This document shows positions 1-31,338 of a stretch of 31,338 bases of DNA, piece after piece. Where the stretch lies: the IMG/VR virus record IMGVR_UViG_3300020043_002028, positions 1 to 31,338 of that record; one strand, given 5' to 3'. This DNA is from a virus (Duplodnaviria; Caudoviricetes). Within the stretch, counting starts at the first letter, position 1. Each line of letters starts with the position of its first letter. The notes under the pieces are model-generated. The model ran no database searches and had not been told where the DNA came from. It saw nothing but the letters and a program-made list of their open reading frames with translations. A program made the translations under genes and the position numbers.

Positions 1-240
1 TAGTCCATCGCATAGGTCAAATGAGTGAAGATTGTTGAAGCTCTTGTTTTAGTTATGGCATCGAACTTAGTTACATCTCTCTCTGCCATCTCTTCTATTA
101 CATGCCACCACTGATAGACTGAAGCTAATGTTTCACCTCTTCGGCTAACTGAGTTATCTCCCTCTTCAGCCTCTCCAGCTCCTGCTCTAAATATTCGGGT
201 GTATTGTTCACTAAATCGTTTTTGAGTGTCGAAAAAAAAA
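1..240 (-). CDS. -1 frameshift extension of tail assembly chaperone (gpGT-like), runs off window start
   Basis: Slippery T9 run (CTT TTT TTT TCG) at 232-240. The -1 frame is open: FDTQKRFSEQYTRIFRAGAGEAEEGDNSVSRRGETLASVYQWWHVIEEMAERDVTKFDAITKTRASTIFTHLTYAMD. Differences from copy B at 1-125 are synonymous in this frame. Confidence 0.88.
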
Positions 241-709
241 GCAGCGCAGCATTCACATTGGCTAAATTCATCTTCCTCATCTGAGGCGCGTACTTAAGGT
301 GCACATCACTATCATACTCTTCTATCTTATACTGCATGTTAATCTCAGCAGTAACAGGCCTGTAAAGAATACACATAAGCTCAGGCAGTTGGTGAGGGAA
401 GTTCTTACTTAATTCAGACAAATCTAACCACTCTCCAAAGGTCATGCTCTTAAGGTTAGGATGAAATCCAAACTTAATACCATCTATCTCTATGAACTGC
501 TTAAATACCTTCTCATCATTCTTAAGACCATCAGCATAAGCTGTCACAATTTTTTCAATTTGTGTGACATCAATCTTACGTATATCATCACGCTTCAAGC
601 CTGTGATAGCTTGAATCTGACTAACAGTATCTTCACCTGCCGCCATGAAGTCTACGTAAGTTCCGAGCGTTTGATCACTGTACTTAGTGCTTATTATCTT
701 GTCGCTCAT
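125..709 (-). CDS. Tail assembly chaperone (gpG-like), allele A
   Basis: 194-aa ORF with an LFF slippery site near the C-terminus and a conserved -1 extension, the typical G/GT arrangement. Confidence 0.75.
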   Translation of the reverse strand: MSDKIISTKYSDQTLGTYVDFMAAGEDTVSQIQAITGLKRDDIRKIDVTQIEKIVTAYADGLKNDEKVFKQFIEIDGIKFGFHPNLKSMTFGEWLDLSELSKNFPHQLPELMCILYRPVTAEINMQYKIEEYDSDVHLKYAPQMRKMNLANVNAALLFFSTLKNDLVNNTPEYLEQELERLKREITQLAEEVKH

Positions 710-710
710 A

Positions 711-947
711 TTAAGCTGAATAAGTTTTATTGTAGTAATTTTCTAATCCATCTTCATCAACAAAAGAGGCAGTATAATCTACATTGTTTTGCCCAGCTTC
801 ATAAGCCTCTTCAATCTCTTCTCGGTGCATTGCTTTGGCTTTTGGAAATAACTCCTTAAACCATACATCTAATTCTGAATTAGGTCTAAATTCAATCTGC
901 TTATTGAATTCTGATAAAAACCAATCTATGCTACTTTGCTTACTCAT
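711..947 (-). CDS. Small hypothetical protein, strain-specific insertion; paralog of 10011-10235
   Basis: 78 aa, absent from copy B. Shares the Q(S/T)(S/A)(I/V)(D/E)W...AKxM..E.I..AYE.G...E.YYN.TY pattern with 10011-10235. Confidence 0.8.
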   Translation of the reverse strand: MSKQSSIDWFLSEFNKQIEFRPNSELDVWFKELFPKAKAMHREEIEEAYEAGQNNVDYTASFVDEDGLENYYNKTYSA

Positions 948-950
948 ACT

Positions 951-1361
951 TTAAATATTTGTACCGTCTATAGTTATGTTAATGCTCTTAATCTCTGTGC
1001 TCAGCTCTTGTCTTTCGATATACCCTCTCTGCTTGCCTTGAGTTTTAAGGTAGAAGATTACTGCTGATGTGTTAGGTGCATCCTTAATAGTTACTACCTC
1101 ACCATCGTGAGTGAGTGCCTGGCGCTCTGCTCCCTCCATCAGCTTCTTAAGCTGCGACTCTGCGAAGTCTAAAGCCACGTTCTTCAGCGAAGCTACAGCG
1201 GCTGCATATTCAGCATCATCTTTGAGCCATTCGTAATGAGTCTTGCGTGCTATGCCTATCTTCTCTGCTGCCTCAGTTACGTTACCAAGTGTAGACGTAA
1301 GTGCCTGAAGCATAGCATCTTTTTTGAGAGTTACATTTTGTCCTTTGTCTTCCTCTGTCAT
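951..1361 (-). CDS. Putative terminase small subunit, allele A
   Basis: N-terminal HTH (LGNVTEAAEKIGIARKTHYEW), DFAESQLKKL and AVIFYLKTQGKQRGYIERQE, a pattern typical of phage TerS. Confidence 0.75.
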   Translation of the reverse strand: MTEEDKGQNVTLKKDAMLQALTSTLGNVTEAAEKIGIARKTHYEWLKDDAEYAAAVASLKNVALDFAESQLKKLMEGAERQALTHDGEVVTIKDAPNTSAVIFYLKTQGKQRGYIERQELSTEIKSINITIDGTNI

Positions 1362-1711
1362 GCTAACTTATTCTTAAAATGTGTTATTAACTGCTCCATC
1401 TTAGAGTCATAGTATTTAGCAAATGTAGTAAAACCTTCGTTATCAGCCTCATAAACTCTAAACATTATACCCCTTAATCTCTGAGATGGTTTCTTAAGTG
1501 TATCTTCTAACTCTGATTTCAAGCTTTCAACAGCATCTAACTCCTCACGTCTGAAGCTCTCATCTTTAAAAGCTAAATAACCGAACTGATTAGCTGTGCC
1601 AAATAGCTCAGCCGCTTGTGCCGGAGTAAGCTCATTAGTACCAAAGGTAAGCTTAAGAGTCTTATCTTTTCTTGTGCCTACTGATTCAAGCTGTGCTGGT
1701 ATTAATATCAT
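1358..1711 (-). CDS. Conserved hypothetical phage protein
   Basis: 117-aa ORF with 4-nt overlaps to both neighbours; only synonymous changes seen versus the partial copy at 31016-31338. Confidence 0.85.
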   Translation of the reverse strand: MILIPAQLESVGTRKDKTLKLTFGTNELTPAQAAELFGTANQFGYLAFKDESFRREELDAVESLKSELEDTLKKPSQRLRGIMFRVYEADNEGFTTFAKYYDSKMEQLITHFKNKLA

Positions 1712-1944
1712 CTGTTTAGTTCCATTAAATCAATACTATAGTCTTGCAGAGTCTCATCAAGTAAGGCAGTGATGTTAAATAGCATTTCCTTTTCTTTACC
1801 TGTTATCTCATCATATTTGAATTGAGCAAATAGCTGAGTTCTAAATTCATTTATGCACAATAGTAAATCATTAGCTTTAACACATCTAAGATGTGCAGCT
1901 CTATCTTCAGGTGAGTCTAAATCAAATGTTAAATTAGCTTTCAT
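1708..1944 (-). CDS. Hypothetical protein
   Basis: 78-aa ORF coupled to the next gene, with A-rich upstream region and AGGAG. Confidence 0.8.
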   Translation of the reverse strand: MKANLTFDLDSPEDRAAHLRCVKANDLLLCINEFRTQLFAQFKYDEITGKEKEMLFNITALLDETLQDYSIDLMELNR

Positions 1945-1969
1945 ATCTCCTTTGTTTATTATTCAAATT

Positions 1970-2090
1970 TAACACCCGACTTTAGCTTGGTGTGTTTGTG
2001 ATAGCATCCTTTGCGAGGTCTATTACAGCTACTTGCGATAATGACGCGTCCATCCGCAAGGCACTCTTCGTGGCGCTTCTTTCGAAGTGA
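1970..2090 (-). ncRNA. Candidate structured RNA (multi-hairpin)
   Basis: GC-richer intergenic stretch. Minus strand folds into CUUC-GAAA-GAAG (2076-2087), a CUUGCG/CGCAAG stem (2032-2060), a UGUAAUAG/CUAUCACA stem enclosing CCU-CGCAA-AGG (1997-2027) and an AACAC/GUGUU stem (1971-1996). Confidence 0.45.
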
Positions 2091-2100
2091 AGGTACAATT

Positions 2101-2250
2101 CTACGATCCACAATATAAGCAGCCATCATCCTCTCCACCTTCTCCCTCGTTTAATATTCTTTCGCACTCTTCATTTACTTGCTGTTCTGTCCAGTTAGAA
2201 TGGAAGGCTTTTACTTGAGCCTTCAAAAAGTTATAGTTATTGTCACTCAT
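2101..2250 (-). CDS. 49-aa acidic protein ending in EDDGCLYCGS (RNR-alpha C-terminal CxxC-like tail)
   Basis: Manual translation: MSDNNYNFLKAQVKAFHSNWTEQQVNEECERILNEGEGGEDDGCLYCGS*, with A-rich upstream region. Not in the ORF track because it is under 60 aa. Confidence 0.75.
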   Translation of the reverse strand: MSDNNYNFLKAQVKAFHSNWTEQQVNEECERILNEGEGGEDDGCLYCGS

Positions 2251-2283
2251 TTTTAATTAAGATTAGTACTATTATTAGTGTAA

Positions 2284-2430
2284 TAAGCTTTAGCTATTAG
2301 CTTAAAGCAGTTAGCTTATTAGCTAAGCTATAGTTATAGTTAATTAACATCAACAAAAGAAAAGAAAGAAAAAGAAAAAAGGTAAAAAGAAAAAGAAAGA
2401 AAAGAAAAAGCTCCCCCAAGAAAAACAAAC
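2284..2430. repeat. Clustered T(T/A)AGCT repeats followed by a long AAAAG purine tract
   Basis: Six T(T/A)AGCT units in 2284-2330, then a near-pure A/G tract at ~2354-2410. Confidence 0.7.
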
Positions 2431-2539
2431 GTTCACGCTCAATAAGAGCAGTTGCTCGTTCCAAGCATTGATATGATGCAAGTGTAGTCATTGGTTACTG
2501 AGCTTTGACTTACTCAGGTAATGGATGTTACTCATCTCT

Positions 2540-2584
2540 TAAAACAATAAAACCCCAAAGAACGTATGCGCCCGTTCAGAGGGG
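2540..2584 (-). terminator. Terminator/attenuator-like hairpin
   Basis: Minus strand: CCCC UCU GAACG [GGCGCAUA] CGUUC UUU GGGG followed by UUUUAUUGUUUU. Confidence 0.55.
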
Positions 2585-2637
2585 AATTATTAAACCTTAA
2601 ATCAATTCTATGTCTAACAGTAATCTTGCGCATGAGA

Positions 2638-2645
2638 CAAATATA
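2638..2645 (-). promoter_or_regulatory. Bacteroidota -7 promoter element TATATTTG
   Basis: Matches TAnnTTTG; ATG follows 4 nt downstream at 2633. No clear -33 TTTG. Confidence 0.55.
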
Positions 2646-2672
2646 AAAATGTAAATTAATTACACGTACTAT

Positions 2673-2681
2673 TGTGGAAAA
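2673..2681 (-). promoter_or_regulatory. DnaA box TTTTCCACA
   Basis: Matches consensus TTWTNCACA; intergenic, just upstream of the 2638-2645 promoter element. Confidence 0.6.
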
Positions 2682-2873
2682 CTATTTAGGTTGTTTAAAA
2701 CGTAGCACTGTGATGTATATCCAAAAAGGCAGCCATACAAGGCCTGTAAATGCAATACCCACATAAGCGTACCAATGGTAGTTAGATAAGTGCCTCTGAT
2801 GTCTATAAACGTTTATAGATAGGATTGCAAAGTGCAGCAGAAATCCTGCTAAGTAAATTAGTAATAGTGTCAT
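2682..2873 (-). CDS. Small membrane protein (2 TM)
   Basis: 63 aa with two hydrophobic segments; 4-nt overlap with the upstream gene. Confidence 0.75.
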   Translation of the reverse strand: MTLLLIYLAGFLLHFAILSINVYRHQRHLSNYHWYAYVGIAFTGLVWLPFWIYITVLRFKQPK

Positions 2874-3391
2874 AGTTTTTTACGTTTAGCTCTACGTTTT
2901 TTTATTGGTGTAGTTGTTACCTCTGTTATTGTTTCGGGAGTAATCTCTGCTTCTATTGTAGCCATATCAGCTTCTAACTGCTTCTCTAACTTGTTTAGCA
3001 GCTCATTCATGCAGGGAGTGCAGCTTGTAAAGCTCTTACCATCTCTAATGCCAAGATACTCTCTTCTAAGTTTAAACAGCTTAGCCATCTCTCCAGGTGC
3101 TAATCTTCCACGCTTACGAATTTCTCTAATGTGTTCAAGCGTTGGCATCTTCCAATCTTTCTCCTCTAAGATGGGCCATAGCTTAGCTGGGCAGTCAGTA
3201 GCTGCATAACTCGCCAAGTGATCCACAGGGCAGCCACATGGCTTGAATGTTATCTCACCAATTTGATGAGGTCTCTTAAATGGGTTAATCGCGTTAATAG
3301 GCGGACCACAAGTACCAAACTGCTTATTGTATACAGGGCACTCTTTGCACACCTTAACGCGAGCTTCAAAGTCTGTGCTATTTATCATCAT
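2870..3391 (-). CDS. Cys-rich putative zinc-binding protein coupled to the sigma gene
   Basis: CKECP, CG, CGCP, CP and SCTPC motifs; basic C-terminus. Confidence 0.75.
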   Translation of the reverse strand: MMINSTDFEARVKVCKECPVYNKQFGTCGPPINAINPFKRPHQIGEITFKPCGCPVDHLASYAATDCPAKLWPILEEKDWKMPTLEHIREIRKRGRLAPGEMAKLFKLRREYLGIRDGKSFTSCTPCMNELLNKLEKQLEADMATIEAEITPETITEVTTTPIKKRRAKRKKL

Positions 3392-3888
3392 ATCTGTAGT
3401 GAATTTCTAAGTGTTGTTTTAGCTTTCTTAATAGTTCTGTAAAGATAGTTCAAAGGTATGCCTGTTTCTTTAGCTAACTCCTGATAGCTGAAGTCATCCA
3501 ATGCGTAAAGAAAGAATAGCTCACGCTCAAAGTAGGGCAGCCTGCTGATGAAGATATCTAACTGCTCATTCTCTAAGCGCATGCCTACACTTTTGTTCAC
3601 ATCATCTATGATATCATCTTTCAAGTCATTGCGTATCTTTTCAAATCTTAACCTGGTATAATTGAATGAGCTGTTACTGCATCGTGCAGATAAGCGGATA
3701 GCGTTGCTCACATAGTTATTAAGCTTTCCTCTATCATGGATATCTTGAAGCTTATCTTTATCTGATTCTAATATCTTAAGCAGCGTATCGTGGAGTAGCT
3801 CATCAGCTAAATCTTGGCGAGTAACAGTAGCTGCCACTCTGCGCCACTCATTGTAGCACTTATTTATTTCTGAGTGATAGGTACTCAT
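3388..3888 (-). CDS. ECF-like sigma-70 family factor (probable late sigma)
   Basis: Region-2-like LADELLHDTLLKIL and region-4 HTH LPYFERELFFLYALDDFSYQELAKETGIPLNYLYRTIKKAK. Confidence 0.85.
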   Translation of the reverse strand: MSTYHSEINKCYNEWRRVAATVTRQDLADELLHDTLLKILESDKDKLQDIHDRGKLNNYVSNAIRLSARCSNSSFNYTRLRFEKIRNDLKDDIIDDVNKSVGMRLENEQLDIFISRLPYFERELFFLYALDDFSYQELAKETGIPLNYLYRTIKKAKTTLRNSLQI

Positions 3889-4213
3889 CTATTACTTGTT
3901 TGGCTTCATCAAAGCTTTTACATGTTACTGCATGATAGCCATTGTTAATAAGCTTTGCCTGCCAGTCTTTCTGAGATTGACTCATAACACCCTTAGCTGT
4001 TTTCATTTCTATTGCTAATCCAAAGAATGGACCTTTAGCATTATAGATAAAGATGTCAGGGAAGCCTTTCACGTACCCTGTTTTTTTCATCTTAACAGCC
4101 TGCTTCATAGATGTACGAACACCTCCAGCTGAAGCGCAATAAAGTAAACGCGGATACTGAGCGTTAATGTAGTTAATAACAGCCTCTTGTATTAAAGCTT
4201 CCTCGTTCTTCAT
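3860..4213 (-). CDS. VRR-NUC domain nuclease (putative resolvase)
   Basis: E..IQ..V, KGFPDIF, LAIEMKT..G.MS.SQKDW: the PD-(D/E)xK VRR-NUC signature. Confidence 0.9.
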   Translation of the reverse strand: MKNEEALIQEAVINYINAQYPRLLYCASAGGVRTSMKQAVKMKKTGYVKGFPDIFIYNAKGPFFGLAIEMKTAKGVMSQSQKDWQAKLINNGYHAVTCKSFDEAKQVIDEYLSLRNK

Positions 4214-4217
4214 GATT

Positions 4218-4250
4218 CAAAATTAGACTATTAACTTAATCTAAATCAAC
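4218..4250 (-). promoter_or_regulatory. Bacteroidota promoter for the VRR-NUC/sigma operon (likely leaderless)
   Basis: TAATTTTG at 4218-4225, 4 nt before the ATG at 4213; GTTG 21 nt upstream (4247-4250). Confidence 0.55.
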
Positions 4251-4252
4251 AT

Positions 4253-4276
4253 CTTATTCACATACTTATTCACATA
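4253..4276 (+). promoter_or_regulatory. Two tandem DnaA boxes (TTATTCACA) within a 12-bp tandem repeat
   Basis: CTTATTCACATA x2 (4253-4264, 4265-4276); boxes at 4254-4262 and 4266-4274 match TTWTNCACA. Confidence 0.7.
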
Positions 4277-4289
4277 GGATTAAGCGCCA

Positions 4290-4297
4290 TATCTTTG
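4290..4297 (+). promoter_or_regulatory. Plus-strand -7 promoter element TATCTTTG
   Basis: TAnnTTTG in an intergenic region, divergent from the 4218 promoter; the -33 position overlaps a DnaA box. Confidence 0.55.
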
Positions 4298-4301
4298 GAC
4301 T

Positions 4302-4372
4302 AAGAATTTGCTTTTGGTTTAGCAATGATTATTGATTACTGAGATAGGCTTGCAAACGTGCAGGCCTATTTT
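4302..4372 (+). ncRNA. Putative trans-acting sRNA antisense to early-gene start regions
   Basis: Promoter element upstream and terminator at the 3' end. The body 4306-4338 matches plus-strand sequence spanning the start codons at 9060, 9512, 11768, 12200 and 12310. Confidence 0.6.
4344..4372 (+). terminator. Intrinsic terminator, plus strand
   Basis: ATAGGCTTGCA-AACG-TGCAGGCCTAT then TTTAGTTT. The one non-Watson-Crick pair is U.G on the plus strand but A/C on the minus strand. Confidence 0.7.
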
Positions 4373-4375
4373 AGT

Positions 4376-5695
4376 TTAGATAAACGCATACTTAGTATAG
4401 TTGCGATTAAGCTCAAAGTAGGCTCGCATCATTATAGCATCTGCTATATCGGGAGAGATTCCACCGGTGCGCTGGCTGATAGTATCTTTTGATGTTACTC
4501 TGAGCTTACCCTCCTTATCAGGATCCACTCGCCTCACTAATTCTAATTCTTTAACTATATCTTCCTGCCATTTAATTGGTAGAGTTATCTCATTCTTATC
4601 TATGAGCTCGCCTAATCTAAAGTAGCAGTCTGCTTTTAGATTCATGTACTGAGTACCTCGCACAGCTTTACTACCGTTCATAAACTCCCTACAGCGTAAG
4701 CTATCTACAAGGCCACCGCCTACCCCATCAGCATCTGCGAGCACGTTGCTTAGTCTAATGCCGTGTTGGTTCATTAAGCGCTGAATTTCTGCCTTAACTT
4801 CATCCTGTCTCTTTTGGCGCAGTATTACAATATCAATACAGCTTAAGCCTTTCCACACACAAAGCACTGTTCTATCTTTACCCAAGCGAGCTATATCGGC
4901 AGTGATATATCCCTCACCTACATTCATTGGCTCACGAAAGCATCGAATCAGCTCATCATACATGTAAAGTCTATCACTGCTATTATCGAATTCCCAATCT
5001 CCCTCAAGCAAGCGCTTTCTATCTGCTTCCGGTAAGCGTGTTAAGCTTGTTACGTAGCTATCAGGCAAGTGTATATTATCTCCAGGTAGAGCTTGCACGA
5101 ATGCTCTGTGAGCAGGCAGATTCTGATTCTTGTATGGTAAGTAGAATTGATTATAAATCCATCCCTTCGAAGGATTGCAAGTAAGTAATATCTTAGGCTT
5201 TAGCCCGAACTCGTTAAGCTTGTATCGAATACGCGAGCTAACAATAGAATAAGCTTTCTCAGTTATCTCAGTAGCTTCATCTATAAATACATCAGTGACT
5301 TCTAACCCTCCTAAGTCAGTCATCATAGGATCAGATGGATAGAGAAATAAATCGGCTAAGATAATTTCACTGCCATTGCTGAACTTAATGATGTGGCTCT
5401 GCTGATTATAGATGAAATCTTCGCCTGCTTTTAAGCCTATCTCATTAGCCACTTGAAAGAATGTAGCCATTGTAGTCTTTTTAAGCGTATCTAACTTGGC
5501 TCGGCCTATTAATGAGCGTGTACCTGGATATTTTAGCCTGCGTAATATCTGCCACATGCAGCCGAGCATAGTCTTTCCACCGCCTGCTGCTCCTCCATAC
5601 AAGATAGTTTCAACGTCTGAATCTACTGATAAGAATTTAAGTGCCTCGCTTTGCCTTGTTAGAGGCTTGAAATTGTATTCTATTTGTCGCGCCAT
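4376..5695 (-). CDS. terL: Terminase large subunit
   Basis: Walker A GGAAGGGKT, Walker B VFIDEA, coupling motif TCNP, and RNase H-like nuclease motifs ADIARLGKD, DADGVG and SPDIADA. Confidence 0.95.
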   Translation of the reverse strand: MARQIEYNFKPLTRQSEALKFLSVDSDVETILYGGAAGGGKTMLGCMWQILRRLKYPGTRSLIGRAKLDTLKKTTMATFFQVANEIGLKAGEDFIYNQQSHIIKFSNGSEIILADLFLYPSDPMMTDLGGLEVTDVFIDEATEITEKAYSIVSSRIRYKLNEFGLKPKILLTCNPSKGWIYNQFYLPYKNQNLPAHRAFVQALPGDNIHLPDSYVTSLTRLPEADRKRLLEGDWEFDNSSDRLYMYDELIRCFREPMNVGEGYITADIARLGKDRTVLCVWKGLSCIDIVILRQKRQDEVKAEIQRLMNQHGIRLSNVLADADGVGGGLVDSLRCREFMNGSKAVRGTQYMNLKADCYFRLGELIDKNEITLPIKWQEDIVKELELVRRVDPDKEGKLRVTSKDTISQRTGGISPDIADAIMMRAYFELNRNYTKYAFI

Positions 5696-6558
5696 TGTAC
5701 AAAATTAGGTACAATGATGTGAGTATCAACAGGTTTTGTAATTCTTTCTAAATCTAACTGCATTAAATAAGCGCCCAAAGGTTTTGGAGGTCTCATGCGC
5801 TCTACGTGAAATCCCATGTAGCCTTCATCATACTCTTCTTTATAGCTTGCTGTTCTGATGTGATGCACGTAGCGCATATTAATTCTATAGCCACCTGTAG
5901 TGCTATAGCTTAATTCCTCTACCATATCGGCATGGTGATAAAGCTCATGCACGTGGCCTGCCCAAATGCAGTCAGCGCCATCTATCATAACACCCATACG
6001 ATTGTTCTGAATTACTCCCTTAGTTACTACACCACCGCCACCTGATCCATGGTAGTATTTTGTTTTAAATACAAATGAGCTGCTTTTGATTCTTTTTACG
6101 CGATGCACCCACCATCCACCATAGCCACCCACTAAAACATTGCTGCCTGCTTCTCTGTTTAATCCGCTAACAAAGCGCTCTATTAAATCAGTTTCACAGT
6201 TCTTAATTATTGCTGTCTCATGGTTACCATAGCCTACAAACACCATTAAATGAGCGTAAGGCTTAAACCAATCTATTGCAGTGTTTACAAGAGCATCTAA
6301 ATAGTTAGCTACGTTATGCTCCGGCAAGATATCATTCTTACTTCTACGCGGATCGTACTTGCCCTGCATCGCGCAGAATAAATCTCCGTTAACAGCGAAG
6401 TAGATATTTTCAGCTAAGCATTTATCTAAGTGAGCTTTGAGTAGCTTTCTGTCGCAGTGAGGATTATCCCAATGCACATCTGAAATCATGAGGAACTTAT
6501 CCCCACTTTTACACGTTGTTACTATTACGTTTCTACCCTCGCGATATGATGTAATCAT
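5680..6558 (-). CDS. Calcineurin-like metallophosphoesterase
   Basis: SDVH, NGD, GNHE, HG and GHVH motifs in canonical order. Confidence 0.9.
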   Translation of the reverse strand: MITSYREGRNVIVTTCKSGDKFLMISDVHWDNPHCDRKLLKAHLDKCLAENIYFAVNGDLFCAMQGKYDPRRSKNDILPEHNVANYLDALVNTAIDWFKPYAHLMVFVGYGNHETAIIKNCETDLIERFVSGLNREAGSNVLVGGYGGWWVHRVKRIKSSSFVFKTKYYHGSGGGGVVTKGVIQNNRMGVMIDGADCIWAGHVHELYHHADMVEELSYSTTGGYRINMRYVHHIRTASYKEEYDEGYMGFHVERMRPPKPLGAYLMQLDLERITKPVDTHIIVPNFVQWRDK

Positions 6559-6883
6559 TAGTTATTATATTAGATTTAAGCTCCTGAAAATGCTTTTTGA
6601 ATTCGTTATAAGGCACGTCTATTACAAGTGCGTTATCAATACCTTGCATAAGCGCTAAGGTGCGCTGGCCTACGTAGTAAGTGCCATCACTTCTAAATTC
6701 TACTTCAGCCTGGATGCCCACGCATTTGCGAGCGTCAAACATAAAAGGAATGTTTTCAGCATAGGTAGCCTCATTACCGATATCCTCGGTATAATTCCAC
6801 TGAATAATATAAGTGCTGCATAACTCAGGTAGCAGCTTCGCATTTAAATCTACTACTTCCTTTTTCTTTCTAAATAGATTCAT
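6533..6883 (-). CDS. Hypothetical protein
   Basis: 116-aa ORF overlapping the next gene. Confidence 0.8.
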   Translation of the reverse strand: MNLFRKKKEVVDLNAKLLPELCSTYIIQWNYTEDIGNEATYAENIPFMFDARKCVGIQAEVEFRSDGTYYVGQRTLALMQGIDNALVIDVPYNEFKKHFQELKSNIITNDYIISRG

Positions 6884-6897
6884 ACGCTATAATTAAT

Positions 6898-6923
6898 AAA
6901 AAAGCCCAGCGTTATGCTGAGCT
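6898..6923 (-). terminator. Intrinsic terminator ending the early operon
   Basis: Minus strand AGCTCAGCA-TAA-CGCTGGGC followed by a T6 run, downstream of the MTase. Confidence 0.75.
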
Positions 6924-6949
6924 CTCTTATTAGATAGTGGAAGAAATGC

Positions 6950-7861
6950 TTAAAATAATTTCAGTTGTGCCTTTTCTCGTGCATCCATTTCAGCAATTAC
7001 CTTGAAAATTTCATAAGCTACTTGCGGAACGATAGCATTTCCATATCCTTTTATAGATTCTGCTCTCCATTTAGAAAAGGTAATTCCGTCCAATTCGGTG
7101 GGAAGCCCATCATCTCCGCCACAAATCGGGGATTGAGTTGGGAATCTTTCGAATGATAGTTCTTCTCTCCTTCTTCCATTTGACAATAAATTGATTTCAT
7201 TGATACTCTTCTCGTTGGAAAATTGTCCAATGAGTTCGGAGGATACGCTCCCTTTGAGTCGCTCACTGTTGGTGTTGGTAACAATCCGCTCTTCGCTAAA
7301 TCGTGAAGGCCCGCTGAATATGTGTTGTTTTTCTGCTTGCCTATTACTATCTGCGCTCCGCCTTGAATTACTGTCGGAGTAGGCAATAAACCAAACTCTA
7401 TCTCTTCGGTGTGGCGCACCGACGGCACAAGCTGGCAAAAGTATCGGTTGTACGGTGTACCCTTGAGCTTCCAAGTCAGTGCACACTTCCTCGAAGACCA
7501 CTCCCCCATTCCAATTAGTAAGTCCACGAACGTTTTCGCCCACAACGTAGGTTGGTTTAACTTCTGAAATGACTCTGAGCATATGCGGCCAGAGGTGTCG
7601 CTCGTCCTCTTTCCCAAGTCGCTTACCTGCGCTTGAATAAGGTTGGCATGGGAATCCACCGGTAAGGATGTCAATTGTTCCTCGGTGAATAGTGAAATCT
7701 GTTTTTGTGATGTCTTCATAACTTATAGAATTAGGCCAATAATGATTTAAAACTTTGCGTGGAAATGGCATCCATTCGCAGTGAAAGATGTTATCCCATC
7801 CCATCCATTCGGCAGCTAAATCGAATCCACCGATTCCGCTGAATAATGAGCCATGATTCAC
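6950..7861 (-). CDS. DNA cytosine-5 methyltransferase, alpha polypeptide (lacks motif IX)
   Basis: Motif I LFSGIGG, IV GFPCQPYS, VI ENV, VIII HRRDRVW, X YGNAIVPQVA; GTG start. Confidence 0.93.
   Translation of the reverse strand: MNHGSLFSGIGGFDLAAEWMGWDNIFHCEWMPFPRKVLNHYWPNSISYEDITKTDFTIHRGTIDILTGGFPCQPYSSAGKRLGKEDERHLWPHMLRVISEVKPTYVVGENVRGLTNWNGGVVFEEVCTDLEAQGYTVQPILLPACAVGAPHRRDRVWFIAYSDSNSRRSADSNRQAEKQHIFSGPSRFSEERIVTNTNSERLKGSVSSELIGQFSNEKSINEINLLSNGRRREELSFERFPTQSPICGGDDGLPTELDGITFSKWRAESIKGYGNAIVPQVAYEIFKVIAEMDAREKAQLKLF
7051..7719 (-). CDS. Nested alternative-frame MTase beta polypeptide (motif IX donor)
   Basis: 222-codon ORF entirely inside the MTase gene, with two LLPTPT repeats and C-terminal LNPRFVAEMMGFPPNWTE (motif IX-like). 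Confidence 0.8.
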   Translation of the reverse strand: MKTSQKQISLFTEEQLTSLPVDSHANLIQAQVSDLGKRTSDTSGRICSESFQKLNQPTLWAKTFVDLLIGMGEWSSRKCALTWKLKGTPYNRYFCQLVPSVRHTEEIEFGLLPTPTVIQGGAQIVIGKQKNNTYSAGLHDLAKSGLLPTPTVSDSKGAYPPNSLDNFPTRRVSMKSIYCQMEEGEKNYHSKDSQLNPRFVAEMMGFPPNWTELPFLNGEQNL

Positions 7862-8052
7862 AGCTTCTCCTCCCGAATCTCTATTCTAAACAAGTCTTTA
7901 AGAATCTCTATCTCATGATCCTTAAAGTTGCTTATGCCCTGCTCTCTGAGGCAGTAATTACTTTGCTCTATGCCTAACTTGTATGCCAGGTAGTCTTGCT
8001 TATATCCGTAGAATAGTCTATAGCATTTAATTGATTTATGGAATGGTATCAT
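7858..8052 (-). CDS. XRE/Cro-type HTH protein
   Basis: IKCYRLFYGYKQDYLAYKLGIEQSNYCLREQG fits the XRE HTH pattern. Confidence 0.8.
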   Translation of the reverse strand: MIPFHKSIKCYRLFYGYKQDYLAYKLGIEQSNYCLREQGISNFKDHEIEILKDLFRIEIREEKL

Positions 8053-8795
8053 TTTTCTCCTTTGTTAAGTTGTTTAATAATGTCAATGTAAACTATTCGG
8101 CTCAGCTCTATCTTTTGCAAGCCATCGAATTCAGCCTGTGCGCTTTCACCTAAGATAACTTTGTTACTTGCCTTGAATTTAGCCTCTACCTTTTGCTTGG
8201 CTATATCTTCAAATCTTGCCCATACCTCAGGTTCCCACATAGATTTCTTATAGATGCCTTGGCGAAATAAGCGCTGGCAGTTGTACGGTGCAGATATCTC
8301 TACCCACGTTTGCTTACCATTCTTATACCTTTCTGCATCAGCATGCAAGTCATCTATAGGATTAGTAGGAGTGTATTCACGAGGCTCAGATTCAGGCAAG
8401 ATAAGCGCTTTATTTAGCTCTCGCCATACTTTACTCTTATATTCCTCATAACGCTTAAGCACATCGGCCATAAAGCTTATGCTGAATAGATTAAAAGCCT
8501 CTACTCTTTCGAAGTCTTTGCCTATAGCATTGTACAGGAAGGCATTCTGCCAATCCTTAATTGTTGTACTTCGATACGTAGTTTGTGTAAGTTGCTGAAG
8601 CAGAGTTACTTCTATATCTGAAGGTAAAGCTTTAATAGAATTGATTACAGCAGCCTGCGCTATAAGCTCTCTAAATTCCTGCTCAGATAAAGAATGTAGC
8701 TTAGGTGAGCTAATACACTCAGCTATAGCTCTCTCTTCAGCGCTTAGTGAACGACTGAAGCTCTGATGTGCTAATGCGCCCAATCTTTTGCTCAT
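8049..8795 (-). CDS. Hypothetical protein, possibly replication-associated
   Basis: 248-aa ORF directly after the initiator-C-terminus-like gene; role inferred from position only. Confidence 0.7.
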   Translation of the reverse strand: MSKRLGALAHQSFSRSLSAEERAIAECISSPKLHSLSEQEFRELIAQAAVINSIKALPSDIEVTLLQQLTQTTYRSTTIKDWQNAFLYNAIGKDFERVEAFNLFSISFMADVLKRYEEYKSKVWRELNKALILPESEPREYTPTNPIDDLHADAERYKNGKQTWVEISAPYNCQRLFRQGIYKKSMWEPEVWARFEDIAKQKVEAKFKASNKVILGESAQAEFDGLQKIELSRIVYIDIIKQLNKGEK

Positions 8796-9060
8796 CTTCT
8801 TTAGATTTTTGTTGGTTAGTATCTCTTGCTTTCCATTGATCTGCAGCAGCTCGCCAGCTCTTCATGGAATTTCTACCTACCTTCCATCCATTACTCTCGT
8901 AGAATGTGTAAAAGCGCTTAGCTAATACTACATCTTGAGTGTATTCGATGATGTCGGCAAGTGATGGAGGAGTGAATTTAGTAGAGGCTGCACGCTTAGA
9001 TTCAAGCGCTCGTACCCTCTCTTCAAGCGCTTCAATGCGCTTTAATAAGATTGTTGTCAT
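8737..9060 (-). CDS. Protein resembling the C-terminal domain of phage replisome organizers
   Basis: FTPPSL...RFYTFYESNGWKVGRNSMKSWRAA motif preceded only by a short coiled coil. Confidence 0.7.
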   Translation of the reverse strand: MTTILLKRIEALEERVRALESKRAASTKFTPPSLADIIEYTQDVVLAKRFYTFYESNGWKVGRNSMKSWRAAADQWKARDTNQQKSKEDEQKIGRISTSELQSFTKR

Positions 9061-9074
9061 TTGGTTTAAGATTA

Positions 9075-9512
9075 TTAATTATTGAGCAAATATAGAAGAA
9101 ATCTCTTCCACCAAGGTAGTGCAACTGCTTTTTTTACTCTTGGCTTAGGATCTCGCTGAGGCATGTTCACCAATCCAAGCATATCAGTATCTGCTTTAGG
9201 TAACTCGTTGTAACCGGTTACTAATTTACGCTTTGCAATTTTGGTCTGATGGTATTTCTTTTGAAAATCCATTATTCTATAATAATCTTTTCGCTCCAAT
9301 TTAGGTTTAACTACTACTACAGTTCTGCCATTTAATCTGACAAGAATTCTTGCATCTACTAAATATTTACCCATTGAGCCCTTTAAGCCTACGGCATGTA
9401 AAGCATAGCTTAATTTCTGCCCTTCCTGCACTAAGTCAATTACTTTTTGTAATCTCTGCATAGTTACAGGCTCACTCTTTCTTTTGTCGAATTGAATTGT
9501 GGTTTGTTTCAT
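9075..9512 (-). CDS. Hypothetical basic protein
   Basis: 145-aa ORF with an A-rich start region. Confidence 0.75.
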   Translation of the reverse strand: MKQTTIQFDKRKSEPVTMQRLQKVIDLVQEGQKLSYALHAVGLKGSMGKYLVDARILVRLNGRTVVVVKPKLERKDYYRIMDFQKKYHQTKIAKRKLVTGYNELPKADTDMLGLVNMPQRDPKPRVKKAVALPWWKRFLLYLLNN

Positions 9513-9529
9513 GATTATTGATTTTAAGA

Positions 9530-10030
9530 TTATTGAGTTAATTTATAAAACACTTTATTGAGATGCTCGTTATTGAGATGGCCAAGAATCTCCTCTACCT
9601 TCTCTCTGTAGACTCTATCAGTCTGAATCATATTATCTACGTGGCTGATTGCATACAGAATAGTAGAGTGATCTCTAACGAATATAGCACCGATGTTATG
9701 CAGGCTCATGCTGGTACCGTGTCGAATAACCCACATGCATATCTGCCTGATATCGTTAATCTCACGCACTCGGCTTCTGCCTTTTAAGTTAGGCCAATCT
9801 GTGTAGCCCTTATCTAAAAGAATCTCAAGCATTCGATTAGCCTTAGCCTCATTCATGCTCTCGGCTATTCCATTAATTGACTTCCATTTGAGCTCAGGGA
9901 TGTTACTGTTGTTTACAGCTCTTACCAGGTTATCTATTCTTCTACGTGCATTCTGCTGCATTTCAGAAGGAATAAGCAGCAGGATATCTGCTATCTTTCT
10001 ATCTATTACTTTACTCATCTTGACCTCCAT
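9530..10030 (-). CDS. DnaA domain IV (DnaA-box-binding HTH) protein, no AAA+ domain
   Basis: GRSRVREINDIRQICMWVIRHGTSMSLHNIGAIFVRDHSTILYAISHV matches the DnaA C-terminal signature. Confidence 0.88.
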   Translation of the reverse strand: MEVKMSKVIDRKIADILLLIPSEMQQNARRRIDNLVRAVNNSNIPELKWKSINGIAESMNEAKANRMLEILLDKGYTDWPNLKGRSRVREINDIRQICMWVIRHGTSMSLHNIGAIFVRDHSTILYAISHVDNMIQTDRVYREKVEEILGHLNNEHLNKVFYKLTQ

Positions 10031-10235
10031 ATGTTTCGTTGTAGTATTGTTCCCCTGAAAAATTTAACTTATACTTATCACCTTGTTCATAAGCATCAAT
10101 AATCTGCTCCTCCTCCATTTGCTTGGCTTGTTGGAATTTAAGTTCCACTTCTTCCCACAACTCAGGAGTTATGTCGTGGAATATTATATTTAGTTCAAGC
10201 CCTAACCATTCAACCGCAGTTTGTTTCTTTTCCAT
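10011..10235 (-). CDS. Small hypothetical protein (KQTAVEWL type), paralog of 711-947
   Basis: 74 aa, shares motifs with 711-947. Confidence 0.8.
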   Translation of the reverse strand: MEKKQTAVEWLGLELNIIFHDITPELWEEVELKFQQAKQMEEEQIIDAYEQGDKYKLNFSGEQYYNETYGGQDE

Positions 10236-10237
10236 AG

Positions 10238-10438
10238 TTATTTAGTTTTTAAGTTTTTGATTTCTTGTTTCACTTCTTGCCAATAAGTTACTTCACCTTG
10301 TGTATCATTGTAAAATGATGCTAAGTTTAATATCTCATCTACTACAATTAATGCGCTTTCTATGGCAATTTGTTTAGTTTCCGCACCTTTAAATACAAAT
10401 TTCGTAAATAAATCTTCAGCTTTTTCTTGTGGTGTCAT
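10238..10438 (-). CDS. Small hypothetical protein
   Basis: 66-aa ORF, tightly packed between neighbours. Confidence 0.8.
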   Translation of the reverse strand: MTPQEKAEDLFTKFVFKGAETKQIAIESALIVVDEILNLASFYNDTQGEVTYWQEVKQEIKNLKTK

Positions 10439-10440
10439 AG

Positions 10441-10566
10441 TTATAATGTTGAGATTTTAAAGAATACAATTATAAATGTTATTACTATTGCTACAATAGA
10501 TAATTCTAACACAAGAGATGGGTCTTCTTGAGTTTTTGAGTAATCGTCATACTTATTCTTTTCCAT
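10441..10566 (-). CDS. 41-aa single-TM protein
   Basis: Manual translation MEKNKYDDYSKTQEDPSLVLELSIVAIVITFIIVFFKISTL*; fills the gap exactly. Confidence 0.65.
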   Translation of the reverse strand: MEKNKYDDYSKTQEDPSLVLELSIVAIVITFIIVFFKISTL

Positions 10567-10568
10567 AG

Positions 10569-10808
10569 TTATTTAGTTTTAGAGTCATTCATTAATTCCA
10601 GTATGTATGGTATCTCTTCCTCAGTGATATTAGCAAGCTTGCCTATGTGCGTTACCTTCATAGTGAATGGCTGCTTAATAAATTTCTGAGCTGTGGGGTA
10701 ACTTACCTCAAGCACTTCAGCGAACTGAGCCACAGTCACAAAGTGACTGCGAACCCAGCTATGAAATGGAGTAAGCTTAGAATGGCATTTCATCATCTGC
10801 TGCTTCAT
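10569..10808 (-). CDS. Cro-like HTH protein
   Basis: TVAQFAEVLEVSYPTAQKFIKQP HTH pattern. Confidence 0.7.
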   Translation of the reverse strand: MKQQMMKCHSKLTPFHSWVRSHFVTVAQFAEVLEVSYPTAQKFIKQPFTMKVTHIGKLANITEEEIPYILELMNDSKTK

Positions 10809-11391
10809 CTAATTTAGTATTAATTGGTGAACTAACTTTTACCTCTTCCTCTTTAAGCCATGCTAAGAATATCTCGGCAGCCTCTAACACATCACTCGGC
10901 TTCTTGTTGTCTTTACTTGCATTGCAGAATAATACTGCGTTATTTAATGCTACTGATCTGCTGATAGAGTTCTGCACCTCAGGTGATTCTTTGCGCGGAG
11001 TATATCCTGATTGTACTATGCCTTTCCCTGCTCCATTAAATGGATTAGGATTCTGCAATTTAAAGTTAGTGCTCTTACGGCCTGTTGGTCCAGTGCGTTC
11101 TTCACTTGTGTAGTGAATGGTAGCGCCTACTGCAATCTTTGGGCTCTGCATATCCTTTACACCTACTTGGCCTACCTCTCCATTCTCTAAAACTAAATCG
11201 AAGTAATAGATTGTACCTGATGGGCCATTCCAATCTCTAACGAATTTCTGACTTTTTACTACTGACTGATTCATAACTGTTTTGTTTTTATTTATGTATT
11301 TACTTAATTTTTCTGCTAACTTTTCTTCCTGCTCATCCCAATCAATTGATGGCTTGAGCTTATCCCAATTAGGTTCACGGTTGTAACTCAT
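10777..11391 (-). CDS. Putative single-stranded DNA-binding protein (start possibly 11274)
   Basis: Beta-rich N-domain and acidic C-tail DDEMPF; internal ATG at 11274 with an A-rich upstream region. Confidence 0.7.
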   Translation of the reverse strand: MSYNREPNWDKLKPSIDWDEQEEKLAEKLSKYINKNKTVMNQSVVKSQKFVRDWNGPSGTIYYFDLVLENGEVGQVGVKDMQSPKIAVGATIHYTSEERTGPTGRKSTNFKLQNPNPFNGAGKGIVQSGYTPRKESPEVQNSISRSVALNNAVLFCNASKDNKKPSDVLEAAEIFLAWLKEEEVKVSSPINTKLDEAADDEMPF

Positions 11392-11545
11392 GGGGATTAT
11401 TCATAAAATGTGCTCTCCAATTCTCATAGGCTGTAGTGCCCTTAGCATATTGAAGATGCTGTACTATTTCATTGTAGCTGAGTGACTCTCCCATCACTGA
11501 ACTCTGCACGCAGATGAATCTGCTTTTAGCGCGATCAGATAACAT
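11375..11545 (-). CDS. Small hypothetical protein (MLSDRAKSRF...)
   Basis: ORF track gives 11375-11620; the start at 11545 avoids a long overlap with the upstream gene. Confidence 0.6.
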   Translation of the reverse strand: MLSDRAKSRFICVQSSVMGESLSYNEIVQHLQYAKGTTAYENWRAHFMNNPHELQP

Positions 11546-11768
11546 AGCGGTCAGACATAAAGTAATCGTGCACATTGTTTTCATCTTCGCTTTCGAACTG
11601 GTATAAGAAAGTACCATCATCAGGGAATACCTCCCCGTGCTTTTTAGCTGTTGAGAAATCAGTTAGAGAGTAACTGTGAGCAGATGTGTAAAGCTGCCAT
11701 TTGCATCCTTCGGCATCCCACCGAGATACAATTACCCTTCCGGTAATGTTGTTGTTTGGTTTATTCAT
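11535..11768 (-). CDS. Early hypothetical protein
   Basis: 77-aa ORF in the early operon. Confidence 0.75.
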   Translation of the reverse strand: MNKPNNNITGRVIVSRWDAEGCKWQLYTSAHSYSLTDFSTAKKHGEVFPDDGTFLYQFESEDENNVHDYFMSDRYVI

Positions 11769-11790
11769 GATTATTAATTAAGTTGCTAAT

Positions 11791-12021
11791 TTAAGAAAGT
11801 TTTTCTATTTCTATTAAAAATCCTTCACCTTCTATAGAATATTCAGTAAACTCCTCTTGAAATGGCAGAGTCTCTTGAAAGTTGTAAAGGTCAAATAGCA
11901 TGAGTGCCATCTGCTGAGCTACTTCAAAGGTCTCAGCTTCGAATTGTGTAGGAATCTTTAAGCGGCTGTATAAGCTGATTCTATCTTCGCGTAATGGAGT
12001 AACTTTTAAAACGTAGCTCAT
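11791..12021 (-). CDS. Early hypothetical protein
   Basis: 76-aa ORF coupled to the upstream gene. Confidence 0.75.
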   Translation of the reverse strand: MSYVLKVTPLREDRISLYSRLKIPTQFEAETFEVAQQMALMLFDLYNFQETLPFQEEFTEYSIEGEGFLIEIEKLS

Positions 12022-12200
12022 AACTCTACCTCCTTACTTACTAAGACTGTAGTAGTCTCTCTGAAGTTAATAGCCAGCGTGTACTCAGCAAAAGCTTCAT
12101 CGTAGGTATCAAATACTTTAGTGTAGCTGCCATTAATTTTTAAGTAATAGCGAGTGCCATCATACTTGGCTACTTCAACAATTTCAAAAAGTGTTTTCAT
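12018..12200 (-). CDS. Early hypothetical protein
   Basis: 60-aa ORF with ATGA overlaps. Confidence 0.75.
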   Translation of the reverse strand: MKTLFEIVEVAKYDGTRYYLKINGSYTKVFDTYDEAFAEYTLAINFRETTTVLVSKEVEL

Positions 12201-12310
12201 TTGCTTATGTGATTAGGTTGTAATTCTAATTTCTGAGTATCTGCATCGAATGATCCTCCGATGAGTAAGCCTGCTATTAGCATGGCGAGAAAGAGTAGTG
12301 CTTTTTTCAT
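12197..12310 (-). CDS. 37-aa membrane or secreted peptide, first gene of the early operon
   Basis: Manual translation MKKALLFLAMLIAGLLIGGSFDADTQKLELQPNHISK*; ATGA overlap with the next gene. Confidence 0.7.
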   Translation of the reverse strand: MKKALLFLAMLIAGLLIGGSFDADTQKLELQPNHISK

Positions 12311-12332
12311 TTGCTTATTGATTTAATTTTAG

Positions 12333-12363
12333 CAAATGTACTACTATATTTTAGAAAAGCAAA
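12333..12363 (-). promoter_or_regulatory. Consensus Bacteroidota primary-sigma promoter (major early promoter)
   Basis: TTTG (12363-12360) - 19 nt - TACATTTG (12340-12333); near-DnaA box TTATTAACA at 12389-12397. Confidence 0.85.
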
Positions 12364-12410
12364 AGAAACCTTACTAATTATAGCAAAGTTATTAACAAAG
12401 ATTTGTTAGT

Positions 12411-12809
12411 TTAGAAAAATAGAGTGAAGATAATCCCTCCGATAAATGAGATAGGAATACCTATAAGCGCAGCGCTGCGCCAAGATTCTTTACGTGCAGC
12501 TTCGGTAGATAGCTCTTGCTGAGCTTTAACTAACTGCTGTGATGTCTTTTCGTTAGTAAGCGCCCAAGCTTCTATAGTCTTAGCCTGATCCTTAATAACA
12601 ATAGATGAAATGCTATCAGATTTAGATAGAGTAATAAACTGAGTTTTAAGATAATCGCGCTCGGCTTTAAGCTTAAGTAAAGCTCTTACTTCCTTAGTCG
12701 TTAGACTGACCAGGGTATCTCTCACCGGTAAGCTCTGCGAGTAAAGAGTGCATGGCTCTGCGAAGGCCGTTCCTATCAAGAGAATCAATAGCATTAAGAT
12801 TTGCTTCAT
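12411..12809 (-). CDS. Lysis-module membrane protein (spanin-like partner)
   Basis: Signal-like N-terminus, coiled coil and C-terminal TM; overlaps the upstream TM/coiled-coil gene by 116 nt. Confidence 0.55.
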   Translation of the reverse strand: MKQILMLLILLIGTAFAEPCTLYSQSLPVRDTLVSLTTKEVRALLKLKAERDYLKTQFITLSKSDSISSIVIKDQAKTIEAWALTNEKTSQQLVKAQQELSTEAARKESWRSAALIGIPISFIGGIIFTLFF

Positions 12810-13068
12810 AGATTTGTGTATTACGTTCTAACTGCTGATTTAATTCCTCTATCTGAAGCATGCGCTGGGTATTGGTAGCCTCTAAGCTATCGATAACGTG
12901 AGTTGCTCTTTCAGCTCTGCGCTCATAGCCTTCTAAAGCTTTCTCATCTTGTTTAATACGAATGTACATGAGCTGAATAATCATGCAGATACCTACAGCA
13001 GCGAGTATAATTACAGCTGCTTTAATTTGATCCTTCGTCTGTTGTGTCATTAGATTTCTTTTTGTCAA
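12694..13068 (-). CDS. Putative inner-membrane spanin (Rz-like)
   Basis: N-terminal TM plus coiled coil, downstream of the holin-like genes. Confidence 0.55.
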   Translation of the reverse strand: MTKRNLMTQQTKDQIKAAVIILAAVGICMIIQLMYIRIKQDEKALEGYERRAERATHVIDSLEATNTQRMLQIEELNQQLERNTQIYEANLNAIDSLDRNGLRRAMHSLLAELTGERYPGQSND

Positions 13069-13267
13069 AGATAGACTCTATCACAGTAAGTCCCAAGCCT
13101 CCTCCTGCTAAAATAAGCAAGCCGTCAAACATGTATTCAGGAGTCTTGTATTCAGTGAACGTTCCGATGTAGGATAAGTTAATGCAAACAAGTAACGCTA
13201 AGATAGATGCAACGCGTTTACTACTTGCATCTCCCTCATTACTGAATATGCTTTTCAGCCATTTCAT
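13022..13267 (-). CDS. Putative holin (2 TM)
   Basis: ASSKRV followed by two hydrophobic helices and a charged tail; in the lysis cassette. Confidence 0.65.
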   Translation of the reverse strand: MKWLKSIFSNEGDASSKRVASILALLVCINLSYIGTFTEYKTPEYMFDGLLILAGGGLGLTVIESIFDKKKSNDTTDEGSN

Positions 13268-13437
13268 CTACTCTTCTTATTCATCTTGTAGATGGTAAAG
13301 ATTGAAGCTACACCTGATAAGATTAAGCAAATAATCTTGAGCGCGAATTCTATATCTAACATCCATGCAGGCACGCTTAACAAAATACTGCTAATAGTAC
13401 CGGTTACTCCTTCGGCTATTTGTTGTTTACTGCTCAT
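13264..13437 (-). CDS. 57-aa holin/antiholin-like membrane protein
   Basis: Manual translation MSSKQQIAEGVTGTISSILLSVPAWMLDIEFALKIICLILSGVASIFTIYKMNKKSR*. Confidence 0.7.
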   Translation of the reverse strand: MSSKQQIAEGVTGTISSILLSVPAWMLDIEFALKIICLILSGVASIFTIYKMNKKSR

Positions 13438-13972
13438 GTAATAGAGTGTAAGTAAATGACTTTTTATTCGACTTAATACACGCTTGAATTAACTCTTTAA
13501 ACTGCTTAGGATTATTAAGCACTTGGCAGCCTGCGCTCCACTTATCTATATTTTTTGATTCAGCAGATTCATTAGCTCTGTGGATGTTAATACCAAATAA
13601 GCCCGTTTCCTCTTTTCCTTGCTCCTCAGCTATACTATCTTTATCAGCATCTCTATAGACTGTAACTTTCTTAGCTTGCTTTAATGCAGTGTACTTGCCT
13701 TGGTGCAAGCCTATGACGTAAGTATCTACGTATTGCCCTGCCTTAAGTACTGCTGTGCCTACAGAATTGATAGGATTATTAAGCCAAAAAGTACCAGGAT
13801 TAGTAGTGCCGGTATACCAGCTTACCTGATCCCCTTGCACCAAGCCTATTAGGTCATCAAATTTATTAGGCTCATTCGCTTTGCTGCGAATTCCTACTAT
13901 GTGAATAGATGGCCATTTATAGCCAAGCTCTGTGAATTGAGCTTTAAGCTCTTCTACTGTTGGTGCTTTCAT
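13427..13972 (-). CDS. Putative endolysin with an L,D-transpeptidase-like His/Cys motif
   Basis: GINIH-x14-SAGCQV; directly upstream of the holin- and spanin-like genes. Confidence 0.6.
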   Translation of the reverse strand: MKAPTVEELKAQFTELGYKWPSIHIVGIRSKANEPNKFDDLIGLVQGDQVSWYTGTTNPGTFWLNNPINSVGTAVLKAGQYVDTYVIGLHQGKYTALKQAKKVTVYRDADKDSIAEEQGKEETGLFGINIHRANESAESKNIDKWSAGCQVLNNPKQFKELIQACIKSNKKSFTYTLLHEQ

Positions 13973-14057
13973 TCTTTCTTAATTCTTTGTCGCGTTTAGA
14001 TAAATAAACTTTAAGCTTGCGCTCATAGTCTTTACGTGTTTTCTCTTCCTTTGTCAT
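13944..14057 (-). CDS. 37-aa basic peptide
   Basis: Manual translation MTKEEKTRKDYERKLKVYLSKRDKELKKNESTNSRRA*; fills the intergenic gap. Confidence 0.55.
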   Translation of the reverse strand: MTKEEKTRKDYERKLKVYLSKRDKELRKNESTNSRRA

Positions 14058-14063
14058 CCTTTA

Positions 14064-14636
14064 TTAATTAGTGAAATCTCTCACGTTGAATCTGCTCCAA
14101 GCGCTATCGTAATTTCTACCCTCACTAAAAGCTACAGTGCTCTGCCTGTTTACTTTGCGTAATGGGTGAATATCAGGAAAGTTATTAGAGCTGTATTCAG
14201 GATAGCTGCTGCTGTTATCACATAAGTAATCCACTAATCTCTGAGTGTACCACTGCGCATTCTCACGTGCCTTCTCTACTAAGCTATCCATCTCACCTTT
14301 AGAAATAGCTGTAGTGTTCTCAGATTGTCGAGTAACTAAGTTACCATTATCATGCTTATACATTAAGAATGGATAAAGCTCTACCATGGTCCACCAAGCT
14401 GTAGGCTTAACAATATATTCGTTTAATAAAGTCTCATACACTCCTGATAACGTGCCATTCTCTATCTCAGATTTAATCTTGTTAGTTAGATCAGTGCCAA
14501 GGTAAAGAGTCATGTACTTATCTTGAGCCAAGTACATTGCAGGGCGAATAAGATTAGTATCTACAGCTTCATTTAATTGAGTGTATTTCTTTAAGAATTC
14601 CTCATTAATGAATAATATTTCCGGTGCTATTGCCAT
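14064..14636 (-). CDS. Putative head-tail adaptor
   Basis: 190-aa helical protein directly after the portal; assignment from context and remembered similarity. Confidence 0.6.
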   Translation of the reverse strand: MAIAPEILFINEEFLKKYTQLNEAVDTNLIRPAMYLAQDKYMTLYLGTDLTNKIKSEIENGTLSGVYETLLNEYIVKPTAWWTMVELYPFLMYKHDNGNLVTRQSENTTAISKGEMDSLVEKARENAQWYTQRLVDYLCDNSSSYPEYSSNNFPDIHPLRKVNRQSTVAFSEGRNYDSAWSRFNVRDFTN

Positions 14637-14656
14637 GTTCTTTTAGTGTTTAATTT

Positions 14657-16672
14657 TTATGCTGGATATCTACCATGATTAGGTTGATCATAGGTAGCTG
14701 TATTAGCTTGGCCAAATCCTTTAGCTATATCTTTTAAAGGCATTCCTGCTCTTATTGCTTTAGCTACTGAGATTGGATCAGATGACTCTAAGCCATTATC
14801 TTTTACAAATCTTCCCTTCTCTCTCTTGCGGAAATAGACTCTGCGCTCGAAGTAATGTTTACAGTTGACTCCGCCATGGTACAACCATACCGAAAAGGTA
14901 GAGCCATTGTGGCCCATGTTTGGATTCAGCGTATTAGTATCAGGCTCCATGGCTTGCAAATCCTCATATCTGTATACATAGCCAGCACGTGCAGCGCTTA
15001 CCATTTGACGGCAAAACTTGCGACTGTTAGCGCTTAGATTCTTTGAATAGCTGTATCTAATTTTATACAAGCCGCTATCCATTTCCGAAGGCTTATCAGG
15101 ATCTGAGTAAGTTCTAACTGAAGCAAGATTAACAGGTTCAGCTTCTATAAGCTCCCACTCTTCCTCATCTATTATTTCGCCCTTATCTTCTAAGAATTCA
15201 CACCACCATGCCTCATCTTCATCTGTGAAAACAGGCTTCTCTTGTGGATCTAAATTAGACTTTTTTTTTTGAGAGCTTAGTTTAGCTACAGCGCTTCCTT
15301 GTGATGGCTCAAACATTGCTGTAGCTACATCAATAGGAAGCTGTAAGAACTGTACCATAAATACTATAGCTTGTTCTTTAGTCAAAGCTCCTGATGTTAC
15401 AGAGGCTACAATCTCTAAAGCGCTTGCTATCTGAGCTCCATTGTAAGTAACATCACTTACTGAAGCTCCTGCTGGTGCTACCGGTGCAGGTGCATTTACA
15501 TCAGTTGTTGCATTATCTGCAACAGTTGGCGCTGCTATTTGTGGCGCTGCCTCAGCTGCATCAGCGAAAATATCATTAGATTCGATGTATAAATCAGCCA
15601 CAATGCCCATACCTTTAAATATCTCTTCAAGGCTATCTGTAATTATTTTTTGATATGGCTCAATGATGTTACGATTAAAGATACGGTAAGCGCTCTTCAT
15701 CTCATCAGCGTTGCTACCTAATCCGCCTGCATCACGAATACCAAAAAGCAGAGGCGAAGTTACGCGGTGAGCTGCTAAGATGTTCTCTCTTGACTGCACG
15801 CTAAGCTCTTGCCATTGCTTATCTGCATCGCTCATAGGCACTAAGTCTAAACGTGGTGCTCTATCAGCTGACTCGTTAAACGTGAATACTACCTTACCTG
15901 CCTTCTTAGCACCTACCATTGTTTCCCAGTTCCTTCTAATAGCCATCTGCTCCTCAGGATCAGGGATGCCATTGTTCATGTGTAAGAAATAGCTTGGGGC
16001 CATTCCATTGCTTAAGAATGCTCTATAAAATTCGCTTATATCTCTTGTGATTTCGATATAGTTAATAGCACTGTAGTAATCAGGCTTAGGATAGTAAGCG
16101 CTGCCAGGTGTCATCACTCCAACGAATAGCACTTGCGAAGGCTCATCTGCTTTCGTTGTAGGATTGTACATCGGGATAAACGTAGGAATGTTTTTCTTTT
16201 TGCGAGTGTCGCTCCAATCCTTTGAGTAATAAATACCAGGTATAATATCCTCATCATTAGCCACTGCTAAACGGCAGTTCTCATAAGGCAAGTGATTAAT
16301 CTTAGCAATGGTGCTTCTATCTACTGACCATATCACCTCTAAGTAATAGCCGCCCTGCATCTTTGCATCCAATGCTATTGGTCTGCGAATAGTGTTAAGC
16401 TTAAGTCTATCTATCTCTCTTTGAGCAGCAGGATTGTTACTCTTAATTTCCTTTCCTGCTATCATAAATGCAATGCTCATAGTTAGAGCAGAGTGCACCG
16501 GAGAGGCATAGTATAAATCAATGAGATAATTGCTAAACAAATTAGCTTCGCCAAGTGTTACCCATCCTTTAGGTGTCTCTTTCTCGGTAGCTTCTTGAGG
16601 CATTGCTGCACCAAGATTCACTAACATTGGTACTGATGGCTGTGCTATATTATCCATTGTATGTAATGTCAT
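14657..16672 (-). CDS. Portal protein with C-terminal minor-head (MuF-like) extension
   Basis: Portal-like motifs (SPVHSA, YYPKPDY, NGMAPS, ILAAHRVTSPLLFGI, IEPYQ), an Ala/Pro linker, then an SRKFC...GGVNCKH domain. True start probably 16657. Confidence 0.85.
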   Translation of the reverse strand: MTLHTMDNIAQPSVPMLVNLGAAMPQEATEKETPKGWVTLGEANLFSNYLIDLYYASPVHSALTMSIAFMIAGKEIKSNNPAAQREIDRLKLNTIRRPIALDAKMQGGYYLEVIWSVDRSTIAKINHLPYENCRLAVANDEDIIPGIYYSKDWSDTRKKKNIPTFIPMYNPTTKADEPSQVLFVGVMTPGSAYYPKPDYYSAINYIEITRDISEFYRAFLSNGMAPSYFLHMNNGIPDPEEQMAIRRNWETMVGAKKAGKVVFTFNESADRAPRLDLVPMSDADKQWQELSVQSRENILAAHRVTSPLLFGIRDAGGLGSNADEMKSAYRIFNRNIIEPYQKIITDSLEEIFKGMGIVADLYIESNDIFADAAEAAPQIAAPTVADNATTDVNAPAPVAPAGASVSDVTYNGAQIASALEIVASVTSGALTKEQAIVFMVQFLQLPIDVATAMFEPSQGSAVAKLSSQKKKSNLDPQEKPVFTDEDEAWWCEFLEDKGEIIDEEEWELIEAEPVNLASVRTYSDPDKPSEMDSGLYKIRYSYSKNLSANSRKFCRQMVSAARAGYVYRYEDLQAMEPDTNTLNPNMGHNGSTFSVWLYHGGVNCKHYFERRVYFRKREKGRFVKDNGLESSDPISVAKAIRAGMPLKDIAKGFGQANTATYDQPNHGRYPA

Positions 16673-17060
16673 TATCTATTGTTAAATTCGGCTCAGTAAA
16701 TCGTGGAGTAGTTACATCTTCTACTATTAAATATCCCTTCTCTATTACTCCCTCTACTGCCGCGTTGGTAGGATCTAAATTAGTGCTGCTATTTTGCCCA
16801 TAAACAATATAACTAAACCGAGCTGGATAGTTAATTAGTAGGCTTGCAGCTGTTGGTGTGTTGGCATTCGTGCCGATTTGAATGGTAGTATACCTATCAT
16901 TCTCTGCTATCTTAGTAGGGATAGCGTAAAGTTTTTGAAGTGTTTGCTCATTAGTTAATTCGAGCAAGTAATGCGTATAACTATTAGCAAGCAAAAGCTC
17001 CCCTTCCTTTAGTGTAAGGTAGAGGAGCTGTGCTGCTGTATTTTTAAGTAAATAAATCAT
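16650..17060 (-). CDS. Virion structural protein (head-completion candidate)
   Basis: 136-aa beta-rich protein between the tail tube and portal genes. Confidence 0.55.
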   Translation of the reverse strand: MIYLLKNTAAQLLYLTLKEGELLLANSYTHYLLELTNEQTLQKLYAIPTKIAENDRYTTIQIGTNANTPTAASLLINYPARFSYIVYGQNSSTNLDPTNAAVEGVIEKGYLIVEDVTTPRFTEPNLTIDNDITYNG

Positions 17061-17084
17061 GCCTTAAATATAGCACAATTTATT

Positions 17085-17633
17085 TTAAAGTGTACCTGCT
17101 ACTACAGTAACAGTTGCGAAGTCTTCAAATGGAGTATCTCCAGCATCTTGGTCAAGTAAGTATGCCTTATCTTTCTCTTCGCCTGTGAATGTAACGGTAT
17201 AACCTACCATGTCGCCTTTAGCAGTACCGGTAGTAGTAGTGAATGCAGTTACTTCTACTCCATCTTTGTAACCACACATCCAAATATTATCGTTATTATC
17301 TTGTACAAAAAGTACGTTGCGACCTTTAGCGATGTTTTGAAGTTGTAGTGCACGTGCAGCAGTCATTCCATGGAATGAAGCTACGATAGTTTGAGTGTAG
17401 AATACTGTGCCATTTTCAATAGAGATTGCAGCCTCTTCTGTGAATGAACCAGTGTTTTTAGGTAAAGCAAATTCGTAAACTGAACCTGTTGCAAGAGCAG
17501 TAACTAAGTTACTTGTTCCGTCAATAGTAGCAGTATTAGCGAATGTAGCGTAAGAACCAAGGTAGATTGCTTTAATCCCCCCAATCGATTCTTTACACTG
17601 TATACCTATTCCGCTTGTAGTTAGACAGCTCAT
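17085..17633 (-). CDS. Major tail tube protein
   Basis: CKESIGGIK, ENGTVFYTQT and TGTAKGDMVGYTVTFTGEE patterns; 182 aa; structural context. Confidence 0.75.
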   Translation of the reverse strand: MSCLTTSGIGIQCKESIGGIKAIYLGSYATFANTATIDGTSNLVTALATGSVYEFALPKNTGSFTEEAAISIENGTVFYTQTIVASFHGMTAARALQLQNIAKGRNVLFVQDNNDNIWMCGYKDGVEVTAFTTTTGTAKGDMVGYTVTFTGEEKDKAYLLDQDAGDTPFEDFATVTVVAGTL

Positions 17634-17675
17634 ATCTGTGTGTGATTTTTTTTATTATTATAAAATATTCTTTGC

Positions 17676-17709
17676 AAAGAATGGGCAGCTATTAGCTAAC
17701 CCACTCTTT
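17676..17709 (-). terminator. Hairpin after the capsid gene (terminator or mRNA stabiliser)
   Basis: AAAGAGTGGG TTAGCT AAT AGCT GCCCATTCTTT inverted repeat. Confidence 0.65.
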
Positions 17710-17726
17710 TAACAAAGGAGTATTAA

Positions 17727-18656
17727 TTAGGGATTCATGAATCCTAAGATAGCCTCAGCAGGAACTGCTACTTGTGTACCAGCTCTGAACTTCATAACCA
17801 TTCTCACGTTATCTGATCCATCAGTTACAGACATATCTACTACCTTAACTTCGTTGAAGTCAGATACAGTATCAGTACCGAAGAAAAGATTCTCAGGCTT
17901 AGCGAAAAGAGCTACGTTATCAGGAATACCTGGACATACATAGATTTCGTATCCGTCAAACATTAGAGGATAGTTTGAAGCAGCGTTGAACTGTTGCAAG
18001 TAACCTAAAGCTGATAAAGCTTGACGGTATAATTGAGCAGTCTTACGGTTTACATAAAGCTTAACTGAAGCATCACCGATTAATGTTGCAGGAAGTGCAG
18101 CCATCAAAGTCTCAAGAGATGCGATTACGTTAGAAGCTGTGAAAGCGTTAGCGAAATCTACATCAGGAGTACCACTCTTAGCAGTATCCAATACTTTCAA
18201 AATTCCGTTGAAAGATGTGTAAGATGAAGATTCGAAGTTACCTTGCCACAAAGTGTATTCGATGTTCTCAGCTACTTTACCTGAAAGGTGAGCAATCAAG
18301 AAATCTGCGAAGTTAGCAGGGATAGTATCATTAGCAAATCCACGGCCTGTTTGAGCAGCTTCCCAGTCTTTTGCAAACTGATCCTTACAAACTTCAACGT
18401 TTACTTTAAGGTCAGTAACAGTCAATACACGCTCAGCCAAAGTCAAGGTAGAGTCTGCATTGTCGAAGTCACAACCCCATGCTTTTACGATGTCAGTAGA
18501 AGCTAACGTCTTAAGTACCATCTTGTACTTAACATTCTCTTTTACTGTGATGTAGTTGTTAGCAATAGTATCTCCCGATAAAACTGCTGCGCTGATATAC
18601 GGCAGAGCTAACTCGCCAGCATATGAGCTTGAAGAAATGGTTAAATTAGTTGCCAT
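17727..18656 (-). CDS. Major capsid protein
   Basis: 309 aa, follows the protease and scaffold genes; YAGE, CDF, VEVCKDQF and LWQG motifs. Confidence 0.85.
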   Translation of the reverse strand: MATNLTISSSSYAGELALPYISAAVLSGDTIANNYITVKENVKYKMVLKTLASTDIVKAWGCDFDNADSTLTLAERVLTVTDLKVNVEVCKDQFAKDWEAAQTGRGFANDTIPANFADFLIAHLSGKVAENIEYTLWQGNFESSSYTSFNGILKVLDTAKSGTPDVDFANAFTASNVIASLETLMAALPATLIGDASVKLYVNRKTAQLYRQALSALGYLQQFNAASNYPLMFDGYEIYVCPGIPDNVALFAKPENLFFGTDTVSDFNEVKVVDMSVTDGSDNVRMVMKFRAGTQVAVPAEAILGFMNP

Positions 18657-18683
18657 TTTTTGTGTTTGTTTTTATGTTTGTTT

Positions 18684-19253
18684 TTATTTGAGTTTATTAA
18701 TCATAGCGTAGGCTCTTTGTTGAGCAGTCATGCGATACATATCTACGTGTTGGGTTGGCGCTACTTGACGAGCTTGCTTAACAGTTACTGCTGCCGGTGC
18801 TTGTGAAAGCTCTACTATCTTTGCTTCAGCAGCACTAAGCTTAGCTTCAAATTCAGCAATTACGTTTTTAAGTAATCCTTCTACTTGCTCTTTAGAGTAA
18901 GTCTCAGCTACCTCTTGTTCTACAGTAACTTCTACTGATGGCTCTTCAGTAACTACCTCTTCAATAGATGCAATTACTCCACTTGCTACAACAATCTTTT
19001 TACCGTTGTCTAAAGTGTATTCTCCATCTGCAAGAGGCGAAGGATTGCCATCTGCATCCATTACGAAAATCTCTACTCCCTCTGCCCATTCAGCAGCAGG
19101 TGAATAGATCATAGTGCCATCAGCTAAAGCACCCTCTGCCATCATTTCTACCTTTGCAGGCTCAGCGGCAGGAGTCTCTTCTACTGACAATTTCACCCCA
19201 TGCTTACTAAGCTGTGGAGCGAACTTTTCTAAAATTTCAGAAATCATGTTCAT
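18684..19253 (-). CDS. Scaffold-like protein
   Basis: Acidic, with LADGT/DGEYTLDNG segments and a coiled coil; lies between protease and capsid. Confidence 0.65.
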   Translation of the reverse strand: MNMISEILEKFAPQLSKHGVKLSVEETPAAEPAKVEMMAEGALADGTMIYSPAAEWAEGVEIFVMDADGNPSPLADGEYTLDNGKKIVVASGVIASIEEVVTEEPSVEVTVEQEVAETYSKEQVEGLLKNVIAEFEAKLSAAEAKIVELSQAPAAVTVKQARQVAPTQHVDMYRMTAQQRAYAMINKLK

Positions 19254-19263
19254 GTGTTATAAT

Positions 19264-19275
19264 TATTAGTGGAAA
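19264..19275 (-). promoter_or_regulatory. Candidate late promoter motif TTTCCACTAATA
   Basis: Identical 12-mer at 29857-29868; both copies lie just upstream of structural genes. Confidence 0.6.
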
Positions 19276-19278
19276 AAA

Positions 19279-19881
19279 TTACAAATTCGTTTCAAGAGCT
19301 GCACTCAATTCAGCTAATAGCTTCTCTAAGTCTTTCTCTGCTACGTTAGTTTCAGCTAATGGTGTAAACCATCCCTCTATTGAAAAGCCTTTAACCTCGC
19401 CATTCTTTACAGCTTGCCAAGTAGCATCATCATCTACTTTTACTCCTATCATCCAAGTACCATCAGGAAGCTCAAAGCCGTAGTTATCTCCCTTATCTGC
19501 TCCAAACTTTATCCATGATTCTACAACAGTTAAGTTGTTTACAGGCATCTCATGCTGAATGGTGTGATTGTGGTGCATGTTACGCTTAAGGAACTCTTGC
19601 GCTGTTTGCTCTATGGTCTCTTTAGAGTAAGTAATAAAGTATTTTTCACCATTACCATCATAACGCACTATAGGTTGATTAGGAATAAGTGCAGGGCCGT
19701 ATAGCATGCGCTTCTCTCCATCCTCTACACGAGCTAACATTAAATTCTGTTTACTAAGCGCCACGAAATCTACCATTATGGCAGGCTCGCTTACCAAACT
19801 TACGGCATACACCCCCATATTAGAATCCTCTTCGCCTAAGCCGTACTCTATTAACTTCAATTTATCATTCATAGGTTTCAT
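19279..19881 (-). CDS. XkdF-like prohead serine protease
   Basis: AVSLVSEPAI, KRMLYGPALIP, TIQH, VVESW, LPDGTW and GEVKGFSIEG motifs. Confidence 0.88.
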   Translation of the reverse strand: MKPMNDKLKLIEYGLGEEDSNMGVYAVSLVSEPAIMVDFVALSKQNLMLARVEDGEKRMLYGPALIPNQPIVRYDGNGEKYFITYSKETIEQTAQEFLKRNMHHNHTIQHEMPVNNLTVVESWIKFGADKGDNYGFELPDGTWMIGVKVDDDATWQAVKNGEVKGFSIEGWFTPLAETNVAEKDLEKLLAELSAALETNL

Positions 19882-20017
19882 TTATTTCAAATAGTATAGC
19901 TTCAATAACTTCATCTATAATAGCCTCTGTATCTTGCAGCTCTGTTTTATCTATCTCAGATAGTGCATTTCGAACTCCTCTCTCTACGCACTTTTTAAGT
20001 AGTGGAAAGTTTGCCAT
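19865..20017 (-). CDS. 50-aa acidic hypothetical protein
   Basis: Manual translation MANFPLLKKCVERGVRNALSEIDKTELQDTEAIIDEVIEAILFEINETYE*. Confidence 0.6.
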   Translation of the reverse strand: MANFPLLKKCVERGVRNALSEIDKTELQDTEAIIDEVIEAILFEINETYE

Positions 20018-20022
20018 ATTTA

Positions 20023-22032
20023 TTATAAGTGTGATTGGTCTATTATCTTTTGACGTGCCTCTAATGCGTTAGCTACGTTGCCTGCTAACACATAAGTCTC
20101 AGTGCTGCCAGGTGCATTAAGTTGCATATTTGCTCCGCTGAAATCTACAGCCGGTGCATTAGCTCCTCCCGTTGGTGCTGTTAAATTGGTAGAATCAGGA
20201 TTACCGCCACCGCCATTGAATTGAGTTTGATTAATCTTAACTATGTTAGCTACCCCTGCTGCTGCTACTGCTGCTGCTTTCACAAAGTTCATCCCTGTAA
20301 GCTGATCTTGTGGGACTGCTAACTGCTGAACTATACCACTTGCCATAGCTATAGTAGCCTGCGCTTTCTGAATCATTTTATTTCGCTCAAAAGCTTTGCG
20401 CTGGCTTGCCTCATCTCCTTTAGTTGCTGCCTCATTAAGTGAGCTTAGCGCATCGAGTGCAAGGCTTGCCATATCAAAATTAGCTTGAATGTTAGCCATG
20501 CGTAAAGCGCGCTGCTCTTCAAGTAATTTTTTCTCATCCTCTAACTTTTTTAATCTTCTCTCTGCCTCTTCATTATCTGCTTTTAACTCAGCAGCTTTAG
20601 CTTCATCTGCATATTTCTTTTCTATATCAGCTATTAACTTAGCTTGCGTTTCAATAAAGAGTAATTGCTGAGCGCTATTTTCCTCAGATAAATTGATAAG
20701 CTCAAAGTACTTATTTCGTACTGCATCTACTTCTTTTTGCTGAGCTGTTAGGGTAGCCTGATAAGCCTCTTCTGCTAATCTCTCCTCTTCATTTAATCTC
20801 TCCTCTCTTGTTTGCTTTTCGTATTCAGCTCTTTCTGCATCTCTTTTAGCTTTGTCTAACGCATCGGCCTCAGCTTTTTTCTTTGCCTCTTCCGCTAACT
20901 GTGCTGCTGCTTTACTCGCCTCTTTCGCTTTATCATTTTTATCTTTAGCAGCATCTGAATCTATTTTCTTAATGGATAATTGAAAGCCTTGGTAATCACT
21001 CTCCATTTGAGCAATTTCCATTCGCTGCTTCTCGAAAGACTCTTTAAGCTGCTTCTCTTGCTCAGCAGGATCTACTACTAAGCTCGCAGCTAAATCTACT
21101 AAGCCTTCAGCAAGATTAGAGCTTTGTCCTACTGCTGCTGCTATCTTATCTACTGCTGTAAGTAATATAATCAATGGAGCGTTAATCCATTTAATAATAC
21201 CCTCTAAAATATTTCTATTTCTAACACTTGCATCTATCTGCGCTTGAGCTTGCGCCTCTTGTGTTTGTAATGAGACTTTAGCATTTTGAATAGCAGTCTC
21301 AAGCTCTTTCATCTTAAACTGTAATATCTCTTTCTCGCTCTTACCCTGCAAGCGCATAGCGTTCTCTTGCAGCAATGCCATATCATAGTTTTTCTTAGAA
21401 GCCTCTGCCTGTAGCTGAGCATTCTTAGCTACGCTACGCTGGTAGTTATCTATACCACTAAGAGCATTTTCAAGATCAGGAAAGAGCTTAACTATCTTAT
21501 CAAAATTCATAGCTATAGCCACAAGTATACCGGCTACAGCTAAATAAGGATTAGCCATGATAGCTTTACCTATAGCTTTAAACGCATTAACACCTGCATC
21601 AGCTACAGCTTTAAATCCTTTACTGACATCTTCAGGCTTAAGCCTTGCTAAGTTGCCACTAACTAAGTTTAAAGATTGTGCTACCCCTTCGAAGTCTAAG
21701 TTAAGTAACTGATCCCCTAACATTCCAAATGAAGCGCGAGCTCCCTCAATAGCAGGCCCTGTATTACCCCTTACTGCATCGGCTGCATCATTCATCCTAT
21801 CCTTAAGCTCACCCATTTGAGCAGATAGCTCAGCGAATTTCTTAGTACCTGGATCGTATTGGTCTTGCTCTTTCTTAAGTGCCTTGTATTGCTGCGCTAA
21901 TGTCTTAGTGCTCTTATCTAACTGCACCGTAGTTTCATCTACTTTTTGCAGCTCCTGATTAATCTCTTCTAATCCTTGAAAAGTACCCTCATCATTAAAT
22001 GAGAGCTTTAATATCATCTCTTGTGTAGCCAT
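20023..22032 (-). CDS. Tail tape measure protein
   Basis: 669 aa, Ala/Lys/Glu-rich helical protein with hydrophobic segments and a C-terminal KAFERNK..QKAQATI pattern. Confidence 0.85.
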   Translation of the reverse strand: MATQEMILKLSFNDEGTFQGLEEINQELQKVDETTVQLDKSTKTLAQQYKALKKEQDQYDPGTKKFAELSAQMGELKDRMNDAADAVRGNTGPAIEGARASFGMLGDQLLNLDFEGVAQSLNLVSGNLARLKPEDVSKGFKAVADAGVNAFKAIGKAIMANPYLAVAGILVAIAMNFDKIVKLFPDLENALSGIDNYQRSVAKNAQLQAEASKKNYDMALLQENAMRLQGKSEKEILQFKMKELETAIQNAKVSLQTQEAQAQAQIDASVRNRNILEGIIKWINAPLIILLTAVDKIAAAVGQSSNLAEGLVDLAASLVVDPAEQEKQLKESFEKQRMEIAQMESDYQGFQLSIKKIDSDAAKDKNDKAKEASKAAAQLAEEAKKKAEADALDKAKRDAERAEYEKQTREERLNEEERLAEEAYQATLTAQQKEVDAVRNKYFELINLSEENSAQQLLFIETQAKLIADIEKKYADEAKAAELKADNEEAERRLKKLEDEKKLLEEQRALRMANIQANFDMASLALDALSSLNEAATKGDEASQRKAFERNKMIQKAQATIAMASGIVQQLAVPQDQLTGMNFVKAAAVAAAGVANIVKINQTQFNGGGGNPDSTNLTAPTGGANAPAVDFSGANMQLNAPGSTETYVLAGNVANALEARQKIIDQSHL

Positions 22033-22229
22033 TATAGTACGCTATAAATTGTTAATCCAATTAAGGCAAGTAGCCCTATTAGTATAGTGTAATTAATAGC
22101 TCTTATTTGCCACACCTTGCGCTTAGCAAAATACCTTCCGCTTGCTTGTTTAAACTCTTGGCTTTTACCCTGCACGCCTGAGCGCAATAAAGTCATGCTA
22201 AATATAATGTCTTGGTGAGGATTTGTCAT
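22032..22229 (-). CDS. Small protein with C-terminal TM
   Basis: 65 aa, overlaps both neighbours. Confidence 0.7.
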   Translation of the reverse strand: MTNPHQDIIFSMTLLRSGVQGKSQEFKQASGRYFAKRKVWQIRAINYTILIGLLALIGLTIYSVL

Positions 22230-25200
22230 ATTATAGGTATACGTTGGAATTTACTTTGAGTGTATTGGAATGTCGCGCTAATTACTGCCATTTTACCTAC
22301 GTGCTTGCACTCTAAATAAGGTGCTATCTTATTGCTAACAACAGGCAAGTGTAGTACAAATGAGTTAGATGAAAAGCCGCTAACAAATTCATGTGTTTTA
22401 TTAGGTGTAGCTGAGTAGTTTGTTACCTTATCACGCCATAGCATGCAGCTATATTCAATGGCTGCTACATTACCTGTGAAATCAGTAGTGCCGTAATTAT
22501 ATTCCATGACTGAGATATAAACCTTAACAGCCCATACAGTCTCAGTAGGTAGAACTATAGTACCATTGTTAATACCATCTACAAATAGATTTACATCTGT
22601 TGGATTGCTTACCATCTCACCCACTCCCATAAGTTGAATAAAGCCATGTTGGCTTCTACCTGGTATAGTTGTTCCGAAGTCGCTTGCTCCATCGTACCAA
22701 GTACCACCTCCAAAGTGCACCCCTCTTACATCAGCTTCTGCCCATCTGCCCATTACCGTAGTACCTTCTAAGTTAGGCCTAATAAAGTTACGGTAGCCCA
22801 TGGCTTGGCTGTAGTTATTGTTAGGTGAAATGCCATGGCCTAAGCCACTTACAAAGATGCGTTCGTTATTATTCTCAATTTCAGCACGAACTACGTTACC
22901 CATACCGGTAGCACTCTTCTGATTGCCGCTTGTATTAGTGATATTGCTACCACCAACAGCATTAGGTGAGCTGATTATTCCAGGTGTACCATTGGTTACA
23001 GTTGTAGCATAGCATCTGCCTTTATCAGTGCTCCATGTATAGCCGTAATACTCGCAGCATGTTTGTGAGCCATAGCTTAAATTACCATCGTAATCTATAA
23101 ACTGAACTGCTCCTGTGCTTGCGTTAATAACAGATGGTTTGTATTGACAAAGTGCTCCAATGTCAAGTAATCGGATAAGCTTGCATTTAGTTACTTGCTC
23201 ATCTGCTACTATGTAATCAGTTAATTCTATTACTCTCCACCATGAATCCTTAACCCATATTTTATCATTAAACTTTAAGCCGAATACATCAGTTACACTA
23301 AGCTTAAAATAAGCCTCCATTATTTTCTGCTCAGAATCATACAGCTCAGAAATATACTCTCTCCAATATCTATCAAAAAGCGTATGTAATGGTATGGTCT
23401 CTATTGGATGTGGAGGAATTTCCTGCCCGAAGTTTAGATCATTAGTGCCTATTTGAGTTGGTATATTTTGGTAGTGGCATAGTAGCGGAATAACTGTAAA
23501 GCTCGCATCCTCTGCTACCTCATCATAAACCATAACTACAGCACTCTCTTCAAACGCTCTCTTATAAAGGATGCGCGGCCCAGGTGCCATAAACTCTCCC
23601 TTATCATTAAAGTACTTAGGGATAATATAATTAGTGTTAGGGATTAGATCGCATGGCGAAGCTCCGAAAGTTAGCTCTACTGTAAAATCACTTGTGCTAA
23701 AGTCATTGCCTGCATCAGTTAAGCGTAGCTCTCCATAAACTCTTTGAGCACCGCTCTTATACTTAGCGTTTAATACATCTCCCTGCTCTTTGTAGCTCCA
23801 TTTCAGTAGGCGCTTTCTAATATCAGCAGCAGGAGTAAGCAGAATGTCTTTAGATAGGTCAAGCTTACCGGTCCAATCGTAATCCTCTCCGCTGCCTAAA
23901 TACTCTACCATTGGAATAATTTCAACAGCGTTAGGCATGTTTGGATTAGGAACTAAAACAGCGTTAAACATCTTAAGAATATCGCGAAGGAAATCTACTT
24001 GTTTCTGCTCAGGTGCGTTTTTATCAAAGCTTACAGGCTGCCCTTGAAGCTCACCTGTTACAAATGTTATACCTATTGAGCTATCTGCATTTATAGTTAC
24101 GTTTTGAGAGCTTCCGGCATGAGCATAAATAAATACTTTTATTTGATCTCCTACTTGTAAAGGTAATTCTAAAGATGTATTAACTGTAAATGGATTATTT
24201 TGAACTATATTATAAAGATTAGTTCCTGCTATCCATTCCAATTGTGTTGGGCCTACACTTTGCGCGTTAGGAATAGGTACAATAAAATCTAAGCCGTTTC
24301 TGGTTATTCTTAAATTAATATCATAAGTGTGCCATGAATCATTAGAATAGCCTGTTAAATCTACATCAACTTCTAAATTGACATTAAATGTACAGTTATA
24401 GTTACCTTGAGCTGTATAAATATCTGATGCAAAGCTATTAGATGGATCTAATGTTTCTACCCATCCAGTAAGCTGCTTATAATATAGCCCACTATTACCT
24501 TGAGTATTTATAGTTACCGATTGGTTAGAAGTATAGTGAGCACTAAATTTAGCTTCGTCAGTACTTACCGTACCTGCTACTAATGGATTAGTAACGTAGG
24601 GAATGTACATTTCTGTAAGCTCAGTATCTAATGTATCTCCGCTGTAGGTAAAGCCTGCCTCTGTAATAATCTTATTTAAAAGCCATTTAGCCTGTAGAGC
24701 TAAAGTTAATTCACCGGTATAAATAGGATTAACTGAGCTGAAGATTCTGCGACTACCTATTGTGCTATCTTCGCTCCAATTCTGCCCTCTATCAGTTAGC
24801 GTGTAGCAGATAGCGTTATCAAATAAGCTACCGTCATTAATTAAATTTACATTCTCATAAGTATTCTCATGGTCTAAATCTGAGTAATCTAAATCTTTAA
24901 GAAGCTTATCTCCAATGCTGCGAGCTAAGTCTACAGTCTCTCCAAAGAATGCTATAACGAATTCGTGTATCTGCCCCTGATGCGTTACGCTCTGCTTAAA
25001 TTGGATATGCCCCTCTGCAATGGGTAAGGTATCCACTGATAAGGTAGCTGCTATCTTGCGTAGTACGTTAATCTGAGTAGTGTCATCATTAAGCAGATTA
25101 GCGTTATACTGCTGCCCAAAAAAATCTACGTTATTCTTAGTTGCAGGTATTCTGAATTCTCTTGAGAAAGCTCCCCTGGTAGTAAACTCAGAAACGCTAT

Positions 25201-25300
25201 TAAAGTTAGATGAGTAGCTTATGCTCTCATTCTCGTATAGGTCTACTACTACTTGAGTGCCATTATCGGCCGTTACTTTTAGTATTACTGTTGGCCTCAT
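22226..25300 (-). CDS. Large tail tip/baseplate protein
   Basis: 1024 aa, VDLYENESI...FSREFRIPAT.NN N-terminus, beta-rich; tail module context. Confidence 0.75.
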   Translation of the reverse strand: MRPTVILKVTADNGTQVVVDLYENESISYSSNFNSVSEFTTRGAFSREFRIPATKNNVDFFGQQYNANLLNDDTTQINVLRKIAATLSVDTLPIAEGHIQFKQSVTHQGQIHEFVIAFFGETVDLARSIGDKLLKDLDYSDLDHENTYENVNLINDGSLFDNAICYTLTDRGQNWSEDSTIGSRRIFSSVNPIYTGELTLALQAKWLLNKIITEAGFTYSGDTLDTELTEMYIPYVTNPLVAGTVSTDEAKFSAHYTSNQSVTINTQGNSGLYYKQLTGWVETLDPSNSFASDIYTAQGNYNCTFNVNLEVDVDLTGYSNDSWHTYDINLRITRNGLDFIVPIPNAQSVGPTQLEWIAGTNLYNIVQNNPFTVNTSLELPLQVGDQIKVFIYAHAGSSQNVTINADSSIGITFVTGELQGQPVSFDKNAPEQKQVDFLRDILKMFNAVLVPNPNMPNAVEIIPMVEYLGSGEDYDWTGKLDLSKDILLTPAADIRKRLLKWSYKEQGDVLNAKYKSGAQRVYGELRLTDAGNDFSTSDFTVELTFGASPCDLIPNTNYIIPKYFNDKGEFMAPGPRILYKRAFEESAVVMVYDEVAEDASFTVIPLLCHYQNIPTQIGTNDLNFGQEIPPHPIETIPLHTLFDRYWREYISELYDSEQKIMEAYFKLSVTDVFGLKFNDKIWVKDSWWRVIELTDYIVADEQVTKCKLIRLLDIGALCQYKPSVINASTGAVQFIDYDGNLSYGSQTCCEYYGYTWSTDKGRCYATTVTNGTPGIISSPNAVGGSNITNTSGNQKSATGMGNVVRAEIENNNERIFVSGLGHGISPNNNYSQAMGYRNFIRPNLEGTTVMGRWAEADVRGVHFGGGTWYDGASDFGTTIPGRSQHGFIQLMGVGEMVSNPTDVNLFVDGINNGTIVLPTETVWAVKVYISVMEYNYGTTDFTGNVAAIEYSCMLWRDKVTNYSATPNKTHEFVSGFSSNSFVLHLPVVSNKIAPYLECKHVGKMAVISATFQYTQSKFQRIPII

Positions 25301-26577
25301 GCTGTATAGTCGTTACTGAATTTTAATGTTAATTCTAAATCTGTTTTACGTGAGCTTCTGCTCTTAACTGCTGTATAATTGTTAGAGTCTATTAGTACCG
25401 GTGTAGCTGAGCCATCTGCTCCAATCATGTAAACCGATTCGGAGTAAATAAGATTCTTAAGGTATTCAAATTGTCCTTCTGTTAGAAAGTCAGTTCTAAT
25501 ACGCATCATTTTTTCTACGAATGGGCTACGCTCGGTTAAGCCTCGGTCATAAGTATTAAATCCAAACGCTGTAGTTTCATCTGCTGTGCCATAGTTACCT
25601 ACTACCTTTCTATATCTCTTACGCTCTACTGAGTAAGAATCTTCAGAGCGTTTAGTAAAGTTGAAGTAGTCCCATCCACCTCTGCTATTGGTCCATCCTA
25701 ATCGTATCTTCTCGAATCTGCATTCATCCTCTGCCTTGAATACTGCTATTGAGCGTGCAGCTGCTGAGCCGCCACTCTTTCTAAAGTTAATTAAATAGTG
25801 ATTCCATGTAGAATCTAATCCGAAAATGTCATCTATGTTACCTGGTAGTAGTGGCAGATGGTTAATAGTTCCTGCTGCAATTACGCAAGATAAAGTGTCA
25901 GTCTGAATAGGTGTGCCTGCTGCATTAAATTGCACTATCTGCACGTTATTGATAGCGTTGCCTGTTAAGGCTGTGCCATTATCAGTAGGAACAGTTAGCA
26001 CCCCATAGTCATCAGCAAAGCCTGTTATGCCTATTGTGTTAGCGCCTAAGCTATATTGAGTTAATACGTCATCCATTGCATAAGTCTCTCTAACTAAATC
26101 ACTCATGATGTAGCTTGTGCCTGATGTAAGTGCAAAGTGAGTAGCAGGATTAGGGTTAAAGCCATCACTAATCTGAAAAGCTGCATTGATTAAAGCGCTG
26201 CCATCTAATGGATATTCAGTAGCTTGTACCTCGAATACACCTAACACCTCATACCCCTCTTGTATAATTGTGCTAATGCCTAAAACATTACGCGATGTAG
26301 CTGCATCTTGCACCGTTGTAGATGCAAATAATGAAGGCACAGAGTCAGTACTGTTTACCCCTAAATCCATGGCTTGAGATACCACAGGGTTAAGATCAAA
26401 AACTAAAGCGCCATTAATATTTGGCTGCACGTAAAAAGTATTTGTAGTAGTGCCATTGCTAACAGTTACCACGTAGCGAAAGCCAGGCTGCCCTATGTTA
26501 GAAGATGTAGCCACTACTATAAGCTTCTGCTTTAGTGCAGTAAATTCGTAGGGCTGCTGATGTATTGTAATTGCCAT
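25297..26577 (-). CDS. Tail structural protein (distal tail-like)
   Basis: 426 aa, C-terminal WTNSRGGWDYFNF...L..SE.VY pattern; precedes the tail tip gene. Confidence 0.65.
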   Translation of the reverse strand: MAITIHQQPYEFTALKQKLIVVATSSNIGQPGFRYVVTVSNGTTTNTFYVQPNINGALVFDLNPVVSQAMDLGVNSTDSVPSLFASTTVQDAATSRNVLGISTIIQEGYEVLGVFEVQATEYPLDGSALINAAFQISDGFNPNPATHFALTSGTSYIMSDLVRETYAMDDVLTQYSLGANTIGITGFADDYGVLTVPTDNGTALTGNAINNVQIVQFNAAGTPIQTDTLSCVIAAGTINHLPLLPGNIDDIFGLDSTWNHYLINFRKSGGSAAARSIAVFKAEDECRFEKIRLGWTNSRGGWDYFNFTKRSEDSYSVERKRYRKVVGNYGTADETTAFGFNTYDRGLTERSPFVEKMMRIRTDFLTEGQFEYLKNLIYSESVYMIGADGSATPVLIDSNNYTAVKSRSSRKTDLELTLKFSNDYTA

Positions 26578-27200
26578 TATGCAGGTTTAATATTAGTTAA
26601 TTTTCTTGTTTGGTTTAAGATGTAGATGTTCACAGCTTCGCCCATTGCAGCGTTAAGCTCTGTAGCATATTCAGGTAGTGTTTCTAAATAGGCATCTCTC
26701 CAATAGTATAGCGGAGCAATACCTTTCTTTTCAATGCTCTTGGCCATAGCGTTAGCTACTCTTCTGCGCTGGTCCTCATCTTTGTTTACTGCGCTCTTGG
26801 CGAACTTAGTTCTCTTCCCTGTATCTCCAATGGCACGTAGCTTAATCCTCTTTAAGTTCATCCAATTAAGGATAGCTTCAACAGGAGGCTTAGCTGCGCT
26901 TGCTGCGAATCTTGTATCTATGCCTCTATAGTTACTCTCCTTACCTTGCCTTCCGTATTCTACCCACTTAGCGTAATCAGCAGTAGATCCAAACTCAATA
27001 GCTGGTACTGAGCCTGTAACATCCATAGAATAAAATAGCGAAGCTGCAAGCGTTCCTGTAGTGTTAGCCTTGCGCTTCTTGCCGTAGCGTGTCTGTTGTA
27101 TTTTAATGTTAGAGCGTGCACGATCAGTAACGGTCTCTCCGAAATCTAAGAGCACATCATAGAGCGCTCCCTGTTCAAACAGCTCAGCTAAAATGCTCAT
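26577..27200 (-). CDS. Putative neck/tail-completion protein (HK97 gp10-like)
   Basis: TGTLAASL, YAKWVEYGR, PPVEAILNW and SIEKKGIAP motifs. Confidence 0.65.
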   Translation of the reverse strand: MSILAELFEQGALYDVLLDFGETVTDRARSNIKIQQTRYGKKRKANTTGTLAASLFYSMDVTGSVPAIEFGSTADYAKWVEYGRQGKESNYRGIDTRFAASAAKPPVEAILNWMNLKRIKLRAIGDTGKRTKFAKSAVNKDEDQRRRVANAMAKSIEKKGIAPLYYWRDAYLETLPEYATELNAAMGEAVNIYILNQTRKLTNIKPA

Positions 27201-27319
27201 TCTTTATCTGCTTCCTCTTTAATCTTGTTAAAGAATTGGATTAGTGGTAAGCCAAATTTTGTAGGCATCTCTTGAATAAAAGCGTCTAATTGCTTTAAGT
27301 GTTCCTCTGTTAAGTTCAT
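27197..27319 (-). CDS. 40-aa hypothetical protein
   Basis: Manual translation MNLTEEHLKQLDAFIQEMPTKFGLPLIQFFNKIKEEADKE*; ATGA overlap with the next gene. Confidence 0.7.
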   Translation of the reverse strand: MNLTEEHLKQLDAFIQEMPTKFGLPLIQFFNKIKEEADKE

Positions 27320-27321
27320 GG

Positions 27322-27576
27322 TTAGAAAGTTAAGATTGTTACTCCTATCGCGTTTGCTACGCACTCAGCAACCCACTCGTTGTCTGTTCCCCACGCTGCG
27401 AACTCTTGTTCGGTCAATGTGTAGTTACCATTGCTTAGGACTTTGCCTTCGTCAGTCTTGAGTTCGTAATATGTAGTGCAAGTAGTTGCGCTTGTTTCGA
27501 AGTTGAGAATGAGAACACTCATCTCTGTTGCTATCCCTGCGTTTAGAGGGAATGTGATTGGTTGTATTTTAGCCAT
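27322..27576 (-). CDS. Small fibre-associated protein
   Basis: 84 aa directly after the fibre gene; role inferred from position. Confidence 0.7.
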   Translation of the reverse strand: MAKIQPITFPLNAGIATEMSVLILNFETSATTCTTYYELKTDEGKVLSNGNYTLTEQEFAAWGTDNEWVAECVANAIGVTILTF

Positions 27577-27594
27577 TGTATTTATATTTATTTA

Positions 27595-29853
27595 TTATAC
27601 TGATGTTATTGTTTCCCAAGATGAAGCCGTTCTCACGCAAAGTTTACCCAAAGTAGTATCGTAAACAACCAACCCTGCCGCAGGTGAAGCAATAGCGTTC
27701 TTTTGCGTTGTAGTCATTCGCGGAGGAAGGAAGCCTGTAGTTGTAGAATCTACTTGTAATCTTGCAGAGGCTAATTTATTGGTAGAAAAACCAACCATTA
27801 AATCTCCATTAATTTCACCTGCACCGCTATGAACAAAATAACCATTTTTTACTACTCTAAATCTTACAGAACCTCCAAGTTGTAAACTAATTAAATCAGA
27901 AAGCGAAGCACTCGCTGTATCGGTGATATTTACCTTTAACGCTATTGGTGTTCCTGTTGTATTCCACGTTTGAGAAATATCCAAAGCACTCGTAGCTGTA
28001 CTTCCTGTAAGCGTTGCAGGTGTTATTGTAGTTGTTCCACTCACCCTTACAGTACCATTTACATCTAATTTGTACCCTGCATCTGTTGTTGTGCCGATGA
28101 GAATGTTTCCTTTTAGAGCAGTCTTTGTTATACTATCATTTCCCAACACAACGCTGTTTGATCCTATACCTGTTGCATTGAAACCTATTACTATTTGATT
28201 GGTTTGTGAATTGGCATTTGCTTTAGCTCCATAACCAAGAAAAACAGAATTATTTGTATTGGTTATAACTGTTGTACCATCAGCTGCATATCTTCCTGAT
28301 TGATAACCTATGGCAGTATTCAAGTTTCCATCTACATTGTCCTGCAAGGCACGAACTCCAACAGCAGTATTTTGAGCTCCTGTAGTATTTGAAACCATTG
28401 CGTTTCTTGAAATAGCTGTATTTTCGGAACCTGTAGTGTTCGAGTTCAATGCACTTTCACCTAATGCGGTATTAGTAACTAAATTTCCACCACCTCTACC
28501 AACTTTAACGCTATTAAATCTCGCATCTGAACCTACAACATCCAACCTATAACCTGCATCCGTAAACGTGCCACCACTTTGAAGAACAAGGTTACCTGTT
28601 GTTTGGAATAATGTAGCGTAAGCTGTACCTCCACTTCCTCTTATAACTAAATTGCTTGAGTTAGTTTGAATTGCTTGTGTTTGCGTTGTGCTACTAAATA
28701 CTGTTCCTGAAATAGCTCTAATACTTCCATTTACATCTAAGGTAACACCTGGCGAAGCTGTACCAATACCTAATCTATTATTAGTATCATCCCAAAATAG
28801 ATTAGCGTTGTCCTGCGCTATCGTTGTGCCGTTGCTGAACAATACGCTGCCGCTTGTAAGCGAAGGAAGGTTGAAAGTACCTACGCTGAATGTTCTATCT
28901 GCTGATAAGTCTTGCGTTGTTCCATTGATCGTGATAGTGCGAGTGTCAGGCACTAAACCTGCGATAGATGGAATGGTAGGCTTATTCAATATCTGAGCAT
29001 CTCCACTAATTGCATTCCAATCAGCATTGACATTCACCTCTGCGCCTGCTTCAATGCCTGCGAGCTTGCTCTTTTCTGCTGTTGTATAATCTTCAGTAGA
29101 TAGCCCTTTACCTGCTATCTTATCTACCTTATCAGTTTGCAGCGCTGCGATGTCATCTACTATAGATATGATGGTAGCGCATTCGGGTAAATCTTCGCAG
29201 GTGATTCCTACGTTATCTATTAGCTGATGCCATCCCTTTACACCGCTTGCATTAGTACCGTAGTAGTAAGAATTACCAGGTGCTTCTACGTCATTAAGCA
29301 AGCTAACATAAGCTCCATTCTGATCTAATGAATCTATAAATTGAAGCGCTCCCCATCCATCACTTCCTGAATCTGTTGGAGTGTTATAATTCCAGCTTGC
29401 AGGAATGCTGCATGCGCTCCAATCGTAATCTAAGCTTAGCTCTATTGTTCCTGTTACACCGGTTAAAGTGTGAGTGTACTGCTCTACAAATGGCTCTGCA
29501 TTAACAGGGCGAGTAAGCAATACATCTGATCCAAACATATTGCCCAAGTAAATCTCATTAATTAAGTCTTGAAAGATTAATGAGCAGTCAGTAATACTCT
29601 CTGCTTGGTAGCCTGTTTTATCTTCCTTATCTCTTGGTAAATCTGAAATGAATACTTCAAAGCTGAAGCTGCGAGTGCCAGGTGAATAGTTAATAGCGCG
29701 AGGCTTAATGTGCAGCCATGGCCACTCTGCCTCTTTCTCTAAATCAGCTTGGCTAATCTCTCCATGCGTAAACCTTCTCAGCTGAAAGTGCCCTGCTGCG
29801 AACTGTCTAAACCTATCTACTATTACGTTGTATGTGTAGTTAATTGTGCTCAT
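27595..29853 (-). CDS. Tail terminator-like N-domain fused to a fibre/adhesin
   Basis: Compact ~155-aa N-domain, then KVDK..GKGLSTEDYT fibre motif, NNRLGIGT, DAGY(R/K)LDV repeats, NTA(L/V/I)G beta-roll repeats and GFLPPRMTT C-terminus. Confidence 0.75.
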   Translation of the reverse strand: MSTINYTYNVIVDRFRQFAAGHFQLRRFTHGEISQADLEKEAEWPWLHIKPRAINYSPGTRSFSFEVFISDLPRDKEDKTGYQAESITDCSLIFQDLINEIYLGNMFGSDVLLTRPVNAEPFVEQYTHTLTGVTGTIELSLDYDWSACSIPASWNYNTPTDSGSDGWGALQFIDSLDQNGAYVSLLNDVEAPGNSYYYGTNASGVKGWHQLIDNVGITCEDLPECATIISIVDDIAALQTDKVDKIAGKGLSTEDYTTAEKSKLAGIEAGAEVNVNADWNAISGDAQILNKPTIPSIAGLVPDTRTITINGTTQDLSADRTFSVGTFNLPSLTSGSVLFSNGTTIAQDNANLFWDDTNNRLGIGTASPGVTLDVNGSIRAISGTVFSSTTQTQAIQTNSSNLVIRGSGGTAYATLFQTTGNLVLQSGGTFTDAGYRLDVVGSDARFNSVKVGRGGGNLVTNTALGESALNSNTTGSENTAISRNAMVSNTTGAQNTAVGVRALQDNVDGNLNTAIGYQSGRYAADGTTVITNTNNSVFLGYGAKANANSQTNQIVIGFNATGIGSNSVVLGNDSITKTALKGNILIGTTTDAGYKLDVNGTVRVSGTTTITPATLTGSTATSALDISQTWNTTGTPIALKVNITDTASASLSDLISLQLGGSVRFRVVKNGYFVHSGAGEINGDLMVGFSTNKLASARLQVDSTTTGFLPPRMTTTQKNAIASPAAGLVVYDTTLGKLCVRTASSWETITSV

Positions 29854-29856
29854 ATC

Positions 29857-29868
29857 TATTAGTGGAAA
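29857..29868 (-). promoter_or_regulatory. Candidate late promoter motif TTTCCACTAATA
   Basis: Identical to 19264-19275; 3 nt before the ATG at 29853. Confidence 0.6.
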
Positions 29869-30139
29869 TTAAGTAAGCTTTTGTTGTAGGCTGTTAGCGT
29901 AATCCATAGCGTAGGTTAAATGGGTGAATATTGTTGAAGCTCTCGTCTTAGTTATAGCATCGAACTTAGTTACATCTCTCTCTGCCATCTCTTCGATAAC
30001 ATGCCACCATTGATAAACACTTGCTAATGTTTCACCTCTTCGGCTAACTGACTGATCTCCCTCTTCAGCCTCTCCAGCTCCGCTTCTAAATATTCGGGTG
30101 TACTGTTCACTAAATCGTTTCTGAGTGTCGAAAAAAAAA
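29869..30139 (-). CDS. -1 frameshift extension of tail assembly chaperone, allele B (complete)
   Basis: T9 slippery run at 30131-30139; -1 frame FDTQKRF...HLTYAMDYANSLQQKLT* ends at TAA 29869-29871. Confidence 0.88.
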
Positions 30140-30608
30140 GCAGCGCAGCATTCACGTTGGCTAAGTTTAGCTGCCTCATTTGAGGAGCGTACTTAAGATG
30201 CACATCACTATCATACTCCTCTATCTTGTACTGCAAATTAATCTCAGCTGTAACTGGTCTATAGAGAATGCACATTAGCTCAGGCAGTTGGTGAGGGAAG
30301 TTCTTACTTAATTCAGATAGATCTAACCATTCGCCAAAGGTCATAGATTTAAGGTTAGGATGAAAGCCGAACTTAATACCATCTATCTCTATGAACTGCT
30401 TAAATACCTTTTCATCATTCTTAAGCCCTTCAGCATAGGCTGTAACTATCTTTTCAATAGTTGCCATGTCTATCTTTCTAATATCGTCTCGCTTCAATCC
30501 TGTGATGGCTTGAATCTGTGAAACAGTATCTTCACCTGCTGCTACAAAGTCTACGTATGTCCCGAGCGTTTGATCACTGTACTTAGTGCTTATTATCTTG
30601 TCGCTCAT
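30024..30608 (-). CDS. Tail assembly chaperone, allele B
   Basis: 194 aa, near-identical to 125-709. Confidence 0.75.
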   Translation of the reverse strand: MSDKIISTKYSDQTLGTYVDFVAAGEDTVSQIQAITGLKRDDIRKIDMATIEKIVTAYAEGLKNDEKVFKQFIEIDGIKFGFHPNLKSMTFGEWLDLSELSKNFPHQLPELMCILYRPVTAEINLQYKIEEYDSDVHLKYAPQMRQLNLANVNAALLFFSTLRNDLVNSTPEYLEAELERLKREISQLAEEVKH

Positions 30609-30611
30609 AGC

Positions 30612-31019
30612 TTAAATGTTTGTACCATCAATAGTTATGTTAATGCTCTTTATCTCAGTGCTCAGCTCTTGCCTTTCAATATATCCTCTCTGCTTGCCTT
30701 GTGTCTTTAAGTAGAAGATAACAGCTGATGTGTTAGGAGCATCCTTAATAGTTACTACCTCACCATCATGGGTTAATGCCTGGCGCTCTGCTCCCTCCAT
30801 TAGCTTCTTAAGCTGCGACTCTGCGAAGTCAAGTGCTACATTCTTAAGCGAAGCTACAGCGGCTGCATACTCTGCGTCATCTTTGAGCCACTCATAGTGA
30901 ATAGTTCTGCTTAAGCCCATCTTCTCACATGCCTCAGTTACATTGCCAAGCGAAGCCGTAAGTGCCTGAATCATAGCTTCTTTTTTGATTGTCAATTTTT
31001 GTAAAGGCTGCTCACTCAT
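30612..31019 (-). CDS. Putative terminase small subunit, allele B
   Basis: Identical in protein to allele A from HYEW onward; divergent N-terminal HTH. Confidence 0.75.
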   Translation of the reverse strand: MSEQPLQKLTIKKEAMIQALTASLGNVTEACEKMGLSRTIHYEWLKDDAEYAAAVASLKNVALDFAESQLKKLMEGAERQALTHDGEVVTIKDAPNTSAVIFYLKTQGKQRGYIERQELSTEIKSINITIDGTNI

Positions 31020-31338
31020 GCTAACTTATTCTTAAAGTGTGTTATTAACTGCTCCATCTTAGAATCATAGTATTTAGCAAATGTACTAAAACCTTCGTTA
31101 TCAGCTTCATAAACTCTAAACATTATACCTCTTAGTCTCTGAGATGGCTTCTTTAGTGTATCTTCTAACTCTGATTTCAAGCTTTCCACAGCATCTAACT
31201 CCTCACGTCTGAAGCTCTCATCTTTAAAAGCTAAATAACCGAACTGATTAGCTGTGCCAAATAGCTCAGCCGCTTGTGCCGGAGTAAGCTCATTAGTACC
31301 AAAGGTAAGCTTAAGAGTCTTATCTTTTCTTGTGCCTA
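31016..31338 (-). CDS. Partial copy of the 117-aa hypothetical protein (5' end outside window)
   Basis: Aligns to 1358-1680. Confidence 0.85.
   Translation of the reverse strand, partial: GTRKDKTLKLTFGTNELTPAQAAELFGTANQFGYLAFKDESFRREELDAVESLKSELEDTLKKPSQRLRGIMFRVYEADNEGFSTFAKYYDSKMEQLITHFKNKLA

Follow-up and report, generated by a model that had tools for sequence, protein, structure and literature searches.

A conserved intergenic unit in a genus-like clade of tailed phages is predicted to encode a small RNA that pairs with early-gene start regions

Genome context and anatomy of the intergenic unit

The stretch of DNA analysed here (the window) is an entire virus record of 31,338 bases that encodes terminase, portal, capsid and lysis proteins (PHROG and Pfam matches), with all genes on the minus strand. 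Promoters across the window match the Bacteroidota -7 consensus TANNTTTG (PMC6847099), and among cultured phages, Flavobacterium phage 11b has the closest terminase (47%); from these two observations, we infer that the host is a member of the Bacteroidota. No integrase or partition family was detected among the 54 ORFs scanned against PHROG and Pfam, no relative of the terminase large subunit gene (terL) was found in the 185,579 prokaryote genomes searched, cultured phages gave no DNA match to positions 3860-4500, and a fold search with the 248-aa gene returned no match. The window ends, 1-1680 and 29900-31338, repeat each other at 88-90% identity, which is probably due either to two strain alleles assembled into a circular genome of about 29.9 kb or to a chimeric overlap. 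A minus-strand terminator at 6890-6930 closes the early/replication block ahead of the genes leading to terL, and a C5 DNA methyltransferase gene (6950-7861, minus strand), present in just 2 of 30 long relatives, marks a variable slot. Two small proteins encoded on the minus strand (7858-8052 and 10569-10808) resemble HTH regulators, the first by eye and the second by a weak Pfam HTH match, so protein repressors are possible as well.

The non-coding unit (4254-4374, plus strand) is wholly intergenic (4214-4375), and overlap is possible only with untranslated read-through RNA. The features of the locus are the following, with counts referring to the 73 units compared below.

3860-4213, minus strand: VRR-NUC nuclease gene, divergent from the sRNA promoter (Pfam VRR_NUC, E 1.7e-08)
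4218-4225, minus strand: divergent -7 promoter element TAATTTTG before the VRR-NUC gene, identical in 73/73 units
4254-4262, plus strand: DnaA-type box 1, TTATTCACA in 38/73 and TTGTTAACA in 35/73 units
4266-4274, plus strand: DnaA-type box 2, TTATTCACA in 59/73 and TTATGCACA in 14/73 units
4290-4297, plus strand: -7 promoter element of the predicted sRNA, TATATTTG in 40/73, TATCTTTG in 32/73 and TATCTTTA in 1/73 units
4302-4374, plus strand: predicted sRNA of about 70 nt, fold -28.9 kcal/mol, z -5.7
4308-4325, plus strand: hairpin 1, whose loop UUUGGUUU (4313-4320) is seed 1, the complement of AAACCAAA
4326-4337, plus strand: seed 2, single-stranded UGAUUAUUGAUU, the complement of AAUCAAUAAUCA
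4340-4372, plus strand: intrinsic terminator hairpin and U-run, the U-run being absent on the minus strand
4376-5695, minus strand: terL, converging on the sRNA terminator (PHROG and Pfam terminase matches)

A Sigma70_r4 gene is, like the VRR-NUC gene, divergent from the unit (Pfam), and the divergent -7 element would, judging by its sequence, act as a promoter. DnaA-type box 2 lies 14-15 nt upstream of the sRNA -7 element, which in the window is TATCTTTG, and thus sits at about the position of a -33 element; transcription is predicted to start 4-5 nt downstream of the -7 element (per PMC6847099). The predicted RNA folds into two hairpins, of which the first exposes the loop UUUGGUUU and the second is the terminator, and the 4302-4378 segment is more stable on the plus strand than on the minus strand (-28.9 versus -17.4 kcal/mol). 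The seed 1 loop has a mean unpaired probability of 0.99, and seed 2 one of 0.75. No Rfam family matched the window at E<=1, and no ORF of at least 40 aa lies inside the unit.

The unit had been predicted earlier from the letters of the window, as the sole plus-strand unit with a promoter at 4290-4297, a short body and a strand-specific terminator. This outline held: of the seven plus-strand TAnnTTTG sites, only the one at 4290 has a strong hairpin and a U-run after it, and no U-run is present on the minus strand. The outline lacked hairpin 1, the pair of DnaA boxes and the divergent promoter.

Predicted pairing with early-gene start regions

Accessibility-aware pairing of the predicted RNA with 51 gene starts set three of these apart from the other 48 by more than 6 kcal/mol: the starts at 11768 (-19.3 kcal/mol), 9512 (-18.6) and 9060 (-15.5), the next being at -9.2. 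At all three, the AUG or the bases just ahead of it lie within the duplex, and the two seeds pair with the targets in colinear order. The predicted target sites, 4.7-7.5 kb away from the unit and on the opposite strand, and one weak candidate are as follows.

11755-11780, minus strand: target 1, start region of a 77-aa gene (11535-11768), -19.3 kcal/mol, rank 1 of 51
9503-9523, minus strand: target 2, start region of a 145-aa gene (9075-9512), -18.6 kcal/mol, the site of the putatively compensatory indel
9060-9083, minus strand: target 3, leader of a 107-aa gene (8737-9060), -15.5 kcal/mol, with its own -7 element at 9094-9087
12308-12323, minus strand: weak candidate target, leader of the first early gene (37 aa, 12197-12310), -7.4 kcal/mol

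The matches quoted in the original prediction were located as described: 22/26 identity between 4313-4338 and 11755-11780, with one of the differences a G·U pair, 13/13 identity between 4325-4337 and 9511-9523, and 10 plus 12 pairs flanking a 4-nt bulge in the 9060 duplex. ATTTGCTT was found at both 12199 and 12309 as well. Five targets had been proposed on this basis, of which 11768, 9512 and 9060 stand, whereas 12310 (-7.4 kcal/mol) and 12200 (-8.6), the starts of the first two early genes, are at the background level.

Pairing also exceeded shuffled controls. The summed energy of the top three starts, again 11768, 9060 and 9512, was reached by none of 500 dinucleotide shuffles and by 2 of 146 GC-matched plus-strand 40-mers; with intramolecular structure counted, none of 75 shuffles matched it. 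The antisense of a real gene start, however, scores equally in 11 of 51 cases. Therefore, energy alone cannot tell an sRNA from a decayed gene start, and the case depends on the comparison with relatives.

The 77-aa product of the target 1 gene received no name from protein atlas and Pfam searches. The target 2 product, for which the protein atlas search gave no name, is predicted to be a winged-helix protein, on the strength of a modelled winged-helix arrangement, with only weak wHTH matches (best E 0.14). This protein (9075-9512, minus strand) is highly variable among relatives except for a fixed C-terminal LPWWKRxLLYL helix, a sequence suggestive of a membrane anchor. The target 3 gene resembles a replication initiator: its product shares 35% identity (E 1e-6) with the C-terminal portion of a phage protein annotated for replication initiation.

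The targets had been assigned to one early operon, but the core targets lie mostly behind -7-like elements of their own. Such an element is found 31-34 nt upstream of the target 3 start in 50/51 copies, precedes the first early gene in 25/27 copies (at 12340 in the window) and, in a variant form, precedes target 1 in 33/35. With the leaders directly behind -7 elements, the tags fill the short leaders of probably separate transcripts.

Among 31 long loci, which are related genomes and not independent, all 65 coding-strand matches to the seed 2 complement fall in start windows, which make up 12% of the bases, and 106 of 132 occurrences of the loop complement are located at starts. Tags recur on the same four genes across these loci; the leader of the first early gene has a seed-2-like tag in 26 of the 31. 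By comparison, the seed 2 tag occurs 9 times in 19.9 Mb (five Bacteroidota genomes that are not known hosts) and twice in the 31 kb of the window.

Conservation and structure of the unit in related phages

From 135 terL loci, 80 with 88-100% identity were kept, 7 of which end within 158 bases of terL. The unit was detected in all 73 loci with enough downstream sequence, 72 of which carry the unit proper and one (L010) a variant. Across the 73 units, there is almost no variation in the boxes, the two -7 elements, the two seeds and the U-run, whereas the spacers vary (0.58-0.82 identity); the seed columns doubled as search anchors, and the 73/73 count is independent of these anchors. Among 99 distinct units, the seed 1 loop is identical in 98, and seed 2 is as in the window in 62 and has one extra U in 37.

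The RNA structure is conserved along with the sequence. Across 51 distinct aligned units, 99.7% of the cells are paired, 6 of 16 pairs show two-sided changes, and pairs of the hairpin 1 stem swap. The covariation score was not attained in any of 500 shuffles, a control that is inflated by the relatedness of the sequences, and it collapsed when the alignment was slid. In the terminator, 99.8% of the cells are paired and three pairs show two-sided changes; one stem position is U·G in 46/52 aligned units, and stability is greater on the plus strand in 52/52. Thus, the architecture of a free-standing gene is apparent at the sequence level, with a -7 element and a terminator in 73/73 units and covariation in the terminator.

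The unit of L010 (11473-11557, minus strand) has a different and longer 5' arm and the loop UAUGGUUU, and the target leaders of this genome retain AAACCAAA; the target 2 gene pattern was not found there. In 54 of 72 relatives, an insert of about 65-340 bp separates the terL stop from the terminator; it is absent at position 4375 of the window. These inserts consist of shuffled short modules without a long ORF (carriers include L001, L004, L008, L013, L016, L030, L044, L057, L070, L079, L080 and others), and their lengths step by about 10 bp, with 37 of the 54 distances ending in 8, 9 or 0.

A covariance model run against 80 loci with terminases 37-55% identical to that of the window gave no convincing match (best E 0.024). 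Among the matches listed by the homologue search, there were only proteins of at least 96% identity, and the nearest cluster representative was at 51%. On the basis of these searches, the unit is known only from one genus-like clade. A two-seed pattern had 119 viral matches, 85 of them the unit of this clade and 34 other, and a pattern combining box, promoter and loop had 56 metagenome matches, of which 20 were the unit. In a distant phage group (L387 and L390), a -7-like element, a U-rich stretch and a weak hairpin lie about 310 bases behind terL on the opposite strand, possibly an analogous unit.

Covariation between seed 2 and the target 2 leader

The extra U in seed 2 is accompanied by a complementary extra A in the target 2 leader, 4-6 kb away. 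In the first set of genomes, the extra A was present in 8/8 extra-U genomes versus 1/27 others; after addition of loci, the counts were 10/11 versus 1/27 and, with the near-duplicates L304 and L022 dropped, 9/10 versus 1/26 (r2 0.74). This r2 is above the best of 705 variable columns in the two genes flanking the target 2 leader (maximum 0.58), and the long leader occurs in both deep clades of each flanking gene. With the four target starts pooled, the long tag is present in 11/11 extra-U genomes versus 2/35 others. Pairing within the same genome was compared with permutations as well: for target 2, none of 5,000 permutations did as well, for target 1 the p-value was 0.0016, and for target 3 own-genome matching was not above permutation (p 0.52). 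Of 28 departures from the tag in the target 3 leaders, 18 or 19 are non-wobble changes and 9 are wobble changes, and a pattern of wobble-only substitutions was not seen in the targets overall.

Shared ancestry limits how these associations can be read. The extra-U genomes are partly one lineage and cluster on the terL tree, with three changes; 12 of 1,436 variable columns elsewhere also correlate with the extra-U trait at r2>=0.7; and the indel offers only 2-4 independent pairs (sign test p 0.25-1), so significance is out of reach. A looser first test, which accepted long tags anywhere upstream, was not significant (7/10 versus 19/37, p 0.48), and the indel signal appears only with the test confined to target leaders, a choice made after the alignments were viewed. 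L061 and L333 at target 2, and L010 with its changed loop and leaders that keep AAACCAAA, are discordant with pairing. On balance, the indels in seed 2 and the target 2 leader make a good but not conclusive case for compensation.

DnaA-type boxes and a candidate regulator

9530-10030, minus strand: phage protein with a DnaA domain-IV helix-turn-helix (Pfam Bac_DnaA_C, E 8.5e-15), candidate regulator acting on the boxes
12389-12397, plus strand: DnaA-type box overlapping an upstream early -7 element (12391-12384, minus strand)

Tandem DnaA-type boxes precede the unit in 73/73 cases, and the tandem pattern was also found in 64 unrelated viral stretches. The phage itself encodes a protein with the corresponding DNA-binding domain, the gene for which is present in 30/30 long relatives; compared with solved DnaA, the recognition-helix motif is kept (RDHST against RDHTT). 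Another DnaA-type box is located at 10084, 54 bases before this gene, and the one at 12389 is visible, with variants, in the 24 relatives examined. A further DnaA-type box, TTTTCCACA, lies 36 bases upstream of another -7 element (2681-2645, minus strand). We infer control of the sRNA through the DnaA boxes, by either the phage DnaA-domain protein or host DnaA, of which the phage protein is the more likely.

Alternative explanations

Several other explanations of the unit have to be weighed. Because the unit converges on the terL stop and no minus-strand U-run follows the hairpin, overlap with terL transcripts is likely, and the RNA could act in cis only, pairing perfectly with terL read-through RNA and uncoupling terL from the downstream genes, with the likeness to gene starts incidental. 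This is unlikely: cis pairing needs no fixed sequence, but the seeds are fixed, match distant starts and covary with one of them, and the inserts of up to about 340 bp separate terL from the unit in relatives. An RNA aimed mainly at host mRNAs, with phage leaders that merely resemble generic Bacteroidota leaders, has a precedent in the phage sRNAs PreS and DicF, which act on host genes (PMC12197685), and the loop complement does occur before an ATG 14-43 times per Bacteroidota genome. We regard this as very unlikely, given that in 3 of 5 genomes the loop motif does not exceed its reversed control in frequency, that the seed 2 tag has only 1-3 copies per genome in five Bacteroidota genomes, and that the two-part tag is found in some 170 stretches among 185,579 genomes. 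There is an equally slim chance that pairing activates or stabilises the targets, or that the RNA guides the neighbouring nuclease or sigma-region-4 protein to promoter-proximal sites. In favour, the tags fill leaders right behind -7 elements, and the VRR-NUC and Sigma70_r4 genes are divergent from the unit; against both versions, duplexes over the AUG or just before it have the repressing geometry of GibS (PMC7366714), and the terminator is the sole conserved candidate for a protein-binding scaffold.

The tandem boxes in all 73 units, a pattern shared with the 64 unrelated viral stretches, and the encoded DnaA domain-IV protein would also suit a replication origin, with the RNA a primer or a by-product of DnaA-box-driven transcription. 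That account is more doubtful still, since it leaves the seed match to starts and the covariation unexplained, the transcript would stop at a strong terminator after 70 nt, and no DnaA-trio run was seen beside the boxes (by eye); the boxes could, however, additionally serve an origin. Least credible is that the segment is a minus-strand feature, either the decayed start of a gene, which the original prediction had itself named as a refuting outcome, or an RNA decoy, and that the hairpin is unrelated. The minus strand is leader-like, the antisense of real starts scores as well in 11/51 cases, and the tag is followed by TTG in 30 and ATG in 28 of the 99 distinct units. In the other 41, however, no start codon follows, the 28 ATG frames all stop within 7 codons, no conserved minus-strand reading frame was detected among the 99 units, and spacers of 5, 6, 7, 9 and 10 nt disrupt any frame, those on the plus strand included. 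The G·U pairs and the U-run are confined to the plus strand, and decay would not preserve fixed seeds and covarying stems. The lack of a start codon in these 41, the short ATG frames and plus-strand stability thus argue for a plus-strand RNA and against a decayed gene start, a reading that can be considered largely refuted.

Proposed mechanism and role

The trans-acting, multi-target antisense sRNA envisaged by the original prediction is supported by the conserved promoter, seeds and terminator, the covariation, the plus-strand bias, the target specificity and the apparently compensatory indel. Positions 4302-4374 are a well-supported candidate for a real sRNA gene with three strong self-targets. 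We consider it likely, from comparison of the sequences, that this conserved promoter-two-seed-terminator gene yields an RNA of about 70 nt that pairs in trans with at least three early leaders or starts and blocks their translation.

In the proposed mechanism, host RNA polymerase would transcribe the unit from the -7 element, with the timing of synthesis set by a protein that binds the DnaA boxes, most probably the DnaA-domain protein of the phage itself. The loop UUUGGUUU would contact AAACCAAA, hairpin 1 would open, and UGAUUAUUGAUU would zip onto AAUCAAUAAUCA. The resulting duplex would hide the AUG and the upstream adenines that Bacteroidota ribosomes use instead of a Shine-Dalgarno sequence; adenines upstream of the AUG promote initiation in Flavobacterium (PMC6847099), and the Bacteroidota sRNA GibS represses by pairing over the start codon (PMC7366714).

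The most likely role, modestly favoured over a carrier state or exclusion, is the damping or shut-off of early and replication genes as infection proceeds; shut-off or damping in lytic growth is preferred because signs of integration are absent. A carrier state or action on co-infecting relatives may rely on identical chemistry and, with the seeds nearly fixed across the genus, the RNA could act on co-infecting relatives too. More tentatively, at somewhat short of an even chance, a whole phage genus may time its early-to-late switch by RNA and not by a repressor protein, with the DnaA-domain protein turning on an sRNA that silences separately promoted early transcripts, including the replication module, via a co-evolving modular leader tag; the unit would then represent one family within a class of anti-leader RNAs, as yet undescribed, in Bacteroidota phages. 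If true, a trans-acting RNA that represses a group of tagged early genes of its own phage would coordinate a phage programme in a different manner, and one that suits hosts in which ribosomes disregard Shine-Dalgarno sequences. Ready-made material for a compensation experiment exists in the natural one-base seed/leader pairs.

Comparison with known systems

Coordinated repression of early phage genes is familiar from T4, where the RegA protein represses the translation of several early mRNAs at AU-rich initiation regions; recognition is by a protein in the case of RegA, whereas RNA pairing is proposed here. The c4 antisense RNA of phages P1 and P7 is a small RNA with separate pairing segments that keeps the phage's own genes off. 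The lambda OOP and aQ and the P22 Sar RNAs are each antisense to one gene (PMC12197685). Like the unit, they are short, have their own promoter and lower the phage's own regulatory genes by pairing; unlike them, the unit is not opposite a regulated gene or its ribosome-binding site and would pair imperfectly, in trans, with a tag common to several leaders. The phage sRNAs considered here from that 2025 review target a single phage gene or genes of the host (PMC12197685). In the mostly open-access literature searched, no published case was found of a phage RNA directed at a start tag that several early genes of the same phage have in common.

Among the sRNAs of Bacteroidota, the comparison is with GibS of Bacteroides thetaiotaomicron, a trans-encoded, chromosomal RNA of about 145 nt whose metabolic-gene targets have been demonstrated by experiment (PMC7366714). 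Both RNAs are intergenic, with their own promoter and terminator and two AU/GU-rich single-stranded seed regions, and pair, in the phage case by prediction, across the start codons of several mRNAs in a phylum that does not use Shine-Dalgarno sequences. The defining traits of such an sRNA are found in the phage unit: its own promoter and terminator, no conserved frame, conserved single-stranded seeds and distant imperfect complementarity. In contrast to GibS, the phage unit is about 70 nt long and has the phage's own early genes as targets predicted from sequence; one of its seeds lies in a hairpin loop, and its promoter has DnaA boxes. Sequence relationship to GibS was compared through Rfam only, with no match.

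Similar in apparent purpose is the P4 CI RNA, likewise a small phage RNA with separate segments that silences the phage's own genes, in P4 the replication genes (PMC4825925). The CI RNA is processed from the transcript that it controls and causes premature termination at flanking sites (PMC4825925), and the c4 RNA is classified as RF01695 (PMC2864571). The unit is unlike both in lying on the strand opposite to its targets, in having its own promoter and terminator and in covering start codons; of the features that define the P4 CI/c4 type, a match to RF01695 (none at E<=1) and processing from a target-bearing transcript are lacking, while separate segments that pair with separate target segments are shared, so the unit would work alike without being a member. 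The unit belongs to no Rfam family; by analogy, it appears to function like a trans-encoded sRNA, with a purpose like that of the P4 CI RNA (PMC4825925).
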